Origin: Trichoplax adhaerens
Taxonomy: Eukaryota; Animalia; Placozoa
Assembly: GCF_000150275.1 (NCBI RefSeq)
Contig: NW_002060945.1
Coordinates: 4,513,397-4,577,396 of the forward strand
Direction: 5' to 3'
Length of the DNA stretch: 64,000 nt
This document shows, in pieces, positions 1 through 64,000 of the stretch. The position numbers were made by a program, and so were the translations under genes. Numbering within the stretch: position 1 is the first letter of the stretch; each line of letters starts with the position of its first letter. Under the pieces are notes generated by a model. That model made no database searches. It saw only the letters and a program-made list of their open reading frames with translations, and had not been told where the DNA came from.

Positions 1-1977
1 AAAATGATGTGCACAATAATAAGAATCAACTGAATACTTCGCAATTAAATGAACGAGATCATCGTGAAAATTCTTCACATAGTATGAATAATTTGCTAAG
101 AGAACTCAATGTAGAATTTGTAGATCTTCCTAGGATAGAACAAGAAAATAATCGATCCAGATCTAGAGGTAAGTTTTCTAGCAGATTTCATTTGTTCTTA
201 ATCATTTCCTGAAACCACTATGCCAGGAATATTTTAAATGTTATTTCTGCTATTGCAGCAATTTCGTTACCAATTGTTTGGAGTCAGAAATCTAAAACTG
301 ATAATATACTGGATACACAAGATATGTCGATGCTCGTGAAAAATGCGTTGAACTGGTACAAACCAACGTTGAGCCAAAAAGAGGGTAGGAATGTTAATGA
401 GCTCTTTTCCAGTTCACTTATGCAATTTAGTACTTATATGGATCGCTTAGCAATTAACCTTTAAAAACTTGTTTCATGATCAATTACTAACACCGGAAAA
501 GTTGTTGTTTTCATATTTCATTTACATTCTGTATGTCTTGCCATTTTAGTCACGGATATCCTAGGTTCATCTTCGATAGGTTCGTTTGTTGTCCGTGATA
601 GCACGAGTTTTAAGGATGCCTTTGACTTAGCGATAAAATCAGGTAATGATAAGATATATACTGTCTTTAAAGTAATTAAATCCAACAACTAGTAACTAAG
701 TAATACACTTGTAAGGGCTCACATAAATGCACAAGTATATAATGTTTCATTTTATATGTTTCCAAATATATTACAACAGTTTTTGTATTATCTTGTTAGG
801 TTTCAACAAAACAGAGCATTTCTTAATTGAGCCTGTGGAACTTGGTGTACAAATAAAAGGATACGACAACGAGCCTGCCTTCTGTTAGTAGTAGATAATG
901 TCATTGAATTTCATTGTTTAATTTGAAAAGTAATAAAGAATTCATTAAATATTTATACATGAGATATATTTTGGATTTACCGTATAACTATAGGCAGCTT
1001 ATCGGCTCTCATACAGCAGCATACACTGACCAGTTTAGCTCTTCCATGCAAATTATCAAGACCTGAATCAGGTACGGAATTTAGATTAGTAATATTCGAT
1101 GACTGTAATTTGGAAACATATCATCATCTCTACGATTTAAGTTTTATTTTTAACTGTTCTACTTTGTAGCTAATAATGTGATAGAGTCGAAGTTCAAACA
1201 TTATGGAAGTCCAAGTCACATAGAGCGGACGCCTGAAAGGCTCCATCAAGGAATCGGCACGTTTACTATTTATAAATACATTAAGAATAAATCGCATAAA
1301 ATATATATTTGTGTTTCTAGTCATTTTTATTTTCTTAACTGTGCTATGTTTTTTTATACAGCATTTAATGTTATGTATCTGGGGTCAATAAATGTCGAAC
1401 GTGTAAACGATTCAGAGACTTTAAACTTGTGTATAAGCAAATTTATGTCTTATTCATCACGTGATGAACCGATTCCTGTTAGTTTTAAAGCATCACTGGA
1501 GGGCGTAACTCTGACAGACGTCAACAAAATGTAAGTAGCATAAAGTAAAACATGGCAACGATGACAGATTTCTCATTTTACAATTGCAACCGTTATGAAA
1601 TTTAGACAATTCCTTCGGTTATTCTTCCCGATACACTCAATAAGTTATTGTGCAGTTGATCCTAACGAGAAAAGGTATGAAGTAATATCGACACGAAGAT
1701 AAAATTTTGTAATTTTTTGCAACACTTATATCTTTATACATACTTGATAATTTATCATTCCTTTGAATCATGCTGTAGGCAATCTGATGTCTTAAATCAA
1801 GCGACAAATAATATAAATCCAAAAAAATTACAAGCTTCGCAGCATTTTGGATTTGTTACAAAGGATGTATCACAACTTTTTGATACTTGTTGGTTATTTA
1901 CGGATATAGATCCATCAGAATCCTCATCGACTATAGCTGAGCTTGTTAATTTCCTATTGCCTTTTCATACAAGTTGA
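1..1977 (+). CDS. TNS: Tensin-family protein, 3' part (SH2 + PTB domains); 5'-truncated by the window edge
   Basis: Spliced exons <1-168, 259-384, 550-642, 800-883, 994-1071, 1170-1256, 1362-1530, 1606-1673, 1779-1977. They give WYKPTLSQKE..GSFVVRDSTSFKDAFDLAIK..HFLIEP..GVQIKGYDNEPAFCSLSALIQQH..ALPCKL (tensin-type SH2) followed by FNVMYLGSINVE..VSFKASLEGVTLTD..HFGFVTK..CWLFTDIDP (tensin PTB). Confidence 0.92.
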
Positions 1978-3765
1978 AAAATAGCGTGTATAAAATGCTT
2001 GATTACTTTGCACTTTAGTAGCAAGCCTCCCGAGAATCCTTTATCACTGTTTTGCAAATTACTAGTTTCTGTTAGCTTAGATGAGATTTTGAAATAAGTT
2101 TAGATTGATAAGAAGGGCTTGTATTTACTCGTTATGTGGCCAAAAATATTGAAAAGTATATACATCCACATTGTATCAGTTATAGGATTCATTGTACAGA
2201 AATTCTCTAAGCATCGGAATCACTGGTTCACTTCATTGTTATTTCAAAAGTAATGAATGAACTTTATTAACAGTAAAAATATTCGACACAAGATCTAAGT
2301 ATTTAGGTTTATAGCTCGTCTTTTTCAATTAGATCAAAAAGTTGATTATCTGCAATGCAATTATCACGTAATACTGTATTAGTATATTTGGTTGAAAATG
2401 CAAGTTGCGATGATATATTTACCATATATTCTTAAAAATATTAATTATTATCGTCTTTATCTGTATGATATGCAATAGATATTATCAGTTGTCAAGACGA
2501 TAAAAGACAACATATATAGCCACATAAGCTGTATATGGTATAAACAAAAATGTATGTTTATAAATATAGCCTATATATATATACAATGCACAGCAATTTA
2601 TTTAGTGTCTAGAACACAAGACAGTATATCGTATACGCCGTATTTTGTCTATAATGAACATTTCTACTTTGAAGTACAGTAAGTATCACCATGACATTAT
2701 ATCTTAACTTTCGTTAAAGTTCAATTTATATAGAATTTATATTTATTATTCCGACTACTATTCACATCACGTGCTGTCTTACCTGGTAGAATTATGAACA
2801 ATAATGCGGAAATAAAATCGTTTTTAAAGCTGCAAAATAGTTTATCTTGTTTGCTTACGGATAGTTTTAAAATATAACCGATTGTTTAAGCTAATCTAAG
2901 TCAATGCTAAATATATAATGGATGGCAAATTTCATTTACTCATCTGGATAATTATTTACTATTTAAAAATGCTGCTACGTTATAAGTTGAGCTTTTATTG
3001 AGTTTCAGTTAATTTGTACAACTTATTCATGGCTACGCTGTATAATCTTTAATCTTTATTATAATTAGTTCACATCGAGAACAATTTAAGCCAACTTTTG
3101 TACTTAGAAGCAGGTAGTAGAGCATTTTAAGGCTAATAGTAGCGTCACAGAATGATACCGCTCCAAGTGATTTAAATATGTAATTTAAAAGTTACATAAA
3201 AGTCGAATTTAGAGTTGTCTTAACCAAATGCACATACTTAGTAAAAATTTCCTAAAATCAATAAAGCTTCACGTTATTTATACGGTACATACAACATAAT
3301 TAAAGTATAATAAGTAATGGTAACGAGTCTTGCGTAGCAGGAAAGGATTTTAAAGATGTAACTACTATTTTAAAACCGTTACAGATAGCTAGATCGCAGA
3401 ACTGATCCGATACAAAAATTCCAGTGATCCACTTTTGGCCATTTTTGCGTCGTCCTTATGATTATAATTACTTTAGCGCTATTACAGTGTAAGAATTTTA
3501 TATTATAAAACAAAGTTACCTTCATCTCAAGTAATATACAAAATACTAGATTTTATGCGAACTTGATAGGCACTGCACTTTATAGCATTATATTAACAAC
3601 GGTTGAAAAATCAAGTTTACTCCTGTACAAATGAATGCAGCATAATATATATACTTTGTTGTAAATAAGTGTAAATAGTTGATAAAAAAAATAACGAATC
3701 AGAGATTTGACGTTGTAATAATTTGCTATGATCATACAGCGTTTAGTCCAACTGAGAGTCAACAA

Positions 3766-5808
3766 TTATATCATATTTAAGTGTTGGAGATGGCCCTAAG
3801 AAGTCATAGTCAGTTACCAAAAGAAATGATAAAAGAAAGAGCGTTAATATTGCTATTAATATTTTTGAATATTGGTATTGCATGCATAACACCGGTAAAT
3901 CGATCGTTACATCTTTGTTCCAACTAAAAACTATACTATCACTATGGCAAATAATTCTATATGGATATAACATCAATCTTTACTTACCCCAGTGCCACAC
4001 AAACAAAGAAAGCAATAAGAGCCGCGCCGAGATCCAGTCCAATCAGGTGCAGGATTTGTCGGATTGGCCAGATGGTAATTACTTCTAGTAGTAGCTATAT
4101 GTTGCACATGATTTTCATCGCTTTGACGCTGGCACAGTCGCTTCTAAAAGCATAATAATCCAGTAAAATAATATATTGGTATTACTTTAATTCAAATACT
4201 GTACGTAGTCATTCAACATAGGATAAAATATCGTCAATTAGCAATATGAAAACGTAGTTTATCGAGATACGCGTAAATACAATTGGATTATGATTATTAA
4301 ATCAAATAATAACCAGCCCTAGTCTTGGTGCTTAATAGTTATAGCTATATAACGTGATGTACAGCACATCTTATGAATATCAAACTGTCGAATCCAATTA
4401 TTCTATACTGATTTATAACTGGTATTGATTCAACTATCAGTAGATACTATTGTGTCTTTCTATATCTGCGTAGCTGGACTCCAAAAGCTGTTTTGACTTT
4501 CAGCAACAACAGGGCATTTGTACTTAATCTCAATATACTATAGTATTCTTTTAGAACAATGATACAGAAAATCTATATGATATGGCGTCATTTTGATTCT
4601 TATAATTTTTATGTGCTAATAACTTTTAATGTACGGATATTACAGTATCGTGATAGTAGATATATTATATATAGAGATATATGGTTTGATTCAAAAACAT
4701 CAAGCGTGCTTTTCGTTGAATTTACATAAATATGACGCCACTAAAATATTGATGAAAAATCATGTTAAAATGGCGTATGAGGTAAAAATAGGTAGAAACA
4801 TAATGAACCCTTACAGTTATAGCCAGTAGGTGTAAGAATTCTATTAGGATGACATCGACACTGTTTAAAAATTCTAAAATCGAATAATTTCTGGATTGCA
4901 TAATGACTCATGAGCTACCAATATCCTAGTATACAGTGACTGTGTAGTAGTAGCGTCAGTAACGACTGTGTAAACAAAATGACAGAAGTAAAGGAACTAT
5001 CAATATTAGATAGTCTTAAGGGATAAAGTGCATAGAGTACTATCGTTCTAAATAGTTAATTATTGAATAAGTCTAATAGGACTAGTTTTGCTGCTATTGT
5101 GAGTGATACCCTTTAGTAAAATAGTCTTATTTCTTGATCTTGATATCAATATAGCCAATAACTACAGTACACTTGTCTATTTGCTGTACAGCCATGCCAA
5201 CGGTACAATGGCGCGTTGTATACAGTACAGTAATTATGCATTTATCATTGATTCATCAAGTTCAAGCTATTCAATCACCTTTGGCAATCTCATTTTATAA
5301 TGGTCAATAAAATACTGACTATCAAGTATAGTTAATGGGCTAAGTAAATAGGATTCTACCTCATGGTGTTATTAATGCTACTGATGTGTGTAATTAGTGA
5401 ATTAATCGGATGTCAGTAAAGTGGGAGATTAACTCGTCCATGGCTGTTTCATCGGTCAATACTAATGTGTTAAATAATGCTTTAATCGTCTATCAACAAT
5501 TCCTACACATCCAGTTAGCCACTAATATCAAAAGATAAGTAGTAAAATGGATTGGATCGAGAAAAAAAAAGCTAGGATGCGCCTGCATCTCAAGTTGGAG
5601 TGCTGCAGCTGTTTACCATGAATTCAATATTCACATGTGTAGACAATCATTTCCCATCATAGAAAAGTAGCGTATCATTATCATTTGGTGATGGTAAATA
5701 CCATATCTATCAATCTATCTATATTTACATAGTACATACGCTATTTTGCAGAGGAATGTGTTCATTTATTTCAAATGATCTCTTATGTCTGCGAAGATTT
5801 TCGACCAT
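3766..5808 (-). CDS. Small (84 aa) three-exon C10orf143-like protein with a C-terminal CxxC-x5-GHxxH motif
   Basis: Exons 5808-5740 (69 nt, donor GTATGT), 4143-3988 (156 nt, TTTTAG acceptor, GTAAGT donor) and 3795-3766 (CTTAG acceptor, TAA stop), all phase 0. Product MVENLRRHKRSFEINEHIPLQNS/KRLCQRQSDENHVQHIATTRSNYHLANPTNPAPDWTGSRRGSYCFLCLCGTG/GHLQHLNMI. Resembles recalled human C10orf143 (KRVCRR...CPRCIAGESGHFSH). Confidence 0.78.
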
Positions 5809-5809
5809 C

Positions 5810-7114
5810 TTTTTCCAGGAAATGCTACTTGGCGCTCAAAGGCAGCAACGCTTTGTTTTGGAGCTTATCACTTACACTGCAGTCGGCAGGTCTCACGCCG
5901 CGTCGCATCAATCAATGGATTGTGCCCCCTGTGGACACGCGGACATACAGACAGAAGACTACAGTCCATGCCGTACAGTGTACAGTCTACAGTACAGTCT
6001 ATTCGTACTGTACAGTACTATACACTGTACTGTACACCCTAATAATGGTGCGGAGGTCCGAGAATCAGGAACTTGAGGCTTCACAGTCCTTTTTTCAATG
6101 TAATTAGTAGTACAGTACTGGACATGGGTAATTCTAAATTTTATTTTATTTGAACTACTTCTTTTTTTTAAGTTGGGTAACAAGTTACTCAAAGCTACTG
6201 CCACCCGGTGAATGGAAGCCGCTGTTAACTAGTCCTACAGCATACTCGTAAACTATGACATGGACTACTGTACTTCACTGTACTAGAGTACGACCATGAC
6301 TATGACTACTGTAGAGTACTGTACTGTACTTGCAACATTAATACTGTACTGGATCTCACGACATGGAGCCGTGACAGACATTTTTGGTTGAGTACAGTAG
6401 TCGCTGACCTGACAGGGTGAGTCTCAGCCCGACGTATTGATTGACGTCCAAGGTCATGAGATGATATCGATAATGATGGTTGCCAGTCAAGAGACTTGAC
6501 GATGCGTAAACGCGCTCTTTTCACACTGCAGCACTATACTGAATGTATAAGTATTGCAACTTTTACAAGACACACATGATGTATGTATGTGTCCCTTTCT
6601 TTTTAGTAGTCTCTGCTTAGTGTACACTGTGTACAGTGTACATTATTATAATGTCACTGACAGTCTGCCATTATTACTGATGTACTTTTACCTTTCATCT
6701 TAACAACCGCTATGTACACACACTGGACAGACGGCCTATCCTATCCTGATGGCACATTTGCCAATGAATTACAGTACTGTACTGTACAGGAAAACTTTTC
6801 TCAAGACTTGATGTACTGTACAGTACTGTACGTCACATTGCTGACGACTGACCAGTGACCACCAACCAAGACTCAGACGCCTCTACCGTGTACAGTACAC
6901 AGTATAGCAGTGTACACTGTACACTGTAGACTAGGACCGCCTGCAGTTATCATAACTTGGTACTAAAATAGGGTAACGCACAATACGAGTTCTTTCAACG
7001 AGTCATTCCTTTATATCAAAATTGTATAAAACCTATCAAAAAGCATCTAATGTTCATTTTTACTTTACAGTACTAACAGACAGCCAAGGAGGTTATCAAA
7101 TCAACCAAATCACG
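5810..7114. promoter_or_regulatory. Putative bidirectional promoter / 5' UTR region between the C10orf143-like gene (-) and the neurabin-like gene (+)
   Basis: Head-to-head arrangement, locally higher GC and CpG content, CAGTA/TACTG tracts, a candidate + strand donor (GTGAGT near 6417) and a candidate non-coding exon 7071-7114 (TTACAG acceptor, GTAATA donor). Confidence 0.5.
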
Positions 7115-7812
7115 GTAATAATGTTATTGCAGCCTTGTTTCACTTTAATAACTTGCCATTTCAATGGATAAAAGTCTATTTAATGACACTGTGGTTGATT
7201 CGTCCTTATTTTTATCAACTTAGCTTACAGAAATGAACGCATAGAAAGCTTACCAGCCTGCTGTATTACTCCAATGTCAACGGATTCAAAGGAAAACAAC
7301 GCAATATTACTGCCATCTCAAGCAGCTTGTCCTATACTGTCGTACACCTACAATTTCATACTATTCAGCAAAAAAAGCCCTTTAGAAAGGAAAAAAGTTA
7401 ATTAACTAACTGTTTTTCTAAAAAAAAAAGTTAATTAAAGTCCAATCGTTGGTGTATCTTCATTGACAATTTCAAGAAACGTCAATGCTTTCGATACAGT
7501 GAACATATGACTTGGGCGTGTTTATCGTACGCTTGGCACTCTCTTGCACTTCCATACTAATACTGTAATAGTATCACTAAACCGCGACGGTAGATTGCAC
7601 CTCATAAACACACCCTGAAACGTATCGTACGTACAGCACAGTAGATGTCCCAAGTCGACGTACTACTGTACTACGCGGAATTCAATATACCCCCACCCAG
7701 AAAAATTCAAGAATAAATAAATACAACCGCCGAATAATTATTAATTTAGTGCTATCAAAACAGCATTCAATCTTCTAGTCATCCATTTATCAACTTGCAG
7801 CTTAAAGACGTA

Positions 7813-10800
7813 ATGACATCTTTTCGTAATTTAGCAATGTCAGTCGGCGAAGACCAAGATCAAGAAGAAGAAAAGAGCATTTTCCATCATGGTACCGTCA
7901 ACAATTTGGCCAAAATGTTTGGTCAAAGTACATCTAGTCAAAGTTATAATTCTCGACAACGTAAAGTGCCAAACGTTGGTGGGGAACAATCTCCAATGAA
8001 CAGAAATGTAAAATCGAAGATCAATGCTACAAATTCCAATACTTATTCAAATCCGCCATTAAACCATTCTAATTCTAATGATGATGAAAACATCACCCGA
8101 GAAAACTTTAGACCATCTACTCGAGTTAAAAATGGAACTCAACTGTTGACCAAGAATAATCCTGATAGCGTAACCGACAACGTAGCAGGACGCAAAACAA
8201 ACACTAATGTTAATGTAAAAGGGAAGAACAACCGTTTACCTACTAAAGTAATCAATCACTTATCCAATCAAGATAATTCTCCAAGTGTTTTTAAAGTCAA
8301 GTTAAAAAAAGTCGGTATTGAGAAATTATTACAAGAAGACGAAGAGAAAAGGAAAGCAAGTGTTCAAGATGAACAAATGAATCAATCGTCCTTCGATACT
8401 GTGAATGCCAAACTGAACTACCAAATACCGCAACGAACAAAAATGGATGATGATGATGACCATAATAGATATGTGATAGCAAGTAAACAATCACCAAATC
8501 AACTTGACCATGATATGAATTACAATTCAATCCGGACTAATCCAATTACGGATAATACCGATTCAAACATTGAGAATAAAATGATAGAAGAGAATAACAC
8601 TATAAGTGAGGATAAAGAAAGTGCAAAAGATAATTCTCAGATAACCTCATTGCCTCCTTTGGAAAAGAAAACAGCAAAGCCTGATAATGTTGATATCACT
8701 TCAGGTCTATCAGTTTACACTAAAGGCAAGTATGTACCTCCTCCTTCAGTCAAAGAAAATTATGACCATAATCAATCCGTTAAACCCAACAGTAACGATT
8801 TTACCCCCTCGCTTGGTAAAAAATCCAACACTAGCGCCAGGTTAGCCTACAATTTTGCTAAAACTGGGAAAAAGAAAACTTCAAAAGACAATACACCAAT
8901 TCTTCCAAAGTCGCAAAATTCAGCCTATCAATTTAGTAAAACTGCATCCAGTCCTAAAAATCAACCAACCAGAGATGATAACCAAGACGAAATAAGCTAT
9001 AGCACTTCTAATATATCATCATCTAAATCTGTGACTGACGCGAATAATTTTGGCCATTTTATCAAAAAGAAGTCGAAAAGCGTGGATAAAAATCCACGCA
9101 TAGTAGAACAAATTAATTCCAATTCAATAAATGAGCAAAACAGTGACCAACAGTTACCGGCATCTGGTAAATCGATTCTTAAATTATCATCTAATTCCGA
9201 TAAAAAGGTTCCTTCTAGTGTCAAATTTTCCAATGATCAACCCCAAATTAATTTTACGCATTCTGCTGACGACTACGAACGAGTCATTGATATCGATGCT
9301 GCATTAAACGTAGCGCAAAATGAAATTGAAAAAAGCCTACGTAATATGGATTTAGTTCCCGTAGAATTGGCTAAATGTAAGTATTTTAAAATATTCATAG
9401 TGCAAGTCTGTTACCCTGTAAAAATTAATTAATTATGGATAGTACAAGTCAATAAATTCGACTTCGCTTCCCAAATTTAAAGAGGTCCTCTTTTTACTTT
9501 TTCTAATTTAGATTATAATTATCGATCTAGTCTATACATTCGAGTTATAGGCATTAATTAAATTATTATTCTTGGTAAAAAATAGGAATTTTAAAATACG
9601 TATAAACAATAAATTTTATTATTTACGGGTATATAGCTATTGTAATTAATTAGCGTTGTGGTTTAACTCAAAAGGTAGAGTGCGGCATACCCAATCTTGA
9701 TAATATGTGAAGTATATTATAGTTAAATTTTTTATTTTATAAAATACAGTAGTTAAAAATCAATCACGTTATTTCACAAATAGAGATCGACCGAAATATA
9801 TCTTCTGTTTTACACAATGATAATTAATCTATGAATCAATCATTAATCCTACGTGTGCGTATAAAAGTGTATATCTCTCTATTCTTTAGAGTGCAATAGC
9901 ATTGTTATTCATATTCGATCTTTGACATAAATTATATTATCTTATCGATCTATTGTTAGACGATAAACCTTTAGGTGTAACAATCAAGAAAGTATGGGTT
10001 GGAGAAAATGGCGAAGGAGACGATTTATTATCTGTTTATATAGACTCAATTGTGCCTGGTGGAATCGCCGATCGAAGCAAAAAGTATAGTAATCTTTTTT
10101 AAGAGTTTAATTTTAAAACGCAACTATTATTCTGCTAAATGTAACTAATACAGTGGCCCGATTGATAAAATCTTAAATCTACTTATACAGTATAAACATT
10201 GTACTGTGCTGATAGGCGCATTTTTTTTATACGTACGAGACTAGGGACCGCTCAAGAAATATTTATAATCCCCATGTTATATAGGGAGTGTAACCGGGAG
10301 AAAAATTTCTTGAGAGGTCCCTGACAAAATATAGGATTGGAAATTTCTATGATACGCGTATATCATCTATAGTCATACAGTTAGCATAAATATATCCATT
10401 GAGAATGACGTCAGTTAGATTTTTATGCTGCTATACAATTATTTGTTATGTTAATTTAAATTTCCGCCAGTTACTTCCATCTACAAAGAATCATTTAATA
10501 CCTGAATTTTTTTTATACAGAAATTCGATCTGATTTTATCCATAGTAGTCCTTTCTATATCTTGGCTTTAATGTTAGCAAGAGAGCGTAGTCAAATAACA
10601 GTCACTGTATCATGCGTGAAAATGATGTATACTTCACTACTGCTATTATTTTTACCATCAATAGACATACAACGCAAGCGTAATCATTTATATCCTGTAA
10701 TATTTGTTTAAGATCAACTAGGCTTAGGGAAAACGAACTATTAAGTTCTATTCAATTCTACAATAATTGATGAATAGATATCATTTTTAATTATTAAAAG

Positions 10801-13800
10801 AGATTTATTTGATTTCATAAACCCCCTTACTTGTATTGAGTTATTATTGCTATTTACGGATATATCAGAATAGTATTCATATATGCTAATAATAGTATTG
10901 TATGATAATCGCTCACGATTCATTAAAAGTCTCATTTTTGACGAAATAATTTCATTTTTCCTCTATCAATGATTTCAAATCTGATGTATTTTCTTTCTTA
11001 ATTTATAGTGTTCGTGTTGGCGATTTAATCGTTCAAATAGACCAAAATTCACTTATAGCTGCGACTGGTAGTGATATTGGTAAAGCTTTAGCAGGACTTA
11101 ACGGCATAGTAAAGTAAGTCTATACTGACTATTATAGTCACAAAAACGATTCTGATTTGCACATAAAAATGTTACAAAATTTCCTTCTTTGCATGATCAT
11201 CAATATACCAATATATCGGATTTGATGTACTGTACCTTCACAAATTAACTATTGCATGCTTATCTTGTACAATAATGAAAGAAAAGACGAAATAAGAAAT
11301 CGTATTAGTGCTGGTTATAATGTTATCACTATGTACTTTCTCTCCCATAAAGTTACTTATGGGGGAGATAAAATGTAGGGAAATGAACAAAAATTTCATA
11401 CCTATTTGGTTCATTTTTTCTTTTAATATATAAGTCAGTTAAATAAATATATAAAATAGTTTTGAGATAAGTATAATTCTGGAAAATTAATTCATTGTCC
11501 ATTATATCTACAATAGATATATCATGTAACATTGTTAATGAAGCAAATTTTGCTCTTACTAAATTTATCAACGTTATCAACAGATTTGTTTTTGGTCGAG
11601 AAAAGCCGAAACAGAAAATTAGTGACACTTATTCTGTGGAAAAACAGACGATTAAGAATAGTCAAGAGGTTAAGCAGAATTCAAATACCGTACGCTCCGT
11701 GCCTACAAAGACAAAACCTATTCCTAATGTATCGGTACCTCCAGTTGATGAATCTTCAGATGAAGACGATGGAGACGAATCAGATAGTAGCGTTGAAGGT
11801 GCTTACCACTTTGGAAACGCTGACAGTGATGGTAGTGTAGATGGTGATAAAGAAGTTGGCAGAGTCCCACCTGTACAAATCACGGAAAATAAAAAGAATC
11901 TTAAGGCAGATCCTATCAAAGTAGCGGCATTGAAGCAAGTAAATAATACTAAACAGAATGCTACGATAGGTATCACTGCCAAGAAGGAAGAAGAGATCAA
12001 AATTAATGCACCTTTAATAAGTCAAAAAGAAAAGAATATAGAGAAGAATAACACCAGTGCAATGGTTAATACACCTAGTACGCCTGCCATTCCAATTTCC
12101 GAACAAACAGCAAAGTTAGAGCGAGTTAAATGTCTAGAAAAGGAACTGCAAGAGGTACCCTTAAATCCTATTAACCACACATATAAAACAGTGATGAAAT
12201 CCATTGCAATAGCTATTTTTAGACAAGATTAAGTAATTTGATGTTTTACGATAGACCAAAGCGATGTTGAATGTTGCTCAAGATAAAGTTACCAAAAATA
12301 CCACGAATGTTGAACAAATCAAATCACTAGAAAAAGAATTACAAGAGGTTAAATATGTTCTCATTATTTGCTATTACAATTTAAAAGTTATGTTTATTTA
12401 GCTGATCGTATTGTATGCTTACAAAAAAATGAAATATTGATATTCTCATCCAATAGACTAAAACGACATTGGATATTACTGAAAGCAAATTAACAGCTAC
12501 TACTAATAAGGTCAGGACAGAATTAATGAACTTTACTCGATTGTAGCTCGTTCAAAGGCATTGTAGTATATTGCGGAAAGAAATTTAAGAGCGATTAATA
12601 CATACAAAAATGATACATATCTAAAATTATCTTAATGCTGTACTTTTAGCAATTGATTAACGTTTGATTTTCATGTCATCACTTAACAGATCGCTGAATT
12701 TGAAAAATCGAGTAATCAAGTCCTAGCATTAGAAAAAAAATTATTAGAAGACCAAATAGATAGATGGAAAAATCGCGCAGAAACTGCTGAAAAACGCTTG
12801 TCTGTAGTTGAAATCCAATGTGATAATTTAAGATCTGACCTTCTCGAAACAAAACGACAAAGTACCTTACTGATGGAGCAATTCTCCTTATTGAAAGAGC
12901 AAGTCTTCAATACTAATAAGTGAGCTTAAATCTTCCAATTTTCGGGCGCTTTTATAAACGTTAAGCACTAGTGCCAACTCATTATTTGCAATGATTATTT
13001 TATTCATCAAGATATGATCCGAAAGATAAAGAATCAATACCTGATGATAGTGACGTTAGTCCTATTTAAGCAACATTTATAGTATTAAAAGCCGTACATT
13101 ATTTGATCTTATAGCGTGATATTGTAATACTTTAACATTTCAACAGGAGAGTTCAGCAAATGGTTCTTCAGAAGAGAATTCTATAGGTCCACCAAAGCCT
13201 CCTCGAGGTAAACGTGCTGCTCCTCCAATACCGGTTTCGTCACTTGATAAGGATGATCCCGATGAAGGTTTGTATCTTGAAATAGCTTTTCGTTATTCGT
13301 AAATAATCTGTTAGTCAAATTAATTCAAATCCTTCACCTTCTAAAAACCCATAAAATTGAAGCAATCGATTCTGAATCAGAGTTGGCAGTAAATTCATCT
13401 GAAGAGCAACCTAACAATGTACCGGTATCCGCGCGTGCAAATCAAATTCAGGTTACTTTGACGGTTTAAACAAAACTGCATTCTCTTTTTTTCAGGATTA
13501 GTACAACACTTCTTAATTAATTATCTTTCAACTTCATTTTAGCAGCCAAGTTCTAGCACCGATTCATTTCAACACTATAGCAAGTCTCATCCCGATATGT
13601 TTGTAGAAAAGAAAAAGAATATTTTTCATAAACTTAAGTTTGGTCGTAAATCCAAGAAAACATACAACTTTGACGGAGGTAAAATGTAGTTTTGATCTTA
13701 AATGATCAAGTTAAGCTAATATTATAAGTAGCTGATTAATTACAAAGAAACTGTCGTAAAGCTTTATACTAGGTTTTAATGTTGTTTATAATTTGACGGA

Positions 13801-13919
13801 AATGATTTCTTTCTTTACAATAACTTATAGCTAATAGCGAGGTTGCTTATGTTAATGAAGATGCCCCAACGGTTGCTGTCGGGGAGATAACTGTGAGAAG
13901 AAGTAGAGATGACCTTTAG
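7813..13919 (+). CDS. PPP1R9: Neurabin/spinophilin-like PP1 regulatory scaffold (PP1-binding region, PDZ, coiled coil)
   Basis: Exons 7813-9376, 9960-10083, 11009-11113, 11584-12154, 12255-12347, 12457-12510, 12690-12919, 13012-13054, 13147-13267, 13363-13451, 13543-13678, 13831-13919. VKFSNDQPQINFTHSADDYER..EIEKSLRNMDLVPVELAK resembles spinophilin [40 protein letters not shown]. The PDZ domain ends in FVFGREKP (neurabin FVIGREKP) and a coiled coil follows. Confidence 0.88.
10243..10322. mobile_element. 80-bp MITE-like element with 18-bp terminal inverted repeats (PIF/Harbinger-like ends)
   Basis: AGGGACCGCTCAAGAAAT (10243-10260) and ATTTCTTGAGAGGTCCCT (10305-10322) are reverse complements at 17/18 positions; located in a neurabin intron. 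Confidence 0.6.
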
Positions 13920-15071
13920 ATTTTCTTCCTATCATGTACTTGCGTTGGCCATACGCTCAAGAATCGTTTATTTATACGATATAAGTTTTGAACCTAATCT
14001 TTCAAGACTGTGAAGAAAACATTTTATGACAATATTGAACTTTGTTTACTTTTTACTGAAACTAATGTTTGCGTTTTATGAACATGGTAGACAGTCAGCG
14101 ATTGGCAGGATGGCAAAATTTATACCGTATAAACATTATTTAAATTAAATGTACGCATGATTCAAGGTTTTAGTTATAATTATGTAATGCTTATGTTGAG
14201 TAACCACCGAAATCTTTTTGCTGATACTATAAACACAGTACTACGCTATTATTATAAGAGAATTTCGGTTGTTTGATTGGAAATATGAAATATTTTTACC
14301 TATTGATATATACACTATGATATGATATTATATAGCTAAAGCTGTTTTCTTTAATAACTACGTTAACGCGTATAAATTGGACGACTGAAATTGCAAATTG
14401 ATACTGTACAAGGTTGCGCAGTACGGCCTTTTTTGATATATTGTTGATTTGTATTACAGCTTTTGTACATTTATTCTAAATTTCAATTAAAATATTATTT
14501 CTGGTAATTATCAGAATAATTAACGAATGAGACGTTATACGTATTAAATGAAAAATTTTCTATTTCTACTTTGTTGTATTAGCTTAAGATTGAAATTCAT
14601 GTACGAATGTTATATTTGGTATTTGCTCAAACATCAACAGTATAGCCAAAATTTATTAAGAATTTTCAATCGTATGTTACATAAATGGTTGTAATTATCC
14701 TGTAAGAATACTGGGAGTGATAAAAATTCTTGTAAGCGAAACGCATACAGCGAGCATTTTTTATTTCTGTTACGTAAAACAGCTACTTTAATTTTGATGG
14801 TAAACATGGATAGGTGAAAAATGCTTTAAACCTTAGCAATATTTAATAAAGAGATTGCCGTGAATTTATATTGCTAACAAATAAACGCAGTTCATTGATA
14901 ATTATAGTAATACAACATCTTTATGTACTGTATGTCGTTTTCAGTATCAAAAATGTTTAAGCAATTAGTAATTAATTTTTGAATACGCGTAAAGAGATTA
15001 AATAATGCATTATTAAATCAATATTAAATCATCCTGTAGTTTACGCGTATATCTTAGTAGTCCCAGAAAAG

Positions 15072-18000
15072 TCAAATTTTCATTTCTATTCTGTTTTTCC
15101 ATAATTAGTAGATTTGAAAGCTACTAAATGAGCCAGGAAGGATAAATCTTCACCTTGAATAAACCGAATTTGAACAGTTTTATAAAAATTTTAGTAAATT
15201 CTTTACAAAAAAGGGAATAGAACCGCACTACGCTAATTAGTTTTATATACCAACCTGTGTGAGAAACTGATAAATTAACCCAATCGCGAAGCCAATTACG
15301 CATTTCATCATCTGTTAAATTCGCTGCATTTAGGCCTCTATCAAAACATGCCTAGAGCATTTCGTTGCGACAAAAACAACATCATTACATACAGTCGATG
15401 AGAAGTTAAGCGTTCTTGCTATAAAATGCTATAAACTGATTTACTGTGTGTACTCCAAATAGTAAATGTTAATTGCATCTACTATACTACAACATCGTCT
15501 AAGGTAAGAGTGAATTGTACTGAACATGAATAGTACGGCAACATCCAAGTGAAAAAAATTGTTATGTATGAGTATAACAAAGTGTAGAAACCTTTTCCAG
15601 TTCTTTATGTGAAAGATCGGTAACGTTCTCTCTAGATAAGGCTTGATCATCCAATTTAATTTCTTTTAGTAAACCCTTTAAGCGCCAGGCAAGAAGCCCA
15701 GTAGGTAAATATTGTAAAAGGAACCAGGATTGGCTCAATACCGACTAGAATATAGAAAGTTCAATTATAAAAGCAGAAAATTAATATGGGATAAAAATTT
15801 GATTTCAGTAATTGACGCAATCCATTTTTATCCTTTCAAAAATGATAGGTTAAGCACACAGCCTACAGAGAACTGCTAACGTACTAAATGTTTATAAGGT
15901 AGCTTGGAAAGGCTTAATGATGAATCTTTGAATGACTGAGCTATCTCTTCGATTTCTTCATTTGTCGGATCATGTTTTTCTAAGATCTTGTTGAGATTAC
16001 AGATAGATTAGACATTAAACATACAAAGATAACAATGAATATACAGAAAAATATAACCACTTAGCCAATTATGATAATACCTACAGCCATTCAAGACCTT
16101 TATTTGATAAGAATTGACAATGGTAATTTACCTTTTTGCAGATGGTAGTCAAACGATTAGAACTGATCTTTTCTCCAATTTCTGATAGATTTTCTAAAGT
16201 TTCTGGATAGCCTTTACGTCTGGACTTTATATCCAATTGAGGAAAGTCGACTCTCTGCCTTTCATTGTAGAATTGCGGCGATAGAGCAAGCCTGGGACTT
16301 ATAATGCTAGAGAATCGTTGAAAATATCATCAGACATGACGCACTGCATGCTGGGCTTTATAGATGGATTAGTTCCATTAAGTAAGAGCTAATTACAAGT
16401 TGTAATGATTTACAACTTTAGTAGAAAGTAGATATACTGTAAGTACTGTACATACCGAAAGAAGGCGATAATACTAATTTCTATCAGATATTTCTACTAA
16501 CATGAATAATGGTGCAAGGTAAGCTCCACTTGCAGGTAACATAAAGATAAATACTAGTGGGAAGGCTTTGCGAAGATCTCGGCTAGTCTGAAAATTAAAA
16601 TTAATACAATTCATGCGTATTCCTTCTAGAATTACGGGTACTGTATATCAGTTCATTTATCTATCGATTACAATGACATGATGCCACCATACTGCAGTAC
16701 ATAAATAATAACTCTTAGTCGAATTTAAAAAAGCTGACTAGTAATTTCAGCAAGCAATATTAAATAACGTAAGGCCATTTCTAATACAAATAAGCGCCTA
16801 TAATTATTGGTTAACATTTAAATGAAAAATAATTACGATTTTTCTTCTAAGAAATTATGGAAAGCTTCTGTAGAGTGAAAATATTGTATAGCTATTAAAT
16901 GAAACTGCATATTCAAAATCTGTTTGCTTGATTTCGTAATTATACTCGTAAATATGATTGACCTATTGTAAAATAAATCGATGTATGAAACTATGATTTA
17001 AGTATAAATTTGCCTACTGTCAATTTTTCAGCGTATAACGCACGAAATAATTATGAGCAAAAGTACGAAAATGGCTTTGAAATATGATAACTATCCTAAT
17101 AAGTTAAAAGTATATCATAAGTTATCATAAGTTATAAATTGACCCCTTCAGCAATAAGTAATATTTTAGCAGTATACTTATCTTTATCAATTACTGCATA
17201 ATATCTACTTCATCTGTTAATTGGCTAATTAAATAACTGAGTTTTACAGCTGTACAATATCAGCTCACTGTTGCATGTTTCGAAATTCGAAGGCTGCTGA
17301 CTAATTATTATTGCACAGGCTATAAATAATTGTTGCATTCAAGTATATGTAGTGTTTTGAATTGCAGACTACATACGAGTATGCACGTACTGTATATTAG
17401 GCGCAATGCTATCAACAGGAAATATTTATTTTTCATTTAACTTACACCTCTGAGTCAAATTTTTGTCTATAACGATGATGTTTAACATTTGATTATAGAA
17501 TGATATAGGCTCATCATTGATTGATTATAACGCCTTTGTACAATAATGACAAAAAGAGGATAGTGTAATTCTAGTTGTTAAGTAATTCAATGTTGGAATG
17601 CTGAAGAAAGTATGTCTTCATTTTATAAGGTCTACTCTACAACGTTGTAGAATATGGATCGGTTACTAAGCTATATAATTGGTATTCGATTCTTTAGATA
17701 AAAACTCATGTAGTAACGTCCACATGATTGATTCACAATCGGTTCATCAAGACATTCAAAATGCAAATACTGAAAATAATTTAAGCAAATGGTGTGGACA
17801 CATTGCTTTGAGCCTACCTGTACGATTTTGTAATACTCAGCTCTCGTCAATTTGGTATAATCATAGTTATTGGCTTTTAATTTCTTCTTATTAGCTCTGG
17901 AAGCTTTATAATCATACCACAATTCTTTACAGCCTGGTATTAAAACGTCTTTCACCATCGACTTGGCAGCACCAAAAAAACCTTTCTTTTTAGGTTCTGT

Positions 18001-18285
18001 CGGCTTATTCGTATCAGTTGGTTTTTCTTGACTAGCAGGTTTGCTTTCTGTGCTGTAATATTGTCTAGGCAAGGTTACAGCCAGAATTGGACTAGCATCC
18101 AAGAAGAATGCATTGGTGTTAGGACTGTGAATGGGTTTTGTCTTGGTATTTAGTCCAATAACAGTTAGAAAGCGTACTTGATTGATCTCTCCAATGTGCG
18201 ATGTACATTGATAGGCTTGAGTTAAAGCAGCAGTTGACGGCAATCTTTGTGACTTTGCAATGTTTAAAATACGAAAAGCGCTCAT
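15072..18285 (-). CDS. LETMD1: LETM1 domain-containing protein 1 (mitochondrial)
   Basis: Exons 18285-17818, 16587-16502, 16306-16132, 15986-15885, 15744-15592, 15351-15255, 15153-15072. Basic presequence-like N terminus, LTRAEYYKIVQTSRDLRKAFPLVFIFMLP, SPRLALSPQFYNERQRVDF, IKLDDQALSRE and ACFDRGLNAANL..WLRDWVNLS..DLSFLAHLVAFKSTNY match the LETMD1 pattern. Confidence 0.9.
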
Positions 18286-18927
18286 TTTGCAACTTGTAGT
18301 AGGGCTATATCAAGAATAATGTAGTCTATTATAATTAAAACCTGACTTTGAAAGTGGTTCGAAGCAAGTGAAATCTGCAAGGACGTATATAATGTATACG
18401 AAGGAGAAAAAATTTGACAACTTTCGATTGCAACTGGTACTGTCGATTCAATGACGATTATATTTTAATCTTCAAGGTATCAATGGTAGAAAAGCTGGAT
18501 AGAAGTAATGAGCGGTTAAATTCTAAAGGTGAATATCAAAGTATGCTATCGATTGCTGTATAAATCTTTCAACGTTCAAATTCGTACTTTGAGCTTTAAG
18601 TTGGCCTTCATTGTTTACATTGACCACATTGATTAAGGCATTGATTGGTTAGAACTTGTAGCAAGCGACAGAAGAGCTCGAAATGATTTTGCATACCGCA
18701 GAGACGCTACGTTGTTGTTTTTATAATCCTTTTTAAGCATAATAATATGTATGCATTGTAACTATACATACATGCAGCTTCAAATTTGCTACAGCAGTGC
18801 TCTCTTTTTAGATTTATAGCTTATATATTGTACATTATTAGAGACCCTTCAAGAGTCTCTACTGGACATCAATCCATCATTTCGCTGGATAGACAAATCT
18901 ATCCAAGTGGCGAGAGTCCAAGTGTTC

Positions 18928-19700
18928 AAGGTCACGCCATCCGAACATCCATATACACTCAGGTCTAGACCCAATCATGAAGATCTTTTTACACAGTGTA
19001 CAGTACAGTACAGTACAGTACAGTACAGTACAGTGTGAACCAGTTCGAATCAGAGTACTTTAAGGTATCCTAAAATCACGAGTGTGAATCAAAATGTAAT
19101 AAGAATTATACGAATATAAAGCTGAATAACTTAGTGACGAGAGTCGAACTGTGAAAGGCCACGCCATCCGAACGTCCATATGCAGTAAGACCCAACCATG
19201 AAGATCTTTGTACACAGTGTACAGTACTAACACTCTGACAGTACAGTACCGTACTGTGCACTGTAGCGTTTTAGACAGTAACTGTACTGTACTGTACAGT
19301 ACAGTATCACGAATCTGCGATAGAATGGGACGAAATGATCGAATGAGTTGAACTGTGAAAGGTCACGCCATCCGAACATCCATATGGGACCCAAACATGA
19401 AGATCTTTATACAGTACACAGTGTACAGTACTGTGCTACTGTACTGTACTGTACACTGTAGCATTTTGGACAGAAACTGTATCACACGACTCTGCGATAC
19501 GCAGACGAAATGATCAAATCAGTTGAAGGTGAAAGGTCACGCCATCCGAACATCCATATAGGACCGTGAGTACACTCAGTACAGTACTGTAGGACTCTGC
19601 TACAGTGTATAGTACTGTGTTACTGTACTGTACTGTACACTGTAGCATTTGGGACAGGAACTGTATCACGACTCTGAGATAGAATGGGACGAAATGATCA
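18928..19700. repeat. Four-copy tandem repeat (about 175-230 bp units) with conserved core AAGGTCACGCCATCCGAACATCCATAT and embedded CAGTA/TACTG microsatellite
   Basis: Core copies begin at about 18928, 19155, 19359 and 19533. Shared sub-motifs CATGAAGATCTTT and GATAGAATGGGACGAAATGATC recur. Confidence 0.9.
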
Positions 19701-20090
19701 ATGGCAAAAGACGATAGAACCCGAATGGGATGGAAGGAGAAATAGCACACACTACTGTAGGTAATGTAGCTGTGTGCTGGTAGAGTCAGCTGGGCGAGTA
19801 AAAATAAACTGTCATCCGTTGTCCTCTGTGCTAGGAATATCTTTCTGTCCATGAGTAAAGAAGAAAAGGTCAAAAATGAACTGTCATTCCTTTTCATCTG
19901 TGCTTGGAAAAGAGCTCTCTGTCGGTTGGTAGAGAAGAGCAACAATGGCAATAACCTACTTTGCACGCTAGTGATTTAAGTACGTTTCATTTAAAAGTTC
20001 TTGCTTGCAAGGGATAATTTTTCCTCTTCACTTCTGACAGTACGCGTACTGTCCTATCACTACATATCATTGCACAGTCTGCACTATACC

Positions 20091-20134
20091 ATGGACTACG
20101 AAATTAATCTTGCGAGATTCATTTCGTAGTCCAT
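20091..20134. repeat. 44-bp palindrome/hairpin with 14-bp perfect arms
   Basis: ATGGACTACGAAAT-T-AATCT-TGCG-AGATT-C-ATTTCGTAGTCCAT. Confidence 0.85.
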
Positions 20135-21030
20135 AGCCTGCCTGTACATCATGGAGAGAGAGCCTACAATACAATATATATTGTTCTCAGGCGGATGGAC
20201 GGGCGGATAAAATGCACCTGTCACTTCTTCCATCCAGTTTTCGACTACTTTTTCATGGATAGGAGGGCCGCAATCGCAAGATTGAAATAATTATAATTGT
20301 TGAAATTATTCTACTATATGATTTATACTATACTAGTGAATCGAGCATTATACTATCTGTACTCTTTATCGAGTCACCAATCCACTCTTGGCAATAAGGA
20401 TCGACTCAATAGTAGACGAATGGGTGGTATTGTATAGCTTTCGGCAGCTCAATCAATACCTGTATTTCTCCAGTATTTGATAATCCTTTTATAGCCTTTT
20501 CGTGGCCATTGATCTGACTATCCTCTTGCCATCATAACAAATAATATCCATTTCCACTTACTTGCTTCTTCTCTTGGCCCTACTATTAGCTATAAGCACA
20601 TCGATGTTATTATGATGATCGAGTAGACGAAGAAAGACTACTGTACATATTGATCGGTTGAATAACATTTCCAGTCAAGAATCGAAAATTAATGACTACT
20701 ATTATTATTGTTATTATTATGGATGAGTGAAATTCCTTTTTCCATCTTATCAATCCTTTTCATTTCTTCAAATTGCATCATTCCACTGCTGTTCATCGTA
20801 ATCGAGTTTCCTTCCATTGCTTGGGAGAAATAATCATCTTATCCACTCTTCAATCCGTATACTATTGATTGTATTCAATATTCCAGTAGGCACTTGGATT
20901 AGCCAATCATCAAAATTGCCGACAGTTATTGATCGAGGCATCAAAATTACTGCCTAATTTTATCTTTATTGCAGTTCAATTTAGCAATCGCTTGGCATAT
21001 TTAAAGTATTGATTATTATTCTAAAAAAAT

Positions 21031-21648
21031 TATCAACAAGAAAATTGACAAATATAAAGTAAAAAGAAGCACTAGATAGGGATATTGTAGTTTACTTGTT
21101 ACCTTGCTATTCAGTGTCAACAACTGGCGTGACTGTTGTTAGCCAATTTTGGGGGACGATCCATTATATATTATTATCATTCTACTCATTTAATAGGAAT
21201 ATTCATTTGGCGATGTAAATCCGTTATAAAGAAAAAAAATTATCGACAAGAAAATTGACAAATATTCAGTAAAACTAGATAGCTCCTCCATAGGAATATT
21301 GCAGTTGACTTGTTACCTTGCTAGTCAGTGTCAACAACTGGCGTAACTGTTGTCAGTCAATTTTGGCGACGATACATTTTATTCGTATGATATCAAATAG
21401 GAATATTCATTTGGTGATGTAAATCCGTTATAAAACAATTTATCGACAAGAAAATTGACAATTAATAAGTAAAAAGAAGCACTAAGTAGCTCCTGTATTG
21501 GAATATTTCAGTTGACTTGATACCTTGCTTGTCAGTGTCAACAACTGGCGTAACTGTTATCGCTTCATTTTTTGGACGATAGCTTGATTATATACTATCA
21601 TTCTACTCATTAAATAGGAATGTTCATTGGGTGATGTAAATCCGTTAT
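21031..21648. repeat. Three-copy tandem repeat of about 200-210 bp
   Basis: Units start TATC(A/G)ACAAGAAAATTGACAA at 21031, 21241 and 21441. Each contains TCAGTGTCAACAACTGGCGT and AGGAAT(A/G)TTCATT(T/G)GG(C/T)GATGTAAATCCGTTATA. Confidence 0.92.
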
Positions 21649-22484
21649 ACATTAATCGAACACTTATACAGTTTCTTGTTGTAAGTTTATTGTGCCGCGC
21701 TTGAGTTAACATCGATCGATTTCTATTCGACTCAACAAAAACATCGTGGATAATCGCTTCAAATTGGTAAAAACTACACTCATCGATTGATGAAGTTCAA
21801 ATTATAATCCATCATTATTCTATTGGCATAATTTCCCTTTTCACATCAAGCATTGGATAAGTTTGAAGTCAGTAAACCAATATCGTAGACACAAAGTTAG
21901 AAAAATAGCAACGTCTACGTCTAACCATTTTGGATATTATTTACAATTCAATCGATATCAACCATTTTTCCCCCTTGCCTATTCTAATGGTAATTGTATT
22001 GAAACAAGAAGGACAACAGTGATAGAAAATGCTTTCAAAAATTTGAGACAATAATATTCTTTATTATTTCATCAGATTCTACTATCAATACTATACACTT
22101 GGACAAGGACAGAAGAGTATTGATTATATTGGCTAAACCTCGGTACAAAGTATAGACAGCAATAGTAGCAATTATAGTACCGACTACGCAGTGATACTGT
22201 AGTAAAAAAGCGATTGTCAATCCTTTCTTGCATTTTCATCAATACGACAGCTACGAGAACACCAGTCCAATCAAGACTGTAGACTGATTCAACAATCATC
22301 CCCTTATCCAACTCTCCAACTGGTGTCCAACACTGTAGATTGAAAAGTAAACTGCAAACAATTTGGACAATAGATTTTGGACTCCCAACCGCCATCGTCT
22401 AACGTCTATATTTAAAAGATCTCATATAATCGGATAGCTATTCCATTCAAGAATAAATAGGACTGCATAATAAAATAATATAAA

Positions 22485-25400
22485 ATGAAAGAAACTAATG
22501 GAAAGGAAAACGAGGCCAATAATAACGACAAGCAAGAAAATGTTTCGAGTGAATCTCATAGTTATTGTATTGAGCAAGGCACCAATGCTGGACATAATTA
22601 TCAAACGTTTTTATTGCAAGAAATGAATGATGATCACGATGAAAGAGTAGAACTATTGCGAGAAGATCGATATTCATGTGTATCACATAACGACGATGGT
22701 AAGTACTTAATCCATATCGTAATACTGTATACCTAGACGAATGTAGCCAAGAAAAAAAGAAAGTAAAACTTGCTCTCTTAACTGAAAAATTGAATGAAAT
22801 TCTTCCTTTAAATCCATGACTAGATCATACTTTACTTGAATACCGACCGTTAAATTCATTTTAATTAATATCGATGGTTACAATTTGTTTTATTGACTGC
22901 ATCAAGACTTCATTAGTACATTATCGGAGTCTATTAGTTATAATAGCATAGTTTCTAGCCGACGATGAATTTATCATGTGTTACATGGTTGAAATAATCT
23001 AAAATACTTCTTTAACTTAAATTGAAATGAGAAAAAAGGATGGCAATGACTTGAATACTTCAATTTTTTCATACTAATCCTCAATACACACAACCACATA
23101 CAGCAGACTAATAGCATTCAACTTTATTTGAAGTAAAATAGGGTTATAACGTGGAATAAAATTAATTCTATTATTTCTTACTCAACAATACCAAATACTT
23201 GTCGTAAAACAGTATCGGTTCTGGGTAAGAAGTGATCAGTCTGAGTTACCGGGTATTGGTCTTTCTTAATTTTATACAAGTAAAAATGAAATACTTCAAC
23301 TCAATTTCAATAAGACTCTAGCCTCATTAACTTAGGCATTAGTAAATTACGACAGAGTTGTTATTGACTCCAAAAATGTAAGCTATAAATTAGAAGAAAT
23401 ATTCCAATACTGTTATAGAATACTTGAATGCTACTACAGAAAGAATAGATATTCAAACCTGATAACTTAGGTACTGGCTTCAGGAAGCTATAATATGCTA
23501 ATGTTGTAGTGAAAAACGTAAATGCTACTTCAATACTTAATTTCGGGCAACTTCAGCATTGACTTCAGTACAGTAGCTTGTAATAGAAAATTCTACACTG
23601 ATAAAGTAAGCAATTCTATAATTGAAAAACTGTAACGTTGTAGGTAGAACTTATTCAGCTAACAAAAATAGGATATATATCATTTCTCTCACAGCATTGA
23701 CTTTTATCTTACTAGAACGAGTGCTCTGGCTTTTAAAACTCCTTCATCATCTCTACATATGTATAAATATACGTAGACAGTAGTAAAACATATTTCTTAC
23801 TAACCCACGCTATTAATACTTTCTTGTTCATTCATTATACTGTACGACAATCAATATCCAATTGGGCGGTAGACTTTTTCCATAATAAAGGAAAACATCG
23901 ATTACCCGCCAATCAGGCAAGAAGATGGCGTCGTGCGGCACTTGGTGTCTCAGCAATTTCTGCTATTGGTACCGTTATTGTTGGAATCATTTCTATTGGT
24001 AAGAGCACTCTTGAGCAATCATCACAGAGAACTTGATTATCTATTTAATGTACCCAATTTCCTACAGATGATCATCATTGCAACACTGACCAAGTATGAT
24101 TCTTTAATTCAATTGTCCTATTTTCACTACCGGACAATATTCATAAATCCAACCGCTATTGACTAATCTAATTTCGTGATATCCATTCGACGTTCTAAAT
24201 AGTTACGCTCATTATAAGCATGCGAGTACATTAATACCGAGTGCTTATAGTTTTGTTTTATTGTAGACTAAGACTTAAACCATAGTAATCTATAATAATT
24301 CTAATTACTGTCACGATAAACAAGAATCAATTAATTTACTCGCATTTTGCCAGTTGCGTAAAAATTATCATCAAACTATAAAAGTTTGCATCTTCTCGAC
24401 GATAGATATTCCATCTTGGTTGACTATATACTGCATGAGGTTATTTTTTATGTTGCTTTACTATACATGTTAGTGTTGTAAGATACTCAAAAAATTTTTC
24501 TATTCTCTTTTAACGAGAAAGGAGATAAATATTCACTACATTAGTACTTTTTACTATACTATATACATCAAATATATCATTAAAAATTTATATTAAGTAA
24601 TGATCTATTTATATAAGACATACATACGTATAAGCCTATGTGATAGTATTAGTATTATCCTTCTAGTAGATATCGATATATGCTTATGGTAAATAATAAT
24701 GTAATAAAAATTTATGTACAGCCAAGGTGTTAGTCGAATTAAAATAAGAAACAAATTTATTATCCTTATTCATCGTTCAATTCGGCTTACTCCTACAATT
24801 CTCATTAAATCTGATATAATACAATTCGTATACGCTTAAGTCTGCACCTAGCAATTTTCTAGATTCATCAGGCTAGCAATATATCACATTGCTAATACCG
24901 TTCATACTTCTATAGTTTTACTATCTAGCCCCTTATAATTCCCCTTCAGGTTATAAAACGGTATAAATTTAATTATTAGTAATCGTTTATTTTTTGCCTT
25001 ATCTAAATAATAAAGTCCATTTCGTAAGAAAATATGATAATTAATATATTATTGTAATAGCAATAACAACCTCTGATGATTCTCAATAAGTATGATGAGG
25101 TTGATAGAATACTTGAAATTGTTCAAAACTTCGGTTTCGTCAATTTCTTAATTTCTTAGTATCCTTATGTAACTGCTTTCTCTCGTATTTACTCCTTTTA
25201 GTTCTATCGACCTCTTTACATAGTCCTGCAGCTTTTGGATTTGCGGTGAGTTTTAGTTGAAAATTTTTACTGAATTAAAGCTTACCGGTATCATTAACCC
25301 TTTAACTAATCCTTGACATAGATGGCTAATCCTCATAATGATATTTAATAGCATTATCTTTCACAGTTTTCATATCTGTATCTTTCTTTTTAGTTTGATG

Positions 25401-27584
25401 CCTTTTTAGATGCTATCGCCGCTACTGTTGTCATATGGAGATTTTATGGAAAAGAAGGACAAAGTTATTCTTGGAACCGCGAGAGAAGGTATTAACACTG
25501 AATTGACATATAATAATTTTTGGCACAAGTAAAGTAAGAGAAAATTGGACACAATTTCAATTTTAATCATTATATTAGCAATTTAATCTCAAGTGTCACT
25601 TGCTGCTGCTATTTAAATAAATTCCACTAAATAAGATGATTAAAAATTTGCACTTAGTCCATTACGGGTAAAAAAAGTTACATCTCAAGCGAACACATAC
25701 ATGTTAATATATCAAAAATATGGTAGTTATGCAATATTTACAGTACAGCGTCAGCTTAATCTTTCATATTTTTATTCCTTTCTGGTAAAGGTAACCTTTA
25801 TAAAAAACGATTTGACGTAGATGATTTCATGCAATAGCATTTTATAAATAGTTAAAAATTTTAAACCAGTTTGTGAATCATGAATTGATCATAAAGTAAA
25901 GGTATTATGCGTATATTGGAATATGAGACGTGTATACTCGTACGTACGTCAATAATGTTAAAACTTTTTTCCGTTCCTATTCTGCTAGGGCTTGCATTGT
26001 TATTGCTGTTCTTTTTCACATCTCAGCTCTCGTAATCTTGATCCGCGCAATTCTAAATGTATCTCACCATAACGGAAAAAAAATAGTAAAGGTAATTTTA
26101 AACAATAGTTATTGATTTTCTTGACATCACCTACTAGCAGACTATCCAAGACACTATTATATAATTATACTATAAATCACTCTAATATTCGATGTTGATA
26201 TGACTGTTATTAACTATTCTAGCAAAATTTCTAGCGTTTGAAAATTTACTGTACGGATATTATATATTATACATCATTTTAAATAATCGTTTTTGCAATT
26301 ATTCCGATTGCAACGATATTTAACTTGGTGTTATACAGCACCACCAACTTGAAAAGCTAACGATATGATATTGTACGTTTTTACTTATTTGTTAATACGA
26401 ACTTCCTTACTATTAATAATAATATTTTCTAGTACGGTCTTACGAGAAATTACTACAGTATAAATAATGCTAAATTGCCATATGTATCGCCAATTTATAT
26501 CACAGATTTTGTAACGGAATGATATCCTGCATGCACATGCAGACCTTTAAAATAATTCTTGGTTCTACTCTTTGTACGTAATAGGGTGAGCCATTAATAA
26601 TTCTCGCTATAGTAAGCGCAGTCTTGTGTTTCGTTCTGGCTTGGTTAAAATTTGTTATTAGTAAGCGCCTAAGAAGCAGATCACTACGTACTGATGGTAA
26701 GATTGATGTAATGTACACTTATACTAATTTAGCCTTTTAATTCTGTGTTAAATATCCTTGTGAAGCAGATTCGGTAAAGTTACGAACCCACGAAAATTTT
26801 AATTTATACAGTACGATATGATATAGCATACGGTTATGCTTCATACAAATTTAAACAAATTCTTCCTAATGGGATGAGGAAGCATAAACGCTATACTTCA
26901 CACAAGTGTAAATAAATTGTCCCTAATAGGATGAGGAAGTACAAATGCTATTTATTCACCTATATTATCTACCAAGGCTCTACTAATTCATTTATTAAAA
27001 ATCTATCCTACTGTTCGGGAACATTGCTGATATATAATTAATCATCCAGAACTGATAAATCAAGCAATAATCGAAATTTTAATTCGAGAAGAAAAATCGT
27101 TGTATTCTAATATACGTTTACTCGTATACTACTTAGACAATATTTTGTTCTCGGATATTACTTTAAATTTGGTTATATTCATAGTATGGTAATAATTGTT
27201 TGATTGTTTTTTCAGCTATAAATTCGTTTCTAAGTGGTATTATGAGCATAACGATAGTTGTCAGCGAAATTATACAAAATACCTATAAGGAAGTGTGGTA
27301 TCTGGATTCGATCGTTGCCATCTTCATAAGTCTGTTATTGTGCTATCTTGGCGCAAAGTAAGTTATAAAATTGTCATTAAGTATTTACATAGCATAAGAT
27401 GATTTCTAGATACTTTCAGATATACTCATTGTGGCTTTAAGTACCGTATACGCGAATGTCAATGTTCTAATCACTCAATATGGTATTAATCCTGCTTAAA
27501 TACTCATTTACTTTTAGGATCTTGTATGAATTGCTTTCTCAAGGCAATAGAGAACCACTTGAAGAAGAAGGCGACGAAGACTAA
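22485..27584 (+). CDS. TMEM163: TMEM163 (SV31)-like zinc transporter, cation diffusion facilitator family
   Basis: Exons 22485-22698, 23873-23998, 25202-25245, 25394-25488, 25989-26091, 26585-26696, 27216-27357, 27518-27584. RLPANQARRWRRAALGVS, SPAAFGFAFDAFLDAIAATVVIWRF, RERRACIVIAVLF, LRSRSLRTDAINS and VWYLDSIVAI match TMEM163. The start codon is uncertain (22485 or 22623). Confidence 0.9.
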
Positions 27585-28780
27585 AATATTAACTTACTAG
27601 ATACTGATCCACAACTAGTTCCATGTTATTTATCATTCTTCAATCATGAGCTATACAATTTTATAGAGTATAGTAAATTTGCTTACTGTATACGCTGCAA
27701 TAAAATCATTACATTGCAGTTCAATTTTACTCCGATAGTAAATTTATTTATTAGATAAAATTGTCATCAAATCCTATTAAATTATTATTTAAACTGTTTG
27801 CGTGCAGAATTGCAGACATTAAGCCTTTAAAATTATTTACTACAGACTTGTATAATAGCTCGAACGAAAAACTTTTCTTTCCTCTATTCTTATGACTTTT
27901 ACTAGAATTATTGATATAATAGAGTTCCTGTAGTAATTTACTTAAGCTTTGTTAGTTAGTTTAGTTTTACCATGAATAGCCCAAGTTACATTATAAATTA
28001 CGTATGAATTAAGTATTTTTATATTGATGTTATATGCGGTACGACGTACAGAATACGCCTTATTACTCTTGATATAAAGCAATGTGTATAACTTGACTTT
28101 GTACCGTTGGAATTACCACCGTAGCCCGCTTTATTTATAATGAAAAATATTAAAAAGTGATGTCTTCATAACAATGTACAGTTATTCTTAAAAGTTTACG
28201 AAGGTCCAGACGAATATTTCGATGGTACAAATCTTTAGCTACTTTTGTGATGGGAGAAATGCAATTAGGTAATAACACCGTAATATTGTGTTATGCTGTG
28301 CAGTACTTGCACAAATACCGCAAGTGTGATAAATACGTAAGCTCATCAACTTGATAACGTTCCACAAAAATACATCCTAACAACATGTAGCGTTAGTAAA
28401 AAAAATACACTTGAAATAAAACTGCGGTACTTTCATACCACGAACTGTATCTCAGTTCTGTCTTGTGCCATATCAACACTACAACGTGTAATAACAATTG
28501 CTATAAATTGCAGTAATATTAACTGCGTAAAAATATGTGCACCATCATGCACTTAAATTCTTACTCAATAATAAACATAATTAAACACTTAAGAAAGATA
28601 TTACAGTATACACATGTCTGGAGTAGAGCTGAGAAAGATTCGGTTATCGGAAGTTCATCAGACCATATCGCCCACATAGGCAGTTATTAAATTGCTAATT
28701 GACGCACTGTTTCAACTATGTTATCTCTACCAGCTTTAATAAACTCAATATTCTATGATAATAAGTACTGAACATAAATA

Positions 28781-31700
28781 TTATTCTATAAAATAAGAAA
28801 TTTTGGTATTTTTCTTACTCTATGAAGGAAAATTAAAGAGAGTTTTAAAATTAAGTCAATATATATATAAAGTCTGCAGATTATTAGGCACAAACTGAAA
28901 GCAAACCCAAGAGGAGACGTTACCTTTTTCATTTTGGTAGCAGTAACCTTTCCAATCTCTTTTAGAGATTTAACATGTGTGCCTCCACAGGGACATTTTA
29001 CGCCAGCAATATTCACATACCGAAGACCTAAACGAAAAGATTGGTTATCGAAGTGCAAAAAAAAATCGCAGACCTTCATCAGCCAAACCTAAAATTATCA
29101 TAGCCACACGCTGCACGTCTACTAACCTTCCTGATGCGATACTTCTACAGGAAGATTTTTCTAAAATAATATCATGAATAATTAATCCCATGATTAATAT
29201 ATCTATTAACAAACGTTATTAATTTTCTATATCATGCAAGCACTGATCTTACTGCTATAAGTTTAGTTGTTTCCTCATTTAACAATTTAACAATTTCTTC
29301 TCGTTTCTCTACAGGAATGTTGCCAATGTATTCTAATTAAATCATAATAGAATAATGTATGAATAATAAGAAAATGGCATAATAAATTAGAAGTAATAGG
29401 ATCTTTTCTTGCATCCATAAAATTAGACCTACCGACATAGGGATTATCGGGAAAGTGGTAACCCTTCAAGAACAAATTAAAATTTTAATAAAAAACTAGA
29501 AAAGAAAACACTTTCTGACAATAATTATGTAATAGGGACTTGTAATATTTTTACTGTTAATACTAAAACCCTACATTAAATTGTCGTTATCGTTAGACAA
29601 TTTTTGTAATCGTGGTAAGACTTGGTCTAACACTTACGTGTTTTATGCTATAATTTACATCCTACCTTACTACCAACAAGTTCAGTTATACCAAGATTTT
29701 GTAGAGCTCCATCTAGTAGGTGCCCAGCGCTATGAAGTCTAGATTTTTGTTGTATACGAAATAAAAAGCGAAAGCTATTATATTGCCAAGAAATAACATA
29801 GGATCACTGATAAAGAAATATCTATGCATGAACCTCGCATGTAATCGTCTTTTGGCTTCATCGATTTGCATGATAACTGGGTCACCAACATCAAACCTTA
29901 AAAATTAATAGGAGTTACGCATATTATTAAGAAAGGTGCATTTTCTTTACATGCAAGATGGAGCAGGATGATCCAATTTACCTTCTGATACTGCTTTGGC
30001 TGTATTTGCCAACGTGTTCGATAAACAAGGCTTCTTTTGATGGTTTCTGCACATGATGAACCTATTATTCAATTAAATAATTATCAAAAAGATGAAAATT
30101 TAAAGTCAATTGTAGAATGTATAAAGATTGACAGACTCGTAAAGGTACTAACATATTAGTAAATGCTAATGCTGTCCTGTAAGTGTATACCGGCAGTAGA
30201 TTAATACAAATGTAAACATAGACATTATTCTGGATTAAGATCTTAAAATATAATTCAAAAATTGCAATGACACATTTCTTGCATAACATACATGAAATAC
30301 AACATCTTCGCCTTGATTTTTTATTAAGCCCACGTCAGCAGGTTGCCCACCTGAGGTTAGTAAATAGTATATTAAATTCAATATGAAACCGAGTTTTTAG
30401 GAAATAATGGTTATTATTTTAATATTGAAATACTAATGATAGCAATCTAAATAAATACATAGATATACGATTATATGTATAGCGTTAAAATTCACGACCT
30501 CTAGTATACTGTACAGTGTACATCTGTTAATAATCGCAATAAGGTTATATGATTATTAGCAATACATAATAACCGAATGAAATGGGTACATAATGTGAAT
30601 TTTTTTCAATCAATCATAGTCCCAACTCCTATAATCATCCTGAAAATAGGCATATACGTACAGTAGAAGAATCAATGTGATATTCGCTCAAGTAATACTG
30701 TAAAAGTAATAAATTCCTCTAGATCTGCAGCTCTTTTAAATAATATCGATTACGAAGTAGCATGAACCAATTGGAAAGGTCGCGCAATGTGCATTTTTTT
30801 TCAATCACGCATATATTGTAGAAGGATTAACGACATGATAATTCCTAAAATGATACCATAGTAACAGCAGGATCGTCCAGATCTGCAGCTCCTACATACG
30901 ATTGCCAAGTATGGAAGAGCGTAATGTGTATTTCCTTTTAATCATATGCACAGCGTATAACTCATAAAGTGTATTAAAAAAAGGTTAATGATATAACATC
31001 CGTTTAAATGACTACGTCGTAAAGTATAGTAACAATCGAAGACTATAGTAACGATTAGAGGCAACAAGGTCCTATGGAATGAATATAGGAGAGATCTCTT
31101 ATCCTGCTATTACATGTTACTACTGTAGAAGGATTTATTAACGATATGATAATTCTCTAAAACGTACCATAGTCATTCTTAGCTTTTAATAATCTCCTAC
31201 ATATGAGTAAAGTACCCTACTATAGTAAATAGCAGCAATGATCTGAAAAGGCACTTGTGCAATTTCATTCAATCTTATACTGTAGAAGAATGAATGATGC
31301 GATCGGGTATCCACTTGAATAATGTCGTCATAGCAATACGGCTTTTTGGAATTCCACCATTCCTATACGAATAATTCCCATTGCTAAGATGAATAGATTG
31401 AAAGCAGTAGGATCTATTAACGCTGTAATAATGGACGTCATTGGGCTAAAAATACTATATCGTAGTAGGAATAAGGTCTTTTAGGCAATGGGTCTCCAAC
31501 TGTTCTACTACCCCTTACTACAGCAGTTCAACATAACACAGAGCATTTACTATTCGGAATAGTGTAGAGCAAAATTTATTTGCAGCCTTCTGATCATAGC
31601 CATTGGTATACTGGCAACGCTGGCCCAATTGCAACCATTGCTATAACATGGACTACTAAAATAAAACCGAGCAGTCCATAGCTATCGGCATGCTATAGCT

Positions 31701-31853
31701 ATGCAACTTACCACCTTGCGGATGCATGACTGTATTATCGACAACGATGATATATTCCTCTTCATCGCCATCCTTTTTGGATCTAATATCCGTGATAGTA
31801 CCATTACAGTTAAAGCTATAAGTATCGTCCCAAAATAAATGTTTAGTTTCCAT
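28781..31853 (-). CDS. Free-standing AlaX-type alanyl-tRNA editing protein (234 aa)
   Basis: Ten exons: 31853-31712, 30350-30292, 30061-29982, 29896-29834, 29738-29666, 29463-29433, 29332-29253, 29160-29127, 29027-28924, 28819-28781 (705 nt in total). Contains TVMHPQGGGQPADVG, the HxxxH motif RLHSAGHLLD, KGYHFPDNPYVEY and the CxxxH motif CPCGGTHV. Confidence 0.92.
30650..31400. repeat. Old, degenerate tandem repeat (about 150-160 bp period) in AlaX intron 1
   Basis: Recurrent GTAGAAG(G/A)AT..GA(T/C)ATGATAATTC..ACCATAGT blocks near 30660, 30818, 31124 and 31281; AGATCTGCAGCTC occurs at 30721 and 30879. Confidence 0.6.
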
Positions 31854-32123
31854 TTTCAATCATCAACAGTAGATCAAAGCGCGATATTTATTGCCTTGCA
31901 CTTCCATAGGCAGCTAGCAAGCCTCGAATAGAGAGCAAAAGTAGTATAGGAGTAGGCGAACGATAGTGGCTGTACCATACTGAGTCAGTAAGCCTCGGGC
32001 AGATTACGTCATACGCCATACGTTTTATTAGGCTTTGATACAATTTCCTATAACGGAAGTCCTTTCCTATCATCAATCCATGTACTACAGTTATACTAGG
32101 AAGGCCGACACAAGCAGAATATT
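31854..32123. promoter_or_regulatory. 270-bp bidirectional promoter between AlaX (-) and AP4B1 (+)
   Basis: Divergent ATGs at 31853 and 32124; contains TTACGTCAT (CRE/ATF-like), TGAGTCA (AP-1-like) and CGGAAGT (ETS-like) words. Confidence 0.65.
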
Positions 32124-35100
32124 ATGGCTGGCGTAACCAATGTAGAAGAATTTCGGTAAGTTTTCTCCTTAATCAATGTCGTAGTCATCAGTCTTGGTCA
32201 TGGCGAATCGTTTTGATTATAATATTTGCCTTCATGAAACGTACTAGTAGTATCCACGTACAATTTACTGTATACCAGTCGTATGTTTTGCTAAATTGTT
32301 ACTGCTAGTGTTGACATGGTGATGGCTTTCCAGTTTTCCAGTTACTGGATTGCTAGAGTTATTGCAAGGTAGTCATGAAGGAAGAGTCGCGAATTCATGC
32401 GTTCTAAGAATGTTAGTAACTGACATAAAGTTGAATTGGATGTCGAACGCAAGTAAAATGGACTACTTTAGAAGGACGTTTACGTGTAAAGTACAGTAGG
32501 CTGCAGTCTTGCCCCATATTTCGACTTTCTCATCATACTGCACATCTCATTTTAAAAGTACTTTATAATTATAGAATACTAGCCTTCCTTGGTGGTCTTA
32601 GTTCAAGCTTGATAAAGGGCAAATAAACCTCTCTAATTTAGTGTTGAAACTAGCATTCGAAGCAAGCCGAATACTACTTTAAATACAATAAGATAATTGG
32701 CTAGAGTATATATTGAACATGTGTAAATCTGCATAGTTCAAAACGTTGAAACGAGTCTTCCAAGTCAAATCGAATACAGTACTACTTCAAATGCAAGAAG
32801 ATAATTGACTAGAGTATGTATTGAACATGTGTAAATCTGCATAGTTCAAAACGTTGAAACGAGTCTTCCAAGTCAAATCGAATACAGTGCTACTTCAAAT
32901 GCAAGAAGATGATATGGTAGAGTATACCCTCTACCTGGCCAATCTGTATGGTTTTAAAGGTTAAAGATGGTATTCAAGACGAATTGAATATACTACTTCG
33001 AATACAATAATCTAGATGATATGCCAAAGTATACATTAAGCATGATTAAATCTACATGATTTAAAATATTCAAATTAGCGCTCAGGCCATATCGAGTACT
33101 GTAAATGTAGCAACATAATATCCTTGATTGCACTTGAAAGATGAACTTAATTGACCTGGTTTAAAACGTTGAAGGTGGTATTCAAGGCGAATTAAACATC
33201 ACTTTAAATACAGTAAGATGATACTCTAGAATATACCTTGAATATACGTAAATCTACACAACTTAAAATATTGAAACTAGTATTCGAGGAAAAATCAAAT
33301 ATTACTCAAATGCAGTAAGATATCGTACTAGTATTTGCATTAAGCACGAGTAAATTTGCATGATTAAAAACATTCAAACTAGTATTCAAGGCGAACCGAA
33401 TACTACTACAAGTACAGTACAATACACATTAGTGGATCTACTAGAGTGTACATTCAACACGGGCAAATTTGCATTGGCTGGAACATTGACTCTAAGCCTA
33501 ACATTGAAACATTCAAATGAAATGTGATAATGTACTAGAGATAGCGTCAGAATCGAATATTACTAATGCAAAAAGATGATAAGTTAAAGTATATGTTAAA
33601 TACGAAACACTATCTATACCTAGACTACTCAATCCTTGATTATTATCTCAAGAGCGAATCGTATTATTGACTACTATTACTAATTCAGTTTTTTTCTTCA
33701 GTAAACTATTAAGAGACCCGGAAATACAACGTAATAAAGCAAAATATGGGTTAATCATCCGAAAAGTCATTGCCTGTATGACGCTAGGTATGGACGTTTC
33801 TTCCCTATTTGGCGAGATGACGATGGTAAGAACATACGTGTGTGCATTCAGTAACCTTAGTGTTAAGCCCTAGTAAATTTACTACCTAAATGATGTAATT
33901 TTCCTATGAAATAGCGACTACTTTAGTCAATTTAATACTAATACGTAATGAAAGCATACAATTCTCATCTGCAAAAGTGATACACCTTCTTCGTAGCACA
34001 CTTTATAGCATATATACTAGTAAAACATAGCATATTAGCATCTTGATTATCGCATAGGCATACATAAACCAGTAATTATCTATGATTCACGACTTATATT
34101 GCAGTTTTAATGCCAATAATAATCTACTGTATATAATATATCAGTAATGGTTTATAGGATGCTTTGATTTTATAGTCCAAATTGATCAGCTGTTCAATGA
34201 TTGAACGATTAATGTTCATTTTATATCAAAATCAAATTAAATTACCTATCGTATGCCTTTTAACTTTTCAGGCTGCAGCAACTGATGATTTAATCCAAAA
34301 AAAACTGGTTTACATGTACATTTGTCGTTACGTTGATCGCTTCCCAGATTTAGCAGTCTTAACAATTAATACTTTACAGAAAGACTGCAAGGATAACAGT
34401 GCCATTGTCAGAAGCTTAGCTCTTCGAAGTCTTTGCTCACTAAGGTAATGCCAATGATAATTATAATAATGGACAAGACCAAAGCTCCTATATTTATAGT
34501 AACGGATGACTATTTCCTACGCTAACATATAGGCTATCAAATTTAATTGAATATATACGAGAACCTTTATTAAATGGCTTGACTGATGACAACTACTACG
34601 TTAGAAAGACGGCTGTAATGGGCTGTGCTAGTATATCTCAATTTTCACCCAAATTGATTAAAGGTTATCATAAAACTTAATATACTTTATCAATATAAAT
34701 TTTATATTTAACATTATGTACTCCCTTGCTAGATTTAGGAATAATAGATAAGTTATACGCAATGCTTAACGATCCTCATCCATTAGTAAGTACTTTCTGC
34801 TACATTACATGCCATAAATTATTTGTAAATTTATAGTTATCAATTTACCCTTTGAATAAGGTTATCTCTAATTGCGTTGTGGCGCTGGATGAAATTATGG
34901 TGGAGGAAGGCGGCATTGCAATCAATAGAAATATTGCAAATTATTTACTAAATAAGTAATTTTGATCTTTCTTACTAGTAAAATTTTTCAAGAATCTACA
35001 ATAATAATGAAATATCTCACCTATGTTATTAAATAACTCTATTCAATTTATTGATATCATTAGTTTAAGGCACTTTAACGAATGGAGCCAATGTTATATC

Positions 35101-37734
35101 CTCGACATATTAAATCGTTATAAACCAAGCAGCGAAGAAGAAATTTGTGATATTTTAGTAAGATTACTAGTTGTAACATATGCTGATACAATCTTATAAA
35201 GCAACCAATTACAAAATGATATTTCTTACCTATTTCTTTTAGAATCTAATTGACGATCGGCTACAACAGGGCAATAGTGGAGTCGTATTTTCAGCAGCTA
35301 AACTATTTTTAACGTTAACAGAGTATTTTAAAGACATTCGTGATCATGTATTTCGTCGATTAAAAGGTATTGCAGTAATTTTAAGTAATAACAGCATCAA
35401 GACGAAATCTGTATGAATATATATACAATATTGCGAGCCATCTTTATAACTTACATAGTTTTAAATATTTTTTATGTGCCGTAGAACCTATCTTAACTGT
35501 AATATCAGCTGGTCGTCCAGAGCTCGCTCATGTCTGTTTAAAGCATATCGAACTTTTACTCAATCAATCCCCGCAGTTATTCAGCAATAATTGCGATAGC
35601 TTTTTCTTCAGGTAAGTATATCCGTAAAATATCATATGCTACCTTTACATATATATATGCATAGTGTTGAACTATTCTGCAATATCGTTAGGTATAACGA
35701 TCCGAATTATATCAAATTACAAAAATTAAATATTTTAAGAAAGATTACTACACCGAATAATGCAAATAACGTCATCAACGAATTAAGGTATAAATTAAGC
35801 ACATCAATACTGCTTTAACGTTAATAATGTGAAAAAAACTCTTTTTTAATGTCTTAGTAATTTCTATTTACTTCTTTATAGCTCCTATATTACCGACATT
35901 GATATTACAATTGCACGTGAAGCAATCATTTGCATGGGTCAAATTGCTTTACAAGTAACTGAATGCTGTGAATACTGCATACAAAAGTTGCTGTCTTTAC
36001 TTTCACTAGAAATTGATTTTGTAACATCTCATACCTTACGAGTAATTAAAGGTATTGTTTAGATTTGAATTTCTTCAGCTTTATGAACTATAAATTTAAA
36101 AGTATCTTTACAACTATTTCGTCAATTATCGTACCAACCCATTAGATATACTAAGAAAATATCCATGGCTAGGCGATATGGTTGCCCCAGAAATAGATCA
36201 ACTGGATGATATATCGCAAGATCCTGATGGAAAATGCGCTTTGATCTGGATGTTAGGTGAACTTGGAGAGGTTTGTAGCATTGAAACAAACACTATTACA
36301 GCATAAATTTCTAATTCATAACAATAGACAATAACATAAATTGCAGATAATAGAAAAGAGTCCGTATTTACTAGAAGAGATTATAGAAAATGTTGAAGAA
36401 GAAAGTTCCTCGGTAGTTAAGTTACACTTAATGACAGCAGCCATGAAATTGTTTTTTAAAAGACCGCCGGAATGTATTGCTTTGCTCGGTAGATTGCTCG
36501 AACATATTATAAGTAAGTTTTCTCTACTTTTAAAATTGTGCTACACGCACCGGCTTGCGAGCTTAATTATGAATTGATCCATAAACGTAAATTAATAATT
36601 ATTTGATGACTAGACGAAGAATCTGACGTGGATGTTCGTGACCGAGGATTATTTTATTACAGGCTTCTAAACCATGACATCAACAAGGTTACATAAAATT
36701 GCTGTCGATTATTTGTTTTCACTATTCGTAACATAACTTAGCTTTTATTACTTTGTATAAAATGTAGGCTGAACAAGTTATTTCTACGTCAAGAAAAGAA
36801 ATTTCAAGATTTACAGAGGATGATAATATTGATTCAAAGGTAGATCTGCGGCGTATATTTCAGTGCAAATTGCGCACTGTTGAATGCATCAACAGCGAAT
36901 AAATGATAAATCTTCATTTTAAGGATATGAAGTCATCAAGCTTCAACACTCTAGCTGTTCTATTCAATAATAAAGATTTGCATAAGGAGCTGAATGCTCA
37001 CAACCAAGCTGTGAATATTTCCTTACCAATTGAAAATATTGATCAATATCAAGTAATTATTGCAGAACTGTTACTCTAGTACGGCATTCCATCATATAAC
37101 TAGCTCGTCACATCCTGATATCGACACTGAAAAATCTTTCACAGAAAAAGGAAGATCTACCGGATATATTTTCTCTGAACTTGCAAGCTAAACTATCGCC
37201 GGCCGAATTTGAAAAACAGTGGTTTTCTATATCTCATAGGTCTGTATTTTATATATTATATCAGTATCGTTTTACATCACCGGTTTATGATTACAATACG
37301 TACGTAATTACATTATTAAAAATTTCTTGGACATTATCCTCAATATACAGCATTACAATTACATATAACTTGAAAGAAAAGAAGACTCCACAGGAATTTG
37401 AACACTATTTTACATCTTTGGGAATATTCACCATTGCAGCCAGTAAGCCTGATCAATACCCAATAAAATATTTCTTTTTTGCACAGAAGGTAAAAACTCG
37501 TAAAGCAACTTGAAGAATGACTTAAACATTAAATGTGTATTGATCATCTTCATAATCCAGTTGCAAATCGTTTTTCAGGAACCAAGCGAAGAAAATATCC
37601 TGATAGAATGCAATGCTGACTTTACCAATCTAACTGTATCTATGAACGTGAAATGTCCGAATTCATCAACGATTAACGACCTCCAAATTTTTATAGAAAA
37701 TAAGCTGCAGATAGCAAATTGGCTAGTAAATTGA
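32124..37734 (+). CDS. AP4B1: AP-4 adaptor complex subunit beta
   Basis: About 19 exons starting 32124-32155 ([11 protein letters not shown]), 33702-33825, 34272-34444 and ending 37579-37734. [85 protein letters not shown] and the appendage motif [10 protein letters not shown] are beta-4 adaptin signatures. Confidence 0.93.
32600..33610. repeat. About 100-110-bp tandem array (roughly 9 copies) in AP4B1 intron 1
   Basis: Two near-identical 108-bp units start at 32701 and 32809 (CTAGAGTAT(A/G)TATTGAACATGTGTAAATCTGCATAGTTCAAAACGTTGAAACGAGTC...); more diverged units start near 32917, 33025, 33227, 33328 and 33441. Confidence 0.85.
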
Positions 37735-37793
37735 AGAAAGCGTGAGTGATATTGTGATTTACTAAGAAATTAAACTATATTTGTCGAGTACAT

Positions 37794-40700
37794 TTAGCAT
37801 CGCGAGAGATCAAAACTTCCTTGTGGCATCGACTTTAATTTGAAGTCTTCGCTAATTAAGCGACTTTCATCAGAAAAACTTTCCACGCCATCTCTCGCTT
37901 TCGATAACTCAGCCAACATAGCTATCTGTGTTTGTAAAAGTGTTTTTACTTTATTATTTTGTAATATAGGGAATTGATCACTATCTAATATACTAAATTA
38001 CTCTTAAATTATTGACCAAATCAATCCTATTTTAAGGTTTATAATTTATTCGTTACCTTTGATGAAGTTTTCGTTGTTCTAATAAAATGTTCATATTTTT
38101 TTAACTTCTGGTTGTCAACAGTATTGTGAAATGCTTCTGCTAATCCCTACATAATTCAACACTCATTTAGGCAATTTAATCAAGCCACTTACGAAAATGA
38201 ATAAATTTTACACGCGCATGCATGAAATTGAAGATACTAACAAGGCTTTTAGAACTGCGTTTAGAATTGCTTTCAAATCCCACTGAATTCGTTGTAGATT
38301 GCTGACGACTTAGTGAAATACTGCCAGTACTAGTTGATCTTATTCCCGCACATAATATGCATACAAATTGCCTTGAGGGTAACGAAATTTCTAAACATTT
38401 GATATGGAACATGTGACCGCAGCTACATTTATGGTAATGGAATATTTGAAAAAAAAAAGAAGTCGTAAGATTACATATTATCTTACAATCATACAGTAAT
38501 ACCGTAAAAGCGATAACTCAAAGATTAAGCTTACTTAAAAACAGCCGCTTCATCATCAAGCCGTTCTTTATCAGATAAAAGTGTTCGCCTGCAAATCTCA
38601 CAAAAAAATCGACCAGGTTGAATGCCTTTTTTGTTATTGACCTCAAAACTTCTCAATGAAGTATAGAGATCTTGCGACAATAGTTTAATAGTTGATGTCA
38701 ACAATGTCTACAAGAATGTAATACAGATTTAAAAATTAAAAAATAACACTCAATCACTCAGTAGAAAATTGATAGATCTTACTTCCTCGTAAATATACGT
38801 ATCCAACAATCCTAGTATTAAGGATTTAATGTCTCCAAATTTGCTATTATAAGAAGAGTCCTATACGTATTTTAAATCGGAATAATAAATTGTAAAATAC
38901 TTGCTCTAAATGACAAATCAATGTAAATATATATTTATATAATGAGTTACCATCATAATTTTTCGAAGAACTTGCGGAATCGAAATAAAACCCATCATGT
39001 TATTTAAAACAATATTTGCCATATTCATAAAGACTTAAAATAAGAAATAGACAGATATCGACGTTAATAATTTTGTTAATAATGCTAACCATATATCACT
39101 AAATAATAAAAGATCGTATCCGACTTACCTTCAATAGAATCTTGGCTAAAATTTTCCTTTATTGCCTGGGGTACAAGCACAACATCCAGTAATTCAAACC
39201 AAATAGCCTAATACATTAGTGAAGGCAATATATAGCTTTTGACGGATATATTTCATATTATAAGTTTTGTAGCTTGGTATAAAACAATAGTCTTACCTCT
39301 CGTCGTGCTTGAACAATTTTATTAGAACCTCGTTTGCAGAATTTTACAATGGCATGTAACATGCTTTCCGTTTGAGTGATAGATTGATCTAATTTCAGTT
39401 CATCGAGAAATCATTATACTTCACGAAACCGTTTACTTATCTATTAAGGCTTCTTGTGTATAATCTTAATTAAAATCTCTCGTTCCCCTATTACAACAAT
39501 CTTAATATCCATCTATTCGTCTAAATTACCCATATTTTCTCTTGAAAGATTGCCGACTCTGCAGGCTTTCGTTAATTCCGAAAACTTTTCGTTAAAATCC
39601 TAATATTCCAGAGGGCAATATAGTTGACATATTTATACATATCTAGTCTATACTGGTATTTTATTGACATAAATTTACTAAATACATACCTTAATAATTA
39701 AGTGAAATGCTTCTTCAATTTCTCCAATAAGTTCAAGTAAGTAAGCCGTAGCGTTCATTACCTTGAACTGACGACATATCTAGATATGAAATATAACACA
39801 GTCAATATAGTCATTATCAGGTTTTAAATCCCATTTAAATCGCTGTTACCTTTAGTGCAACTTCCGGTCGGTATCCTTCTATAGCTTTTAAATGTGGATA
39901 AACATCACCCGGATTATATCTACATAATAACTCGATATATTTTTCATGAGACTCAGGATCAGATACGATGTCGGATTTCGTAGCCAAAACACCCGTACTG
40001 AATATACCAAATAACATGTTAGAATAGAATTTAATGTGCTCAAATGTAAAGATCCTGCTATAAGATATAATACAATAACACTAACTTCCCATTATAAATA
40101 CCATCCAATAAACTAAACAGAACTTTAGACTCTCCCTGAATAAGACGAATCGATGTGAGGATACTCGTGGATAATAACATACCAAAAAACATAACTTAAA
40201 ATCGCTCTAAATACAAACCATTAATTGTATCATAAGAGTAGGTAAATCAATCTTAAAATCAACAGCAAGCAAGCGCGCTGCAGCTATATTGTCTACACTT
40301 AATAAATCCTAAAAAAGAAATTAACTTCAGTTATTTCTAGAGCTACTATAATGAAGAAGTAACATCATAAGTGTACCTCAATATGTGCAAGTACAATTTT
40401 TTTCATCTCAACTCTATCGAACTCGATAATTTTTTCATCTTGAAGAAAGCCATTGATATAATCAAATACTAAATCCTGGGTATTAAGATACATTTATATC
40501 AATTATATGTAATTAATGAAGATGACTAAATAAAAATCCTTTTGAAATAACTCTTACACCTCATAATCTTTTCATACCTTACGACTATCGTCTCTCCAAT
40601 AGCATGATAATACATTAGCCAATTGTCCTTTTTGCTCATATATAACCTGACATACCTGATAGCTAATGGAATACAATTACAATATTTATGGTACACCATG

Positions 40701-43700
40701 CATTTCCCTACCTACTTATTTAATCAAATTTGCAGAATACGTACAATCTAGCACTCTCTGCCAGATAAAGCAATTTTTCTTCGTTATACTGCCGTAGACA
40801 ACCACTAACTAGCAGATCCAGCAAAGCCTGTGAAGATACTATCGTAAGTACTTACAATTAATTACTAATAATAATTTGCTGAATAGATACCTGCTGACGT
40901 TCCTCCATTCTAGTCTTATCCATAGCATTACATAAATACTCTAAGACCTAAGATTTGTTCGAGATAAGTAGATTTAAATATCAGCTTCACTAAAGTTGTA
41001 AGTCCTCAATGTACTGTACTGTAATTTTTAATTACTCACCTGATCAATAAGATGGCTGCTTATTATAATGTTAGATTGTGGTTTTGCAACTTGTCGAGCT
41101 ATAAATGTAAACAGATTCCTAATTTCTTCCACCTAGACAAATTTTAATTTAAAAGTACTGAATAAAAATTTGCAACACGTGCAGATGAATGTACAAGGTA
41201 AACAAGGTACTTACATTACTCTGCGTAGGCTCAAGCATCACTTCTAGTAAGATATCAATAACAAGTTGCCGTCCATCAATGGCTCTATGAAAATTCAATT
41301 AAGAAATGAGGTGTTAGTATACATCAAGCTATCAATCCCATAATTATCCTGCACTATCTCTGACATACACAAAACCACTCTCATTAATCCCAAAGTCCTC
41401 GTCTTCAAATGCCTGACAATTTTAATTAAAATCAACAATTAATACCACCTATTTATTATTAACCAGCAAACTTATGAAGAGTAAACTTACTAAAGCCAGA
41501 ACGTTAAGAAATTCACGGGAATCGAACTTTAAGAAAGTACGAAAGCGTGGGTATGATTTCCTTTCTAGATAGTTTACGCGTATTGATAGTGACAAGATCA
41601 AGATTGACATCAAAATTGACATTATAATTTAGCTATAAAACACCGTACCGTTGCGATCATCTACTGTTTTCAAGATCAAAAAGTGAAAGACCTGAAAAAT
41701 ACATCAGCATTCAATTACTTACTTTCGAAAAGATCAAGTAGTATACTGTATATCTTACAACTCCCAATTAAACTTAAAATACCTGACTCTTCACAATCTT
41801 AGCCAGATCATCGTCAATTGTACCAACCGGATAGGCTCTACCAGCAAGGCATGAGCTTATTGTACCATAAGAAGTATTAGCAAGGATTAACCAATGTTAA
41901 GGGCATTAAATGAAATACTAAAACTACATCAATAATTATTAATTACCTAATAAAAACGAGCAATTTGTAGCCAATTTCACATTCTTTATCTAAAATGAAA
42001 GCTCCCAATAAATTTTACTCTAATAATAGAACATGATACAGTTGGTAAATAGTTTACCCGTTAAAATTGGTACTCCAGAATTCAATTTGTTCCGAATAAT
42101 CTTGTATAATTCCTGAATATAAAATAAAAGTATAAAAGTGTGTCATAACTTTGAATCTAAACACCAAACTAAAATGTTAGATGTACCTCCACTGGTGTCA
42201 TGTAATCCTTTAGTCCTTGAGCGTATACGTAGATGATTGCATCATATAAGCCGTACGTCCAACATAGATTCACAATCTGTGCCGAATAAATCAGGCAAGA
42301 TTATTAGTTCACAGTGTCCGAAGTCACGATGAAAGCGTATATTAAGAAGTGAGTAATATAACCTGATGAAAATCCATTGATGTTACTTGTAGATGAAGTA
42401 TACACTGCTCAACTCTATCCAGCATTTCTCTGTTTTGATAATATTCTATAAAAGGTAAAGAAAAAATTATTATAAATGTCACTTGAAGCTGAAAGAAAGT
42501 ATCTAAAACTTGCCTACAAAATCTTTCATCACAATTGGACTAAGACAAACCAACCTGAATAAGAACGAAGGTAAAGATATTAGGAACAGCAAACTACAGT
42601 ACTGTACGCACTATAAGCAGAATTTAGAACAATATTACTTATCAGCCAATATATAAGGTTCCATGCTTTCCAAAAATAATTCCTGATACTGAACGCTGCC
42701 AATAAACCTTCCATAGATCTCTCCAAATAGGAAATCACTGCAGAGCGAATAAAATCGAAATCAACTGAATATTAAACACTTGACTTTTCTGTCATGAAGA
42801 TGTAGACATACGTTCGATTTATCATTATGCAGTAGTCGAGGCATGTTGGTAAAATATGATCCTATATAGTAATAAAAGGCACATTACCACTCTGTCAGTG
42901 CAATACGAATTTGAAATTGATATAACTCTATCTTACCGCAAAATACAACTCAGTATCTGTCCCTTCAACAGTTTCTTGATGAATAAACTGTAGTGCAGAA
43001 TCGACAAACTGCGAGAGCAACTTGATTATCTGTAGTTAATAGTTGTCAAAATAGTTTGTATCATTTGTTATAATTAAATCGATGGTGATATGGCATTGTT
43101 ATATCAATACTGTTGTTTAGAGCTACGAATAATCTAATTTATTAATGAGAATAATCGAATTATAGCATCCTTATACCTCATCGGCAATAATAGCCTGTCT
43201 TTGTTCATCATTACTTGGTAAGCCTGTAATTAATAGCGCAACATTTCGATAACAGTTTAGATCACTGCATAATGTTGAATACGCAAATTCTGAAATAGAA
43301 ATTACTTTTCAACTTCCTACCTATAGTACATTTGGCTCTGTCGTCATAGAAAGCTAAAGCCTGTGCTAATGCCTCTGAATATTTATTTAGTTCTACGAAA
43401 TAATCTATCCTCTATAGAGCAAATAATATCAGATTAAGTAAAATTGAATAACAAATCGTAATATAATTTCATTAATTACCTCTTTCCAAGTTCTCAATCG
43501 AAGAACGTAAATAGCCTGAGACAAGTGTTTTTTACAAAATCAATATAGCATTAACGTGAATATCTTTTAACACTATATATAACCATTAGTAGATTTTATT
43601 ATATTCCATATTACCTTAGTGCCTGCAAGCGCGATCTCTCCCCGAAACGAAACGACAGTGCTAAAAAATGCTCGCCTATGACAGGCAATCTATGCAAATA

Positions 43701-46700
43701 AAATCAAAAATTTTACGCGAAATTAATCAACCAAAATCTTTCAAAAATACTAAATTTAATAAAAATATTATACCAATCTCTCACTGATCCCTTCTACTGA
43801 CGTGGAAGATCGTAAATAACTCGGCGTAACTAACTCTATAGCAGCGGTGTCAATAATCTAAAAAAGTTTGATCGTATATAAATTATATTATTATATATAT
43901 ACATATATATTTCTATATTCGTGACAATCATCCCTACTATAAGTTACCCACCTCTAACTGCTCTTCTGATTTTATATAAATTACTCGAGCCTTACGATTA
44001 ACATCAACTATTACTAATAAATGAGGCGTCATCCACTAAATTAGATGAAGAAGGCGCAATAAATGTGAGTAGCGGAGCAATCTACAATTACTAAAAATAA
44101 AGTTAATGAATTTAAATTAAAGTACATGGATAGTCGATAACTTGACGGGTAATCCAAGTTTCTTCAATTGGAATAATCTGATGTGATATCTGTCATCAAG
44201 AACAATCTATCGAAATAATAACATTATATCAAGCATAGTACGAGTACATCAATTACAGTATTGACCAAGCAATTAAACCACCTGATAAAATACTATCATT
44301 TGGCCCCTTCCGACGGCTAAGACCTATTATTTATTACAATCGATTAAAAATTAATTATTTTCTAATAATACTGAGCTGGTCTTAAGTGAATACTTAAACA
44401 ATAAACTAAATTCATAATACAGTATACTGTAGATTGTAGAATGTTTACAATTTCTGTCAACATACCGGCTCCATAACTTCACTATTTCCATCAGTTTTAA
44501 TTAAACTAAACTGCCAAGATAAAGCTGGTATATCATCCTCATTAGCTTTAATAGGAATTGTAAGCAACACTTTAGGCTCAGGCTTTAGAGCTACAAATAC
44601 GATCTAAAAGAAAAATATAGCGTTAGCTACCTCCTATTTCCATGAAAATATCGTATCTGTTAATTTTTAGCTTATTCAATCAGAATAAATTAGCACCAAA
44701 AAAGAAACATTCGTACTCGCAATAATGTCGTCATAGCAACAATTTGTAGATTGCTAGCTCGGTGATTTTTTCTTTTCTCCTCTATGTGTAAGGGTTCCAG
44801 GGAACAAACAGTGGCATCACTGCGTGATATTTAAATTAGTCGCTTGTTAAAATCGAACGTGATCGAGAGATACTTTAATATATTCCGATAATTATCTAGT
44901 GCTATCATGGTGGAAACAATACCTTCCATCTACAATAATTCTTTTATTGTAACCACGAATCCCCATTTTACGGCTAAACATTAAGTACATGATCAGATAG
45001 TAGCAACAATATGAATTACGATCATCTAGGACAGCCTCTCAACTACTCACGTAAATGACAAGGTATATGCAGACCCGCTTGCATCACTAAATATGGCTAG
45101 AGTTGGGTCATCCGTAAACTAAAATCGAAAGAAGCAATGATGTGAGAGCAAATCTAACTTGAAATACTTACACAATAATAATAATAAATGCTATCAACCT
45201 TTAATTGTAAAACTGTTAGAGGAGGGTGAGCGCTTGTTAAATTTCTTATAATTTCCCCTTTTTGAGTATCCCACATAAAAATCTAAATGGTTTTAAAATA
45301 GTTTTCATGAATTTTTAGTATACGGTATTACTTATGCCCATAAGCGCTAAGAGAAGAACACTAATTAAAGCAAACCTGCCCATTCTGATAACCAGTTAAC
45401 AACCTTGATCCATCAGTATTAAAATCAACGGCAGTAACTGACCCTAAATGTATTGCTAGAAAGTAACAGAAGAATTGGTATACGAGTACACAACAATGAA
45501 ATGGAAGGATACGACTATTTAAATATACCAGATTTTTTCCCTCCTAGAACATGCTTTAAGTTTTCACGTAGATCAAAGACTAAAGTTAAACCATTCATTG
45601 TTCCAATTGCAACCAGAGATGACAACGCCTAAATAAGTTAATATTAAGAACAATCTATAGAACTTTACTCAGCTCAACACATTGCTCAGTTAACAATAGG
45701 TCAACAGTCATTGTTTTTATATACTGTACTCACGACGACAGTAGGTGCTCCAACTTTCTGTACTGACTATAAATTGAGAGAGTGTTGAATTCATGTTTAA
45801 TCATGTAAAGCAATATGGTAATGAAGTGAAAACGATTTTGCAATAACGATATTTCAATTATATCTATATTACCGATTTTTTGCATATTTGAGCAGTTAAA
45901 GTCTGTAACTTAGACACTTTGACAATTGAACCAGAGACATCATGCTTGACCAATAACTTTTTTCCATGCCTTTTAATAACAATTTTTTAGTTATCATTTA
46001 ATTCAATTTTAAAAGGCAAAAATCTTTAACCATTACTTTATCCAACAGAATATTGTATGCTGTCTACAAGTACATACGATTTATGTCTCCGACGCGAATC
46101 AAATGGAGCAGCAGATGTGCTTGCTCCAGATTCTGAATTGCTATGCCCAGATTTAGCAGACTGATTATCAGAAGTTTCTGATCGAATATCAAATCCTAAC
46201 TCATCTGTAAGGAAAGGATCATCCACTGACTAATAATATAAAAGCTTCAATTAGACAACATTTATGCTTGTACTCCTTAGTAATAAAAACTATATTCAAT
46301 TCCGTATTTACTAATACAGACTATCTAGTAATAGAATTAAAAGTATCATGAGAGTAATTATGAAATCTATAAGGAAATAATGTAGCCTACAATACAGATG
46401 GAGGGAAAGTTCTGATCATAGATCTGAGATGTTATCTCTATATTATTATAATACGAATAGAAGTCCAGAAAATACCTCATTTAGTATACTATCCAATGTA
46501 GGCAAATCTTGCATCGCCGGTAACTCAGCCTCAAAATCATCTGGAGCCTATATGAAAATAGTGGATATTCCTTTAGCATCATATACGAGTATTATTCTAA
46601 GCTTCTTCATTAAATTAATGATGTAATCAACTACGGTCGGTACAGCAATTACAAATACTTTCTCCGTAACAAACATCACATACGATTACTTCGATAATTA

Positions 46701-47231
46701 TATTACTGTATCGGATATTTATTTCATACGTAAATAATATTATATTTGCAAGATCATTCATTCATTAAAAATAGTACTTTGGTAAGTCATCGATTTTTAA
46801 TTATTAATAAACAATCACATGCGCAATAAGAATAATCCTGTAATACTGTACCTGTAAGATTGAATCTAAAGACGGCAAATTGTCAACCTGTTGTAAATCT
46901 GATTCAAAATCTTCTGGCTGTTTATAAAATGCATAAAAAAAAATTATCAAATTTCAATCTTAGCAAAACTTGCAACCTAGATCAATTCCTACTGGACTTT
47001 GAGCTAACTTACAATATCATCGTCTGCTTCCAATAAAGAGGTCAGGTCAGAAGCAGGGTCGTAAGTTGTCGTAGTTGTTCCTCCAGCTGAAATAGCTAAA
47101 CTAGCCACATCGTTTTCAAGATCGATTAAAAATGGATCTGCTTCGTTAGACTCTTGAAGAATCTCATCAGCAGTCTGCAATTCTTCTTCTGAATTAAAGT
47201 AATCTTGACTGAAATCGGGCAAAGCAGTCAT
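37794..47231 (-). CDS. VPS8: Vacuolar protein sorting 8 (CORVET subunit): acidic N terminus, beta-propeller, alpha-solenoid, RING-H2
   Basis: About 50 short exons. Motifs LPTLDSILNE, VAIGTMNGLTLVFD, VKFTDDPTLAIFSDASGS, LFLESMEPYIL, LYDAIIYVY, KLLVFISSCLAGRAYP, YPRFRTFLKFDSREFLNVLALAFED, HEKYIELLCRYNP, and C-terminal FCEIC..CGHMFHIKC..CILC. Last exon 37925-37794 ends FDLSRC-stop. Confidence 0.93.
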
Positions 47232-48021
47232 GGTGGCCGTCTTATTTCATTATTTTCACCTTCGATCAGCTGGCAATCCACTCCTCTGCCTCCTTGTACT
47301 CGGTACTGTACACTGTACAGTGTACAGTACTGTACAGTATGCAGTATACTGTACAGTACAGTACAGTACTGTAGTACAGAATCGGTAGATGGAGATCTTA
47401 CTACAGTGTACAGTACAGACTAAGTACAGTACAATGTACATTCCAAATACTGTTCGGACAGATGGACTTTTCTTTACCAAATGAGGACGCAAATATCGAA
47501 AAATGGCTTGCTTAGTATGGATCTTTCGTGTTTGTTTTCTAAATCACTGGTACTAAATTTAGATACCATTTACAATCTTATGTAACTATTTCCGAGCAGA
47601 ACTTAATAATGGATAATAGTAGTACTGTCATAAAGAAGTGTTTGAAACAATATTTTAACGAGATGAAGCGGAATAGGTCTGTCCGTCCAAGAGTGATCAG
47701 TCCAGGTCTTCTTCTAGTTTCCATGGTACAGTGTACTGAACTGTCGCTTCATAACACTGGACTGTATTGACTGAACACATTAATGCCGCCTCAACCAGTG
47801 TTATGCGACAACAACGTACAGTACTGTGCACTGTGCAGCAGTCCTGATACTTTACACTGTACAGTACAGTACTGTACTGTACTATACGGTGGACAGTACT
47901 GTACTGTCAGGGTTACAGAAATGTTATTTTAAAATACTCGCAAGTTTGAATTTACTACAATTATAAATTATATTATATATTGTACAGTATAGGCAGTCTA
48001 GAAATTAGCTAAATTACCAAT
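47232..48021. promoter_or_regulatory. 790-bp bidirectional promoter region VPS8 (-) / ZNF330 (+) with CAGTA/TACTG tracts near both ends
   Basis: Divergent ATGs at 47231 and 48022; microsatellite blocks at about 47295-47440 and 47815-47910. Confidence 0.6.
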
Positions 48022-50547
<2,526 letters not shown>

Positions 50548-53500
50548 ATGAAAGAAAATAGATAACGTACTATATAAATTCGTTGTTTTATATATTCGTT
50601 ATAAATAGTATGCGATTTTTATACGCCTTCTCTGCCAAGATATCTTACATTGGTAAGAATACACGAGAAAAATATATTCTAAAGCACCTAATAAAATTAA
50701 TAACTCTTTTAAAATCTACAGAATAATTACAACTTATAGTGTATGTCGTATCGTATAGTAGCTACTGTAAGTATCTCTATTAACGTTATACAGCATATAC
50801 TCGTAAGTGGCAACCTTATAGATCTGTAAATAGCGTTACATATAAGTAGCTTTCTCGCAAACCACAAGGCGAAGAAATCATGTCATATTCCTACAACTTA
50901 TTAGTCCGTTGAGTCCTATCTTATTTTCAAATGCAGTAGCGTTATAGAAATACTTGCGGTAAAGAAAAAATTTTAGTCCTAATTGAGCTAAGCACTTAGC
51001 CTGCTAATTTGGCGCTATAATGTATAATCACGGATTTCAGAAATCTAACCCTAGCCCTAACATGTATAGAAACTAATTAAGTGAAATTAATTAGCCTAAT
51101 TGACTCTTCGATTGAAGTACGAATATGACAACGTCTTACAGCCGTATTATTGGTGGGATTCTTATGTAATTATGGATTTCTTTGAGCTTGTGGCCAAGGT
51201 GATACTTAGACCTATAGTATCTGAAGTGTACTTGGTTGACAGTATACCTTACTGTCCGTACATTTTTGATATGCTGCTATGGTGCTAAGGTATTACCTAC
51301 TGTAACTTTGATATAATGTAGAATTGCAGTTGTTTTATTTATTTGAATACATAATAGTATCAAGTATCAATATTTAAGAAAGGTAGAATAAACTTTAATG
51401 TAAGGAATTGCATGGAGACGCCCATGATTATCACCAGTGATATACTGGTGTTAGTATAACTTTATCTTCTATAACATTGCAAATGTGAAGCATTAGATCC
51501 AATATTAGTACTACTACTCTATATCTATAGACCGTTACTGGCACTTGACTGAGTTCCATTTTACCATCCTTATGTAAAAGCATACATTAATTAATTAATC
51601 AAGCATTTGCTAATCATGTAATCTACTGAACACGATTTATTGTCCATCAGCCGTAATTTGACAGTGTCATTGCAGTACAATAGTATATTCAATCTATTAA
51701 GAAACGACCCTACAGTGTTACAGGTAGTCCACCTAATCTTTACTGTACGGGCAAAATATGGAATAACCTTCTCTTTCTGTATACTGTTCATAATAAGTTG
51801 CGATACTATTACTGTTTGCCTACATTTCTGTCATTTTGATGTTTATACTATCCGATCAAAATAAAGATGACGTAACATTCCATTAGAAAAAATAGCTGTA
51901 AACAAGCCGTATTTCAAGGTCATTCTATTTGGAATAACATAGATGTTGCAAATAACTTAGCTACAAATAATGCTATAATTATACTACAGTGACTCAGCAT
52001 TACTATGCTGTTGTAGTATTAAAAGTCTGAGCTAATCACGATCACCAAATATACAGAAAACAGTAACATCAAAATAACATACTATAAATTGTTATAAAGT
52101 GCAGAGAATGGAAGGGCTTTATAATTTACCTATATCTACTACCATATGCCTTATATAAGTTTATTTGTTGTTTTGATGCATATCAGTCGACATCAATCTA
52201 ATGCAGTCCATCACATACAAAATTGAATAACTGCTAACGGTATACTGTAATTAATAAATTCTGAACCCGTTAAAATACATTAGGATATTTCAGTAATTAT
52301 TGTAATATCCTTGATATGATAGGCTACATCTTTAAACTTTAGCTAATAGGAACAATTCAAATACACGTATTGATTAGTAGTCGGCGATAGAAACCAAAGT
52401 CACTTAATACGCGAATTTATTGCGCCGTAATACATTATAAGCAGTAATATTCACTCTTCTATTATAGAGCACGTCGAAAGTTGTACAATTATCACACTGT
52501 CAGATCACCGTGAAGTGTAAATTTATTGTTTTGATTATTATAAATAACTAGCAATTAAGGTTACAGACTAGTTCATATACTATAGAAATGTTTATAGGTA
52601 GAAATGGCTGCGATAAATCCGCAACCTTTGCATAGTAACATGTTTAGGTTATGTTGCTAATACATAATTTAGGAGATAGATTAGGACTTATTTTAGTTGT
52701 ATTAAGACATATGGTTATAATTTCATATGCTCGCATGTGTTAATTAGCGCTATGTAACAGCAGTCACTTTAATTTAGATGCAGTAATGTATTATCAGCCT
52801 CTGATGGCATTACTCCGGTTTCATGATTTGTGCGGGTGATGTTGCATGAAAATATATAAATATTATTTAAGTTTAATGCACAAAGAAGTAAATTAAATTC
52901 AATACCGTAATTTATCGCTGATGTATAAGAGGTTAGAATTAATTAAAAGAAAGTAGCGTACGATTGTTACAATATGCTAATCTTAAGATGCGTAATTCAA
53001 ATTTTAAAGAATACCAATATACCTCTTCTGCTCGTAATGTATTTTTGTCACAAAAATTGTACATCTATTGGTGATAGTAATACACTTGAGATTATACGAA
53101 TAAATGTAGACTAAGAATTATAGCTTCAGAAATAATCATAGCATAGATGTGCTATAAGAAAAGAATAAATATAGAACAGAATTAATTACACACAAATTGT
53201 CTTCAATTAATTACTGAATAATTGATATACCATTTCTAAACAGAGCCAGATTAGGGTAGGTTCTAAATTAGATATAACATAGCAGAGACCTTTGCTAAGA
53301 CTGTACAAAAACGAGGATAAGTGATAACGAAGTTACTTTTAATAAAGCTCTACGACACAGCTTTACATACACCTCATGCGAACAACAATCTGTCGTAAGG
53401 TTAAGTAGATGTATACGGAAATCTATTTATAGATTATCAATTTATAATAATTCAGATTATTAATTTCAATGATGGTCTGAAATAGGATAGAAACTAGGTT

Positions 53501-56500
53501 CGTTTTATATGATGACATGTTGTGATAGCTGCTGAGCGATTATATTTATAACTTTATCTGTATATACTGTATGCCTGATACTATTATCTCATAATAAAAT
53601 CTTTCTGAAATTAAATTATATTACTTCTATTTTACTATTTTATCACCTATCCATTATGATTGTAGACCTAGAACTGTACGAAAGACATCACAGTAGCTTT
53701 ACCCATTTGTTATGCAGACCGATGGGCGGTGACTACGTCATGTATTTTTATGCATATGTAATCCTTATATAATTAGAAAACTCGTATCTGCTAGTTGTAT
53801 TGTATTAAATTCTCAAAAGCGATTGATTTATGAGACTGTCATTATAATACATACTTCAATTAACCTAGACTTCCTATGCAACAGTAAACAATATGTTTCT
53901 ATGCATCTATACAAAAGGAAGGGCATATCACCTCAATAGTAAATGCTATCTATAGGCGAAAAACCCTAAAGCAAAATTTTAAAATTTCTTAACATACTGC
54001 ATAATAAGATACAGTTTATGTCCTCGGAAGCAGTTGTAGAATGATAACCACCTTATTTATCCATAACAGTAATCCAATTGATCAATAGCTATTATAATTA
54101 CAATGTAGCATACAGTACCATATCTTCACATCACCGTGCACAGAATAATATAAATTTTTATATTGTGTCCCATCAACAAGATGCATTACTACAGGGCGTC
54201 GACCCAGGGAGAGGTGATTAATCTGATGCATTTCTAAAACATGTATCGTACAACTGATAACGAAAATTAGATCAGTTCTATAGTAACTTAGCTTCATATT
54301 AAAAATACTTGGCAAACACAAGCTCCATCTACCGTAAGGCATATGAACGAAATTGCCTATAACTTATAAGCCAAGACAACGATACAGCAAAATCACTACA
54401 TTGATGAAAAAGATAAACTACGAGAAATATAAGATTTGCGAATATAAGTGTTACAATTTACAAGTACTACTTTAGTAATCAGAGTTAAAAATAATAAATT
54501 ACATGCCTTTCATAGCTAAAATTATAATTTAGCTGAAGAGCGGCGACTAATAATCACGTTCAATTGAAGAAAAATTAAGAATCTGTTAGCTTTTTAATTG
54601 CCCGGCGTCTAATCTAACGCGGGCTAACTTCTGTTAGGAAGCTATAATTACTTTATTGTTAAAAATTGTTTAGTAGCAACAGCCTATATAGAATCGATCC
54701 ATTGAGAGTAATTTTAATTTCTACTTGTAATTTATTAATCAATCAAGGTGGCTTAATCAATTTAATATCAGCCCACGATACGCTCATTTTAAAGTACTAG
54801 AGCATCATCAAATATTTTCCTAACTCACAGTTAAATAAATAAAAACAACTAACAGTAATATCAATAATGATATTATGCGTCTTTAAATAAGAAGTGATCA
54901 CTCGTAATTCTATACTGACATTAATCTAATGTATACCACTAACTCCACTGGTATCTGTAAAAAGTGTAATGAAAACTTTACTTTTCTGATCTATAATAAT
55001 AATACTATGTCAATTTCAGTTTCGTATTCTAATTTAAATTACTATCGTTGTAAAACATAACATATTAAAGACTACAGTTTATTCGCTAAGACAATTAATG
55101 CTATTAATTAAACTAAAACCTTAACTGTCACAGTTATATACCATATCTCAATTAGAAAACTCGGAATAAATATGGAGAACTTGGAAGAATATTGAGATGG
55201 AAAATATACAAAAAATTTTTCTGAGCACTTAAACTACAATTTATTCCAATCTCCTATCTTACGAAATCAACGTAGAGGAAACAGAATCACTTTAATAGTT
55301 TTAAAAACTAATTTTAAAAGCTATCTAGAAGGAATAAGGCGATTTATGCTTATTTGACATTAATAATAGCTTTCACAACCAATGCTGCTGTCTTCAAATG
55401 TAACCTTAAAGCTAAGACTTTTCTAATTAATGAATTTTAGAACCGAAATAGCAATACTTCTCGCGGCACGGTATTCTTAATACCCATATCTTTCTCTAAT
55501 CCTATTCTAGAACTTCTGAAGACGATAAAATACAGTACATTCTACGGTACGATCTAATAATTACAATTATTACCTCAAAGTAACGACTTTATCCTCTAGT
55601 ATGATCCTCCAAACGTGTACAATAATAACTAATCAAAATACTTATGTTTATTTTTAGATGGATAGATAATGTCGTAAAATATTACAGAATTAGCGACTCA
55701 CAGAAGCAGATAAAATTTTTTTAAGATAGTTAATAGTATATAATTAGCACAGGCATGAAATTGCACTTCTTGATTGGCTGCTATATTTTATAATCATCGA
55801 TACAATTATCCCTTATTTTTACGATAGTAATTATATTTTTCTTTAATATTAGTCCGTTCAATTACATAATCAAATTATAACTATAGCTTATAGTTACATG
55901 AACAAGGCTAATCCTACAACAATTCACATATTAAAATTAAAATTATTACATCATTAATTAGCTCATAATTTTACTAGTCAATAGCTAACGATAGGAGAAA
56001 TATAATAACTTTAATTTTAAGAACAGCGTATCACCGCAAGTGAATCATAAACGTAAGTAATGATATTTACATACATCACCTTTCAATTAATGCAGTGCTA
56101 ATGCTATAAAGAACTAAAGATCCAATAGTTTATTATAAACACTTCAATATTGTAACAGAAATTTTTGTCTTTATTACATTTCATGTAAATTAAACTAATT
56201 GGTCATAATACAGTAATTCTAAACGTATCGATAAGCATCGTTAAAAAAATAACATTTTCCCATGTAGTTTACTTGTAGAATTAAAAAAATGATCAGAAAC
56301 AAAGAAAGAGCCGTAATATACAGGGAAATTTTAATCATTGATGACCTTGAATTTACATTGTACAAGATCGATATGCGGTTTATTAAGAAAAAAATGGAAC
56401 TGGTGGATGGAAAATTTGTTTAGGATATGACTTGATTAAATGATAATTAAGCAATTATCAACATCAAACTTAGCGATTACTAAAAAAATTCGTCAAAATT

Positions 56501-57268
56501 CATTATTTATTAAACGGTTTGACGGCTAATACAATATCTATTGAAAGTTTATGAACTTGAAAAGCGTTATATAATGGTTTAGATATCATATTGAATAATA
56601 TTTTTTACGCACCTTCCCATCAAAATAAATAATATAAATAGTGAGTATGAGTGAACCCTCGTTGAGAAATGCTGCTGTTTAGATGGTAATGCATCTTGTT
56701 TCTTCGAAGACATCAGAATCTCTATTCCTTTTGAAACTATCGCAAATATTTGTTGTCATTTTGTTAAGTCACGTAACCAAGTATTACTCTGATTATTTAT
56801 CTGTTGATATTATTGTTGACTTCAAAGAGAGTAAAAAAGTATAGTTTTCAAAGATGTTGTTAAATTAAGTTTCATTGATCAAATGTTTTAGAATAACAAT
56901 GAACAGCGGAAGAGAAGGAACTATATTAAAGTATTACAAATTATTTAACTGACGATAACAGACTTGGATAGTATCAAAATTATAGTTATGATATGTTCGA
57001 TTTTGATCAAGATAAACATATCAATTCTTCGATAGATACCGTATTTGTTAAAATAAATATCAATCGGTCACTACCGACAATTTTTGCTAGCATTGAAATC
57101 AATAATATGACACTCAATTAAAGATAACGCTGATACAACAAAGCCAAAAATTCTTGCTTAATATCGATGGGAAAATGATCATGGTAAGTAATTATATTTG
57201 CATTGAAATGCCAGCATTAACTTAGCTTGTTGACATTTCGATCAATTAATTAAACTGGTAATTTAAGG

Positions 57269-58471
57269 CTACGTTGATACTTCGTCAGCACGCGTTTGCG
57301 GCGCCACGCTACCAGGATTAAGGGAGTACGATGATGGTTCCACGCGAGATGAATTGCATCTTCGAGCAATACGGCGTATCCATTTTGGTGCATTATTTTT
57401 AAATGTTTTATTAAAGTAGCCGTAAATAATTGCGTTATATGCGATGCAAGTATAGTTTAAAATAATCAAAACGTTGATCACAGTGTAGATCAAGTAGAAA
57501 TCTCGGATCACAATTAATTGAAAATCCACTAAGACAAAGATCAAGTAATAGGGTAAATTGGTAACGATAAATAAGACAAGGCAAGTAATAAAGATTTTAA
57601 CTACTCGTCTTTTAGCTTTTAACCCATGATTCTCTTTAGTAAGTGTATCACGTCGTCCACCGGTCGTTGGTCTTGTACCAACTGGTGGTACCGTATGCTT
57701 ATCGCCCGGTCCTGTTTGCCATAATTTTCTAACAATAATTGCGTACAAGGTTGTCATAATGATAGCCGGTAATAGAAAGACAAAGATGATAAAAAGTAAC
57801 CATATTATCATTTTTGAGAATTGTAAATAATATACGGATTGGTTATGAGAATCAGTAATATTAATGTCCAATTGAGGATTTTGCGGCCAAGTTGGGACAC
57901 AACGTTTAAAACCGCCGTTTAAATGGAGGATGTCAACAAAAACTCCATAAGGTGTCCAAAACAAGAATGATAATAACCAAGATGCCGGAAGAAATATATA
58001 AACTTTTACTAATGTCATTCGTAGATGGCGCTTTGTTGGATATATAACTGAAATAAAGCGATCGATGCAAATAGTCGTTAACGTAATAGATATGGACGTG
58101 ATACATGATGCCGGTACAATTTGAGCCATTTTACATACGGAGGTGCTAAACGGGTAAAAGAATAGCGTCTGAGTAGGATAGATTAGTTCGTAAGTTTTAA
58201 TCGGCATTCGTATACATGCTAACAGCAATCCGGCAAGAGCCAAGTTGCATACCAATAAATTGGTCGGTGTTCGCATTTTTTTGTTTGCCAATGTAATCCA
58301 TAAAATCAAAAAATTACCAGGTATAGCTACAATCATAACCAAGATATATACAACAGTAATAACGATGAAAGCTGTTCGCATCGCTTGTTCACCAGGGCTG
58401 ATAGTTGCAACAACCCCACCTGCGGTAGTTGCAATCGTGCTATTGATGGTATTATTAAAACTAGAATTCAT
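57269..58471 (-). CDS. Intronless class A (rhodopsin-like) GPCR, peptide-receptor-like, 400 aa
   Basis: Seven hydrophobic segments, N-terminal NxS/T sites, GN in TM1, MRTPTNLLVCNLA, TM3 Cys and DRF motif, TM4 Trp, ECL2 Cys, KRRVVK before TM6, and NAIIYGYFNKTFK. Confidence 0.95.
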   Translation of the reverse strand: MNSSFNNTINSTIATTAGGVVATISPGEQAMRTAFIVITVVYILVMIVAIPGNFLILWITLANKKMRTPTNLLVCNLALAGLLLACIRMPIKTYELIYPTQTLFFYPFSTSVCKMAQIVPASCITSISITLTTICIDRFISVIYPTKRHLRMTLVKVYIFLPASWLLSFLFWTPYGVFVDILHLNGGFKRCVPTWPQNPQLDINITDSHNQSVYYLQFSKMIIWLLFIIFVFLLPAIIMTTLYAIIVRKLWQTGPGDKHTVPPVGTRPTTGGRRDTLTKENHGLKAKRRVVKIFITCLVLFIVTNLPYYLIFVLVDFQLIVIRDFYLIYTVINVLIILNYTCIAYNAIIYGYFNKTFKNNAPKWIRRIARRCNSSRVEPSSYSLNPGSVAPQTRADEVST

Positions 58472-61400
58472 ATTGACGTTCTGTGATGTGCACCTACCGA
58501 TAATTTGATAGACGATTTCAATTTCTAAAGCTATAAATTATGATTTAATGAATTTATTTGCGAGATTGGCGTTAAAGAGGAATACAGAATAATACGATAA
58601 TTAAGCAATTAGCAATTTGAAGCTTATCAGGAAAGTGGTTTCTTAATCCTTCACTCTTACTGTACACTCTTCTTGTAGGATGCTATGATTTTTTTCAATT
58701 AATCAAGACGCTGCGGTCAAGTACAGTACCCTACCACGCGAAGTTCGATCACAAAATGTCGAAAATAACCTCTTTCACTACTATTTTGGTATAATTTAAG
58801 GCTATAGGATCATGATTTTAACTATAGGCCCGGTGGAACTAAAAAAATTTACTTGAAAAGGTAATTATACGTAATAAATAATATGATTTCAATAGATCTA
58901 TTGAATTGACTGTCTCGAAATTGTATATTTATTTGCATTGTCATAGTTGTTTATGCCCGGCCATGATAATAAAATTATTAATTATGCAGAATACTATATT
59001 CTTCTGTAAGTTTATAATTGGTTGCCAGATATGTCAATACATGGAGTAAATTGTTTGGGAATACGAAGAATTATCATCCTTCAAAGAATTGACAATAATC
59101 GGATAACCGCAGTATTGTATATCAAATTCAATAGGATTCAGTCGTTTAAGAAACGAACCCTTTTACCCGACATCATAACAAGCTATAAAATATTATTTGA
59201 AGTCTGGACACACATTGTAGCCCACTTGTTGACAGTGCTTAGGAAGTAATTTTCGTATAAATGCATACATACTTGTTTATCTCTCATATCAATTAGTACG
59301 TAACACATACGTAATTACCATTGATATGTTATACGGGAAATTACATTTAATAAGCTACTCGATGTCTTGGCACATCCTTTAATATCGATCCGGCAAATTT
59401 TTTATTTCAGTAATGGCTTGTAACATCACGATTATCACAATAATTTAATATTATTCAATCTGTAGAATCAGTCGTGATGCTCAGTTTTATGAATTATCTA
59501 ATCTACCTTTATCAAGTTTATCGACATGGTTATTGTAACTCTTAACTACGGCTGTCATACGATACAAAAACAACATAATAATAAGATTCGCATGATTTAG
59601 CTAATACAATGAGCTTATAAGATGGATAATGATTATCTTTTGGCGTAATTAACAGCCATCTTTTACGTCATCGCCTAGAATGGAGACTATCTATTGACAA
59701 TAGTTGAATATCATGCCATAAGACTTTAATAATTCAATATTGTTGATTTAATGTTTATGACAATCATTTCATTCATTAAATAGGTTGTGATTTCATACTA
59801 CATTTGATATAGCTAATTTTAATATACACCCTACTGTCTCAATAATCAATTACAAACCACATCACATAAATTTATTATAACAATAGCTTAGTACAAATTC
59901 CATGATCTAACTGAAATAATAATATTAGTTATTCTTATCATTTTATTTTAAGTATATCCGGTCTAGTTATGATTATTTAATTGCATTTTCTGATAAAATT
60001 GATCTCTATTTTTAGATAATCTATCATAATACTTTAATTAACAGTTAAATACCCCATCGTGTAATGATTTTGGTTCATAAAACTTGTTTGAGTGGTAGCT
60101 ATGCCTGCTTTCAAAACAATCCCAGCAATTTATTTTCATTCTAGATGTTATCAGCTGATTCCATGAATTATAATAATGCATTATTGTACTGTAGAATCCT
60201 GCTACATACCTATACATTTTCTGTTTGACACTACCATTTAGATCACAAAAATCAAATGTATTGGGTATACGTGGTGAAAAATAAGCTATGCATCAATGTA
60301 AATGTATAACTGGAATATTAAAATAGTTTTTGTGAGCATTACGGATAAACAAGAGTTGTTCGTTATTAAATGTTAGCTTAATAGGAAGATGAACGTTTAT
60401 ATCATCAAAACAATGCTGTTTATAATCCTTAGTTACATAGATTGATCTCAAAAGGGGCCTTTTATTATAGCTGCTATCGATTACAAGAGACTATATAAAG
60501 AATTAATCAAATAGAAATGCGCAATTTCTATTTAATAATCTTGATGTGTATCATTCCCGTATTTCGTAATAGCAACTACTAACTGCTTTTTTATAAGATT
60601 TACGCAGCCCTAGAAAGTAAATGATCAACGTAGGTTTCCAAGACAATATAAAAATTGATTACACCATGATTGTGAATATCGATTTGGTCGGTAGTCTTAC
60701 GCGACAATATCGACAGTACTTTTTCTTAATTTATATGATATAATTAGTGATTAACATATGTAATCAATAAGTAATGCTTTATCGCTGGCAAATTTTAAAC
60801 AAGCTACTTGGTACATTGATGTCTTAGAAAATGCTTTCGAATTTTCAGCATCTGCTTTAATCCTTTGCAAACTTACACAACGTGATTTGAGAAATTTTTT
60901 CTTTCTCTTAACTATAAAATTAAAATATTTACAAAAATTGATCAAACAATTAATGATAGTGTAAATATTTGTAGGGTTAAAACCAAATTTTAGAAAGGAT
61001 ACACTTATCAAAGATTACCAATTTCTCGAAATATTTCAAAATCTTTGATGATATTCTAGCTAAAAATTCATTGGTTAAAAATAGAAATAAACGAAAACTA
61101 TCAATTCACATCCATTGGAACTTAAGTTTGTAGTTACCAATATTTATACTAATAAGACTTCTTTAACCTTGATGAGGTTATGCTATTTTAAAATATTTTT
61201 CCAATTTAGCTTATTTTACTTCGTGATTTCTCTTCACTAATGTGTCATAAATGGTAAGTATTTTCTCAATAAAAAAGTATTCTGCCTGATAAAGTATGTA
61301 ACTCGACCGGAAATTAGTTTCATAACGTGTACAACCTACTGTTCTTAAAAGTTCGCAATTTGAGATCAACAAAATCAACATTGGATAACTATTGTATAAT

Positions 61401-63499
61401 TATACTACTTAACAACGATAATAAACAGTTTAAATCTCTAGCATTTTTGTGCATAAAACCCTATCCTGTCATTTCAAACATTAGTGTATCATCTTTGTAT
61501 CATATTTATATGCATACAATTGGCTAATTTAGGGTATTAACTTTCACAGGTACAGGCTAATTCTCCATTATAGTTTTGCCGGCAGCAATTGTCGCCAGAC
61601 ATTTTTCACTATCATTCTTAACATCTTTATTGCACCTGCTACGTCCAATTTTGGATGTCTGTTAAGAGCTACCAATGCTTATCCTACCTGAAATCTTTCA
61701 TCCAGAGATAATACCATAATACAAAATGATATTTACATGTTACTTGTTGTTAATAATTAGGACTACGACTAATATGATAGAAATGTTATCGCTGGTGCTT
61801 AAATAAAATAGTAATATACTGATAAAATGACTATGAGGGCATACATGCTACTATCACGATCAAATACCTTATAACTGAAATGCTGAATGAAGATGGAAAG
61901 TTCGTTATTAATATTAATGATGTAAAGTATAAAGTTTTTATAAAGACCGTCTGGATGACGCAATTTTTATTTTTATATATAAAGCAATCTTGTTGAAATG
62001 ACAAACCATGCGTTTTAAAGAAAACCGCAGCTATGTATAGATTGTTCTTTTCTCTAAATTTTAGCCGAGGATCAATAGTCGTTCTTTAGATTTGTATTAA
62101 TTAACTTTTTGCTTAGTAACTCTACTGTAAATGATGGGAAGACAGTAAATAAAAAACCCACAGATATTCAAGGGTATTGACGATCTAGGGGCCCTTCAGG
62201 CACATTTCTCCTTGTTAACTAGTACAGATAGACGATATTTTATGAGTATACAAATTGACATAGGAGTTTGTACTTAATGCAGAACCTATTATTATTTTAA
62301 TAACAACCCAATCACCAACAAGAGCAGGTTTAGATATCAAAATCAGACAAAAACAGATTTCTTATCTAAATTATTATTAATTCAAGGAACTATGATCTAC
62401 TACTTGGAAATATACAATTTATGGACAGAATTAATAAATAATGATATAGGCATCGAAGAAAGTAGTTCCGTTATACTTTAAGAAAATAACATGGTATTCT
62501 ATCATGATTATTAATAATCTTTGTTAGTATATATTAAATTTTCAAAAGGTTTACATTTTTTATTAATGTTTTCAACTATGATCCTATAATTACAATGCAG
62601 TGCTTCGTCCACTATGTAAGAAAAATAGATTTTCCTATTTACTTCTATGACATCACCTGTGCTGCTTAATTATTATATTATGTAGAAGTGAGCGTAGTCA
62701 AAGCCCCTTTCAAACCGTATTAAGCTCCAATGATTGTATTTACCTCATTATGAGATCATTTCCTTTATTGATAAACTATTCATGAAGTCAATATCTCTTA
62801 GGATAAATATCTACCGTACATTATACTACACATGGCTAACAGTCTACAATCACAAATACTAAGTTACATTACATAGACCGTTACAGAAAATGAATACGAA
62901 AAATTTATTATACACTCGTATTCATATCAGACAACTATATCAAATTGTTATTCACATCTAGCACTGCAATAATCTTCCGTTGAATAGGAAAATGGAATCG
63001 GTAATAGTATTGCTCTCCATTGCATGACCGATTTCAGCTCTAATCTATACAATACTATACTGGGGCTTGGTAACGAAAAGACCTTGATTCAAAATTTCAC
63101 TTCTAATTGGTATAGGTGTAGAACGAACCTCTTTCATGAAAGAAGTGACATTACAGGTGCGCGCACGCTGGCATATGGAATACGAGTATACTCGTATTTC
63201 CAGTAGTTGTGATGTAGATAGAGATACTACGGAACAGTCTAATGAATCTGATAAAAGAAAACCCGAAAAGATCTGGGTTTAAAACTCTACTTCCAGTTAG
63301 TATATACTGGAATACCATCATCTCATCACACGAGAAGCGCTATTACAGACTATGATTTACAGTTACGCGTACGTTGTTGTATGGAATACCTTCTCGAGTA
63401 GCGTTGTCTTGTAGATATACAGTACAGTAATATAATACCCACAATACCCAGAATACAGTATGTAGGGGAAATTGTTGTATTGAACTACCGTAATTATTA

Positions 63500-64000
63500 A
63501 TTAATAAATACAGACAGTGCTGTACTGTAGAGCGAATAGCAATCATGTGGAAGTTTATTTTACCGGTGCGCTTCTACTGCACTGTACTGTACACTACAGT
63601 ACTCTCAGTTAGTGCTTGATGCGGAACGCTACAGTGCGCTGCTACAGTAAAAATAATTGTACTGTATACTATGCACTGTACTAAAAAGAAAAGAGATACT
63701 GTACTGTACAGTACCAAAGAAACCCTACAGTACTATACTGTACAGTACTGTACACTATACACTGTACGGTACTTTGCACTACTGTACTGTACTGTATGCG
63801 CTACTGTACAGAGTACAGTATACTAAAAAGAAAAGAGATGCTGTACAGTGTACAGTACCAAAGAAACCGTACTATACTGTACACTGTACACTGTATAATG
63901 TATTGTACTGTACTGTACTGTACTGTACTAAATCAACTTAGCAGCATACTGTACCGTACTGTATTAGCAACTACTGTACTGTACAGTACGATACAGTTCT
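63500..64000. repeat. CAGTA/TACTG microsatellite tract containing an about 142-bp tandem duplication
   Basis: Dense TACTG/CAGTA runs; ACTAAAAAGAAAAGAGAT(A/G)CTGTAC..ACAGTACCAAAGAAACC occurs at about 63680 and 63822. Confidence 0.85.

Follow-up and report, generated by a model that had tools for sequence, protein, structure and literature searches.

The window analysed here, a stretch of 64,000 nucleotides of the Trichoplax adhaerens genome (contig NW_002060945.1, positions 4,513,397 to 4,577,396), contains a small gene on its minus strand that lies between two genes on the plus strand. The small gene spans 2,043 nt, and its three coding exons together hold 84 codons and a stop (Table 1). On one side, the 3' end of a tensin-like gene converges on it; the two stop codons are 1.8 kb apart, and the tensin-like gene carries PTP, PTEN-C2, SH2 and PTB domains in the annotation of Trichoplax sp. 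H2. On the other side, a neurabin/spinophilin-like gene diverges from it, with 2.0 kb separating the two start codons.

Table 1. Features in and around the three-exon microgene, in window coordinates.
Feature	Position	Strand	Description
Tensin-like gene, 3' end	1-1978	plus	convergent with the microgene
Exon 3 (coding)	3795-3766	minus	9 codons, G-H-L-Q-H-L-N-M-I, and TAA; supplies the His pair
Intron 2	3796..3987	minus	192 nt; GTAAGT..TAG; phase 0; 28.6% GC
Exon 2 (coding)	4143-3988	minus	52 codons; starts K-R-L-C-Q-R, ends C-F-L-C-L-C-G-T-G; 47.4% GC
Intron 1	4144..5739	minus	1,596 nt; GT..AG; phase 0; 31.6% GC
Exon 1 (coding)	5808-5740	minus	23 codons; basic patch R-R-H-K-R; ends N-S; ATG 5808-5806
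Upstream region	5809..6930	no strand	GC-rich; GTACAGTAC-type pentamer-phased motif cluster; likely promoter region (predicted)
Neurabin/spinophilin-like gene	7813-9432 and onward	plus	divergent from the microgene; ATG at 7813
GTACAGTAC clusters	6005-6898, 18998-19638, 47303-47904, 63584-63989		four tight clusters of the motif

All junctions of the gene fall in phase 0 and use GT/AG splice sites. The start codon is flanked by A at -3 and G at +4, and its reading frame has a TGA 30 nt farther upstream. Exon 1 ends at the donor AGC/GTATGT; exon 2 runs from the acceptor ttttAG/AAG to the donor GGG/GTAAGT; and exon 3 follows the acceptor cttAG/GGC, upstream of which lies a branch-like site, TAACTGAC. 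With the three exons joined, we counted codons and stops, determined the GC content at each codon position and compared the product with TrispH2_001235, a database protein described below. Retention of intron 2 leads to a stop after four codons, and only splicing therefore gives the protein its G-H-x-x-H end. The mechanical list of open reading frames for the window contains no minus-strand frame of at least 50 amino acids over exon 2, and the gene is therefore invisible in that list. An earlier reading of this DNA, made from the letters alone (the sequence-only reading), had proposed just this arrangement: three minus-strand exons joined in phase 0 through consensus splice sites, a His pair that arises only through the 30-nt last exon and a gene absent from the track of open reading frames. 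All three points hold.

Is such a model more than a product of chance? Short multi-exon reading frames assemble easily in AT-rich sequence, and the window as a whole is only ~32% GC. The model could then be spurious, either a chance reading frame or a set of exons belonging to a non-coding transcript. Against this, exon 2 stands out as a sharp GC island: it forms the sole 150-nt peak (0.474) between positions 3400 and 5900, where the introns lie at 0.29-0.32. Its sequence occurs in one copy in the T. adhaerens genome. The good Kozak context of the start codon, the in-frame stop upstream of it and the donors GTATGT and GTAAGT also speak against a chance assembly. There are 92 AG sites within 2 kb downstream of the second donor, and the window has 6,995 on its two strands together. 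Just one of the 6,995, the exon 3 acceptor, is followed by codons for G-H-x-x-H. Finally, the spliced product rebuilds, over both of its junctions, motifs that are conserved in a vertebrate protein, C10orf143. Since both of the shared blocks straddle predicted junctions (N-S/K-R and G/G-H), the splicing model gains independent support from them.

A second genome bears on the same question. A word search with exon 2 matched one protein, the 84-aa hypothetical protein TrispH2_001235 of Trichoplax sp. H2 (GCA_003344405.1, contig NOWV01000009.1), to which the exon 2 translation is 98% identical; a word search with the full-length H2 protein found no protein other than itself. TrispH2_001235 belongs to another strain or haplotype and bears no functional name. 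Otherwise it has the same length, the same three-exon span (2,044 nt for the gene, compared with 2,043 nt here), the same neighbours and the same sequence as the predicted microprotein, except for A55T. This substitution, at residue 55 in the variable middle encoded by exon 2 (given as window position ~3920), is the only coding difference between the T. adhaerens (H1) gene and that of H2. The neighbours of TrispH2_001235 are a divergent 1,072-aa PDZ protein and a convergent tensin-like PTP/SH2/PTB protein, as in the window. Over 13.8 kb around the microgene, the window is 99.3% identical to the H2 contig (59 mismatches, 15 gaps), and at that level of similarity comparing H1 with H2 lacks the power to reveal constraint.

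The H2 model was produced by evidence-based annotation: MAKER was supplied with Trinity and Cufflinks transcripts together with Augustus and GeneMark (PMC6057997). No T. adhaerens H1 protein appeared in the TrispH2_001235 cluster in word searches with exon 2 and with the full-length protein. MAKER defaults presumably imply that overlapping evidence lies behind the TrispH2_001235 model. For the view that the gene is spurious, the absence of the microprotein from the H1 protein set counts in its favor, as do a protein with neither a Pfam domain nor a confident fold and a sole H1/H2 coding difference that is non-synonymous; the same false model would simply recur in H2 because the genomes are 99% identical. 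Set beside the evidence-based H2 model, the GC island, the splice sites and the rebuilt motifs, this view appears very improbable to us, and we hold with high confidence that the three-exon microgene of Trichoplax is real. It had been described as hidden and easily missed. That is true of the H1 protein set; in H2 the model was already there, so the gene was overlooked in one annotation and is not new. No functional study turned up in the literature under the H2 locus tag or the mouse gene name.

The neighbouring neurabin-like gene does lie head to head with the microgene: H2 has a divergent PDZ protein at this place, and in the window the first exon of the neighbour ends in a match to the PP1-binding region found in spinophilin and neurabin-1 (PDB 3EGH/3HVQ, E = 8e-5). 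There, V-K-F replaces the canonical R-V-x-F-type K-I-H-F. That first exon runs to ~540 codons and is N/S-rich and of low complexity. Pfam searches of the open reading frames of the neighbour's exons returned nothing.

The 200 nt upstream of the microgene's ATG have a GC content of 0.505, and between the two start codons, at 5950-6930, lies a dense cluster of the GTACAGTAC-type motif. GTACAGTAC is an ACAGT/ACTGT motif phased at 5 bp that occurs 62 times in the window, where 0.36 occurrences are expected, and its copies gather in four tight clusters that coincide with local GC maxima. These maxima are probably the 5' ends of genes. A similar motif has been reported at the anchors of placozoan promoter hubs and at the ends of Mutator transposons (PMC12221973). 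The sequence-only reading had the microgene sharing a promoter region with the neurabin-like gene, and a shared, putative promoter is plausible. About 150 nt separate the ATG of the microgene from the near end of the cluster, and ~900 nt separate the other end from the ATG of the neurabin-like gene; going by these distances, the cluster may act for the microgene no less than for its neighbour.

What is the encoded protein? In database searches, the database protein TrispH2_001235 served as the full-length query and the exons of the window were searched singly. Pfam returned nothing at E <= 10 for exon 1, exon 2 or TrispH2_001235, and a PDB sequence search found no relative. A phmmer search with TrispH2_001235 against 1.84 billion representative proteins detected no member of the C10orf143 family at E <= 0.001; its output consisted of TrispH2_001235 itself and three long repeat proteins. 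In the latter, one weak match is repeated 5-10 times with the cysteines left unaligned. We rejected them as chance matches because their score comes from tandem repeats and not from aligned cysteines. The ESM Atlas entry for the TrispH2_001235 sequence has a pLDDT of 0.32 and no credible neighbours, and a single-sequence AF2 model of the protein is also unconfident (pLDDT 36).

The proposed relative, C10orf143, is a 108-aa coding sequence found in what was formerly the long non-coding RNA LINC00959 and is broadly expressed in human and mouse (PMC6886504). The human gene has four coding exons and is conserved to Xenopus, with a possible orthologue in salmon (PMC6886504 supplementary table). Its protein sequence is given in supplement file 3, and an alignment of the human, mouse (9430038I01Rik) and Xenopus (OCT69938) proteins appears in Fig. 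S4B of the same paper (PMC6886504). The motifs that the sequence-only reading gave for human C10orf143 agree with the sequence in supplement file 3. We compared these proteins with that of Trichoplax by eye; the letters of Fig. S4B were read by machine, and single letters may be wrong.

Two separate blocks are shared. The first is a K-R-x-C-R/Q block, ~24-33 residues from the N-terminus: K-R-V-C-R-R at residues 24-29 of the human protein corresponds to K-R-L-C-Q-R at residues 24-29 in Trichoplax, the mouse has K-R-A-C-R-R, and N-S-K-R-T-C-R-G in Xenopus corresponds to N-S-K-R-L-C in Trichoplax. His35 is common to human and Trichoplax. In all four proteins a basic cluster precedes the K-R by 13-18 residues (R-R-H-K-R at 6-10 in Trichoplax, R-x-R-Q-R-R at 8-13 in human, R-K-R-H in Xenopus). 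The second block is the tail C-x2-C-(I/L)-x-G-x2-G-H-x2-H, which ends 3-4 residues before the stop in human, mouse, Xenopus and Trichoplax; in the last it runs from C67 to H80 and four residues follow. G-H-I-N-H-L in Xenopus and G-H-L-Q-H-L in Trichoplax are conservative at all positions. The residues shared with Trichoplax are those that are invariant in the human, mouse and Xenopus alignment, and they lie at matching offsets from both termini. By eye, the size also agrees, with a family range of roughly 85-115 aa and an N-terminal basic cluster set beside 84 aa in Trichoplax, and all of these proteins are small, have no known domain and are uncharacterised in function.

There are differences as well. 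The human gene has four coding exons and that of Trichoplax three. The middle region varies among all four proteins; that of the vertebrates has 24 more residues and does not allow an alignment. Ahead of the first Cys of the tail, the vertebrate proteins have Q-P, and they have G-E-S-G where Trichoplax has G-T-G-G. An extra cysteine, Cys72, is present in Trichoplax. The two genes do not share synteny, and no search E-value links the Trichoplax protein to the family. Human C10orf143 lies near EBF3 and GLRX3 and is not known to neighbour a neurabin or a tensin.

These differences leave room for another reading, in which the gene is real and expressed but belongs to the Trichoplax lineage and is unrelated to C10orf143, the shared motifs being convergent or coincidental. 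It has in its favor the lack of synteny, a middle of 40 to 60 residues with no clear similarity and the failure of phmmer and word searches to recover any C10orf143-like protein. How often would such motifs arise by chance? In 2,000,000 shuffles of TrispH2_001235, the frequency of K-R-x-C-x-R was 7.5e-4 and that of C..C..G..GH..H 2.5e-6, and no shuffle contained both, a joint chance below 5e-7 before any position is required; because the patterns were picked after the match had been seen, these rates are to be read as orders of magnitude and not as P-values. Given these rates, and with each block at an identical offset from its terminus, chance explains the match poorly. Convergence would also have to produce two separate blocks that match vertebrate-invariant residues at the same N- and C-terminal offsets, and in both blocks the Xenopus sequence resembles that of Trichoplax more than the human one does, as true homology would lead one to expect. 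We consider an unrelated gene improbable.

Our main reading is homology. Motifs and positions are shared as described, and the claim rests on them and not on a search E-value: the search of 1.84 billion proteins by phmmer recovered nothing real in its support. With fairly good confidence, we take the Trichoplax protein to be a homologue of C10orf143, and on its motifs the gene is classed here as a putative placozoan member of this known but uncharacterised family. Taking the parts together, the locus is likely to be a genuine three-exon gene whose product, a basic and mostly disordered microprotein of 84 residues, is the placozoan homologue of vertebrate C10orf143. It is probably a real member of this microprotein family and broadly expressed.

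The conserved core suggests how the protein might work. It comprises two basic clusters, an invariant Cys within a basic block and, at the very C-terminus, a glycine-rich Cys2-His2 tail. The basic clusters are 10-13 residues apart and resemble a bipartite nuclear localisation signal; they would provide nuclear targeting or a surface that binds nucleic acid. In the tail, C67, C70, H77 and H80 would together coordinate a single metal ion in tetrahedral geometry, zinc being the most likely, within a short knuckle. Cys27, the invariant cysteine in K-R-x-C-x-R, could be a further or alternative ligand, perhaps closing the chain into a loop, and the variable middle region would be a linker. The protein would then be small, otherwise disordered and basic, with a nuclear role exerted on nucleic acid or a partner protein. 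A housekeeping role is suggested by the adjoining cluster of a placozoan promoter motif and by the broad expression of mammalian C10orf143. We infer both the nuclear localisation signal and the Cys/His zinc site from the pattern of the sequence.

If the homology is correct, what does it change? C10orf143 is a 'dark' human microprotein whose coding status was recognised only through PhyloCSF. In 2019 it had been followed as far as Xenopus, with a possible orthologue in fish (PMC6886504). A placozoan homologue would place its origin at the base of animals instead of in tetrapods or fish. We lean towards a pre-bilaterian C10orf143, in which C27, C67, C70, H77, H80 and the bipartite basic N-terminus would have been kept since the common ancestor of placozoans and bilaterians. 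If true, this would imply an unrecognised, essential and metal-dependent nuclear function of C10orf143. The family would shrink to a minimal core of basic patch, K-R-x-C-x-R and C-terminal Cys2-His2 tail, and this core names the residues to mutate and the properties to assay: metal binding and nuclear localisation. The finding also shows that the original T. adhaerens protein set lacks conserved microgenes with 30-nt exons, such as this one.

The metal site itself invites a different interpretation. The protein could be a C10orf143 homologue that does not bind zinc, its cysteines forming a redox-active CxxC, contributing with the histidines to Fe-S or copper ligands, or serving as a site of lipid modification. 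The spacing C-x2-C-x6-H-x2-H fits no curated zinc-finger family, and the additional invariant Cys27 is surplus to a zinc site of four ligands. On the other hand, CxxC and HxxH pairs within 14 residues, together with conserved glycines, are most typical of a structural zinc knuckle, and neither a signal peptide nor a transmembrane segment is present to point to a secreted disulphide protein. We judge a role without zinc to be unlikely. To zinc binding by C67, C70, H77 and H80, as predicted from the arrangement of these residues, we give about even credence.

How does this candidate site compare with those already known? The sequence-only reading called it 'C2H2-liganded', a term that follows from the pattern of Cys and His. 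Pfam gives no match, and the spacing differs from that of both established types. The classical C2H2 finger has C-x2-4-C-x12-H-x3-5-H, and the CCHC knuckle C-x2-C-x4-H-x4-C, whereas Trichoplax has C-x2-C-x6-H-x2-H. The resemblance to the CCHC zinc knuckle (PF00098) lies in a C-G-x-x-G-H core, which in Trichoplax occupies residues 72-77 (C72-G-T-G-G-H77) with basic residues adjoining it; the corresponding core of the retroviral-type knuckle is C-x2-C-G-x2-G-H.
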